A stretch of DNA of 64,000 bases from Tubulanus polymorphus (taxonomy: Eukaryota; Animalia; Nemertea). This document shows positions 1 to 64,000 of this stretch, in pieces. Made by a program: the position numbers and the translations under genes. A model generated the notes under the pieces. That model made no database searches, was not told the DNA's origin, and was given only the letters and a program-made list of their open reading frames with translations. The stretch is taken from contig NC_134031.1 in the NCBI RefSeq assembly GCF_964204645.1, forward strand, positions 15,797,807-15,861,806, written 5' to 3'. How positions within the stretch are numbered: the first letter of the stretch is position 1; the number at the start of each line of letters is the position of its first letter.

Positions 1-2090
1 GGTAGATATTTGAAATAAATTGACAGTTGAAAATCATCGGAACTTGTCTGGAGCGATACTACATAACGATGTCTCTGATAGCTAGATATTAGATTCAAAA
101 TTTGAATTAGCGTCTGCTGGTCGATAGGACACGAAGGGTTTCAAAAATGTCCTAGTCTCCTCTGTAGTAATAGGGAGTGGCAATCTGCATAGTTAATGTG
201 CATACATGTACAATCGCTATACTGTATATACCTGGTATAAATAAGTTATACATGAACGCACTCATTTGTGTAAATGCTCACATGTGCATGTGCATCTCAC
301 ATGCACATGTGCGTGTACTGTTATTGATGCTTGATCGTTCACAAGATCTCATTATCCGGCTACAGATGTTCATATGGTATAAAACATAACCATCATTGTT
401 CATGCTAATTCACATTCATTGTATTATATTGAAATAGTTAATATACACGGCCCACACTGCAGAGCGAGTGTGAAGTTTAAAATGTGTGCTGGATGTAAAA
501 ATTTGTTTCAAATTTCGTGTTCACACATTTTGCTTACTCGGTGTGCGTTCGGAAGAGGAATGCAAACGAAACAGCTATATTTCTGTCTAAAAACATGTTC
601 AATAATGGACGTGAAGGGAATTCTGAAAATTGTGAAATCTAGCTTGTCTGTGCTCTAGCAGGACCTGAATTCATGCAGCAGCTGCTATATGCTGTCTGTA
701 TCTACCTGTCTGACTGTCAACTAACAGACCTGAGCATGACTACTATTGCTAGTAGTTTCTACTCTTTTTAAGAGCTCATCTACTCCCATACCAATACTCT
801 CAAAATCACAATAATGTCTAGCTCATTTTCGATAGATACTATTTGCTATGTCTAATTACTCTCGCAAAAAAAAAAAACTGAAATCAGAGGTATCAGGTAG
901 TCAGGTCTGGACTGACTATCTATCCCCGTACTTACAAAACTAATGAATGTCTGTTGATAGGTACAGGCAGCTGATTGATGCCTGCGACAATCTAATCTGA
1001 AATGATGATCTGAATTGGTCGGATCTGAGTGGATTGAATGGATTCGGTGGATTTCCTGCTATCTACTAGCGGTACACATAATACTAATAAGTACCCTGTA
1101 TTCACGTCGAACTGTGCATTGCTGATATATCGTACAATATATGCTGTGTATATTTTATTCGCGTAGCTGCTTTGAAAAATATGATAAAAGATTTTCCGTA
1201 AAACATTCCATATCTAATAGGTATATACATGAGATGATGATAAAAGTAATTGAATAAGTAATACTAAGTATTCTGCATGTGTTCGTGAAATCACCTAAAT
1301 TACACTTAAGTTAATGTTGAACTGTAGTTCCTTTATTGTGTATGTAATTAAGTAAAATGCAGTGAATTATTCTTCGAGATTGAAAAATTACTGAAATACT
1401 AAGTAGCGGTAGGTTGTTCCAAAAATGTGGTCAGAGTTAACCAGTGGAAAGTTGACTGTCACAATTAAAACTTCTGTTACTTAAGGCATATCTACCTGTA
1501 CCGGTTAACTCCAACTTTTGAGCAACTGACCCGAGGTTGTTAGCTATTTTTTTCAGGCAAAGCCAGTCTTACATGTCGTATACCTAAGGAGCATCATTAA
1601 AAACTTTCGAGCACAGATCGATTGACGCTTGCTAAGCTCATCAGTACCGATAAAGGCCGATTATCAAAAGTGGAAATTTTCATTAGAATATGTACATATT
1701 GTAATACTTTGTAATATAATGTAATGTTTTCAGGGTAGCTACACAGAGTAGTGTTACATTTAGTTATCCACGTTAGACACTTGTATTTTTGATTGGAGAG
1801 ACACATTGTGTTCCAATCATTTTCGATAATTTTGTCGAGGAAATCGATGTTATTTCCTTCACGGGTGCATTTTATGTTTTTAGTTCTAGAAGTTGTAGAA
1901 TTCTGTGATATAAATTCCGCGTTCAAGATTAGAACATTGCTGGTAATTCTGCGTTAGCGAGGGAGGCTTAGGGAAAGCCTCCCCTTACTCGTAGCGATAG
2001 GTGTAAGAATCAGAAAGTTGATTAAACCACTCATCTCGGTTGTATATTAATTTCTAATCTCTGGCTATCTGTTTAAACTGACCGAGTTAA

Positions 2091-2378
2091 CCCTTTCAGT
2101 GCGTCTACACCGCAGTGCGGTGTGTGAATCGGTGATGAATTTTGCTAGTACACCCCACTGCGGTGTATTGATTTAATTAGTAATTAGTAATTATCTCTAT
2201 TGAAAGATGGCAGCACCTGTCAAACATAATGAAATATTAGTAACTAAAGATACACTGCACGGCGGTGTTGAGGCACTACAGTGGTATTACCGTTATTCAA
2301 AATACTAAGGTGGAATTTTTCAAAATTTCTGAATCATCTCCAGCGCTATAGGGTATTGATTAGTCAGCACTGAAAGGG
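2091..2378. mobile_element. piggyBac-like MITE, intact ends
   Basis: TTAA|CCCTTTCAGTGC ... GCACTGAAAGGG|TTAA: 12-bp perfect TIR with TTAA duplication; three more copies in the window. Confidence 0.85.
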
Positions 2379-4063
2379 TTAAAGCCACGGACATTAAGTT
2401 CAGTAGCATCAGTTTTATCTTCGGGAAGAACCATCAACAAATCTTCGTGTAAATATTATTTCATTACTTCTCTAGTCATTTGTGCATATCGTACATAGCT
2501 GTATGTATCGTATATTCTGTAATGTATTTGCACATCTTTCATTTTCGTCTGAAGTTGATGGTTTATCGATAACTTCAGTATTTTTCCACCATGTTCCAAC
2601 GTATTTTTTGTCATGCAGAGAAACAATCAGTTTGCAGCTCTCAGTTGACGTAACATAGTATTGCATTTAAACATCTGAATTCTATGACTCAGTCAAGAGA
2701 TAAATTTAATTGAAATGCGATTACTGAATTGAAGTCGAACTGGTGCCAGGACTCCTCATGACTTGTTTGATATAGTAACCAGTATATTGAGTGCATAGAT
2801 TTGGATTTCAATTCTGTGCACTGGTAGAAAGAATAGTTGCGAAGAAAATAATTATTCAGTTAGAGTATTGTGTATACCGGTATATCGTAATTTGAAATCG
2901 ATAATTTACAATAAGATTAACCAGTAACTAGAATTCAAATCCGAGATAATTTTTGTAGTTCTTTAGGATCAAATCCTATGTGTTGATTTATTCAGATACA
3001 ATATAAAATATAGAAGATGATATGATATAAGTATTGAGTAGAGTGTTTATTCTAAGTGAAAATTTTGGGGCCATGTTTGTCGTTACAAGGTGGTGTTCCA
3101 TTCCGCAGTTTTGACGAAATCTTTAAAAGAATCAAGTTTGCCTTGTATGACATCAATTGCAGCCAAATCGTTATATGTTTGAGGTTAGATTTTTGTGATC
3201 ACCGATACCACTGCCTTTTAACTAAATTGACCGCAAGACTATTCGTACATTGCGCAGATGATGTACAGAGATTCAATGCTTAAAAGTAGATGTATATATA
3301 TTATGTACAGCGATATAAGTGTATAGTGTTTATGTTAACGTGTGGTATTTGTACATGTGTATTTTCCACTCTGAGTTAAAAGCGCTTCTCGTAGCTTTTG
3401 TAAAATGGTAAGAATAAATCGTCAATGTCAGAATATCAACAATGAAATTGTCGTCAAGTTTGTGCATGCTGTAATACATTGTTGTTGTTTAATAACAATC
3501 GGAAATCAAGATTAAGAAACTTTTTCTGTTTTTCTGTTGCTCTTTGATTTCCTCTTGTTGTTTGAGACAACAAATCAAAATTAAGAAACGAATGTATTTA
3601 AGCGTAATATTGATCATAACGATAAACAGTAACATTTGTAAAGCGCCTATTTCATCGTGTCCAATGTTCAGCGGTGCATGAGCCGAGTTGTTATAGGTCG
3701 TAAGAAAGCTACAGTGGAACCTCCATACAACGAACTTCACGGGACCAGAAAATATGTTCGTTATAATATATATATTATATATATATATAATATATATGTT
3801 GGAGATACTGAGGCGCTAATCCAATGCAAACACTTATGAACTGTGAATATATTAAGTGTGAATATATAAATTTTATTGGATGGAATATGGAAAGACGGAC
3901 CGTAGAAACAACGTATATTAAAAATAATAACAAAATGATTACATGATTTGAGGAATGTTTACAGTGCGTGTATAGAAAAAATGGTTTAACAAAAAGTGCC
4001 AAGTAAAAATCCTAGATCGATCACAGAATAGTGGGAATAATTAGAACATTTACAGATGATCAG

Positions 4064-4400
4064 GATCCAGTTCCGAAGTTCCGCGTGAAATTTGACTGTC
4101 GAGTTAAAACATTGAAAATCAACTAATCTTAACCCTGAGTTAACTTAAACTCGCAACTGTGGAACCAACTCCAGAGGCTAGTTGCACAGTCGTGGCTTAA
4201 GTCCAAAAGTGGTCTTGAATCTTAGGACTGTCTTAAGTTGTTAGATTGGTTATAGAACTAAGTTGGTCTTAGGCTGGTCTTAAGTCTAAACCATGACTAT
4301 GCAAGCAGCCCCTGGACCCGCAGTTGTGAGTTTGAGTTAGTTCATTTGCAATGAGTTAACCCAGGACTCAAATCTTGACTCACAACTGTGGAACTGGACC
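4064..4400. mobile_element. Tandem triad of CWG-flanked (Harbinger-like) MITEs, families B-A-B
   Basis: Layout CAG|4064-4171|CAG|4175-4311|CTG|4315-4400|CAG. Family A TIR ~GGGCCAGTTGCAYAGTC; family B TIR ~GRYCCAGTTCC. Confidence 0.75.
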
Positions 4401-4588
4401 CAGTATAACATCTAGGCTCGGATTTATCGTAATCAAAAATACAAGATCGATATAAACCAAAACCAATCCTTACTTCATGCAGATCACATCGGAAATTTTC
4501 ACCATTATCAGCCGAGACAGATCATTTTACATAATCAAGTAGAGAACATAAAAGAAATATGAAAGGAAATGATGCACGAGTCGTAGAA

Positions 4589-7500
4589 TTAATCGTAGAA
4601 CGTGTTGTCCTCGGATGGTGGCGTGATTTTAGCTTTCGCTTCGAAGAGCTCTTTGATTAAACTCGATTTCTCTTGTTCCAGTTTTAAAATGCGACTCGCT
4701 TGTTCAGAGAGATCCTGAAATGAAACGATAGCCGTAATTTAGAAACATCGTTTAAAATGTCCGTTCGCAAATTGAGCGTCTATTGAAGAAACTCGCCTGG
4801 TTGAACTGTTTGATAAGTTCAGCGTTAGTCAGAGATGCAGACGGTATATCGACGTGAAAACCAAAACCCTGGAAAATCAAACAAGTCTGGAATTAGTGGT
4901 CACATCGTAAACATATATTAACAGTCGACCTCAGTTAAGTCATCATCATTACTTAAAAGTCTTCACTATTTTGATTACCTATTTGTGTATTCTAGTTCAC
5001 TTTACTAGATAAGCAGTCAATTCTCCCCAGGGAGAGATGACTGATACATGAATCTTGGAGTAATCCAAATGATTACTCCAAGCATGAATAGAGTTTAAGG
5101 CTGGGGTAATAACACCAAGCTTGGAGCGCATTTGAACAGACTCTAGTTTGGATACCTGCGCTATATAAATGACAATTATCATTATTATTAATTCAATAAG
5201 TCATCAACATGCTATGACAACTTTTACTGTTTGTGACTGGCAAGTAAGAAGAAGGTAAGTACGTTGGTTGATTATGCACGTACCTTTTCAGAACTTCGAA
5301 TCAAACATATCAGTTTCTGGTTGACTTCTTCAATCTGCGCCGTTTGAAATGTCATTCGTTCTTGTTGAGCTTCTATCGAGAACGGCAACTCCTGTCATAA
5401 TATATGGTATACAATGAACCCGCGACGCTCAACCAAAGACATCGTTTTAAAACCCTTTCAGTGCGTCTACACCGCAGTGCGGTGTATAAATCTGTGATTG
5501 ACTTTGCTAGTACACCGCACTGCAGATGCAATTTGTAGAAGTTTTTATCTCTAATGAAAGATGGCAGCACCTGTCAAACACAGTTAGATATAAGTAACTA
5601 ACGATAGAGGCATTATTTATAGCTGATGCCTCTTATTTGATGCACTAGGCTGGAGTTATTTTCAAATTTTCAAATTATCTCTCGCACTTGAGCGTATTAA
5701 TTAGTCAGCACCAAAATTGTTTTAAGAACATATTTCCAGTTGATACTAACGAGTTGTTGGTTTTTAGATAGAGTTTGCTGTCGTTCTTGCACGTTCGTGA
5801 TCTGATGTTTGTACCAATCGCGAGCTTCTTCGACGACCTGTAATCCCTGAATGAGAATATCGCGTTCCTGTTCCAACTGTTTCATCTTCTTGACCTAGAA
5901 TCATTGCGCAAAAATCGATCTCATAGTAAGATTCTTACGGTGTCACCTTATTCTTACCGTAACCTAGACTAATTTCACCAGTCTTAGTTTGTCTCAGTAA
6001 CAGTGTTTTCAATAAGAAATTAACAAGCCAGGTCCCTTTGAAAAACAGGAATAATATGTCACAGTCCCGGAAAGCTGGTTTGAAAAAACAGGCGGGTCCT
6101 TTACAAACGACAGACGGTTCTGGGACCTGGGACCTGGCTCTTATTGAAAACACTGAGTAAGGTGAGGTTTTTACAGTCGATTGAATACGAAGATCGCTAA
6201 ACTACAGTCAAACTCACTTAATTCGTATTTGTTGGAATGATCATTACAGGGGCAGATCCAGGCTGGACGGGGGGTTCATCTCATATACTCGGTTATTTTA
6301 ACAATTTCTCTGTACTGTGTTATAGGCCTATATTGCGAAGCGCAGCAATTATCTTATAGATCCGCGTCATATAAGAAAATATGTCATATATCATTATTAT
6401 TATAGCCACTTCATTACTCGTGGAAGGCCGCAAATACTGCATATTACTGCTTTAAGAAGTGATGTGGACTATTGTCATCTGATCGGTGTCGGGTGGAACT
6501 TTTCACACGTGATTTTCAAAAGGGCGCACTTGATCAGAAAAGGGGGGTTCGGACCCCCCAAACCCCCCACTGGATCCACGCCTGCATTATCAAAATGATA
6601 ACTTCGACTAATCCGATGACGATTACTGGGTAAGTGAGTTTCACCGTTCACTCTACTTACGAAATTAAAGTCGACGCCATTTTGTAACGTATGCCGCCGT
6701 GGCTCTCTCATCTTCTTATACGCGACTTTATGAACGGGACTCGTACTCTGACTATTCTCGGGTCGGACGGGACTTGTATTCGCCGCTCGTATATTCCCTG
6801 CCGAGTGTTGCCGATAATTCGGTTTGTTTTCGGTCGTAGTTCGTCCGCTGCCTCGCAGTTGCGAGTCACTTCGCGATTGTCGGATGTTAGTCGCGTCCGG
6901 TTTCGAAGGAGGCGGCGATATATTTTCGTGATAACTGCTGCGTTTATAATCCTGAGCTGTCGTTAATTCGGATTGGCTCCGATCCCTGAATACAGAACGA
7001 TCCTGTTGCTGCTGCTGCTGCTGCGTTTGAGTGAAATTCCTAGCGCTACCGGTCGACAAAACGCTGTTAGTCCGACCGTGAACATTCTCGAAGGTTTGGC
7101 CCGGAGCCGTGTTGCTGTAATTTGGTTGTTGAAACCGGCTCGAACCGGTACCGTACGGAATATCGCTGACGCTGTTACGTTGAAACTTCGTCGAATCCGC
7201 CGCAGCCGGCCCCGATCCGGATATTTTCGTCGGCGAACGGTGTGCCCCGCCGCGTCGGATCGCGTTATCGTCCTGGCTCGCTCGTAACGGTGCCGGCGTC
7301 GGGAAGAACTTTGACGGCAGTTTATTTTGAAGATATCGATCTCCGGGCAGTGGGAAATTGATGTCGAAATTTCCGGATGCATTGCGTATTTCTGAAAGTA
7401 AGTTCAAAACAAACTGAAATTATTGATATCATTGCTATTTTTCTGCCCTACACAGTGTTGGATATTACTCTAAGGCACTTAGGTACTTTAGAAAGTACAT

Positions 7501-8694
7501 TTACAATCCTTAAGGCGATAAAAGTAAATTTTATCCATTAAAATACAGGTAGGCCCATGTAACATTTTGAATATAACTTGATAAGCCATAAAGGCTATGC
7601 TTAAAAAGATAAGTCTTGAGAGCACTGAAAATACAATTAAGATTTTCTATCGTCTTTAAATCAGTAGGTAAAGCATTGCGAACAAGGACCAAAAACTCTA
7701 ACGATCTTACTTTCACAAAGTTTCAATCTATTGTATGGATTTAGTCAGTAAGCTGTCAGTAACCTGGACCCAGTTCCAGTCGTGAGTTGGAGTTACTCTG
7801 AGTAAAAGTAAGTTCATTTTCGATGAGTTAACTCAATTTGAGTCAAAGTCAAATCAGAACTCTGGAACTGGACCCTGGATATTTAAGCCCATCGGTTTGT
7901 AAAAGCTTACCACCAACGATTAGGCAACTAACTACAGGTCGTATAGAGTAGGCTCCAGTCTAGTACCTAGCCGTTGTTCGTTGTAGGGGAACCCGTAACA
8001 ACAACTATTATTCAGACTATTAGTAGGCCCTACCTGATGAATCAAGGATTGTTGGGTCGCTTTGCGTCCTTTGGCGTTTAATGATAGTTGGTTCTCTCTG
8101 AGGTAGCTGCTGCTGGTGCTGCTGCTGATCAGATCTCGGAAATCCCTGTAAAACGAACTTCTTCTCTGATCTATAAACCGGTTGATGATTATTCGTAGAC
8201 GTTGCTCTCTGAGGCTCGGTAGGACCCGGTTGCCCTTGCTGCGGATGCACAGTCGCTGTCGCTGTCGGGTTTTTACGCGGAGAACTACGTAACTGATTAC
8301 TACTCGGCTGCCGCTGTTCCCCGCTTTCCGCAGCCGCCTTCTTCGGGTTATTTGGCGCGCCTTCCGAATCCGAACTATAACTCTTCGGTCGAGATTTTTT
8401 CACTGGGCTTTTTTCGTTTCGTATATAATTCGTTTTCAGAAGGGCGATTTTTAACCCGGTGACGAAACGATCGAAGCTCAGCTTGCCGCTTCTAGGGGTG
8501 ATTTGTCTGAGAGAATCGAGCACGCCCTCCGGTAGACCTTCCTCATTCCCGTGCCAGTACAGCTGGATATCGGTCAGCTTAATGAATCCCGTATTTTTCT
8601 CGTCCAAAATGTCGAATAACATCCTCAACGATTTGACGAATTGTTCGGGAAGTCCGTCGATATTCCTGGTAGGTCTGTAAGAATTTAAATCCAT
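4589..8694 (-). CDS. SAPCD2: Suppressor APC domain-containing protein (SAPCD2-like), 6 exons, ~613 aa
   Basis: Exons 8034-8694, 6661-7391, 5751-5894, 5284-5391, 4797-4868, 4589-4714 join in frame. Motifs: N-terminal DGLPEQFVKSLRMLFDILD..LSFDRFVTGLKIAL, REPRRHTLQNGVDF, MKQLEQERDILIQGL..ARDWY, and C-terminal RILKLEQEKSSLIKELFEA..DNTFYD*. The last intron is GC-AG. Confidence 0.9.
5453..5720. mobile_element. piggyBac-like MITE copy in SAPCD2 intron, degraded right end
   Basis: Shares CCCTTTCAGTGCGTCTACACCGCAGTGCGGTG and GAAAGATGGCAGCACCTGTCAAACA with 2091-2378. Confidence 0.8.
7767..7874. mobile_element. CWG-flanked MITE family B
   Basis: CTG|GACCCAGTTCC ... GGAACTGGACC|CTG. Other copies at 30111-30208, 43933-44028 and, partial, ~51970-52031. 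Confidence 0.75.
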
Positions 8695-8973
8695 TTCGAT
8701 GACCTAATTGAGTCAAAATAAGGAGAAATTAAACCGAGATTTGTTGTAAAAAACATAGAAATGTCAAAATTGTGGAGCCGAATGAATCTCGGAGTTCGAA
8801 ATAACTGGAGCGCTCCCTTTATAGGAGCGCTCCAATTTTGCCATCGGTTCGAATCCGTTTTACTGATTAACATTAACGTACACTATGGAAACACAAAATT
8901 ATGCTTGACGAAAGCCAGGTTCAATTGATCCGCATTCGAAAACTACTCCAACAATAAACATCATTTTGATCTA

Positions 8974-11022
8974 TCATTTATCTTTTATTAAACTTAGAAA
9001 TTCCGAATTTACGGCGAATAATTTCATCATATCAGTTTCTAATGGATGTAAATCTCCAGCTATGACTAGTGAATGTAATGGTCCGCCGATATCTACATGT
9101 TGCATCTGTTCTAAAGTCCCGGCACATAATTTTTGAGCGTCGGTTCCAACTCTCGCTAAACCGATACATGCCGTATTTTCATCGAGCACTGAAAAAAAAA
9201 ATTTCCTTATATAACAGTCAAAGTTGCTTAAACTCGCCATTGGATAATTCATGGCATCATCTAAATCATCATTATCTTTTAATCCCAATTCGTACAGTAG
9301 AGCAGGTTTTATTTGACTTGCTTTTGCCCTGACTATTTATTCCCCGACATGCACGTTGTTTTCCCTGACCTGATCTGCTAAGAATCATACCTAAGAAACT
9401 GTTTGATTTTAAGCGCGATCTAATTAGCGTTCTTAACAAATTTCCCTGACTTCCCCCTGATTTTTAGCCTTTTTTTAAGAAATTCCATGGAGAAAGCGTT
9501 CCTTGCTGATAGGTGTTTGTGTTGGTAGGTTTTACTTAACATTTTACTTCTATTAGTTTTATGCTTTTCAATGTTGTCGAGTAGAGAACAAATGTTCGCG
9601 TCTCATACTTACCTTTCTCATCACCGGATTGTTTTCTATTTCGTATGATTTCTAGCAGTTGTTCGGACGCTCGATTTACTGTCAAATATCGCGGCGGTTC
9701 GTAGATCTTCCGACCCCTGAAAGGAAAAAAAATGAAAACTATCATAGAAATATAGAACGGAACTGGTCCCTACACCCGTTATTATTCATACAAACCTCAT
9801 CATATTTTCTACAGTCTGTTCTTTCACTTTGATGTCTGAATTAAAGAATTATTTGTTAAATGAACTTCAACTGCACATTTTGAATTTGCAATGATTCACC
9901 TATTTTCATACCTACCCAATAGACATAGCGTGTGCATGCCTGACGATTTGTTTTTCATGATCTTATCGTAAAAACTTTCCGGCTTCCAATTCTCTTCCCA
10001 AAATACGATCGACACTGTTTCTCCGAAATTGTATAACTTGAAAATATGAATGCGGAATGAAAAGAATAGAAATCATATTATTTGGTCAACTATGTACAAT
10101 TAGTCTACCTTGAGATGTGGCCTACCTGCAAACCGCAACATCCAACTGCATTCATTATAGACGCATTATGAATGACTTTGTATTTGATATTTTTCTCTGT
10201 AGCTCTGATTATTAGATCTGAATGAGTAGTAGCCCTACAAAAATGAGCAAACAACTTCATACTCAGTTAACTAGTTAAGCCATCTCTTATTTCAATTTCT
10301 TATCAGACATACCCTAAAGGATCTCCGACTACCAAGAAAGCTACATCTTCTTTATCGGCATTATCTAGCAAGGTGTCTGAAATATTCAAAGAAAGAAGCA
10401 AGAAGAATTAAGAGATAAGTTCACAAGGATCTAGCAAAACTCATTAAGAAATTTCTGCCTTTATTTAAATACCCGAATCTTGTTCAACCATATCTCTGTC
10501 CGCCAGAATCACTTCTCTGCCGTAAAATTCCTCCTACAACGATATTGATTCCTATCTTTAGTGAATCTGTTAAGTGGTGAGAAGTTGAGATTTCAAAGCA
10601 AGCATATGTCGACGCATCGACATCTACATTTGTTACTGCATCTGGACCGCGATTGCGTGTATAACATTGCAGGGCGGTGCAAATAGGTGGTGCATAAAGG
10701 ACTGATGCAGCAGAACATATCCCATGGATCATCTCCTGGCTGCAGTTGTTCAGTCAACAACTGTTCTCAGGAAGAAGGAGTTTCGGAACAGATTTATGGA
10801 AGACAGGCTCTGAACATACTCAACTGAAGCCGAAACCGAATGATGCATATGATGCCGATGGGGAAAAGTCAATGAAAGATTTTTTACCAAAGCTTCTTTT
10901 CCGACGGTAAGAATTGACGTATACGCTTCTAAATACACTCTACTGGCTCCCTTCACTACGTTTAAACCCTTCACCGTGATATCATCGACATCTCCTAATC
11001 CTAAACCTATCAAATAAAACAT
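8974..11022 (-). CDS. DPH5: Diphthine methyl ester synthase, 8 exons, ~282 aa
   Basis: Exons 10888-11022, 10473-10533, 10313-10376, 10126-10234, 9916-10036, 9796-9835, 9613-9716, 8974-9188; all GT-AG and in frame. Motifs [86 protein letters not shown]. Confidence 0.97.
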
Positions 11023-11207
11023 TTCGCTCAAATTTTTCGCATTAAATTTCTCTTTTGGTCTACGACCTTGAGAGGGGTAGCTCCGAAAATATCTCAGAGC
11101 CATCTGTTAAAATCGATCGCCGGTAGGCGGTGCACCGAGCGATTTATGGACGTAGTGATGAATTAAAATGACGAAATAATTTGAACTTTTCAGTGAATTT
11201 GTCAATC
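11023..11207. promoter_or_regulatory. Bidirectional promoter interval DPH5/CDK9
   Basis: Only 185 bp separate the two divergent start codons; the core is GC/CpG-richer and has a YY1-like GCCATCT near 11100. Confidence 0.7.
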
Positions 11208-11390
11208 ATGAGTAGCAATATAGCTAGTAAATTAGAGGATTGTGATTTCCCTTATTGCAGAGATGTGACTGTGTATGAAAAAATCGCGAAAATCGGCCAA
11301 GGAACGTTTGGGTAGGTCACTACCTACTTCTCTTTCTAGTTTCTTGTCTTCATCAATTACTCAATAATGGTCAATATCATCCCCAGATCA

Positions 11391-11440
<50 letters not shown>

Positions 11441-13333
11441 AATCAATATCACGGATGAATAGAGGCATGTGTAGGCCTAAAATTGGTGTCCGGCTCGTTT
11501 GGTGTTAGGTGACCGACCGAGGGTTGTTAAGAATGTTTCTCATGTAGCCATAGTTTGATTTGCACCTAGCTAGCCCATCTGAAAAAAAGATGGGCGTTAA
11601 ATGTTCTTTAGATCAGTTAGAACATGTAACATTAAATGACGAGTTTGAAATAGGCCTATCGCAATCATTAATCTATCATTTCAAGTTTGTCGTCATTCAG
11701 TCGTCCCCTTTTCCGCGGATAAAAAATGGACAGAATAAATGAAACATTATTCTTGACTTCATATTGAAATTTCTTCCTGACTTATACAGTGAAGTGTGGA
11801 AAGCTAGATGTAAAACTACTAAAAGATTGACGGCTCTCAAGAAAGTTTTGATGGAAAATGAAAAAGAAGGGGTAGGTTTGATCCAAACGCGCTTTAAACA
11901 AAGTGATTTAATTGTGTATTTTTAGGACTAATGAGTGTTGTTTCTGTTTTCTTTCAGTTCCCAATAACGGCTTTGAGGGAGATAAAAATTCTTCAACTGC
12001 TCAACCACGAGAACGTCGTGAAACTTATTGAAATATGTCGCACAAAAGGTGAGAACCTTTAGAATAGGCAGTAATCAAATCTACTTCAAAAGCTTCTACT
12101 ATCAAACATTAAATGAGCCAGACACCAATAGGTCTTAGGTGCCTCCATCCGAAAATTCATTACAATTTACTTTTACTTTGATAAACATGAAGGACGATTT
12201 GCTTAAACAAACTTCGAATTTTAAAAACTAAATTTCTGTTTTTTTTTAGATTTAGATGATTCAGTTTCTTTCTCTGAAAAAAATCTTGCATTTAGATAAT
12301 TGACTTTATCTGAATGTTAGTTTAGTAAAAACCAAATATTGTAATAAGCTAGGTAACCATACAATTTTAATTAGCTAGGTAACTATACAATTTTGCATCT
12401 AGCCCATCCTTTAAGTCAACAATGGCTCCTCACCCAAATCTGATGACCGTAATGATGATGATGATGATGATTTCTTTTTCAGCCACTCCGTACAATCGAT
12501 ACAAATCGACGTTTCATTTGGTGTTCGAATTTTGCGAGCACGATTTAGCCGGATTACTCAGCAACGTCAACGTGAAATTCTCGCTCGGCGAAATAAAAAA
12601 AGTCATCCAACAATTAATGAACGGACTATACTTCATACACAGTAACAAGATCTTACATCGCGACATGAAAGCAGCGAACATTCTCATGACAAAAAACGGC
12701 GTTTTGAAACTGGCCGACTTCGGGCTGGCGCGCGCGTTCAGCCTCGCGAACAAAGGCCAGCCAAATCGTTACACAAACCGTGTGGTGACGCTGTGGTATC
12801 GGCCGCCCGAGTTACTGCTCGGTGAGCGCAACTACGGGCCGTCGATTGACATGTGGGGCGCCGGGTGCATCATGGCTGAAATGTGGACGCGCAGTCCAAT
12901 CATGCAAGGAACCACCGAGCAACACCAGCTCCATTTGGTCAGTCAACTATGCGGGTCGATCGGCACGGACGTCTGGCCCGGCGTGGAGAAGTTGGAATTT
13001 TTCGGTAAACTCGAACTGCCGAAAGGCCACAAGCGTAAAGTGAAAGAGCGTTTGAAACCGTACATACGCGACCAATACGCGTTGGACTTGCTCGACAAAC
13101 TTCTCTGCCTCGATCCGAATAAACGCTTGAACACCGACGAGGCGTTGAATCACGATTTCTTCTGGATGGATCCGATGCCGGCGGATCTCGCGCGCATGAT
13201 GTCGCAGCACACGTCGTCGATGTACGAATACCTGGCGCCGCCGAGGAGACGCGGACCGGCGCATTCTCATCAGCAACAACAAGCCAAACAACCGGTGCAT
13301 AACGCCGACCAACATTTCGAACGTGTGTTCTAG
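11208..13333 (+). CDS. CDK9: Cyclin-dependent kinase 9 (P-TEFb kinase), 4 exons, ~375 aa
   Basis: Exons 11208-11311, 11790-11871, 11958-12048, 12483-13333. Motifs KIGQGTFGEV, MENEKEGFPITALREIKILQ (PITALRE), HRDMKAANIL, NRYTNRVVTLWYRPPELLLG, C-terminal FERVF*. Confidence 0.98.
11393..11440. repeat. (CAT)16 microsatellite in CDK9 intron 1
   Basis: Direct read. Confidence 0.95.
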
Positions 13334-13866
13334 AGACAATTTGCAGTCTGGACATTTACCGTTCTAGTGTGAAGTCTAAGTGATCAATTTTTGTAAGCAT
13401 GTCGATTTAAACGAGTTATACTGTAGAAAACATAAGTGAAGTCCTGAACGCTATATGTATGTTAAAACATGCAAAGAATAGACCTGATGAGTGTATTGAA
13501 TGTCTGCCGAGGGAAGGTTCCAGATAATAGATTCTGGTACCTGTCTAATCCTGATTTCACTTTTCATTGTACGTTATGATGTTCGATCATGTTAGAATTA
13601 TTTTTCCTAACTGCATTTAGCGCGATTATTTTAGTGTGATTCGATTGACTTTTAGAAGTGCCGAACTCAAGGTTTGGAACCTTTTGAAATGGAGCTAAAA
13701 AATGAAATGATTTAAATCAGTTGTTAAAATGGTTTATTTACGATATGTATTTGGTCTCATTTGATATGTATGGATTGAATCAAAACGTAATAACTGTGAC
13801 CGGTAACTCAAAATCATAAGGACGCAGTTTCCTCTAGCGGTCAGGAGCATAAATAAGAATCATTTT

Positions 13867-13979
13867 ACGCATCTTCCCTCGGCAGGGATTCGAACCTGAT
13901 GGCATCGCTTCACTCAGCCATGGCACGAACCGGGCAATCTTAATGCCAGGTTCGAATCCCTGCCGGGGGGAAGATGCGT
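13867..13979. repeat. Inverted repeat built from two tRNA B-box-containing arms
   Basis: ACGCATCTTCCCTCGGCAGGGATTCGAACCTG ... CAGGTTCGAATCCCTGCCGGGGGGAAGATGCGT. Confidence 0.85.
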
Positions 13980-14586
13980 TTTACAGTGATGGAAGTATTT
14001 GCTGAGATATTGTGTTTCTATTATAGATTATTCCTGAAATATGATTTTAAATAAATGTAAGGAATTGTATGTACATGTATATATAAATTGTTTGCCTCAT
14101 TGTTAGTTGTTCAATAAATGCTGGGCGAAATGATCCTCGGATCCTGATGAACTCTAGATCGTTGGCTTATCGTTGGTGGTAAGCTTTTGTAATCGGATCG
14201 GCTTATACCAACGAACAAAAGCCTTTGTGGTTTGTGAAAATATCCGATCGCGAAACTAAACCACGGACAGGTTCACTGACTAGATGGACTTCTACCTGGC
14301 TGCTGGGCTGACCACACGAATTACAGGAAATAAAAGTCTACAGAAATATCTTACGCATTTCCATTAACCTTTAATTACTACATGTACAATGAAAAAATGG
14401 AAAATATAAGTAGTTACGGAATAAAGGCTTCTGCACTACGCTCTCTACGGTAAATAAAATGTCATCACAATCATTGGATAAACTCTGTAAGGCTGAACAC
14501 AAAATCACTCGTTTTTGAATAAGCTATTTACATTTATCTGTGAAAGAACGTGCGGGATATGGGCTAGGGGTGGTAATGATGCGAAA

Positions 14587-15537
14587 TCACTTAGTACCGC
14601 ATTTAGCCACGTTACAGCATTTACAATCACCGGCATCACGACCGCACGAGCATTTCACTCCGCGGCACTTTTTCGGGTCGCCGTCACATTTGCACTGGTC
14701 ACCGATGCACGTACATTTGGCTCCTTCGTTGCATTTGCACTGTTGGCCGCCGGTGCTGCCGGCTGCTTTTTCACCGCAGTTACATTTACCGGCGGCGCAC
14801 GAACAATCGACTCCTTCACCGCATGAACACGCGTTACATTTGGCGCCTTTGCAGCACACGCACTGTCCGTCACCGCACATGCATTCTGGCAAAAAAATTC
14901 AACCGTTATGAAAAAATTTATTTTTCAATAGAATAATAAAGAAAACCGCCTACAGTCGAACCTCGTTAATTAATACGAACTCAGATACAAAAAAATATAG
15001 AATTTCATTACAAGTAGTTAGAAAATTTAATCAACTTCATACTGGATATAACGAACTATCGATTATAACAAAAATACATAAAGAGAATGTTTTTTTATGT
15101 ATTTTGGTTATAACGAACAGATTTTCTGGTCCCGTGAAGTTCGCTTACGAGGTTCCGCTGTATTTACAAATATTAAAAAAAACACCCATTGATTCAAGAT
15201 TAAAACCGCTATAAATTGGTGACCTTGTTAAAGGTATATAAAGCCACTAGGCCTAGATTCAAACACGATTTAAATTCAAAACCATTCGGACAGTAGAGAC
15301 CATCATCGTGTGGCTTTTATCTTATTATTCATTATCGACTGTTACTATCTATCTTACAGTCATGCGTCGACTATTCAATGGTGAAAATTACGATTTTCAA
15401 TGAGATTTCATTAGAGTGTAAAGCTTGTGAGGACCCCATCGCATCTAATGCTAAAAGACCGAGAGAACGGCTGTTAAATGAGCTAAACACAAAAGTGAAA
15501 TGACAATTTTACCTGTTTTTTCAGTCGTTGATGCCAT
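14587..15537 (-). CDS. Metallothionein-like protein, 2 exons, ~107 aa, 25 Cys
   Basis: Exon 1 15513-15537 (MASTTEKT + G|GTAAAA); exon 2 14587-14885 after a T-rich CAG acceptor. CxC/CC motifs throughout, no aromatic residues. TATAAAA on - strand at 15648-15654. Confidence 0.88.
14953..15160. mobile_element. Tc1/mariner-pogo (Tigger-like) MITE in the metallothionein intron
   Basis: TA|CAGTCGAACCTCGT ... ACGAGGTTCCGCTG|TA; an inverted end fragment lies at 3712-3766. Confidence 0.7.
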
Positions 15538-18381
15538 ATTTTTCAGTATAATCACTCACGTAAATCTGATAGGTTTTCTCGCGCCTTTCGACTCGCTTCT
15601 GGAAACGTTGTGTCCAATTGTGTTTTCCTGTGTTGCGAGCACATCTGTTTTATACCGCATCGACTCATAACGTGGAACGTTCGCTACGTGAAAACACTTA
15701 CATCATCGCTACGAGAACATCACCGGCATCATCACGAGACCGATTCCCGTTATACGGCGAACGTGAAACTGCGCTTCACGTTGCATAGTCCTGCGCATTC
15801 CGCTAGATGGCGCACAGGTACTGAAACTCAAATGCATAAATTAGATAAAAATTCTCACTAATCGTATTGTTTTTGATTAAAAGATTCCGCGCTTTTTCTC
15901 TCACATTTGTCCTGCTAACGAATGTGCGTGATAATGCTAAGACAAATGAAGTAACTCGTAGAGTGAGGCTATTGTGGATTAATAAAAACTGGATATCGTA
16001 TTTTCACAGCCCTAGCAAATATTCAAAAAGGGGTAACAGACTCGAACCTGGGTCGTCAGGTGTACAGAGACAGTAATGGCGTCGTTAGAAACAATAGACT
16101 TCTCGGCGACCACGAAACCGTCAGCCACGAGTGTTTGTTTGGTAAATCATGAAAGCGATCGCTTCCCATGACCTTTATTCGACTAACTAGCTTCATCAAC
16201 AAGATTCCATTCAACGTCGTAAAAAATCCACGGCGGTATTCGCTGAATACCAATCAGTGTTGCAATATCGATATGTGGTGGGAAAATCAAAAGGATTGCG
16301 CTTTTGTGTAGTGTAGTTGTTAGTTGTTACAAATCAGGATTCCGTTCCACAGTTCTTAAGTTCAAAAGTTGACTACGATTTTGAATTGGAAAATAACTCA
16401 ATCGACCATTGAGCTGTGGAACCGGGTCCTGTCGGGTAATATAGATGGCGCTTTCATAACCATTCGCAGGCGAGGAAGTGTGTTTGTCACACGCGCCGCA
16501 CGAAACACATAAATAAAAAAACCAGTAATTTCGTTCGGCTGGAAATTCCTCTCGCGCCATAAATATATCATATGTCAGCAATCTCGTCTATAACGGACGT
16601 GAACAAGTTCTGAATGACAGACCGCCTGCGCCTTTCATCGATTATGGATTCCCACGATCTTCGAACGGGTCACGACCCGCGATCGAACGCATCAAAACAC
16701 GAGCCGTCGTGAGAAAAGCGACGAAACGCTGATAAAACCGCCGTAAAGTTCTCCTCATAAAACAAGACTTCAATGTCGCTTTTTAACTGCTTTAATGTTT
16801 GCCCATACAACAAATAAGTACGTATATACACGGTAGTCACTATTCTATCATATATTCATCCTTATTTAGTCGTGGCTTCAGAGACGAGGTCAACTTTTTT
16901 TTCGGAGAGATTTCAGAAATGACAATATCGGCGCTGCATCGATTTGATCGGACCTTTCCCTTTCTTCATTGTTTTTTTTTTCAGAAATGCACCGCGAACT
17001 ATTAAGACTGATATGCGTCGTGCGCGTCTTGACATAAAGACAATATTCGCGATAAGAATTTTATGGTTTCTTGATGTTGCGAAATCCGTCAGTTTGTGAT
17101 CTGTGGGGGCGTCTCGCGTGTCAACGAGGTGATCGAAACAATCATAGATCAATAGACCCTGTCAGTGATTCGGTCGTGAGAATTTCACAGTACTACTAAA
17201 TACACGATCATTGAACAATTGAACATAATAAACTTGTACCGTTTAACGCATTATAGATATCAATTCCGGTAAATGAATGATCTAAGTAAAAGCTCTATGA
17301 TAGTTTTAGCTTCCTCGCTTATTTATATTCTACACGTCTGAGGAATCAAAGTCACTTTTTCTCGGTGACTAGCCCGGAATCTGATCTTTCGAAGAATTTC
17401 ACAAACGTTTTGAATTCAAAGTATAGTCTGCGGTTTTGTCAAGTGCAATATTGCTTGTTAGCGACGTGACACTAGTACAGGCCTACAATGCGTCCGTGCA
17501 TGCAGGTCATCACGTATTAGCGTCTCCGGATTCCATGAGATTAAAACGTTCTTCTCGCGTGACATTTAGACGGTTACCGCTTTTTAAAACTCTATTCACC
17601 GCTAACGAAAACTGCAGCCGAGATGTCGGCTGCTATCTCGGCTGCTCTGACCGTGTGTCTCACATGCGCGCATTTATTTCCTGCTACCAAAATGCCGCAA
17701 CTATACAGAAAATCTTTCGACGATAGGCTGGGAATAGTTATGATTTTTATTGACGCCCTAAGTGACTCATCCAAATCGAGACTAGCTTCGATATGACATG
17801 ATTCCACCCTTGTAGACGTACATATAATAATCATAATACGTGCATATTTTCTGAAAGCAATCTCCCGATTTGAAAATTCTCGCGGTTGTCAGGTACAATG
17901 TTTTCACCGATAGCCTCCTGGCACGTGTTGCGAATTTTGATGTGCCGAAATCAAGATTAGCGCGCTGAAAGAGAGCGCGCTATACTGTCGCCATTCAGTC
18001 GAATCCACCGAATTGATTTCAAACGTGTAATTAAGTGATGATTACACAATGGATCTATAGATTGCATAAATCTTTTGGTAGGATAGCCGCACTCGTTCGT
18101 GGAGAACAAAAAATAAGTTTAAAACCCACTACATATAATATACAGAATTAAAAAGATAAAATCGAATATATTTGTATATCAAGAATTAAAATCAAAATAC
18201 ACGACGTTTCGATGAGTCTTGATAAATGAAATACGAGTCTAATCTTAGATCTAGAGGGTTTTTAATTTATTACAGAAATATTCCTATTCTTGAAAGCGAC
18301 GTCGATTGAAAATGTTTTACTTGCTAAGGCGGTGGCCCATAGCTCAAAGTCGGTCACACATCGTCAACAAGTGCTGCAATC

Positions 18382-18606
<225 letters not shown>

Positions 18607-19751
18607 GTGTGTGTGTGTTGTGTGTAAATTACAGACCGTGTTAAAATCTAAGCGTTTAGGATTAAAGCGAGGAAAGTGTTGTCACTCGACGCAAACACTA
18701 AGCACATAGTTACGCTATGTTCCCGGTGACTGCCCGACCGCGCTCGGCGCACAGCCGGGCGCGCGCCTCGGTTGCGGTCTGAACTTGTGCCAGATACGAA
18801 CAATACACACCGCCGAACAAAACCGCCACCACGCGCGCGCATTCCAGCACTGGTGCGTCGGTTCCTGTTTAACAGATCTATACACAATAAAATGGAATCA
18901 GTCACTACGAAGAAAAAGCTAAATTTCAATCGCATATCGAATCTGGGACGAAAATAGTTCATAGATGGGGGTTGCCGGGTGCTTTATTATCAAATATGAA
19001 GATATATACGTGTATTAACAATAAGTTTATTTCCTTTTCATTCAGCAAGAATATCTAGGCTGAATTGACATTGTCGATAAGATACTATAGAGTACGCGTA
19101 TAATTGGCTAATCTCGGGGAGGAAACACGGCGACTCTTATCTCGGCCTAGTCCTTATCGTCGTCGTGTAGTAAAATAATTCCCACGACAGACGACTCGCT
19201 GCCGTTACAGTTCTGGCTTGTCTCCAAAAATCCGACAGCCGCCGCGCGCTGGTGTGTGTTGTGTGTGTGTGTGTGTACAATAGAATTATTACCTTCTCAA
19301 GTCCCCGGCTCGAAAAACAAAACAAAAAAAAAACGAATGAGAACGACAAACGGAACTCGTTCACAGCCCCCTACTACATTCGGGTATATCTTACCGAGAT
19401 CACAGGTGTTTTAAGAAAAGTCGGAAATTATACCCGACACGAATAAAAAGAAATCCAGTTGTGATATAATTACTTTAACATGTATTTATATAATCTAAGA
19501 ATATCTATCATGGTTTTCGGTGACTTTTATGTACAAAAAATTGAACGCTATACTCGAATACTCAGATTCTAATGTCTTTGCTAAAAACTCTATATCACTA
19601 CTTTAGTATCATCAATAATTTTCAGACGAAATATTACGATTAAATTGCACACAGCGTATGAGTTGAACGTTTCGCTTTCACACTCGGAAGAAGGCAAATT
19701 GTTCAGTGTTTAATCACAGATCGTTTATTGCAGAAGAAACGTCCGATGCAT

Positions 19752-22202
19752 CTACCAAGGTCGCCAGACATCTTCTGTTGGCTCTAATTTCACCGATTCG
19801 TTCGGCCTTTTCATAGTCATATCGAGCGCCACACAGCCACCAAGAGGCGCAGACGCCGGTTTTATTTCCAGCGGCGGTTTCGCGTCCGAACTGTCCAATA
19901 CGGTATCAGCTTTATCGTTTTCCGGATGCGGCAGTTTTACGAGCGGTTCGGCGGTCGTGGCAGATGGTGACGTCACGGCTGTGGGCTGTGACGTGTAAAC
20001 AGGTATGACGTAACTAGGCACTACCGCGGCTGCTTGTTGCTCGGACGAGGCTGACGATATTATGCCACTCGGAATAATAAATGCAACTTCACCGGTTGGC
20101 AAACGGCTTGGAAGTAGTTGAATACCTCCGATTGCCTGGGCGGACGAGGATGCCACCACCGTAGTGCTGTGGTTAGGGCCGCCAATAACTATGTTCGTAG
20201 TATTTGTAGATTTCGGCGGCGGTATTTCCGAAACGTTGTTGTTGAATACATTTTTCTGATTATTGATTATCTGTTTCCAATTCATCGCTGATGTTTTCAC
20301 GTTTTCGGCGCATATTCCGGCTCGCGCAAACATGCCATTTTTAACGTGCGGTGGGCTGCAGTTTTCGGCCCGGTGCATGTTCTGCATCTGTAGGCAATTC
20401 GCAAGATGCCCGAGGACTCGCGCTCGGAGTTCGACGTCCAGACATTCGATACTGCTGAGATATCGAGCCACTTCTGTTGCGCATTCGTTGAAACCAACTT
20501 GATATTTGTTGATTACTGTGGGATCCACCGTTGCGGCAACTGTATATCAATGAAAAATATTGAATTTCAAAATCATTTTTACGTTAAGAATAAAAATATG
20601 CTGCAACGAAAAAAAAGACGATTCAGCGCAATAAATCGTACCCGCAAATTGTTGTCGTTGTATTTGTCGAAGATGCTTCACCGTCATTTCTAAAATATCA
20701 GCCTTTTCCATTTTAGAATGATGAGTGCCCTGTAAGAAAGCCGTCGAAAATGACAAAATTATAAACGCTCATAAAATCACTTGCAAGAGAATATATAAGA
20801 AAACGCATTTTATTTATAAACGAAATGCGGAAATATCTTTTGTTTTGTTTTTGTCTTCTTTTTTTATTCCGGATACTACTAAACTTCGTATGAATCATAT
20901 ATAATTAAACCACCATACTGCAATGAGTCAGTGAATATCGTGGGAACTGTTTACTAGAATGATTTCCGTTGTACTGTCTAGCCGTGCGTCCTCGTAAAAA
21001 CGACATTTAAAAACCTCCGCGGCAATATTGAATATCTACCGAGGGCCGAACATGAGTATCAGAAAAAGCCACTCAATCTTATTCGAAATACGTGTCCCTT
21101 ACATTCTCGAAAGGATCCCCCCACCTGCGGTATTCCGAATGCGCGCGCACACTTGGTGATTGACTCCGCTATAGTCGTATGGCGGCCATATTGAAAACGC
21201 ACATACCTCGCTTTTCAGAACGTCGATCAGTAACGCTTTCAGCTCGGCCAAACTCGAATTGATCCTGGCCCGTCGTCTTTTTTCCATAATCGGCTTCGAA
21301 CTCTGAAAACGTAATAAAAGAATGCCTGTGAGAAAAACTTCAAACGAAGCACCGTACGTCACGCACCTGCGCAAATCAAACACATTTCAAGCGTCGTTTA
21401 GACACGCCGAAAACGAGATCGGCGCGCTTAAAAACTTTCAAGAGATGAAAAATGATTATTCTACGGGGGACAAATAAAGTCAACGACGAGTCGAAAATGC
21501 GGGCAATTTCGCTACTCGAGTCGACATTCAATAACTTTGAATAGCTTTCCGCGCGTTCTGAAATTTCAAAGCATTCCAGAAAACCGTTTTGTTCAGTTTT
21601 TACGTAAATTCGGGGATATTCGATTGTGACAATAATTCCCACGGCCGCGCGCGCGCGCGCAGATTGTTCGATACATAAAAAGATGTTTTTGGTGTTTTCC
21701 CGCGCCGAGTTTTTTTAACAAACGGTGCTACATTATTTTGCGCGCTCTTTTTCTCGTGACCCTTTTCGATAATTAGAACGCCTCGAAGATTAGTGTTCTA
21801 TTGTTCTTACATAAAACGCATCGAAAATATTTAAGATCGCAAAATGTTTCGATTTATTCATTTGAGTAGAATTGTTCTTAATCTCATACTTTAATCACTT
21901 CAAAACGTTATCGAACACAGTCGTTGCAATTGCGAAATTGATTGCGTTTTCAAAGACTATTTCAAACGTTATCTATTGATGTTAATTCGGCATTTATATT
22001 GTTAATTTCATTGTTACCTTTAAGTGAGAAATAAGTTGTATTATATAAAACTTTGTAATTCTTTAACGCACATTAAAATGTCCAGATCCTAAATTTTCAA
22101 AACTTCAAAATTTTATCTATTCACGTTAATCTCTAATTCATGTCTCACCCTGCGTCCTTCTGTGGAAGAGGCTTTCGCTTTTTCGATGAATTGTTCGGCC
22201 AT
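19752..22202 (-). CDS. HES1: Hairy/HES1-like bHLH-Orange-WRPW repressor (HES-A), 4 exons, ~341 aa
   Basis: Exons 22149-22202, 21207-21302 (96 nt), 20642-20729 (88 nt), 19752-20539. Motifs [35 protein letters not shown], Orange domain [24 protein letters not shown], Hairy-type [20 protein letters not shown], terminal WRPW*. Confidence 0.93.
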
Positions 22203-22329
22203 GTTTTCAGTGTTGGTTTGAATTTCTACAATCCGAAATCGAAGATGTCGTCGAAATTACGCCAGATAATTATCGGTCGGCGAGTTCGCTTTCTGACGCG
22301 ATGCTTCAAATTTCATTATCAAAAGTGAA

Positions 22330-22591
22330 CATCGACCATTAGAATCGATCGCCGACGTCTCCCCGGTGACGTCATCGGCGTGTTCGTCCAATTACGAGGC
22401 GCACGTGCTTTCGTACTTCGGACTCCGACATTCCACAAGTTATCGCATGTTCTATAGTACTGCGACGTGTCAATCAAGAACATCGACACGCGCCGCGTTC
22501 AGTGGGAAAGCCACGCCTTTTTCGACTTACAGAACGCGCCCAGGCATAGAGCACACTTTTGTCAGTGCCTATGTACACAGTTACGTGGGAA
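22330..22591 (-). promoter_or_regulatory. HES-A proximal promoter
   Basis: CRE TGACGTCA 22367-22374, CCAAT 22388, GCACGTGC 22401, N-box CACAAG 22434, class C CACGCG 22487, CSL sites GTGGGAA 22502 and CGTGGGAA 22584. Confidence 0.65.
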
Positions 22592-24332
22592 TTCAAGACG
22601 TCGGTGTTTCTCACTAAGCCGAGTCAAAGCGAACTTTTCTATAGTATTTATCGAGGTATTCAACGAGATATAAAAATTGATACCGCCGAAAATACACACA
22701 ATCGACCGCTCGCGTAATGGCAATATCTTAAATACACATATGTCAAATTTAGATAAAAATAGCCACACGTATTAGTCACTAAAGTGTCACGTTCGGTCGT
22801 GCAGTGTCGCAAGCCTTGATCGCGCTTTCCGAACAAAACACTCATTTTGCGAACGATATAAGTGAGAATTCGAAGTTCGTTGGTGATAAGCGATTTATCA
22901 GTAATTATACCGCCGGCCAATTATTTAATTCTTTAACGCACGGATAAATACGCACAGTATTTCCAGGGTTATGTCATAAGAGGGACGCGGAAAAATCGGG
23001 CGCGAATTAATTGCGCCGGGAAACGATTTGTGTTAATCACTAAATTAGAGAAAATTACCGCTTCGTGATAAAAACAGAAAGAGGGGGATAAATTCGTTTA
23101 ACCGAAATTATTCTGATGCTTGCCTCTCGTAAAAGGATTACATATAAATAAAAACAATCGATAGGAATTCTAAAAGAAAGACTAGAAATTCAAAAGTTGA
23201 AAAGTTATTAAAATTGCAAAGTTTCGGCTGTTATCTTGTGGAGATGAAACCGTGTAGGCCGGTTCAGTAGTCAGGGTTTAGATTTAAGACCAACCCGAAG
23301 CTCGTTTTGGTTCTATTCATTGCCAATCTCACAATCTAAGACCAGTTATCTTAAGATTTAAGACCAATTTAGCTTTTAAGTCTCGACTACACAACCGTCG
23401 GGCCCCATAAACTATAAAACGCCCGGGACTTCGTTTTTCAGAGTGCAATGGAACACAATGAAAAAGCGACTTCCAACTAAACCAACCTAACCGACCTCCA
23501 AATTCTAATAAAGATAATTAGAAATTACAATATTTCTAAATTGATAAGTAGAATATCAACAATTTCATTTTAGAAGTTCGCGGTTTATCGATGAAATTGC
23601 GTACGCGCTAATTTTGCTGACTAGAAAAATACGCGCCAAAAATCGCGCGCGATTCAACGGTCAAATTATATTCGAAAATAAGATCGATTTTTCCCGCGAA
23701 TATACATAGAAAAAATTCGGCGCAAAATCGTGACCTTGAATTATCGAAAGCTACGAAAACTCATCGAAATGTCAGCGAGGTAATAAAACGTCGATTGTTT
23801 AGCGATTTATCGGAAAGGTAATAATTCAGATAAGATAAGACGCTTTCGATGAGCGCTTTATTGCCGTTATAGAAATACGCGACAAACTGCGTAAAATAAA
23901 TCGAATTTCATTCAATAGAAGTATATATAAATTCCAGTGGGTTAATTTTCGTAACCCGAGATTACGACATTTCGGCGAGAGCGTGATCGGAGAAAAAACA
24001 ATCTTTACTTTCTCACGAAAATCAGATCGAAGCGTAGATAATAATTTCGTTCAACGCAATCGCCGAATTCTATTTTCTCTGAAATAATTTGCAACAATTC
24101 TTCCATTTACTCATTTCTTTTATCCTTCATTATCGAAACAAGTTTGTTATTAGAATTCTAAATTGTTTCTTATTATCCACAAGTACGTTTCAAAGTATTT
24201 TCTACGAATTCACGAATTTATTATTTTATTATATCTCCATTAATTGAATGAATTGTTTTCGTAATATTTTCTTACCACCGATTTACATTTCAACATTTTT
24301 TAAAGCGCAAACAAAATTTGAAACTAACTTAC

Positions 24333-24350
24333 CAGACGATTGAAAACCAT
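24333..24350 (-). CDS. Candidate distal alternative first coding exon of HES-A (MVFNRL)
   Basis: AAAAC-ATG-G context, six codons, then a CTG|GTAAGT phase-0 donor compatible with HES-A exon 2. Confidence 0.4.
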
Positions 24351-25599
24351 GTTTTCGCCCGTGTATTCGTAAAAACACCAGGCGACTGTCAGGGGGCTGA
24401 TAAATGGGAAATAATTTTTATACTCCTGAACGAGCAGAACAATCGCGAGAAACAAATGAAGTCAAATGTCGAAGTGATGGGAGAGAGCTTGAAATAACTT
24501 TCTAGAAGGGGTACTGGGTAATGAGATTCAGTAACTATACGAGGCTCGGACTAATGAGAAAAGTCGGAATATCTCGGAGCCGTATTAAAACGGCTGTTGT
24601 TCTGGTTACTAAGGCTCACATCTGGAAGATGTTTATATATCAGTGGTTGTTCTAAATCAAAAGTATGTGAAGCTGTGAGATAACTTCCGACACTCCGCCC
24701 GTAACTACCCGGAGTTTATGCAAATATCCGCGTGCCTATACGCTCTCTCTGGTGCTCTGCCATTTTTAATCAAATCCGCGCCGTGGCCGGCGTAGCCCCT
24801 ACGATCGTTTTTCCTTCGACGACATTTCATTCTCAGCATGGGGGTTATTTGTTTCGAATCCGACGCCAGAAAATTCCTTCTCGGCGTATAGGCCGAGGAG
24901 GTATACACCCGGTAGTCCTGCCAAGCGACACCACTGGAGATCAGAGCTCAATCGAGGATCTACATATCTGCATAATAATTCGATACATGGTTAATTTCTG
25001 ATATACCATGTGAAATACGTGCATCGGAGCTAAATACTCGATGGAATTACTTTCCCAAACTTTTAATGATTTTCTAATTCACTATTACGTTTCGTGTTTC
25101 GGATGCGAAATGGAATTTCTATTCGGTAAAATGTTAAGAAATCGTTTTTCTAACACGTGCCAATAGCGTGTACATATCTGTCGTATGAAAGACGGACCAT
25201 CGAGATTTTCTGGAGAGAAATTGAAAGTCGGTCAATATGTCGAGTGAGAGCCTCGAATAGAATATTCCGCCCAGATACCGCGAGCGCGCGCGAGCACTCG
25301 CGTGCCTTTGCACACTTCACCCGATAACGTAATTACACCTGGCGATGCCCAGATACGTGTTGCTACTCACTATCGGAATGCGCCCGGAAACCGACTCGTC
25401 CGATAGCAACCGATCAGGCGGACACGCGTTCAGGTAATTGACCTATTGTTCGCCTATCGACGGGCGGTGTTTTCACACGTGCTCGCCTGGTGCCGGGAAT
25501 GCGTATAAAACGCCCCGATGGTCGATGGAGTTCATCAGTCTGATCTCAGATCTCGCACAAGACACATCGCTCCTCAGAAAACAGAAATATTAGTTGAAA

Positions 25600-26547
25600 A
25601 TGACGAAAACTCATGAATTCGACCACGGTAGCAGACCAACCGAACGAAAGGTAAATGATCAAATTATTAACCGTTTTAATGATGAATGGTTTATATATAC
25701 TTCTGAATTTATTTTTCCTTGTTCAATATGTTTGCGTTAAATGTGTTGTTTAATAATTAATTTTTCGTTTTTCGACTATTTTAGTTGATGAAAGTCGCAA
25801 TAGAGAAAAAACGCCGCGCCAGAATTAATTCCAGTCTGAACGAACTGAAAACATTATTGGAAGTAACTTTCGGTCAACAGGTAATTATCAAAGCCATTTT
25901 GACTGCTGCATGACTCAAAACAAATTCACATAATTAAAACAGTAGATAATCTCTCGGTAATCAGTGTCTAATAAACGTTAATTTTTTTGTAGATCCCGCG
26001 TGACAGTAAATTAGAGAAGGCCGATATCCTGGAATTGGCGGTCGTCCACTTGAAGCAACGACAGCGCCAGCTATTGGCAGCCTCAGCAGTTCGTGACGCT
26101 ACCGTGATGGACAAGTATCAAGTTGGATATAGCGAATGCGTCAGTGAAGTCAGTCGTTACATGGCTTCGGTCGAAGGAATAGACCAAGGACTCAGACCTC
26201 GTGTCGTAGAACATTTATCCAACAAAATAACGTGCGCTTCCGCCAGCCATGCCACATCGGCGACGCGGGCGCCATCTTTCAGTGAAAGTCGGAATTATGA
26301 TATCAGCGCGTCGTCTCAACTCGAAGTACAGCAAATAAATCGAAATGTTTATCAGAACTCAGGACATAATTCAAACATTTCAAACGAAAGTGGTCGCAGA
26401 TTGTCAGCGCCGATATTCGTTGACACGAACTGTAACACTTCTCTATTTAATTCATATTCCGGTGGTTACGGACTATTATCAACAGTAAAACCGAGACCTC
26501 AGCCGATTGCTAACGTATTAAATCAAGATATTTGGAGGCCTTGGTAA
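25600..26547 (+). CDS. Second Hairy/E(spl)-family bHLH-Orange-WRPW protein (HES-B), 3 exons, ~233 aa
   Basis: Exons 25600-25650, 25785-25880, 25993-26547. Motifs [66 protein letters not shown] at 25504, Inr-like TCAGTC at 25535, AATAAA at 26619. Confidence 0.93.
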
Positions 26548-28155
26548 ATTTCCATATATTCATTCTCTGCCTAATATACGAATATTATATAAAGATATAT
26601 TCTTGTCGAAACGGTGCTAATAAATATTGGTTATATTTGTAAATAACAATTAACCCAGACTCAATAGTTTAATGTCTATCGGTCGTTTCAAAGAGGCTTG
26701 CGGCGTTTTCATCGAGAAAAAGAGGGGAATTTCAGCGATTTTGGGGTGCGGAGATTCTAGAGAGCAGCTATCCGGGTTGTCTGAATTTCGTGCGATATAC
26801 GGATTTTTTCGGACCGAATATTCATCATCGAAAAACATTGACAAGATACCCTGATACAAACAACCCTTTCGAAACTAGTTCTTTTATCGAAATATTGCCA
26901 GTGAAGTAGTTTCTGTGTTATTTGACAATTATCTCGGAATCCGGCCCGCAAATCGGTAAATAGTGTGTCCTCTATAGTCGTTCAAAGACTCTGGTAAGCG
27001 AGTATTGTGATAGTTCGCATTTCTCCCGCTATTGTTTAAAGCAGGGGCAGCACTAGACGGTCGAAATCGCCGATTTACTGGTCGTCAAATGAAATTATTG
27101 TCTTCATTTTATAAGACTTTAAACTGTACTTTTCTTTAGATAGAAATGATTCTCAATTTGGTTAATTCTATAAAACAAATGTTTTAAATAGTTTTTATTT
27201 TGGTCGACAAATTAATCCAGTGCACAGCGGGTCCCTCACACTCGTGAGATGGAGCAGTGGAGTAAATTGCGGTCTATCATAGGTACACTTCACTAAAATG
27301 TGCACCTTATGGAGCAAAGCCAGTGATGAAAAGTGCTTTATGCGTTAGCCTAACACCGTGCCTCTGGTGGGTTATAGATCCTCCGACATATCGCTGGAGT
27401 TGGGTAGGATCCATCAATTTGATCAATCACCTACCGACCACGAGCAGGAATATGCTTTATTTTCGAATATGACGTGACACGTTCCTTCTCTATTACTAAA
27501 ACATCGGTATTTTGACTTGAAGTCATCGTATGAGCTAATTTATTTAGACTGACAAATTAAAGAAATTATAAACGTAGTCGATGCAATGCCCTTAAAATTG
27601 GATAAGTCAAAGTTAACTAAGACTTCATTATTTTCTTGGTAGAAATAAAAGATTCCCGCTATCGAGTTCAAAGTTAGTGTTGATCACGTTTTGGGTTAAA
27701 ACGAAAAGGTGATTAATCCGTACTTTTGAACTACCGCACTTGCTGGAATAAAATCGTCAACATAGCCTTCGCGGAAAAGTTTCCTCGCACTCTTAATGCG
27801 CGTCAAGGTCGAATCAGCCGATCACGACTCGATTCAGCGTTCAATGGGCGTCCATGCCGGTTTCACGTGTACGCGTGAACACGGCATGATTTCCTCGACA
27901 CCGGTAACCAATCATCGAGTTCATTACACGACGATGGCCTCATTTCCCCAGAATTGTCCAATCAGCGGCCGCGTTACGTCGACACGACGAGCCGTGTTTG
28001 TAAACGATTACACGTGATAGCCGTGGCTCACCTATACAAAAATACATTCACCATACATAACATATATCTCTTGCGTGGCTCTCAAGTCGATGGTGCGCCC
28101 AGTGTGTTTGTTATTGTGATTATTTCGATGAAAAGTACTGGTTGTTTCGGTGAAG

Positions 28156-31100
28156 ATGATTCTGGACGGAACGTGTGTCCATCTTATCGCCGGCGGGTAA
28201 GGATCGATCAGTGCCGACAGTGGCATTTCATTATATCTCTTCTTTTTTTTGATTAAAAAGCTATGTCAGTCAATTCAATTCAGAATAAAGTAAGGTTGCC
28301 CCCCTTCCTCTCGTCCCTGTGTCTTGTGTTTTTTCCCCGTCGTCAGTTTGAAATTCGTGAAAGATTATTCGTAGAATATATGTCAGTTCATGAGGTGACA
28401 ATCAAGATTGCTGGGCGTCAATAATAGAGTGTCTGTCACTTCTGAAGAATCCACAGATGAGCCAGTTATGTAACACGACTAAAAATTTACCCTGGGCCAC
28501 TTCACAGTTCCAGGTTTCGGTGGCAAAAATCTAGGGACTGATATTCTCGCTACAAAGTCAAACTCAAAATGATATCCCTCATTAAACAGAATCTTGAAAA
28601 CCCATCAAATGCAATGTTTCTTATGTTTCAAAAAAAATTCCTCATTCCTTGATAATGGTTTTTAGCGTAATCAGAAAATTCGGGATTTTCAATAAATTTT
28701 TCAATAAAATAATCGAAATTGTTTAGATAATTCGTTTCGAGCTCGTGATTGTCGGATTTTTATTTTAACTGTCTCGCGCGATTCATTGCGTAGTTTAACC
28801 TTGTTTTCTTATGTTTCAGTGTTGGTGGCACTGTCGGGGCGATAATGACCAGTCCGTTAGAAGTTGTGAAAACGCGATTGCAGTCGTCGGTGGCGAGTTT
28901 CAATTCGAACGTCTACGTTCCTGCAGTCGCTAACGTACCGAGAAATGTAGTCAACCTCAGCACGTGTTCTAGTCATGCCGTACACGCTACTCTTAATCCT
29001 GTCAGACAGAGTGTCGGCCTCATACACTGTTTACGGTAAGGTCGGCTGTTAAATTTCGTCCCCGTTTAAATTTATCGGAAATATCTCGGGAAAATCAATT
29101 GAGCTGTTGCCTGGGAGTAGCTTGGTACTATCTACCCTCGTTTTCCAGGGACTATATCTCATATAGGGCCTAGGGATTCTTGCGATATTTTATGCCAATA
29201 CTCGTCCATTACTCTCAAGGTTCTCTAGTACTCTCAAAACGCTTCGAAATCAATTGAGCTATTGCCCTTTGGGTGTCAAGGACCATTTTTTGCAGGCTTG
29301 ACCCTGATCTGCTGCGAAATTTAGTCGAGTCCTAAATTTTTCGGTTCATAAAATCCAAAATTGATCGTTTGACTAAAGTTGAATAAATAAAAACTCAACG
29401 AACAATTCTCTTTTTTTATAGACATATCATACAAGTCGAAGGTGCCCGAGCGTTATTCAAAGGCCTCGGACCTAATTTAATCGGGGTCGCCCCATCCAGG
29501 TAAGCAGCTTAGTTAAATCATCGGTTGCCTCCTACGCAGACTTTATCGCGATTTGATTAATTACGATTAGACACCGGCGGCTTTAACAGCGCGAGCTAAG
29601 ACCGTTTTGATTAGTTCCTGTAGATGCACCATATGTCACGTTAAAGCCGTCCGTCAATCAGAATTTCTACGAAATGAGTTATTGATACCGATAAAAAAAT
29701 TTTCCTGGTATTTTTTTAGGGCGATCTATTTCTATTCATACGCGCAAGCAAAAAAATTGTGTAATAACAGTAACCTGATGACTCCTGAAACGCCTCTTGT
29801 TCATATCTTCGCTGCTTCTTTCGCTGGTAAGTTCAATCATCCTCCTCGCTTGCCTTGAACATTTTAAATAATTCACAATTTAATTCAGAGGTTGAATTGT
29901 GACAAATATTTCGTTTGATTCTAATGTTGAGACTTTTTTTTGCGTTGGTTTTCAGGTTTTTCGGCCTGTACTTGCACGAATCCGATCTGGTTCGTTAAAA
30001 CCAGGTTACAACTCGATCAAAAGTGAGTATTTTAACCCCGTTTGAATTTCATTTTTCAAGAAAAAAATTTTACGTTTTAAGTTGTTTTCGTTAAATTTTT
30101 GATACCCCTGGATCCAGTTCCAGTTGTTAGTTAAAGTTTGAGGGTTTGTAGTTAACTCATTGAAAGTGAACTAATTTTAACTCTAACTCAGAACTGTGGA
30201 GCTGGATCCTGGGCAATGAAGCCTGAGCAGAAGCTAATTGATTAATTTTGAATGTTGTTCTGCGTGCTGCTTCATGAAATTTCTTTTTTTTGGCCCAAAA
30301 CGGCTAAGTTTGAATTGTTGTCCTCGTTGAAAAGATGATTAAAACAAAAGTTTGATTTGACCTTAAGTTTCTGTGCCCTGCGCTTTGTTCCTTCGGTTTG
30401 TTGAGATTTTGTTTCGTTTATTTTTCGTTCACGTGTCGCCATCTTTTTTCTATTATCGCTTTCAGACGACTGAACCGGTCTTATGTTGCGTCTTACAGGG
30501 CCGACGGTAAGCTGACGACATTCCAGTGCGTGAAGGACATTTATCAGACGATGGGCGTGCGCGGATTTTACAAGGGCATCAGCGCGTCGTATTTCGGAAT
30601 ATCAGAGACCGTTGTGCATTTAGTACTTTACGAAGCGGTGAAGGCGAAGTTGATGTCGTTGCGCGGCACGAATCCGGACGACGATAAAACGGTCGGCGAC
30701 TTCGCGCAGTTCATGTTGGCGGGAGCCGTGTCAAAAACGTGCGCGTCGTCGCTCGCATATCCTCACGGTACGTTAGCACAGAATTTTATAAAACTGGGGT
30801 TGTTTCGCTACCACTGACATAGGGTGGCCACTTATCTAGAAGTCGGGAATTTTCTTTTCTTAGCGAAAAGGCAGGGAATTTTGTATTTAAAAAAAAGACT
30901 CGAAAAGTCAGGGGAATTTGAGATAAATAATATCAAACAGTTCATGTCTATGTCTTACATATGACAGTTAGGGAAAACGACGCACATGTCAGGGGAAAAG
31001 CAAGTTAAGTTAAAATGACCACTCTGTGGCAGTTTTCTTGCCTAAGTTACTCGTAATATTTGGAAAATATTTAGCATTGTGGTAATGCATGTGCACTACT

Positions 31101-32059
31101 TTACTCAGAAATTTCATGAAATTTCTGATACATGTATTTTATTGATGTATTTTGTAATGGGCAACTTTAATGGTAGGCACGACGATAAAATGCGTATTAA
31201 TCATTTGTGTCGAAATCATTGTTTTGAGGGCTATGAACTAACTACAGCCATTGAGTAAACAAAGTTTAGATCCCATTATCCAACATTGCTATTTTGAAAT
31301 TCTCCACTATTTCCAGACATTTGATGTGGCATCCCATTGAGCATTAAACATTAACCTATTCGAAACTTCACTTATGTTACTTATTTCATAATTATCGAAT
31401 GTGTAGTTATGGTTAGTAGACAAATGGATAACCTGTGGAATTACTATTGGCCTTTCTATGACGTACTGGTATCTATATAGAACCAGGCAAAGTTCAACTC
31501 AGTAAATGATGGGTCACCAATTGTTAAATACAATCAGTCCGAAAATTGAACCTTGAATTTTGTCATAATAATACTATCAGTTATGACCGTCAGAATTTGT
31601 ATGGAATATGAAAATAATGTTCAAAAATACGCTAGGGTACGAAATCTGTTCTAAGTCCTTTCTACGACCCTCGATAGTATTTCTGATTCCTTAAACTTCG
31701 AAATGATGAAAATAAGAAGCGGCTTAATTATTGAAAATTGTGATGTCTAATTAGTTTATATTAACTCTTTTATCTCTACTGTGTTTACTGCGTATGACTC
31801 ACCGTTTATTCCGAATTCGTATTTTACAGAAGTGGTGCGCACTCGGCTACGCGAGGAGGGCAACAAATACAAGGGATTTCTGCAAACGTTGCGAACGGTT
31901 TTCGTCGAAGAGGGCTACCGCGGTCTCTATCGCGGATTATTCACGCAGCTCGTGCGTCAGATTCCGAACACGGCTATAATGATGTCGACTTACGAAGCGG
32001 TCGTGTATTTATTGTCTCACGGTCACGGCGGCGACGATGACGACGACGACGACTATTAG
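28156..32059 (+). CDS. SLC25A36: Mitochondrial pyrimidine nucleotide carrier (SLC25A36/33, Rim2-like), 7 exons, ~335 aa
   Basis: Exons 28156-28196, 28820-29035, 29422-29499, 29720-29826, 29956-30022, 30499(or 30466)-30767, 31830-32059. Carrier signatures [30 protein letters not shown]; also [19 protein letters not shown] and [16 protein letters not shown]. Confidence 0.95.
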
Positions 32060-33699
32060 ACGACGATCGATCGATTTATCGAAACGATCTTAAAGATGAA
32101 GTACGACTAAAACAATCAATCTTATTTTGAATCCTTGATTTCGAAAGGTTCGCTCAGGATATTGCGACAAAATGAAAACTTTTTTCGCGGAATCTATTTT
32201 TGAAACTGTGTACCGGTATTTATGAGTTTCCTTAGTTGATGAATGAACGAATGAATGGTGTTAAAGCTGCGCTGCTTCATGTCCCGATTATTCATATGTT
32301 TGCCATTTAAACGATGATATCTTCCCGAATATTCGACGATATTCAATGCAAAAGTCGTTTGTAAAAAATGTCGTTAAGTCTTACTAGTAATGTTCCGGCC
32401 AACTGTGATAGAATTATTGTGATGATGGTGTGAAAAACAAGAGAACCCTATTATAATTGTAGGCAGCTATTTTTCTGTATTTTGTAATGTTATTGTGAAA
32501 ATGAAAAACGTGGCGTACATTGCTTTTTCGAGTAATTTGTGTTGTAATAATGTATACTAGTATCGTGCTAACACTGACTGCTGTGCTATTCGAAAGTATC
32601 TAATCTTCTAAGAACCGTAATGTGCTTTGTCAAATGGTCCCGGTTATTTCGAGAGTATTTCATCGAATTCATATATTCGGTCTTTATAGGATCGAGTATT
32701 TTTGGAAAGAAACCACAATTGCGGCTGTATATTTACGAAAAATATCTATTCTATCGTTTGCCTCAAATTAGGCTCCATAACGATGTACATACATGTTTAT
32801 TGAAAGGTCCCCCCCCCCCCCCCCGGGGAAAATTTATAGCTTTATGACAATGAAGCAGAAATTATGATTAGTCTTGTCTAATGACGACGTTCTCATTTTC
32901 ACCGACCTCGATGATTGCGCTTTATCGCGATCATCGACGTTTAAAACTAGTTTTAACTGCACCAGTGTTCGACTTGTTTATCTGCGTGGACTCTGTGGTT
33001 GTTCGAGTGTAGGCCAGAGCTGTGCACGCTCTGCTACCGTGACACTTTCAAACCAAAGACCACTGCGCTGTTTATTTGCCGAATTTCGCGTGACCTTCCG
33101 TTTCCGTAAAATGAGAACGACGTTGTAAGAAATCCTCAAATAGTTTAACCTAGCACGTTTGATATATTGAATGATTCTAAATTTATTCCCGACTTTGATT
33201 CGAAGTCATTCAATGAATGAATGAGTGAATGAATTAAAAGTTACGCTCAAATTAAGTTTGGTTTTCACGATCATTTCAAGACTATTATGAAGGAAGCACT
33301 TTTCATCACCAACATTCAACATGACATCATTAAAATGGTATTTATGCCAATCTTGCATTTTTTAAGTTTCGACTGATAAGTTTATAAGTGTATTATGTGT
33401 GTTGTATGTGTGGATATAGAGGGCAGTAAGTCTTGTGAAATAATAGGATTTACAAGATGTGGTCATTTTGCTGAAATGCAGAGTTGTCTGCTGTGCTTAA
33501 TCGAACGGGTTTAGTATAGTGTCAATCATGTATATAGCGTTCTATTGTACATATCATACATTCTGAGTGCCGTTTTGTCATTAGAAAGTCGGTCGAATTG
33601 CAACATTGTCAACGACCGCAATTATTTTAGGCACATGGAATATGAATAAGAAAGGCCCCTTGCAATAGTCACAGTTGATATTTTTAGACCGAACTAAGT

Positions 33700-34071
33700 C
33701 AAGGTTTCCAGCAGTCCTTCCAAATCCTTTTGGAAAAAGTTTGGACAAACATCATCTTTCTCCTTCTTTTTGACGCTTCAGGACTCTTTATAATATCTGG
33801 TAATTCAATTGTCAGTAAGATTGAATGTACATGAAATTGTTATGGATTTACCCTGGGGAATATGATATGACTGGTCTACATGGCTAAGGATCCATTGGCT
33901 AATTAAGTTTTCTTAGTGAAGGAATTTGCGAAAATGCTTCCTGATGGATGGTCCTCATTTTACTGGAAAGTACTTCTTTCTCAGTCTAAATGTCCTTCTT
34001 TTGGGTCTATAATTGCTGAAAAATCCCTCGTAGTACTTATTATTGTCCCGGACTTACCACTGGAAGCCCTG
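33700..34071. mobile_element. Non-autonomous DNA element with CARGGTTTCCAG termini in the predicted SLC25A36 3' UTR
   Basis: CAAGGTTTCCAG ... CTGGAAGCCCTG; a homologous, rearranged copy lies at 59513-60014. Confidence 0.7.
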
Positions 34072-37000
34072 TAAGTTCGATTCGTTTCTATAGCCGATCA
34101 ACGGTAACCGAGTATAGGACCAGTGCTAAAGATTTACAACTGTGCTAGTGCCACGTAGTGATATGATTATTCTGTGGTGCTCTAGAATATTATCGGCGAC
34201 AAGAATAAACGCGTTGTAGATATGATAGATTTCAGAAATGAATCTAGTATATATATATATATATATATATATGTTTGTAAATGCAACGAAAGATATTTTT
34301 ATATATAGTGTAGATTTTGATTTTTGTAGATAAGTTTGCCAAAATATGTCGTTAGTATAGCGATGTCGAATAGATGCTTTTTGCAGCAGATGAGATCTTA
34401 TTATACATGTGCAACATGTATAAAGTCTCAGTTTTGTAGATTGAAGGTGGATTTTCGATCGAAACAAGCTCTCATTTGTCAAACTAAGTATAAACTGCCA
34501 TCAAAAAGAAATTCGATAAGAAATTTCCAAATAGTTGAAAGATTGGCTTCCGGGTGTCCGGTTTTTCGGTGACTTCCATGATTGAAATTGCCGTTGTGAA
34601 AAGTGTATTTGATCGAATGATTTTTTTCCGTGAAAAGAATGCTTTTTACATTAGTACGAGTGTTTTGTATAGATAATTTAATGATAAATTTCTACGTTAA
34701 AGTTCGATATAATTTCGACGCGCTGAATTCGAATAAAATATGAAAAATATAAATTAATTATGTTAGAGTTGTTTAAGTTCTTTGGTCATTCTCGTACTTT
34801 TTTGGTTTGAGTTTTAAAAACAAAACCTGACAATACATTGAGTTACGTGTTGCTGGGGTCACATCTTCCGAGGAGTTAACAATGATGAAATGCAGGGGCA
34901 AATCATACTAGGAATTTTGTAAAGCTGGGGTCCAGGAGAAGAGAGAAGGCATTTTCAGGTAAAGCAGTTAAGAGCAGAGTCCCAACCTCGCCTCGGTGTT
35001 CGATAGTTTTCAAGGGAAACATCCGAAAATATGCCATCCAAAACGATGAGTTTCGAATTTGCAGGGTTTTACAATCTTCGTCTTCATCCCCCTAAATCCG
35101 CCCCTGAAATGGTGCATTCCCAACCCAACCACCTAGGTCGGTTCCAAACCTGCGCATTTTGGAGTTATCGAGCCATGTAAAGTTATTTCTGAGCGTTATA
35201 GATCAGATTTTCCAGCATGGTTTCCTCCTTCGTGATGTAAAGCATCCTTCGACATGTAAAGCAACGCTTATTTTCAAGGATAACGCGTGTCGTATTCCCG
35301 ACAAAAACGAAATGAGATCACTTTAACCCCATTTCACGTGTATCTTACCGGATCAATAATGAGCTCTGATTATCAATTCTAAACGGTGTCGTTTGGACAT
35401 TTACATGTATATATTTGTATTTCAGTGAGTATTATTTCAATGAGATCAAATCAGTGCAGTGGTTAAGGCGTCTGGGTGGCAAAAAATATACCAACCTTCA
35501 CCTTTTAGTGAAACTGCATGCGTGGTTTCTGTTTTTCGTTTCAATTACAAAAATTTACGATTTTGTTCTTTATTCGAAAATTAGAATGACCTATTCGAAA
35601 AATGGCATATTTCAGATATGTTTTCCTGCTAGATTTTGGAAATTCCCATTGGCTTCACTTTTTAAACGATCACCAAATACGGACTTTGATTTAACCGTAG
35701 AAACGCTTAAAAAGAATCGTTTTGAATAAACTTTTTGTGATCTCTGATTTAGGGACTAAATTTTGACCTAGTTGGACAGATAAGGCCCCTATATTTTACA
35801 ATTTATTCGAATGTTCATATTGCAATATCGAAAATATCGGATTCATTTATTCAGAATTCAGGTGTACGCATGCTATATGTATATATGAAAAAACCGTGTT
35901 TGTGACAACAGAAACATGCATATATAATCTTCGAAGTAAAGCGTGACAGATGGTAGTGCGGAGTGGAGTGTAATGGTGATCACGTGTACGGGTTATGCTC
36001 TGTTCGTGCAGCTGGGAATCGTGCCAGTAAAACGAAGCTGAAAATAGTTGATAGATGGTGGTATTTCCAGTGCAGCGACTGCAGCTGAAGATAAAATATG
36101 TAGAACATTTTTCCTTGATGCTAAAAATAATAACGGCGTCGCATTAAATCGATCGCCACGTTATTCGATCAAGAAAAAATCTAATCTTTCAATCATTAAT
36201 CTTCGTATCAAAAATTGATCTTTATGTCATTTATGAAAATCATAAAACTATAATATACGCCGGAGCCAATCATGGCCGTGCCCAAGAAAATGATATCCGG
36301 ATAAATGTGCCCGATGTAAACATTGATATTATTACAATGACCCAAATAAACAAATACAAATAACTCAGATTAATATTTGTCAACGTTTTGAACGTTTCCT
36401 GGTCATTTTCACGGTTCACATCGAGTTCAATAAATTGAAAAGTCACGTGCGCGAGATCACGTGCAGCTTTTTGGGGCCTGGATAAGATCGATCAGATGGC
36501 GAGTGTGAGTCAAACTGTTTGGTTACCGAGTATTGTACTACATTACGTATATTCATTTTGCAATTATAACCTGTTTCAATATCCTAAAATGTAATCGTGA
36601 TCGCGCGCCGAAAATAGACATGTACAACAAGTTCATTGAGAAAATTTCATTGCAACCTAGTCGACCCTGCGGGTTTACATTTTGCGTCGTCTGATATATA
36701 TCAATTGTCTAAACAATGAAAAAATACATTAGATTCTATGGGCTAACTACCGATTTTATCTCTTTGTGTTCATAATCTAATCTTTTTATGGAAACCTTTA
36801 AAAAAATTGTGTCTAGGACGCAACCAGGATGCAATCCAGGATATTTCGATCAATGTGGTTGACAAATAAATCATCGGAATGCAGGACAAAGAATGGGAAA
36901 AACTTGGTCACCGGAGCGATCAAGAAATCTAGGGCAGTACTTTCTAGAAACCCCATTTCGCCATCTATGAATATTTCTTGCAACCTTGAACAACCGAAAG

Positions 37001-37077
37001 CCGGACAGCTTTAGTTACGTGTCAACTTGACAACTATTGCGCCATCTATACAAATATGTAAAATGTTCCTCGCTAAA

Positions 37078-37226
37078 CTAGTCCGTATCCTGAGACTACA
37101 GTATCATTGTAGTCCATAGTTAGTTGTTACCTAATCGTTGGTTGTAAGCTTTTTATAATCGGATGTTGGCTTATGTGGTTTGTGAAAATATCCGTCGTGA
37201 AACTAAACCACAGACAGCTGACTAGG
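37078..37226. repeat. Dispersed unclassified repeat
   Basis: ATCGTTGGT.GTAAGCTTTT..TGTGGTTTGTGAAAATATCCG..GAAACTAAACCAC recurs at ~14170-14283; the 5' part recurs inverted at ~7884-7935. Confidence 0.65.
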
Positions 37227-37780
37227 TAGTCCTTACACTGAATCCGTATAAGATCAACAACTCGAAATGACAAATTCATTCTTGGATATTATCACTTTAT
37301 TTGATTAATAGCAACGATATTTAGTAAGTTCAAGTACAAAAAAAAACATTTCACTATGAAATTCAGAAAATAAACAGGACTTAAAGTGAATCGTGAACGT
37401 ATACACGAATATTCCATGATTAAGTACACGAAAAATGGACACAAATCCTCAACATATCAGTCTTATCATTCAACCGCTTCTACAAATCTAATTGAGCAAA
37501 AATTGTCCCTGCCTTTTCAAGTGCATTCGGAAACATAAATACAATGCATTTTTATCTATTGCGTCACTAAAATATAGCGGTTTTTTCGTAGTTATTTTAG
37601 TACATTATTCTCTTACTCGATACAGCACAAGCCTTATTCTACCAATTCAATAATGTATAAATATATATAAAATATGCCATTAATACAATAAAATCGAAAC
37701 TAAACGCACTCATTCAAAATCCCGTGTCATTGTTCACTGAAGGCTGCTTAGAGGCTTGCAGAGAAAAGTCATGGATACTA

Positions 37781-38045
37781 CAGCGGCGGATCCAGGGGGA
37801 GGGGGTTGCGCGTTTTTCGGCAGAGTGACCTTGGAATTTTCTACCCAAGACTTTATGTTTAGAAAATGGTGAAATTGTGAACATATTTCGTTACTTATTT
37901 CAACCAGGAAAGTGCTCAGAATGCATGTAATTTTTCTAAATTTTCTGAAGGAGCATACCCAGACCCCGGCCCACCCCATATGTAAGTAGTGACCTAGGTA
38001 AGAAGTGCGCAACCCTTTTTCCCAAAAGTTAGCCGCCCCTGGATC
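37781..38045. mobile_element. CAGGGGCGGATCCAG-type dispersed MITE family
   Basis: Shares GAACATATTT..TTTCAACCAGGAAAGTGCTCAGAATGC with 42818-43083; related termini at 6247-6584, 34893-35106 and 51352-51500. Confidence 0.6.
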
Positions 38046-39709
38046 ATCATATTTGGAATCTAGATTATACGTGAAATGATTCAGCTCATTATTCTAACAA
38101 TTTCTGAAAAATCAAACTGTCATGACTTCTAGAAGTATCTCAAATACTTTCTCATGGCTTTCTGCAACAGAAAAAAACAAGCGTTCATATAGGAGGAGAG
38201 AACATGTGCGGAAATTTCAAACCCGGACAAACAAACTTCACGCTAAACATAAAATATCATTTTGAAAACAAAAACGAGCTAAAATCAAGATATATAAATC
38301 AGCAACAAATTACGAACATTTACACGAATTTAGCCTCATTTAAGGCTTAACTATTGGACGTCGGATTAAAACACAATTCCTAAACTTAATAGATGTAAAA
38401 CCTGTTCTCGGTTTTTAAGATATATATTCTATCACCGATTTAGAAATTTCCATCAAAACCGTTTATTGCTACAGGATTTGTCGATAGTTTTTACTAAAAG
38501 TCGAACAAGTAAAACAATTCTTTAAGTACACATAGCATATTAAGCTGAACGAATGATAATGAAAAATGTAAGGTATTTTAAATTTTGTCAACATCATAAA
38601 TCAATTAAGTACATAGTATAATGATTGCATAACTATCGAGTGACCCTGATGATAATAATATTTGTTCTAACTGACGGTGCGCTGCGATTTCGTTCAAAGA
38701 AACTGAGACGAAGACGAAACAATTGCGACGACGCGTGATTTAAGTGAGTTATTGAAATAATAGAGAAAAAAAAACAATACTGTTCATTGGCACCGAAGGA
38801 TTTTCATTTGCAGTTCTTCTTCTATTATTTTCTTTAATGTTAAAAGCCACTTCATCAACATCGTACGTACAATACATTCACAATTATATAAATTCATCAA
38901 ACGTAACAACTTTTATCAGCAGTCATTCATTCATTCATTCATTCATGCAGTCATCTGTGGTGCATCATTACACCTGGCACATAAGTGATGTCGAATAAAA
39001 TACACATTACACCCATTTTATCTTATTCTACTTGAGGCTAAAAGAATTGATACCCTGTTTCTCCTCTCCGCTTTGTTTAAAATGTGACCCGGCTGGCCGC
39101 CTATCTACCCTGTACATTACTTCTTTTTAAATCGTGATCAATTTTACCATAACAGACCCGGCGGCTATAGAAATGAACTGATAAAAAATTTTATTGCATT
39201 TCACGGAAATGAAACGGCCACTGCGGAGAAACAAGGTATCATTTTTGTTGAGCCTAAACACTCAGAACTAAACTACATAAAATGATTTATTATATTCAGG
39301 ATTTGTAGCAGTCAGACAATGGCATAAGCCAACACACTTTCCAGCGCTTATTCCTGTATCCAAAGACAGAGTTCCTGGCATTCTTCTAAAATCGATGATG
39401 CTTAAGCCATGAAATAAGAAAATGCATTTTCGACAAAGTTTTCCAGTAGAAATTTCATGCGATGACATTGAGTCCTAAAGATTTAAAGTACTTTTCAGCA
39501 CTTTCAGAATTTTACCTGAAAACTAAGTACTAATCGAGGCATATTCAAATATTTTCAGATAGTAAGCACTATGTCGGCCTCACTACAAACCCTGATACTG
39601 TTATAATTAGGTAACCCCACTGATTTCACTGTCTCTTTCATAGTTTGGCTGCAGCAACTCAAATAAACTCGCTAGGATTCTAGAATTAGGTGCAGTTTGG
39701 TCAAATTAA

Positions 39710-39989
39710 CCCTTTCAGTGCATCTACACTGCAGTGCGGTGTATGAATCGGTGATGAGTTTTGCTAGTACGTCGCACTGCGGTGTATGTGTGTAATTAGA
39801 AATTAGTTTTTATCTCTATTGAAAGATGGCAGCACCTGCCAAACATAGTGAAATATTAGTAACTAACGATACACCGCGCCGACGCACTATAACGGTATTC
39901 CCGTTATCCAACACATTATGGTGTAATTTTTCAAAATTTTCAAATTATATAGACTATAGAGTATTATTGATTGGTCAGCACTGAAAAGG
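39710..39989. mobile_element. piggyBac-like MITE copy in the predicted EFHD 3' UTR
   Basis: TTAA|CCCTTTCAGTGC ... GCACTGAAAAGG; same internal blocks as 2091-2378. Confidence 0.85.
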
Positions 39990-40091
39990 TCAAAATAATA
40001 AAGGTTTTAAAAATACCGCGTATCGCGAGCGACGAAAATTTTGACAGAGCCAGCGAATTCAAGTTTCACCAACTTCCAAGAAGGGTCGATT

Positions 40092-40363
40092 AATACGGGT
40101 TATAGGCCTAACGTTCGTTACCGGAAGTAGGTATCAGTTTTCGCGTCAGCCAACTACATTTCAATGAAAATCCGTCGGTTCAAGTTTCCAGTAAGCATTT
40201 TCTCAAAAAATTGGGAAATCTTGGAAAAGGTGAGTGCGTGTATAGTTTTTGAGAAAATGCATACTGGAAAATTGAACCGACAGATTTTCATTGAAATGTA
40301 GTTGGTTGACATGAAAAAGGTTACCCACTTCCGGTAACGAACGTTAGGCCTATAACCCGTATT
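40092..40363. repeat. Long inverted repeat (~118-bp arms, 36-nt spacer)
   Basis: Arms 40092-40209 and 40246-40363; the outer 37 bp are perfectly complementary. Confidence 0.9.
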
Positions 40364-40469
40364 TCGATTAATTGGAACTAGAATCTATCGTAGACGACAG
40401 TTTAAAACTGAATCAAGTATATAGAGAGAAACGTCCGTTGTTAGAAATATTGAGCTATGTCAGTCAGGT

Positions 40470-43400
40470 TTATAAGCCATCGAAATTCGCCGCTTTTTGT
40501 TTGAACGCCTCTTTCCGAGCCTTCGCCTCTTCCTCTTCTCTCCGACGTTCCTCTTGTTCCTGTTTGATTTCATTTTCGAATTTATTCGAATCGGTTTGAT
40601 CTTTTATCTGTAAAATGCAACATATAGAGTTATAGGAAATGACCAAACCTTGCAGAATCATATAAGCTTTTTACTCGGCACATTTTCTGACATCTGCATT
40701 ACAATATTCCACAAGTACTCAGGGTTTGACTTAAGGAATAAAAGCCACTTGTCTGCGGGACAAGCATATCGCTTGCCCCCTACAAAATCAACTCGCCCTA
40801 CATAGGCAGTCCGTATTGGTGGCGCTATCACCCTTTGCATTGAGTTGGAAAAAAGTTTTAAGACATAAAATTCCCCGAGCCCGGTGGACAAGTGATTATG
40901 ATAACCTACTTGCAATAATGAGAATATACTTGTCCCGGGCATTCGGACAAGTGCTTAGATCGGACCCTGAGTACTATAGCTTAAATGAGGTAATTTCATT
41001 GGTCAACAATATATCTGATATCTGTGATTCTCGAGCTGATTTTGTTGTTGTTATTATATTACTCATCAAGGACATATCATATCATTATGAAAGGGCTAGA
41101 GTACATCCAAAGTACACATGTATCTTTCATTTCCTTCCATCCTGAAAATCAATCTCAACATAACTAAACAAGTATCTTTACGAACTTAATCAATGATTCA
41201 AATAGATGAAAATCATGTTACGTATTTAGAAAATTCTCATTACTTACTTTACACTCGAAGAAGCTCTTAGCACCTTTCACTCCGACTTCCCCGACGTCAA
41301 TCTCGGACAGTCTGACTAAACTTAACAAACCAGAACCTTCTTCCAACTCGCCGAGCTGCGCTTTACGAAATATCAGCAAGAACTGCAAGAATATCATTTG
41401 AAAAAATAAAAATAAAATCTTACTCTTTCAGTGTCAAATCCAACTTCGTGTTCACGCTACGCTATTTAGAATATTCTCAATTCGGTGCATTACAATTTAC
41501 AGCGGACTAAGCGTCCACACTAGTGAAAATTCTGTTCAAAATCGGTCCATTTAATTTTCAACCAACCCAAGCACGTTCAAAATTCTAAAATGGACCCATT
41601 TCACGAGTGTGAATCGAAACTTCGTTTTTCATCGCCTGTCGATCACTTTTGCAAACAACCCACGAATAACAGCTGACCCAAAAGCTTTAGCTCTGGTTTG
41701 GTCTGTTTTAAATTTATCTCAGTCTCCGGAATATAGGCCATATTAGAACGTTGTTAGAATGTGGCTTTATACTCACTTCACGGAAGCTAATTACGCCATC
41801 GTTGTCTTCATCAACTTCAGCTATCATCGATTTCAATCCGATATGCGTTTGCGGTACCCCCAGTTTCTCCATCAATACCTTCATTTCCATTAAATCCAGA
41901 TATTTATTATTATCGGCATCATACCTGCAAATACGAGTTTAAAAATAGAGTTTCTGATTATAGAATCTTAGCTGCCGGTGGGGCGAAGATTTTCTATTCT
42001 AATTTTTTCTAGAGATTTATGTTTGAGGTTTAGGGATGAATTATTAGATCCCCACTTTTACTTATTGCTTAAAACTAACTAATCACAAGTTTTTATTGGA
42101 AATAGATTTGTCTATGCAGCTGTTGAAAAATAAAAAACAATTATCGGAAATTCACATTTATCACCAGTAACGTAAACAGATCATTTTTATATCACGAAGA
42201 TATACGGGAAATTATTCCCCAGACAGTTGACAATAACGAGCAGATAAAAGATTCAGTTACGCAATAAGATTCGCATAATTATGTCACATATCTTTCGAGC
42301 TAAATTCCTGGCACGAAGTATGACATAAACTTCAGCGAAATATTCACCCCGCATGACACGATAAACATTAAAACACATGAACAGATACATGATAATCAGT
42401 TTCTGATGATATATGACGGTGTTACACTATAGATATAAATGATACATGAATATCGGTATGACTTAACAATCAAACATTTGGTCTTCGGACAAACATCAAG
42501 GGCTGGACATTAGAGAGAGAGAGATATGTGTAGCATTTCTGCGCTTCAAATGAAAAAACATTGATAGTGTGGTGTACGCCATATATAGTAACAGCTAATA
42601 CCCACTGTTCGAACAGTTCTGATTCGGTGTCCTCGACGCACGGCGATAGCGGGGACCGTGGGGAGGCGCGGGGACTACGCGAAGGCTGGGCACCGAGCGG
42701 ACAGTCCTTCTTCGACGGAAACCTATAAAATAGACGATCGATAAAACCAGTTCCGCGTCGACCGGCGACTTAAAACAATCAACTGCTCTGTAAGAGGTTT
42801 CCCTAGACGAGTGTCTTGCAGAGGGGTGGATCAAGGGGTGCGCGCCCAATTTTTTCTGGCCGACTGACCCAAGAATTTTCTACTCCCCCCCCCAAAAAAA
42901 AGAAAATGGCCAGGTATCGTGAACATATTTCATTCCTAATTTCAACCAGGAAAGTGCTCAGAATGCGCCTTATTTTTCAAAGTTTTCTGGCCCCTACTTT
43001 TGACGTATTCGTCAATTACAGGCTACAAATAAGTAGTAACCCAAAATTCCATTACCCTTTTCCCAAAAGCTAAATCCACCCCAGGCTTTCAAATTCAAAT
43101 GAAGAATAGGCCACCACAAAAACCAGTTTTGAAAATTGCCAATACCAGTATGCAAAATTCAGTTGAAACACCACTGATCTGTTATTTAGTTTTTCTTCAT
43201 AATTGTGGGTTTTTTCTTCAATTCACTCTGTAGGACTTAGAGATTGCTGGTAAAATTAAACCAAACGCTGTTTTCCAAGCATTTCAAAGCCAAGGAATCA
43301 TAGCAAATTCGCAAGATGTAATGATTGTTTCTTAATAACAATTTACCAACATCTGCAACGAGTGTGCACCAGTAACTAGAGTTCTCTGAATCAGAAATCG

Positions 43401-44907
43401 AGCCTGGCAATTCATGAATCATTCACGAAATCATATTTAAATAATATTTGTGTTTTTATTGGATTGTTTGAACAGGACCCTATTAACCAGGTAATAACCA
43501 GAGTAAAGCGACCGCGTATTTGTTTCTGCAGCTGGGCTTGCTGCGAAAAGGTAGCAGCACATAGACTATTAAAACTCTATCAGATTAGCCTGGCCTATAT
43601 ATTAGTCACGACATAATGAAAATAGAAAAATCATGATATCAACACTTGACCCCATAAAAAGCGCGGAAATGAGCAATAATGCCTAAACCTTGAACTGTGC
43701 TTAAAAAACACAGTCAGGATAAATCACTCATAAAATTATCTTCAAAAGAAAACTTTTAATCTTTCTTTCATGCAAGTCTTATTCAGATAGGTCAAGGCCT
43801 ATCATTAACAGTTCATCTATACAAAGATTAGTCTAATATTAGTATTTCGCCGCTGTTCCCCAAACAAGGGGACTAACAACGTCTGGTATTCAGACTATAC
43901 AAGGATTAACATAAAATATGATGTCTAATCAGGGTCCAGTTCCACAGTTCCGAGTTAAGATTTGAATTTTTATTAACTCATATAAAATTAACTTACTTCT
44001 ACTCAAACTCACCAAGTGGAACTGGGTCCTGGATTTCTCATAGCATGATTAATTTCATTGGCCCCAAATGATCCGAATTAAGTGGATTCTATTGTATTTT
44101 CACCAGCACAACTTAGCATAATATGTCATGGTTTGATTTTATAGACAAACTAATAGGCAAAATTTTGGAGTGAAAACTATTAGGTCTATACCGGTTTTGT
44201 ACAACCCCAGTACATAATGTATGCTTGCACGTATAAAACATTCAGCTAACACCAGTCAACAAGGAAGTTATACCACGGGTAGTTCAGCACTTTCCTCACT
44301 TTGAAAGTAATACAGAGATCATCTGAAGGTCGGGAATTACCTCTGACTGGGAATTACCTTTTTACTACTCAAGACTGTAGGTCAAATGGTAATGAAAAAC
44401 AGTCATCATATTAAAGAGGGACACTTAAGACATCAGTGTAATCAATTTATTCAAACTTATTGTTAGCGTTATTGTTAACATTAGAGGCCTGTTGTTTCCT
44501 GACCTGTAGCTAACTGGACTGTCCTTCTATTAATTTTTAACAGCTTATCGTATCTTCAAAACATCGATAGCTCTTTTGCATATCGATTGTAAATTCTATT
44601 TCATATCTCACCCCACCCTGCCCTAAAACTCCCGTCCACAAATCAAATGTCATCACGCCCAATCAATCCTATCAGCTCTCTGAAGAAATCAAAACATTTT
44701 ATCCCAGCCTTTCATCAATCACATTTTCAGAAACAGTACTTACTTTTTAAACATTTTTTCGAAATCTTTGATTTGTTTCCTGGTAAATTCTTTAAACTCG
44801 ATGTACACATTGTTGACGACAGTTTGAGGAGCCCGCTGTTCAGCTTCGCCTTCGTTTACAGCGTTTCTATGCGCTAATTTCGCTGCTAATTCTGCCGACT
44901 CAGACAT
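40470..44907 (-). CDS. EFHD2: EF-hand domain-containing protein D (swiprosin/EFHD1/2), canonical isoform, 4 exons, ~194 aa
   Basis: Exons 44744-44907, 41777-41924, 41248-41382, 40470-40607. Motifs VYIEFKEFTRKQIKDFEKMFKKYD, LMEKLGVPQTHIGLKSMIAEVDEDNDGVISFREFLLIFRKA, LSEIDVGEVGVKGAKSFFE, coiled coil KFENEIKQEQEERRREEEE..FKQKAANF. Confidence 0.96.
40720..40969. mobile_element. MITE with CAGGG..CCCTG termini in EFHD intron 3
   Basis: AGTACT|CAGGGTTTGACTTAAG ... CTTAGATCGGACCCTG|AGTACT; internal CTTGTC/GGACAAG repeats. Confidence 0.6.
42606..42722 (-). CDS. Predicted 117-nt in-frame cassette exon in EFHD intron 1
   Basis: TTTTATAG acceptor, CA|GTGGGT donor, phase 2-2, stop-free, GC-rich island in an AT-rich intron. 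Encodes FPSKKDCPLGAQPSRSPRASPRSPLSPCVEDTESELFE(Q). Confidence 0.65.
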
Positions 44908-45295
44908 TGTTGTGTGAATCGGGTTACTGATTGCTAAATAACTAACTGTAGTTACCCCAAACGCGGTGGTCGGTAGAATAAACTGCTCTGGAACTTGTTA
45001 CATGTGTGTACACCTACCTCTACACATCTGTGTAGGCAGAAGTTTGGTTTTCGATACGCGCAAATTAAATTTATTTACTTCCGGGTTGCATACTCTGGCA
45101 AGCGAGGTTCTATTGAGAGAACGCGAAACGATATCCACGTCAACCATCAAAACTACCGATTCCAATAATCGGTAAAAATAATTGGTGAATTATTTCCATC
45201 ATAAAAGGGATATAGTAACGTTTCTGATAAAATTTTACTAAAATGTTCACATAACATTGATTTAAATAGTTTGTTAAAACCGTCTCGTTCAGCAT

Positions 45296-45367
45296 TCCCA
45301 TATGGTCTAGTGGTTAGGATTCCTGGCTTTCACCCAGGCGGCCCGGGTTCGATTCCCGGTGTGGGAA
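45296..45367 (+). tRNA. tRNA-Glu (anticodon TTC)
   Basis: 72 nt; acceptor stem TCCCATA/TGTGGGA; A box TGGTCTAGTGG; anticodon arm CCTGG-CTTTCAC-CCAGG; B box GGTTCGATTCC; T5 Pol III terminator at 45375-45379. Confidence 0.97.
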
Positions 45368-45490
45368 CGACATCTTTTTGCAGATACTAACTATACTTCA
45401 TGTTACAAGCTACCATCTACTTTTATGTTACTGAAATAAATTTTTACCTACCATCTACATATAATTAAACCAAACATCCTGTATACTTAC

Positions 45491-45648
45491 TTAATGCAAG
45501 AATCTTTCAATCTCTTCAAGTCCTTCAATGTGTAATGGCGATACTCTTCAGTAGGTACCCAACCATAATCAGTTAACTTTTTATCTAGTTTTCCTTCAGC
45601 GATTTGTTCCTGTCGGTCAAAAGCCTCTTGCAATTCAGGTGAAGCCAT
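45491..45648 (-). CDS. Predicted alternative (duplicated, diverged) first exon of the EFHD gene
   Basis: ATG-initiated, 52 codons plus AA, ending AA|GTAAGT in phase 2 like the canonical exon 1. Peptide MASPELQEAFDRQEQIAEG..EEYRHYTLKDLKRLKDSCIK aligns by eye with MSESAELAAKLAHRNAVNEG..IEFKEFTRKQIKDFEKMFKK. Confidence 0.75.
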
Positions 45649-46512
45649 AGTTGAAATGTAGCAAAAATCATTCGTTAGCCAAATCTATATAAACTTCCTG
45701 GTATAATTCCAAAAAAATGAATAAAATACGATAATGGCTCAGTTAAATCTGTTGTTTATTGGTGAATTGAATTTGCATCTGGCTGTCCTGTTATCTCACT
45801 TTTTAAAAAGTCTATTACCAAAAAGTTACACCTTGCATCAAGTAATTTGAACATTGAATACCAGTAAATCATCTCATAATATATGTAGGCCTACAAGCGA
45901 TCCATGGTTTTTATTCTTCTGTATAACAATAGTTGAAATAGCTGCTTTTCTTCGAGGGAAATTACAAGAATATATCGAATACGAGGTACGATACAGGACT
46001 GGGGGATATATGAACTCGACAGTTGCCTGAGAAATTCATTAAAAACTCAAAAATACATGTACATGTACATCATTTTTTCGAAATAATAGAATGGAATAAC
46101 TTCTAATGCAGTAACTGCTTCGGAATAGCACAGTAAATCCATGAGGCAAAATAAATATCTGGTTACTGAACATTATTGAAATTGTGATGTGTTTCGTGAT
46201 GGAACAGTTTTTAAACACATTTCTATATCACTAATCTAAGCCTCTAAGTTATATTTGTCATATATATTAGATTCAAGATTAAAATTTTACATATAATTGA
46301 CACAAAATATAGTAATAAACGAAGTGGATTTCTTTTCATGAAATTCATTCACGGATTTCGTGAAAACCAATCAGCGAAATTTGAGCCTTGTAAATATTGT
46401 TATTTCTCATGTTTGTCATAAATAATCTAATAACTTACAGATATCGACTTAACATTGTATTAACTTACAAAACATACCCGAAGAATACAGCGGAGAGACA
46501 CGTTGGAAATGT

Positions 46513-46553
46513 CTATGTATGTATGTATGTACGTACGTACGTACGTACGTACG

Positions 46554-46603
<50 letters not shown>
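46513..46603. repeat. Compound microsatellite (TATG)(TACG)(TACA)(TA)
   Basis: Direct read; lies in the predicted USP20 3' UTR. Confidence 0.9.
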
Positions 46604-46607
<4 letters not shown>

Positions 46608-47387
46608 TCATTTACAACACGGTGATAATTTACACGGTATATCGAGAACTTCTTTTTGAAATTTCCAATCGACTTAAAATGCAGAACACGGAATATATGT
46701 ACAATAGATCAATGATTGTAGTAAATAATAATAATAATATCACAGTCAGTGCCTATATCAACACTAACCTATACGTGAATATAATGCCACGTCTTTTTTA
46801 ACGAAAAACTGTGCCAATATCCAGCAATTTTCAGACGAAACATTCATTACCGATATGATATTTTCCCTGTTCGATTCGACCCGATGAAGCTTGACTTCAG
46901 ACACAAGATTTAGATGGATATTCATTTGTGAAAACACAAAAAATTGAACGACTAAGTTTCCATTCAGCGTGTAGAATAACAATCGTGTAAACCTCTATCT
47001 ACCGATATAATTTGATCGTTCTTTCCTTTGTTTTTGTGATATAAATTAACAAGTCAATAGACTATTTTCTTGACACTTGAAATATGTAGAAACTCTTTGT
47101 GTCTTCAATAGTTAACACACGCACACACAAATAACAGAAATAGAGATGCAGGGTTTTACAGATCAGAGAACCCTGTCCCTGATATTTCCCAGACCCATGA
47201 ACCAAAAATTCCTTGTAAGATTAAATCATAAGACATCCTCAGTGGAGGTTGTTTCTTTACGATCATCAGCAAGAACAACAAGATACCCAAAAATTCTAAT
47301 CCCCCAACTTTCAAGCAGAGTCAAAATTCTGTTGTTTTCCCCGATCTGTGAGAACCCTGAAGATGAAAGGTAAAGGGATGATTGTTC

Positions 47388-50300
47388 TTAAGTTTTAACT
47401 GGTTCGACCGATCTCTGTGCCGCGTCTCCAGCTCCGTCTTTAACGTCTGCCGATGTTGTTGTCGTCGTCGTCGTCGTCGATACGGATCCGTTGTCCTTGA
47501 ACACGAGTTCGGGGCCGCCCCCGTAAATGCCGTACAGGAACTGCCACATTTCCACCGACAGCTGTCCGTAATCCGACGTCGACTTCAGCATCTGTACGCC
47601 GTTCTTGGTCATAGCGATCTTTGAATTATCAATCGGGCCCGGCGCATCTGAAATATCAGACGTAGATAGATTGGATTTTAGTTGTCAGATTAACAACACA
47701 TAAACAGTCAACCCCCGATACCGCCTTCCCATATGCTGCCACCCCGCCTACCGCCAGGTTTTCTCAATGTACATCTCTGTACAAATACATAGTAAAACAC
47801 CCCCATATACTCTCTATACTGCCAAAATCCTTCTGCACCGATGTGGGCGGTATATAAGGGGTTGACTCTACTCCATAATATTGTCCCTTTTCTTCTTAAG
47901 TCAGAGCTTTTGTAACTGCGAAGATTTTTCAGACCTAAGAGTGATCTCCGAGTCATCATCTTTATTAAGTGTCATAGAAATATTTCAACATCCGAGTTCA
48001 AGTAGGACATACCAGGACCCTCACAAAGAACAATATAAGAGAGGTACCGGTACTTTAAGTACCGTACATACATCACAAAACTAAATATCTAAACTAAGAG
48101 GCTGTCTGTATAAAGGCATATGGCTATCTTTTGATGGTACAATAGAATTCGGATCATTTGGGACCAACAGAATTCATTTTCTTGTACGTTAATGAAAAGA
48201 TGGACTGCAAATTTCGTGCGTATAGACCAAATCCGGATTAAGCCAATCCAAATAAAGCGCATTAGACTGCAAATAACATGATATATGTTAAACGGTTATT
48301 CAAGGTCATCGGATCCGACTTGAGCGGAGTCTGCCCCGGAAATATCGTACTCACCATCATCTTTGCCTCGGACGAAGTTTTCCCAGTCCTTAAACCATGA
48401 CATACTAATAGTATAGATCACTTCAGGGTCGGCTTCATTACGAAATTCGTCGTTCAACTGAAAAATTATCGAAACAATTCATTAATACAATGCACCTCAG
48501 GGTTGAATCTAATTCGCTCATTCTCCGCGTCAATGTTACACTTACTTTAATGAATGTTTCCATTTCGAATTTTTGTCGCTTTAGCAATTTTTCGCTTTCC
48601 TCCTCGCACGTCTTACAAGGATACAGATGATTGACGGGTGGCCCGCCTCCAAATCTACACCGAAAACATACATATTCAAATTTTGCGTACTCGAATAGTC
48701 GGCGAATGTTTCGAATAAACGAAAATCTAAAATACCTTTCGTGTAGGAATTCCCAGACGTTCTGGGTCAGCGGCGTCACCAATTCGTCAACGTATTGAAC
48801 TTTAGAAGGTGGCACTCCGCCGTGTCTGCATAGGAAATCGTGGTTGCTGATCGGTCCAGGCTCGGCGAACGTGTTGAACTTATTTATCCATTGTTTGGAA
48901 ACGTAAAACTGCATGAGGCTCTCCTGAAAACGCAGCAGACGTTTAAATGAAATGAAACCCGAAAAATTGAATCATTTTTTAAAGTTGGCGGTTAAAAGAC
49001 TTATATTCTGAGAAGCTTTCAATTGATTGATGAGTAATTCTTAACAGCTTTGAGATTTTGACAATGTAAAGTGCTTTTAAGTAATAAATTATTATTTATA
49101 ATATAAATAATTCAAGGTGACTATTAGAATATAGTCGAAACATTGAATCAACTAGCGCATTTTCAGACTTTATATAATAACTTATTCTTCGTGGGATGCT
49201 CTACATATTATTGTCATAACATGGATATAGTTTTATCAATGGTCGCAACATGGATATAGTAAAAAATACACAAAGAGGATGTATTTTTGATAAAGTGTTT
49301 TATCAATGGTTAATAAATTGTAATTCTTGTCATTAATTCATGAAATAATTGCAGGAATCAGTTTTTCCCGAAGCTCGCTGTCAGTACCTCTCTCATTTCC
49401 ATCAGTTCCGACGCTTTCTGACGTAACGGAATCATCGCGTCGTTTCGTTTACGGTAGAACAGAACATACGCCTCGCAGCTATCGACGGTCGGTTCGTCGA
49501 CCTGCGTGACGTACTGGTCGTCGAACTCGTACCACTGATCGGATATCATGTTCAAACTGTACGACGTGTAGTGACCTCCGCCGGCCGTACCGTGATGACA
49601 GATCACCGCTATCAGATCGTAAACAGTCACATCGGATACGCAATCTATTCATATAATAGAAATGTTTACGTTATAATTACAACAATATTCCAACAATTTC
49701 ATGAATTCTCAAATTTTCCCCAAGTATTTCTACTTGGACTGGAACCTTGATGTGGTGAAGTAGCTCGTGCTTGTCGAGAATCCTAAAGGATATTCTGGTA
49801 GAAACTTACTCCCGGCATGTCTAACCAGGCCAGAGAGGTCAAGAGGTAATAGACAAATGTCAGTCCACTGGTCCCCCAGGTTGGGGGTTTAGCATAGGGC
49901 CGACAACCCTATCTTGTAAAAACATAATTGTTAAGGAAACTTCGATGAACTTAAGATAAAGAAGAAGTTTGTCACGGCTTTATGTCCCAGAAGGGATGAA
50001 GAGTATCAAGTGCAAGATTTCCTGGGTGATTTTTCCATTCTCCTTAGTTGAGCCTTCATAAAAATGAACAGATACCATCATAATACGGGTTTTTCGACAT
50101 TTTGGTAGTGACTGGTTGATAAAGGTAATTTTCAAGAAAAATTGCTGAAGAAAGTTGTATGGCCCCATGCCACGCGACGTGTAAAAACCATTTTCCAAAT
50201 ATTTCCTTGATTAGAGGAAGATATGAACATATTTCTGCACTGGAAAATATAATTTAAATTTTTTCCCAATTTTCCCCAAGTGTTTCCAGATGTTAGTGTT

Positions 50301-53300
50301 AGTAAGTAAAGTTTCGTGTCGGAATAAGTTCAATAGCTCACCTTTATGTAGATACGGCCCCATATCGAGACCTTCCATAGGAAACGAGACGTAGCTACTG
50401 ATTTTACTCGAGAACATGAATTCATGTCGTAATCGCTTCAAGTGAATGCATAATATTTCTGGTAGTTCGGTAACTTTGGAAAATTTAACACCATTTCGCA
50501 GCCTAAAAATGAGCAGTTGATTTGTTCCATTAGAGCAATTTAATTTACATTTCCAGTTTAAGCTAAATTCATGGCGCTTCTTTTTTTAAACGCTTACTTT
50601 TTACATCTCTCGCAGCTGTACATGTTATCACCTTTGAGTTCATCCGCCGAGAAAAATGCCGCCAAACAGTCTTGAAGCGTAATCGTCGGTCCCCAAAACC
50701 AGCTGAATACAATAAAAATGATTTATTTTTATTTTCCACTATCAACAAAAGGGATCTTTAGACATCGTAAAAACTGTTACAATAATGTTTATATAAATTG
50801 ATACCTCTAGTATGCGTTATTTAAAGGGTTCTGTGTGAGTCGATGTGCACTACATCATCAATGTTGGCGTTTCAAAATAACAACTACAATTGTGAATTCT
50901 GGCGTCTATTTCTTAATCAAACATATCTCATAACTCTTATTCTATTTTGAATCTTAATACTCATTTTTGAAAGGATATGCCCTACGTCATCATTACCTAT
51001 ATCGCGGCTAGACTGGTTGCCAGTTGACAATATCAAGCAATAGATAAGTAAATTTTTCAAATCGTCAATAAACTTCGAAGTTAATTTTCTTGTTTAATCA
51101 TGGCTTTCACCAAAACTGTCCACTATGTTACTACCTTTTCATCCAGCTCCACATCCAAGTAACCCATCCCTGTCGTAGGTTCACCTCTCCGCACGAACCC
51201 TTTCCAGACGTCTGCGTCGCATGTAAAAGATGTATATGATCTTTGCTCGGCAGCGGTAGAGACAAGTCTTGGAATGTTTCCTTCGTTGACGAGATCTACA
51301 CAATCATAAAAACACGAAAATCAACAGCTGAAACATTCTAATGGATAAACACAGGGGTCGATCCAGAGGCAGATTTTAACAGCAGTATAAAGAAATGAAA
51401 ATGGTAAGTTTCCATGCAGAGCGGGCATCAAGCTAAAACGGGGGACTGGAAGGACATTGAAGAAAATATAAGTTGAATCTTGAATCTTGATCTGCCCCTG
51501 AAACAAACAGCTTACCCTTTCACAGGTCAAACATTGCACCGAACTTAAGATCTTCCCATCAAATATATCAGATATAACGCTACGGTATTGCACAGTTTTC
51601 TTCTTTTTTGCTGCTGAAAATCAATGAAAAACAAACATGAAACTCTCTACTTCTGAGTATGATATAATCTGGGAACAAGTGATACTTCATTTTCAATCTA
51701 CTTTGCTTTGAATTTCTTTAGGTTCATACATTATCACAGGGCCTAAAAAATATACCTATTAACCCTCAAGCCGCCCGCATCCGCCCTGCCCATTACTCCT
51801 CAATCCGTACGAATCTACTCTGTCTGCTACGCAAAAACAGTTACGGTAGGATTCAAACCCATTAGCTTAGGATAAACTAGACACCCATCAAAATTCCGTA
51901 CAGAAATCAACATCTTCCTATTTGAAATTTTAGAATTTGAGATTCTGAGTATTTGGGGTATGAACAAATCATCGAAAATGAACTAACTTTAACTCAGAGT
52001 TAACTCCGACTCACAACTGTTGAACTGGGTCCTGAGTGCTAATAAACGGGTCCAATTTTCAATTTGTAGCCAGTAATTACTTCAGTTTATATCAAAAATT
52101 CATAAAGACTTTTTGGTAAATCAATAATTGAATTATTATTCATTGAAATGTTACCTTGACTAGAGGTATTTTTAGCTGCCGTTGAGTTTCTATTCTCCGA
52201 TAGTCGACGCGCTCGTTCTGTCAGTTTCTGCGATTGACGTTGTTGCAGCGACGACGACGATTGTTGTTCCAATTCGCACAACGCGTCGGTGTACTCGCCC
52301 CCGGTTTCCGACGTTGGGGTGTGTGCGTCGTCCTGACCCTGCATACTGATACCGCTGTCGGACGTCGCTGTCGCCATCGTCTGCCTGTACGACGTACTAT
52401 GCACGGTGAGGTCCGAATCTGGACTGTCTTCAATTTGCGTCACGGATTCCGTTTTTCTCTGCATTTCCGCGTCTGTTCGATCGTCGGTTTCTTCTTTGAC
52501 GTTTTCCGTTTCTTGTTTCTCTTCGATGGCGTCGTCGCGAGCAGACGGATTCACCAGTCGCTCTTTCTCGGTCGGCTCGGCGACGTTTCTGTCATCGTTT
52601 TTCCGCCCGCCCTTCATCGCGCGTTTGTCTTTTGCCGCTTTGCGCGTGCTCCATCGACCGATGCCGGCGTGCGAGTCGACCCCGGCGGCATCGACAACGC
52701 CTTCGTCGCTTGAATCGCCGGTTCGCTCGATCGAGCCTCGTTCGCTGCTCAATCCCGAGTCGCACGTCTCGTACTCCTCGACGTCGGACTGCGCGCCTTG
52801 CGATTCCGTCGGTATTTGATGCTGCTGATGCGCCGTGATGCCTGTCATCGGCTCGATTACCGTCTCTTCGACGATTTCGGGCGGTTCTTCAACGAACCAG
52901 TCGGGTTCAACTTGTTTCAGCTCTTCGTGAATTTGATCCATAAAACACCGTAAAAACTCCTGCGTATCCTGAAAATATACAGACGCAATTTGACATGAAT
53001 AGAATTCCTACCAGATCAAGAATCTAAAATTCCCTCCTAACTCCCTGATCCCCCTTGACCAAAAATTCCCTGATTAAACTATGAGATATCCTAAGTGGGG
53101 GCTGTTTCTTATCAAGAGGTTCCTTGTGCTAATCTGTCAGCATGATGCCAAAAATTTACTTTCCCGCCGATTTTCAAGATCATTCATTTATTACATACAC
53201 ATTAGGGGAGGGGTAAGTGCAATTGCGTACTGTAATGCTTAATTCACATGAAAAGATGGCCGATTTTGCGTACAGGAGGAGAGGGGGGTTGAAAAAGTCA

Positions 53301-55730
53301 AATTTTATGCGTAAGTAATAAATGATGATACCATAGGACAAAATAATCACAAAATTCTCCCACTTCCTGATTAGTAAAGACCCTTGATGAACGAAGAAAA
53401 TAGTACACACTTGTTGACTGTATCCTTTAAACATCGGATGAACGAGTTTGATCGCGTTCAGAACCGACGACGGAACCATGTAACTCGGGCGTCTGCGATG
53501 CCACATTTCCGAAACCAACTTCAGATAACTTCGACACAACATCGGTTTCTTATCGGTTCGCACGAATCCGGCGCAGTCGAGGAAGTATCGCGTCAGCGGC
53601 GGGCTGAAAAATAACGAAAATCCACTGTTTCATCGAGCACTCTAATTCCACAGAGGAGATAAATGAACTCTGAAATCTAAACATTGTTTTACACAGGGTT
53701 CTTACAGATTAAACTCAGAATTTGAGGGGTCCATGATTTTTATCCACGGCACTCCCTACATACGCAATTAATAGAACAATGTCATGAAAACAATCATAGA
53801 TCCTCCTTGACTAGCATGGAAAATTAGGTCCCACAAATTGAACATTTAGCAACTAGTGTTTATCACCGGGGTTTTTCTCAGCAACTAATCTAACTAATGG
53901 TGAAAATTTAAGCCATGTATCATTGAAAACTTAATTTCTTTTCGGCATCTTGAAATACCTACGAATGAAGGTAATTGCCTTTTTCTTGATCTTTTTAAAA
54001 AAAAAAAAAAAAACACATTTTCTATTCATTGTTTTTTCCCCAGATTTTTCACATTTCAGGACCAGAGTCTTACCAGTTTGACAGAGCCTGTAAAGCGGCG
54101 TTCATATAACACGTATTGCCGAGGTTCTGAAGGCCGGTCAGACCGCGTGGTCGTTTGTTCTCATCGTCGTCATCCGTTTCAGAATCACACACCGAGTTCG
54201 AATCCGACAAACTCAACGTACGACGGCTTTTAATCGGCGAACCTTCGGAAAATCCGACGCCGCTTTCATCTTCCGGAATACTGCAAAAATTACGAGAATA
54301 AGAGTCATTAGTGATGAGGCTTATACAGCGCTATAAAATGCAGCCAGGCTGCTTTTTAAAGCGTTAAAGATATGCTTCCATTAGCCTACATGGCCACACT
54401 TGGCCATCAGGTCTTCCATTTTATAACACAAAATTCCACGCGTGAATCTGCCGCAGGTGAATGGGGAAATTTCTCTGCTTAAAATTTGTTACTATGAATT
54501 GATTTTTCATGGATCACATATCGATAAAGAAGAAACCATGCTTGATGCCATTTCAAAATTCTAGTTTTTCAAGTTTTGGGCAAAATTTCTCCGAAACTTT
54601 TTTACAGATTCCCCGAGTCATCCTGGTCGGCGGCCACTCCAAAGTACAGTTTACTACAGGGGCCAGTTGCACAGTCGTGACTTAAGTCCAAAAGTGGTCT
54701 TAAATCTTAAGACTGATCTTAAGTTGTTAGATTAGCCATAGAACAAAGTTGATCTTAGACTCATCTTAATTCTAAGCCATGACTATGCAACCGGTCACAG
54801 AGGAACAACAAGGGCCAGGTTTGGGAGACTGACATTTATTTACTGGTCTATAGTTACTCACTTGAATACGGGCAAATTTCTACCGGGGAAAACTTCTATT
54901 TCACACGTGTAGCACCAAACTCTCATAGTCGTCAAATTCAATGTCACACAATGCTTTGATATCTACATAAGAAAACCACTTTCACTAAATATCTGCTGGA
55001 AGTGTTTCGGCGCTTCCATGTCGAACTTTACTCTATCTATCCATTTCAATGGCCAGTTGTGGAAAAGTTGGTTACAGTAAACACTACGGGTTGACAAACG
55101 ATTTCAATCGTCACCGTCATCATCATCGGATCACCATCAACCACTGGTTAACTAACTTTTTGAGCTGGCACCTGATTTTCAAATTTTCTACTTTACCTCG
55201 GCGTGCGATGAACTGTGGTCCTCTGCTGATTCCCCGCAGCCGATGTAGAGACATTTATTGTATAAACAGAGCCACAGATTGGGTCCATCGGCTTGACACG
55301 CCTCACACTGAGCACTCTGTAATCATAATGCATGTACAATATTAACGTTTTACAAGTCTAAAATACTGCAGGTTAACACGATATCTCGATTAACAAAATT
55401 TCAATAAATTTTTGGGGAAGAGGATATTGTGCCAATACGGCATTCTTTTTGTTTGAACGCTATACATTTATATTGCCTATTGCTCATTCCGATTGGATTG
55501 GCAATATCGTGTTCACAAGAATTACGCTATATTGTGGCAAAATATTGATTTCCTTCCCATAAAAAAGCTCATATCGATCTAACATCTGCATTTATTCAGC
55601 TGCAGTGATGAATCAGCAGCCTCTCCGCCGCCTGTGATGAACCTACCTCTCTTTTATTGCGCACATCTTTCAAAGTGAAGTTTCCACATGTCACAACATG
55701 CGGACAGTTGCTGTGTCCCGCTGACTGCAT
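47388..55730 (-). CDS. USP20: Ubiquitin carboxyl-terminal hydrolase USP20/33, 15 coding exons, ~986 aa
   Basis: Exons 55647-55730, 55197-55316, 54862-54962, 54074-54280, 53411-53603, 52155-52968, 51516-51613, 51135-51295, 50598-50702, 50342-50502, 49388-49644, 48736-48923, 48546-48654, 48355-48457, 47388-47647. zf-UBP ([19 protein letters not shown]), Cys box [30 protein letters not shown], His box [13 protein letters not shown], two DUSP domains ([23 protein letters not shown]). Probable non-coding exon with donor at 55935. Confidence 0.96.
49742..49940 (+). mobile_element. Possible 5' fragment of an RTE-clade LINE or related SINE in USP20 intron
   Basis: GGTCCCCCAGGTTGGGGGTTTAGCATAGGGCCGACAACCCTATCTTGTAAAAA resembles, from recall, the 5' UTR motif of RTE elements; no ORF follows. 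Confidence 0.45.
54660..54797. mobile_element. CWG-flanked MITE family A
   Basis: CAG|GGGCCAGTTGCACAGTC ... GACTATGCAACCGGTCA|CAG with CTTAAG-rich internal repeats; another copy at ~23257-23406. Confidence 0.8.
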
Positions 55731-56722
55731 AGTCAAACTAAATAAAATATACATCAATACGAATATTAAAAAAAGTGCTTATGTCTATTTCAACTTGACT
55801 TATCAGGCATGATCATGTACCACGAGAACTGGCTGAGCTAGGCCACCTGGTATGCTCTCAAGACAGGTTGAAATAGACACTAATTATTCTTGACATAAAA
55901 ATCAGAAGCTATCTATTAAGATCCACAGGCCTACCTCCGCCGTTTAGTGTTTTACACACGACTGCGCTGCAGAAACGTGGTTAACCCGTTTGACGTAGCA
56001 CTATTAGTCTAAAAGTAACTAGCCAGTCCACTTTCTTCACGCAGAAGAATATTCGAATAGATTTAAAACGCGCTGTTGTAGCACAATCCAATGGAACTGT
56101 TGTAGCACTTGCGTTTCTACTACGTTATATTCAGAGCATAGACATCATCACAGATCAGACCTCCGACAGCGCTGAAACTAACGATGAAACAGCAAATATC
56201 ATTCATTCAACGGTGTCACAGAGTGTGGAGCCCTGAATTACTTCTAACGACGCAGCAGACCTGGCGCCGCACACTTTCGTCAACGTATTCAACACCAAAA
56301 ACAAAAACCAAATTCAAAAACAAAATAATTTTATAACTTCTGAAGATAAGCTAGATTCAACGTTTCGACTACATGTATGATACATATAGTCGAAACATGA
56401 ACCTAGCTTCAGTTACATTTTCGAACTGTTTTTTGTTATTATTAGATTTGTCTACTTCGGTTCAGGTGAAAATTAACGTTTTAGGTTTTTTACTTCCGGT
56501 TTCAGCTACTTCACTTCCGGGTTTTAGTGGGAGACGCGCAAATTAAATTAAAACATCATGGAATTATCTTGATTTAATCGCAATGACAGTTAATTTTTAA
56601 GATCCATTAATTCATTAAAACTGGAAAAGGTTTTAGCTGCCAGACTGTCCTTTTGCCGTTTTGGTTGTGGTGGTAACTGGTACAGGTACAGGGTGCAGTC
56701 AAAATCTGTTGGAGGACTGTAT

Positions 56723-56875
56723 CCACAGGGGCTCGTATCAGAGTTGTAGATAAATGTAAAAACGATAATCTGTTAATCCAATGTCTAGTATAGTTATTAT
56801 AGGCTTACTATAGACATTGGATTAAGAGATTATCGTTTTTACTTTAATCTGCAACTCTGATACGAGCCCCTGTGG
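56723..56875. mobile_element. Palindromic foldback MITE upstream of the first ARHGEF10 coding exon
   Basis: CCACAGGGGCTCGTATCAGAGTTG ... CAACTCTGATACGAGCCCCTGTGG with ~65-bp near-perfect arms. Confidence 0.75.
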
Positions 56876-57039
56876 CTGAATCTGACATTCTGATAATTTT
56901 TAAAACTTTTTTGAATGCTTTTGGTTTTGTCTTATTTACGATGGTTTTACTTTTTGCATCTCATCTCGACTTTTAGATTTGGGACTCTACCTTCTAAACG
57001 GAAGCCGAAGAAGGATTTACAAGTCAAATATCTGTCTGT

Positions 57040-60000
57040 ATGGCTGCACCTCTCGGACCTATTCTTGAAGTGTCGAATTCGCACTCCGACTCCGATGATG
57101 ACTATGTTGATTGCATCTCCAGCGCGGGAAAAAGCCCGAGAAATTCTCAACAAGATCCGCGACCGAGCAGTCGCGGTAGCCAGAAGAGCGGAGGAGGCGG
57201 AGGAAATCTTTCGGATCGGAGCCAAAAACTCAGTCAGGAAAGTTCAAGCGGAAGCGTAGGTGAATTATACAGCGACGGTTTGATCAGCGATGCTCTCGGC
57301 GGCAGCGCTGAGACGTTACCGAGCGATACAGGATCCATCGGTAGCGGGCGGCGGTCGCCGGGGAAACTCAACGGCAACAAAGCGGATTATAAATTCATCG
57401 AGAAGCATAATGAGAAATTGGGGAAACAGTTGATCGGGGGAGGGCAAACGTCATCGGTTTTCGGGAAGGTTTCGTTCCAAGCGGAGGGCGTGGACGTGCG
57501 GCGCGGTGGTGTTACCGATAACAAGATGAAGCATCCGGCGTCCGAGGAATCGGCGGAGTTGATTTACGAATTAGAAGGCGTTATTAAATCGAAAGAAGAG
57601 GATTTAAAGAACGCCGCGTCCGGGAGTTTGGACGGCGCGTCGGGGATTTACGAAGAGATCGACGCGAATTCGGAGTACGCTCGACTGTCTCTGACCGGTG
57701 TCGCTCGAGAGGAATTAGCTCATCAGATTTATAGCACCGGTCTCGAGCCGGGCACGTATATGACCGAGTCGGGGAAGTATCACGAAGTCGTTGACGGACC
57801 GCAAGAATTGTTGGGTAAGTTCGTTAAACTTCTATCGCACAGTACACCCTCAGTGTTCTCCATATGCTGGAATCTTAAGGGGCTGCATTCATTGTTAAGC
57901 GTACGATTGCAAAGCTTTCGATCCCTCAAAGAAAATACAGAAGCTACAGCTAGATTTTTCGTGTAATCTTCATGTAGGGGCAGCAGATATTTTTTAAGTG
58001 GTGGCTGGTTTTCAGAGGGTTGGGAGGGTTGTATGTAAAAATGAAAGTGGTGGCCGTGCCTCTAAAACCTGTTGTGGAGAATACTGCACTCATTCCATTT
58101 TGGGACGATGCAGATCTAAAATCCAATTATAAGAAAGAGTCCGAAATGTATCGTTGAGCTTATATTTTTTTTTCGAAATTTCAACTCTGGCTTATGTACG
58201 ACAAGTCGTCTTCAGGAATTTCGAATTCGTGAAGATGACTTTTAGGATACAGGCTAATCAGAATGTCGAGAATGAATATTGTTGGCTGAAGAAAACTTTC
58301 ATTCAGTCGTGTATCATTTATTGTCCGGTTCCGATTGTTCGCTCTGTAGTCCCTGGTAGGCCAATATGAAGTAGGCCTATATTATAGCATCTTCTGTTAC
58401 TCTTATAGTTTTAATACTCTACAGTCCAAAAAGATCCCACTTGAATTAGTCAAATGATCATCCCGTAAACTTCCTAGTTCCTTCATAGAACATTGAAATG
58501 AAGGATGCTAATTCCGGCTATCGAATAAACCCGGTAATTAGGCTTCATCGAATTGAATTTGTTTCATCGAAAATAGAGAATATTAGAGATTAGCTTTAGA
58601 CTTATAGCAGTATCGAAACCGGTATAGAGGAAGTAAGCAAAAACCCACAATCAAAACAAGTATTCAACCTAAAACGTTGAGAGCAATTTTTCTTCTTTTT
58701 TGTTGGGCGGTCTCCGCAAAACTTAGGAGCTTGTCGAATAATCTGGCAACGTCATCGTCGTCAATGTGACTGTAAAATTGTTATGTGTTTTTGAATGATA
58801 GGAGACTTGTCGGATCAGGCTGATGATTACATGATTTACGGTAAGCGTCTTCGATGCTGGAACGCGCGAAACATGCAACATCCTGGTAATGAGTTTCCGG
58901 TTAATTCTTTTTTCGTATCGACTAACGCCATTCTAACCATTTTTCTGTAAAGGTTCTAAGAATGACAGACTTAGTTTAAGTATGATTTCGAATAGGACGT
59001 CATTTTCTGCGATTGCGTGTTTAGATTGAAAGCACTTACAGACAATAACAGTTCGTCCCAATTTTGATAAACTTTTAGATAAATTTCAGTCTGATATTCT
59101 TTTCGCTGAGTTTAACAGTAAGTTCAATCTACAAGCTACAATCAACAATCTACATTACCAAGATTATCTATATCCTGAATTTATTCAGGCCTGCCTAACA
59201 AATATTCATAGAAATTACTGCTTATCAGCTCTTTCAACAATTTTTGCTGATTTCGTCTAGACTAAATATGGTCCAGTTGGTGCTGAACTCCCTGACCTGT
59301 TTATCAAAAAAAAAACAACACTTACCATCTATTAAGAGTGGTTAAGCTCAATTTAGACAATTGGCCATTTCAGAGGAAACCTTTTTGACGCAAAGCATGT
59401 AACTTTTTCGACACACGCGTATGAACTTGTTCCGTTAATTCATTTATACATTACTTTATTATAGCTAACCATGATTTAACCATAAAAAATATTGCATTTG
59501 ATGCTCTTATTACAGGGTTTCCAGCAGTCCTTCTTTTGAAAAAAGCTTGGACAAACATCATCTTTGTGTCCTTCTGTTTGACAGTAAAATTCTTACGTAT
59601 ATTTCGCGTGTAATTTTGTCGCGAATTCAACCGTTGTATTATTTTATCATTTAGGCCTGTTTATCATTTAGGCCCTGATTATTCCATTCTGTCTCTGTAC
59701 ATACTTTCTATATACTTTCTGTGGTTATTTGATATGAGATGCAGTAATTATTCGCGCATATACTCTCACGTAAAATTCTTACGTATATTTCGCGTGTAAT
59801 TTTGTCGCGAATTCAACCGTTGTATTATTTTATCATTTAGGCCTGTTAATTCAATTGTCAGTAAGATTGATGGAGACAAGAAAATTGCGAAAATGTTTCC
59901 TGATAAGTGGTACTTCTTTCTCAGTCGAGAAGTCCTTCCTTTCGGGTCTAATGCCAAAAAAGTCGTCCTCTTTAGTACTTCTTTTAACCCTGGCCTTACC

Positions 60001-60887
60001 AACTGGAAACCTTGTATAAGTTTCATTTAGATACAATCAATTTTCGATTGATGGTTATTTTGCTTTCTTTTTAGGCTTCGTCATTTCTGCTACAGTTAAC
60101 TATACTAATACAGCAGAATATACGATATGATGAAGACATTTTGTCGCTTTTTGTCGCTCGTCAGTTCATAAAACACTTCTACACTGCGGCGTATTGTATA
60201 CGGATTGTATTTCTGTTATAACATTTTGATTGCGTTGCTAATGTGTATCAGTATGTTATAATACCCTGATTATTCCATTCTGTCTCTGTACATACTTTCT
60301 ATATACTTTCTGTGGTTATTTGATATGAGATGCAGTAATTATTCGCGCATATACTCTTACCATGGACTATAGTCCGCGCTCTTTACGCTAGCAAATCTTA
60401 GGCCTAATAAATACTAACACCGTATTAGTTCATTAGAAACACTGTGTCTGAACGGACATCTTGTGAAATATTTGTATTCGGTGGTAAGTTTTTTCTCAAA
60501 ACATAGGCGAAGAATCCTTATTTGATAGATTTTGATAAATCGCGCAGTTTTTCGAGAAATCTTGACCATGTCTGCGACGATAATTTCTTCGCATTATTTT
60601 GACCGAATAACGCTTTTAGAGCTCTATAGATTGGAAAATAATTAGCAAGGTCATTGTGTGTCCGGTCTCAGCAGAAGTTATGAAAATTCTATGAAATCCT
60701 TTGTTGTATCTATGCGCTTAGTGATATAATATAGTATTTGTAGATACCGGTAATAAGAGGGCCTAATTTAGTTTTAGACTCCATAATCGGACCTTATGAA
60801 TCATGACTGGGCAGCTTGGGCCGGGAGTCTTCAATGGCTAGATTCGTGTTCTAACGTAAACCAACAATATTATTATTATTGTTATTA

Positions 60888-60938
<51 letters not shown>

Positions 60939-63888
60939 TAACAAATAATGAAGATTAATTACACCCGTGTTTGTTCATATATTATTTTAAGTGGGGTTTC
61001 CTGTTATCGGCAAACCCGTACAGCAGTAGGTCGGACGGCTGATTTTGTGCTGTGAATTTTATGCCGCGAGATGTTCTACTCACTGATGAAGCCAACTGTG
61101 TGGTGTACGTCTAATGTGGATAACTTTGATTTTTGCTTTTTGCGCAGTAAACTCTGCTTCTCTGCTGATCGATCTAGTGGAAATGAAGTGTGAATTTATT
61201 TCCAAAAAATGTTCAGGATTATTTCTTGTATTTTTCACGTATGTACTACAGTCGACTTGCTATACAGTAGCGTTGGGACTTTTTCACCGAATTGAGAATC
61301 AGGGAAATAGAAGGTTTTTTCCAAATAACTTTTAGAGCATTCAAAATCTATCGGTAAAGAGCAAGGCGGAGTCAACTGTAGTAGGCCTTCTTACTGGCGA
61401 CCCTAAAATCTACAATCTGGATATATCACGTTTTGATTTTGGGGGCTTCGTCAATTATTTGAATCGAGATTCGGAGGTAATTATTCTTCGAATTTTTCGT
61501 TGCAGACGATGAATACTACGAGCCGTTTCTGCCGCCCGACAAAAACGAATATTCGGACTCCGGCGGAAGCTGGGGTTCGCACGAGTTCGAGACGACGTTA
61601 GAATACGAGCAGAATCTACGTCGGAAAGATACAATGAAAATGAAGGCGGCGGCGTCGAGAGAATCGGTGAATCAGTTAGAATCGTCGATAGCGAGCAGTA
61701 CGCTGGGACAGGTGAGTTTTACACGGGAGGATTCTTACAGATCAGGGGCCGGTTGCGTAGTCGAGACTAAAGACTAAAAGAAGTTTTAAATGTTAAGACT
61801 GGTCTTTAGTTTCGATTGGCTATAGAGCTAAGTTGGTCTTAGGTCTGTCTTGAGTCTAAACCTCCCTGACTATGGAACCGGCACCGGGAACATGGAACTA
61901 AGAACAGTCTAAAATCATCAAAGTTCTACAGATAATTTAACAACTTAAGACCAGTCTTAAGATTTAACACCACTTTTGGACTTAAGTCTCGACTGTAGAA
62001 CAGGGCCCAGTGGCCGGCTGCATAGTCATGGCTTAGACTTAAGACCACTCTAAGACCAACGTAGTTCTATAGCTAATCTAACAACCTCGGAAGACCAGTC
62101 TTATTTAAGACTACTTTTGAACTTAAGCCATGACTATGCAACTGGCCCCAGGGGATTTATTTTTCCATGAAGAGAAAATCAGGCAATTCTGATTTTCTTC
62201 CTGAAAATCATGTTATTTCTAATTTCATTGCCTCATCACCTTGCTGGTGATCAGTAGTTGCACAAGAAGCCTCTTGAGATGAAATGGGGGGGGGGGGGCA
62301 CTGAGGATATCTTATAATTTAATCTGGGAATTGTTGGCCAAGAGAAAGTCAAGGGATTCCCTGATGGTTTAAGTGCTTCAGTGTAGCTGGGGTATGAAGA
62401 ACCCGGATTTGGGGAATGTGTTTCTGAGTCAGCTGAAACTGTTTGTAAACACTACATGTATCCTGTTATTTGACCGTATAAATAACGGATATTGTCGTAA
62501 TGGAATTTGAATGGTTAACAACTGTGATGCAACCGGACCAAGAATTCTCTGTCGAATTCGAAAAAGCAAGAATTACTGGGTGAAAGAGGGTTAACCTACT
62601 AATAACTTAAGTTGGTGTAAGATCAGATCTTAAAGAAGTGAATTTAAAGAAAAACAATTTAAGCTTTATTTGAATTAAGGATGAACTATTGCGACATGTA
62701 TATCGAGATTCGTTTCTAATTTACAGACTCCTACGTCCACCTCGAACGTGTTGACCAAAATCAAACATCATTTGAGTTTGAGCAAACACAGTTCTAGCGA
62801 TGAGGAAACGAGTGACGACGATAATAAGGATCAACTTTATATGCCAGTGTTTGTTAATAACGATAAACATCCACCGCCAGCTCTACCTCCGATGCCTGAT
62901 GGTCTTACTGCTGATCAGGTATGACAATTCTCTCCATATTTTTCAATCTTTATGGCCACATATTTGATTCGGTTAACTTCTATGCTCTCTAATTAATCAC
63001 AGATTTCATTCCTGCCTCGGCCGGGTGAAATTTTCTTGGCGTGATGATGGTTTATTTATGTTAACCAGGGCCCGGTTTTAGAGACTGGTATGAACTTTAA
63101 CCCAGGGGTTGACTCAATTGAAAATGAATTGAGTTAACCTCCCGGGTTAAAGGTAATACCAGTCTATAAAACCTGCCTCTGGGAATTAACCCTTTCAGTA
63201 TGTCTACATCTCAGGGCTGTGTATAAATTGGTGTTGGACTTTGCTAGTACACCGCATTGCGGTGTATTGACATTGTTAGTAGTTTTTATCTCCACTAAAA
63301 GATGGCAGCATCCGTCAAACATAGTGAAATATTAGTAACTAATGATACACCGCACCCCGGTGTAGACACACTGAATTGTTATGCCTGTTATTTCACTGGG
63401 GTGGAATCTTTAGAAATTTTCAAACAATCTCCAGCATTTTCAAGTATTAATTAGTCGGCACTGAAAGAGTTTTAACTGAATTCAGTGTTAATTGAGTGAA
63501 CGTGCTGAACTGTATATACAGTATCTAATATTTGTTATCTTCAGATGAAGCGACGATACATCGTGAATTCAATCGTTGAAAGCGAAAATTCATATATGGA
63601 AACTTTACACAGACTCGTGCAGGTCTCGTCGTCTTACTTGATTTTTTGGAAATCAATTTCGTTCACTGATTAATTTTAACGAACGTTCTCATCTTTTATC
63701 ATCATCAGGACTATGAGCGCCCTCTATTGGAGAGTAACCCGCCGATTCTGCGTAGATCGAAGGTTAAAGTGATATTTCATAAACTCAGAGATATCTTGCA
63801 TTGTCACTCGATGTTTCAAATCGCTTTATCCGAGGTCGTCGCTCACTGGGACACCGAGCAGAAGATCGGCGATTGTTTCACGGCGTCG
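57040..63888 (+). CDS. ARHGEF10: Rho guanine nucleotide exchange factor 10-like (ARHGEF10/10L), 5' part; continues beyond the window
   Basis: Exons 57040-57814, 58802-58840, 61506-61711, 62727-62918, 63545-63622, 63709-63888 join in frame. WGSHEFE, KHPPPALPPMPDGLTADQ, DH-domain start MKRRYIVNSIVESENSYMETLHRLVQDYERPL..DILHCHSMFQIALSEVVAHWD..IGDCFTAS. An in-frame TAA upstream of 57040 supports that ATG. Confidence 0.88.
60868..60935. repeat. (TAT)n microsatellite
   Basis: Direct read. Confidence 0.9.
61746..62148. mobile_element. Cluster of three family-A MITE copies in mixed orientation
   Basis: Copies at ~61746-61882, ~61890-62007 and 62011-62148 (the last flanked CAG/CAG), similar to 54660-54797. 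Confidence 0.75.
63069..63178. mobile_element. Palindromic CWG-flanked MITE
   Basis: CAG|GGCCCGGTTTTAGAGACTGGTAT ... ATACCAGTCTATAAAACCTGCCT|CTG; nearly fully self-complementary. Confidence 0.7.
63190..63469. mobile_element. piggyBac-like MITE copy in ARHGEF10 intron
   Basis: TTAA|CCCTTTCAGT ... GCACTGAAAGAG; same internal blocks as 2091-2378. Confidence 0.82.
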
Positions 63889-64000
63889 GTAAGTTTTATA
63901 GGAGCAGTGTGGGTGAGTGGTTAGAGCTTTCAACTCTGGTTTAGGGTTAGCCGGGTTGTGGGTTCAAACTCTATTACACTCGGGCAAGACGCCTATTCAC

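What the first reader, a model, noticed from the sequence alone, without database searches (positions are those of the whole stretch)
44744..45648. EFHD/swiprosin gene carries a second, diverged duplicate of its first coding exon
Seen: about 580 bp upstream of the canonical ATG is an exon absent from the ORF track (45648-45491, - strand). It encodes MASPELQEAFDRQEQIAEGKLDKKLTDYGWVPTEEYRHYTLKDLKRLKDSCI-K and ends AA|GTAAGT, the same phase-2 split codon as canonical exon 1. The two peptides align end to end (S.EL..EG..E[FY]..[FY]T.K.[IL]K). No other downstream exons for it are visible nearby, so it would splice to shared exon 2 (41924). Known: this segment includes the region before EF1 and the entering helix of EF-hand 1. 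Inference: exon duplication gave two promoter-selected isoforms (~192 vs ~194 aa). In the distal one the conserved Phe of FxxYD becomes Cys (SCIKYDAD vs MFKKYDAD), which could alter Ca2+ sensing or F-actin bundling. An intact frame despite heavy divergence argues for selection.
Basis: partly seen in the sequence, partly recalled or inferred. Interest (0 to 1): 0.8.

Follow-up and report, generated by a model that had tools for sequence, protein, structure and literature searches.

The report
Duplicated alternative first exon of EFHD
The single EFHD/swiprosin gene of the ribbon worm Tubulanus polymorphus has two alternative first coding exons. The upstream one is an old, heavily diverged copy of the normal one, and the isoform it makes is already a public RefSeq gene model.

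Summary
On the minus strand, 45648-45491 is an ATG-started 52-codon frame ending AA|GTAAGT. That is the same split-codon phase as canonical exon 1 (44907-44744).

Joined to exon 2 at 41924, it gives a 192-aa protein. [quoted passage not shown] The canonical 194-aa form is isoform X1, XP_074654031.1. So the exon and isoform are already annotated.

The new part is the origin of the exon, and the evidence supports it. BLASTP sees no similarity between the two exons. However, a profile of 50 EFHD N-termini from other animals picks out only these two among 723 open frames in the window. Exon 1a scores about 15 bits, end to end, and 0 of 20,000 shuffles reach that score. Its two halves match separately.

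Exon 1a keeps most residues that pack the actin-binding segment onto the EF-hands in human EFhd2. It changes four otherwise invariant or near-invariant residues, including Phe to Cys before the EF1 loop.

Expression, age and function therefore remain untested. Interest is modest.

The parts
45491..45648 (-). Exon 1a: the distal alternative first coding exon. ATG at 45648-45646, 52 codons plus AA, donor GT at 45490-45489 within GTAAGT.
   Evidence: It is identical to residues 1-52 of XP_074654032.1 (P0270). Family-profile match of 14.7 bits.
45649..45691 (-). Putative core promoter and very short 5'UTR of exon 1a. TATATAG lies at 45691-45685. An initiator-like CTACATT lies at 45661-45655, with its A at 45659, 32 nt downstream of the first T of the TATA.
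   Evidence: Read by eye, using general consensus knowledge. This is an inference and was not tested.
44744..44907 (-). Exon 1b: the canonical first coding exon. ATG at 44907-44905, 54 codons plus AA, donor GTAAGT.
   Evidence: It matches residues 1-54 of XP_074654031.1 (P0365). Family-profile match of 88-90 bits.
41777..41924 (-). Shared exon 2. It encodes the EF-hand 1 loop and exiting helix and the start of EF-hand 2. Its first base G completes the split AAG (Lys) codon of either first exon.
   Evidence: Pfam AIF-1 and EF-hand matches.
41248..41382 (-). Shared exon 3 (45 codons). It encodes the end of EF-hand 2 and the ligand-mimic helix region.
   Evidence: It aligns with the family in A2 and A4 and is contained in P0270 and P0365.
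40470..40607 (-). Shared exon 4 coding part (45 codons plus TAA). It encodes the C-terminal coiled coil.
   Evidence: It aligns with the family in A2 and A4.

Best explanation
The window comes from Tubulanus polymorphus (Nemertea). Its single-copy EFHD/swiprosin gene has two alternative first coding exons in tandem on the minus strand, about 0.6 kb apart.

Each first exon starts with its own ATG. Each ends in the same split Lys codon just before the Tyr-Asp that opens the EF-hand 1 loop. Each joins the same exon 2. Exon 1b has no acceptor site of its own role to play here, because it is a first exon. A transcript that starts at the distal promoter therefore splices 45491 to 41924 and skips exon 1b.

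The products are isoform X1 (194 aa, canonical) and isoform X2 (192 aa).

Exon 1a is an old tandem duplicate of exon 1. It has diverged to about 17-20% identity, but it still encodes the same three elements in the same order:
- the N-terminal 'EL...R...I.EG' motif;
- the aromatic/proline segment that in human EFhd2 packs on helix 4 (actin-binding site 1);
- the entering helix of EF-hand 1.

X2 therefore swaps the regulatory N-terminus and helix 1 of EF1, and keeps both Ca2+ loops, the ligand-mimic helix and the coiled coil.

Shown here: the sequence anatomy, identity with the RefSeq models, the statistical homology, and the single-copy status. Inferred: use of a separate promoter, actual expression level, and any change in Ca2+ affinity or actin binding.
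For: - **Anatomy and phase:**
- **Identity with public models:** P0270 (192 aa, XP_074654032.1, isoform X2) equals exon 1a plus exons 2-4. P0365 (194 aa, XP_074654031.1, isoform X1) equals exon 1b plus exons 2-4.
- **Homology, profile test:** the profile uses 50 non-Tubulanus EFHD N-termini. It scores exon 1a at 14.7-15.3 bits over profile positions 7-54 of 59. The next best of 723 window ORFs scores 5.9 bits. None of 20,000 shuffles reaches the exon 1a score.
- **Homology, halves:** the N half scores 10.4 bits (0 of 5000 shuffles reach it). The C half scores 4.2 bits (2 of 5000).
- **Homology, anchored test:** only exons 1a and 1b pass among 2448 phase-matched GT sites.
- **Alignment:** MAFFT places exon 1a collinearly under the family.
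- **Copy number:** the gene and both first exons are single copy in the 268-Mb genome.
- **Structural contacts:** exon 1a keeps the human EFhd2 contact positions 80 (aromatic), 82 (Pro), 85 (Glu), 86 and 89 (aromatic) and 95 (Lys). These contacts are described in PMC5156911.
- **Predicted structure:** the AlphaFold model of X2 has a confident EF1 entering helix at residues 41-54 and the same helix layout as X1. The best structural matches are the EFhd2 and EFhd1 crystal structures.
Against: - I saw no RNA evidence.
- The only run guessed to be RNA (X5, 2015) holds next to none of the exon 1a words. The four runs that do hold it are of unknown kind.
- RefSeq X2 is a computed model, and I could not inspect its supporting evidence.
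- The pairwise similarity is invisible to BLASTP. A 15-bit profile score is not significant genome-wide.
- Exon 1a changes otherwise invariant or near-invariant residues: Tyr83 to Thr, Glu88 to His, Arg91 to Leu and Phe101 to Cys in human numbering. This would also fit relaxed constraint.
- No relative carrying exon 1a was found in the word search, among the 120 best-scoring hits listed by each of two profile searches, or in the metagenome scan.
Confidence: 0.72

Rival explanations
1. Exon 1a is a real alternative first exon but not a duplicate. Any first exon that splices straight onto the EF1 loop must supply an amphipathic entering helix, so the resemblance would be convergence under structural constraint.
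For: Exon 2 starts right at the Tyr-Asp of the EF1 loop, so a helix is required there. The C-terminal half alone scores only 4.2 bits. There is no DNA-level similarity in the exons or their flanks. BLASTP finds nothing.
Against: The N-terminal half is not part of the EF-hand. It still matches the family motif on its own at 10.4 bits, and 0 of 5000 shuffles reach that. The match is collinear over the whole exon, with nearly equal length and identical phase. Exon 1a keeps the Trp/Phe80 and Pro82 equivalents, which are family features lying outside helix 1.
Confidence: 0.1
2. Exon 1a is a decaying relic of a duplication. It is still spliceable, so it enters a gene model through rare transcripts, but it is not maintained for function.
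For: Four otherwise invariant or near-invariant family residues are replaced, including the Phe before the EF1 loop. The 2015 run guessed to be RNA lacks the exon. No relatives with this exon were found.
Against: The frame, the ATG and a consensus GTAAGT donor are all intact despite about 80% amino-acid divergence. A neutral relic that old would be expected to have stops or frameshifts. The hydrophobic and packing positions are kept selectively. The model predicts a confident helix 1.
Confidence: 0.1
3. Exon 1a is a chance open frame next to a chance GTAAGT, drawn into a computed gene model without real transcripts.
For: Open frames of this length are common in AT-rich DNA (723 of 40 aa or more in the window). 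The TAA inside GTAAGT automatically fixes the 'same phase' reading. A 15-bit profile hit occurs by chance several times per genome.
Against: It is the only non-self hit in the window in two different tests. It lies on the right strand, 0.6 kb upstream of the exon it resembles. It matches in both halves. It has been modelled independently as an isoform in RefSeq.
Confidence: 0.05

Closest known systems
RefSeq models XP_074654031.1 (isoform X1, 194 aa) and XP_074654032.1 (isoform X2, 192 aa), EF-hand domain-containing protein D2 homolog, Tubulanus polymorphus
   Same: They are this locus. X2 is residue for residue exon 1a plus exons 2-4. X1 is exon 1b plus exons 2-4.
   Different: The records, as far as the names returned here show, give only isoform labels. 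They do not say that the two first exons are homologous duplicates, nor what part of the protein is swapped.
Human EFhd2/Swiprosin-1 core domain (PDB 5I2L and related entries; PMC5156911) and EFhd1/Swiprosin-2 (PDB 7CLT)
   Same: [quoted passage not shown] These crystal structures are the best structural matches of the X2 model. Exon 1 of the worm gene corresponds to human residues up to 103, which means everything before the EF1 loop.
   Different: Vertebrates have two EFHD genes, EFHD1 and EFHD2 (title of PMC3036668, listed). That they diversified the family by gene duplication is my inference. The worm has one gene and diversifies only the first exon. Exon 1a lacks Tyr83, Glu88, Arg91 and Phe101 of the human protein.
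Tandem exon duplication giving alternative, mutually exclusive exons (a general, well-described mechanism; other cases in this same genome are noted by the scan, e.g. s1-487468 and s1-503601)
   Same: The exons are adjacent, in the same orientation and phase, of near-equal length, and homologous. Only one of them appears per mRNA model.
   Different: Here the duplicated unit is the first coding exon with its start codon. The choice would therefore be made by promoter use rather than by competition between splice sites. Divergence is far greater than in typical mutually exclusive pairs.

Membership tests
EFHD/swiprosin (EF-hand domain-containing protein D) family | Two consecutive EF-hands of the AIF-1/EFHD type | tested here: met
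   Exon 2 matches Pfam AIF-1 (PF21008, E 1.3e-10; 42.1 bits, below the 50-bit cutoff). It passes the cutoffs of EF-hand_1, EF-hand_7 and EF-hand_6. The Pfam domains precomputed for P0270 include PF21008, PF13499, PF13405 and PF00036.
EFHD/swiprosin (EF-hand domain-containing protein D) family | Full-length similarity to EFHD proteins, including the ligand-mimic helix and the C-terminal coiled coil | tested here: met
   P0270 scores 319 bits against the family profile (E 2.3e-90). It is 45-56% identical to 40 family members from other species. The model shows a long C-terminal helix at 137-189. The best structural matches are EFhd2 and EFhd1 crystals.
EFHD/swiprosin (EF-hand domain-containing protein D) family | Conserved N-terminal region: the EL..KL.RR..INEG motif and the FNPYTEFKEFSRKQIK segment before EF1 | tested here: met
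   Exon 1b scores 88-90 bits. Exon 1a scores 14.7-15.3 bits, a weak but collinear match, with invariant or near-invariant positions 83, 88, 91 and 101 changed. The feature is fully met by X1 and only in diverged form by X2.
Alternative first exons that arose by tandem exon duplication | The two exons are homologous | tested here: met
   Profile and anchored-alignment tests with empirical and shuffle nulls. This is not detectable by BLASTP and is not significant genome-wide.
Alternative first exons that arose by tandem exon duplication | Same orientation, adjacency, same donor phase, similar length, same downstream acceptor | tested here: met
   Both exons are on the minus strand, 584 bp apart. 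Both end AA|GTAAGT. They have 52 vs 54 full codons. Both join at 41924.
Alternative first exons that arose by tandem exon duplication | Each mRNA carries one of the two exons (transcript evidence) | tested here: inconclusive
   RefSeq models X1 and X2 each carry one.
Alternative first exons that arose by tandem exon duplication | A separate promoter for each first exon | not testable with these tools
   I have only a TATATAG at 45691-45685 and an initiator-like CTACATT at 45661-45655, both read by eye. CAGE or 5' RACE is needed.

The most novel reading that the evidence does not exclude
Isoform X2 is a functionally specialised EFHD. By swapping only the first exon, the worm would make, from one gene, a second Ca2+ sensor with altered EF-hand 1 behaviour and an altered actin-binding site 1. 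The EF1 change comes from Phe to Cys and Met to Ser at the end of the entering helix. The actin-binding-site change comes from Tyr83 to Thr, Glu88 to His and Arg91 to Leu. This would be an exon-level counterpart of the vertebrate EFHD1/EFHD2 split, with its own promoter and tissue pattern.
Probability: 0.3. Interest if true: 0.4.

Novelty: already known. Interest (0 to 1): 0.22.

Why it matters

What this work adds is small but concrete:
- The two first exons are homologous, so the isoform pair arose by tandem duplication of the first coding exon.
- The swap covers exactly the disordered N-terminus, the segment called actin-binding site 1 in human EFhd2, and the entering helix of EF-hand 1. 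Both Ca2+ loops are left untouched.

If X2 is expressed in a defined tissue, it offers a natural experiment on how the pre-EF1 region tunes Ca2+-dependent actin bundling in this family. Otherwise it is an ordinary example of a known way of making isoforms.

Tried and rejected
- **RNA reads.** The look-up of sequencing runs with the exon 1a region gave four holders of unknown kind from one study, and one run guessed to be RNA that holds next to none of the words. Local whole-window steps did include them: the composition profile, and the scripts that scanned GT sites and scored six-frame ORFs against my own profile.
- **Word search with exon 1a alone.** No candidate in the 29-91 aa range.
- **Big representative search with exon 2.** Mostly genomic read-through ORF fragments, with nothing above 78% identity except an 87% match over a 38-residue fragment. 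It was useful only as a source of helper sequences.
- **Profile search A2.** It was dominated by vertebrate helper rows, so only vertebrates were listed. It was redone as A4.
- **The look-up of encoding contigs for P0270 and P0365.** Nothing on record.
- **Metagenome scan with exon 1a.** No relative found.
- **DNA alignment of the two exon regions with flanks.** No similarity beyond background.
- **Genome-wide profile search.** It did not list exon 1a and showed that about 15 bits is not significant at genome scale.
- **Pfam on exon 1a alone.** Only sub-threshold noise, YqcI_YcgG and DUF6844.
- **Spliced models.** I searched the spliced model exon by exon, by reference, and never assembled or typed the joined protein. 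The full-length isoforms used later are the database's own entries, P0270 and P0365.
- **Other isoform pairs.** Among the 364 proteins fetched, no other gene shows a pair of homologous alternative N-termini. That sample is small.

Full report
**What is there.**
- On the minus strand, 45648-45491 reads from ATG through 52 codons plus the two bases AA and is followed by GTAAGT.
- The canonical first coding exon of the gene runs 44907-44744. It has 54 codons plus AA, followed by GTAAGT. The upstream donor lies 584 bp above the canonical ATG.
- Exon 2 begins at 41924 with the G that completes the AAG codon, followed by Tyr-Asp and the first EF-hand loop.
- Exons 3 (41382-41248) and 4 (40607-40473, stop at 40472-40470) complete the gene.
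- Exon 2 matches Pfam AIF-1 below its cutoff and passes three EF-hand models.

**Organism and public annotation.**
- I searched the spliced model exon by exon, by reference, and did not assemble the joined protein.
- A word search with exon 1a alone found nothing in its length range.
- I then built a profile from separate rows for the five exons plus three helper proteins (alignment A4). Its best hit was P0270, 192 aa, at 319 bits.
- P0270 is residue for residue exon 1a plus exons 2-4. [quoted passage not shown]
- Its cluster mate P0365, XP_074654031.1, isoform X1, 194 aa, is exon 1b plus exons 2-4.
- The gene is single copy. Exons 1a, 1b and 2 each hit only this locus in the 268-Mb assembly, apart from one distant EF-hand gene on another contig.

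**Is exon 1a a duplicate of exon 1?**
- Pairwise, the signal is weak. BLASTP gives no alignment at E<=100. Smith-Waterman against composition-preserving shuffles gives p about 0.01.
- Two tests with better power are clear.
- First test: the duplication hypothesis predicts similarity in register with the donor. I scored ungapped alignments anchored at the exon end. The window has 2448 GT sites, on both strands, with 20 open codons upstream in that phase. Only exon 1b itself and exon 1a reach the observed score.
- Second test: I built a profile HMM from the N-terminal regions of 50 non-redundant EFHD proteins of other animals, with no Tubulanus sequence. I scored it against all 723 six-frame open frames of 40 aa or more in the window.
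  - Exon 1b scores 88-90 bits.
  - Exon 1a scores 14.7-15.3 bits (E about 1e-3 for that set), aligned over profile positions 7-54 of 59.
  - The next decoy scores 5.9 bits. None of 20,000 shuffles of exon 1a exceeds 12.7 bits.
- The two halves match their own parts of the profile independently. Residues 1-24 score 10.4 bits (0 of 5000 shuffles reach it). Residues 25-53 score 4.2 bits (2 of 5000).
- The N-terminal motif is not part of the EF-hand. Convergence forced by the need for an entering helix therefore does not explain it.
- Caveat: at genome scale 15 bits is not significant. A whole-genome profile search listed exon 1b and an unrelated 15.8-bit hit with E 4.6. The inference depends on the context: the same strand, 0.6 kb upstream of the exon it resembles, the same phase, the same length class, and independent modelling as a first exon.
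- There is no residual DNA similarity in the exons or flanks, so the duplication is old.

**What the swap changes.**
- In human EFhd2 numbering, exon 1 covers everything up to residue 103, just before Tyr104-Asp105, which opens the EF1 loop.
- The crystal-structure paper (PMC5156911) reports these contacts:
  - Phe80 (written Pro80 in the paper's main text and Phe80 in its figure legend), Pro82, Phe86 and Phe89 pack on helix 4.
  - Tyr83, Glu85 and Glu88 hydrogen-bond to Lys95, Arg151 and Arg158.
  - This segment is actin-binding site 1.
  - Phe101 is among the residues whose NMR signals shift on Ca2+ loss.
- In register with the donor, exon 1a has Trp, Pro, Glu, Tyr, Tyr and Lys at positions 80, 82, 85, 86, 89 and 95. 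It has Thr, His, Leu, Ser and Cys at positions 83, 88, 91, 100 and 101.
- In the 50 sampled family members, positions 88 and 101 are invariant and 83 and 91 are nearly so. My filter for choosing family members required the E-aromatic-x-acidic-aromatic motif, so the invariance of positions 85-89 is partly by selection.
- Exon 1b has itself lost the aromatic at position 80 and the proline at 82, and exon 1a keeps both. This again suggests an old split.
- AlphaFold models built with the same family alignment give the same helix layout for both isoforms. Both have a confident EF1 entering helix: X2 residues 41-54 with pLDDT about 91, and X1 residues 43-56. The X2 model's best structural matches are the EFhd2 and EFhd1 crystal structures.
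- X2 therefore looks like a foldable EFHD with a remodelled pre-EF1 region. It does not look like a broken one. Whether Ca2+ affinity or actin binding changes is inference only.

**Promoter and neighbours.**
- Upstream of exon 1a, a TATATAG at 45691-45685 lies 32 nt before the A of an initiator-like CTACATT at 45661-45655. That would give a 5'UTR of about 11 nt (read by eye, untested).
- The next gene upstream on the same strand is a USP20/33-like deubiquitinase. Its coding region ends near 47390.
- An AATAAA at 45760-45755 sits only about 65 nt above that TATA. Read-through from the neighbour is therefore an alternative source of exon 1a transcripts.
- A tRNA-Glu(TTC) gene lies on the opposite strand at 45296-45368, between the two first exons.

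**RNA evidence.**
- I obtained none.
- The run search with the exon 1a region listed four holders of unknown kind from one study. It also listed one 2015 run, guessed to be RNA, that holds next to none of the words.
Only local whole-window steps touched them: the composition profile and the GT-site and ORF scripts.
- From my own knowledge, RefSeq alternative isoform models are normally made only with transcript support. I could not check that for this record.

**Relatives.**
- No other nemertean EFHD appeared among the listed hits. The nearest listed proteins to exons 2-4 are cnidarian.
- Exact look-ups of both isoforms found no other contigs.
- A metagenome scan found nothing.
- The age of the duplication and selection on exon 1a therefore could not be tested.
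- Among the 364 proteins fetched, no other gene shows a homologous pair of alternative N-termini, but the sample is small.
- The literature searches returned nothing on this exon pair or on exon duplication in EFHD genes.

**Verdict.**
- The isoform itself is already annotated. The homology of the two first exons is a small addition.
- Function and expression remain open.
- This is a correct reading of an ordinary kind of isoform diversification, and it is of modest interest.

Noticed in passing
window 45296-45368 (+): A tRNA-Glu (anticodon TTC) gene lies between the two alternative first exons, antisense to the EFHD gene. It therefore sits inside intron 1 of the X2 transcript and just upstream of the exon 1b promoter region.
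   Followed up: partly
window 47390-53600 (-), and 45755-45760: The upstream neighbour on the same strand is a USP20/33-like deubiquitinase, with USP catalytic and DUSP-like ORF pieces. Its coding region ends near 47390. An AATAAA at 45760-45755 lies only about 65 nt above the TATA-like box of exon 1a. The neighbour's 3' end and the distal EFHD promoter are therefore nearly abutting, and read-through transcripts are conceivable.
   Followed up: no
window 42600-42900 (-): A GC-rich island (GC 0.50-0.61 against about 0.33 around it) lies inside intron 1. It holds the 117-nt 'SP-rich cassette exon' of another first-reader note (s1-516512). No protein containing such a cassette appeared among the best hits of the profile search. 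There it should have scored about like X1 and X2.
   Followed up: partly
window 40092-40209 and 40246-40363: An inverted repeat of 118 nt per arm, 92% complementary, with 36 nt between the arms, lies about 100 nt downstream of the EFHD stop codon. It is probably in the 3'UTR and looks like a MITE-type insertion or a long hairpin.
   Followed up: partly
window 46530-46610: A compound microsatellite of TA, GTAT/ATGT and GTAC/ACGT repeats lies in the intergenic or 3'UTR space between the USP gene and exon 1a.
   Followed up: no
G000:C12:9240380-9240463 (-) and G000:C8:12960605-12960745 (-): There is a weak 15.8-bit match of the EFHD N-terminal profile (positions 37-59) on contig 12. There is also a 38%-identical EF-hand exon on contig 8, possibly an AIF-1-like gene. 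Neither was examined.
   Followed up: no
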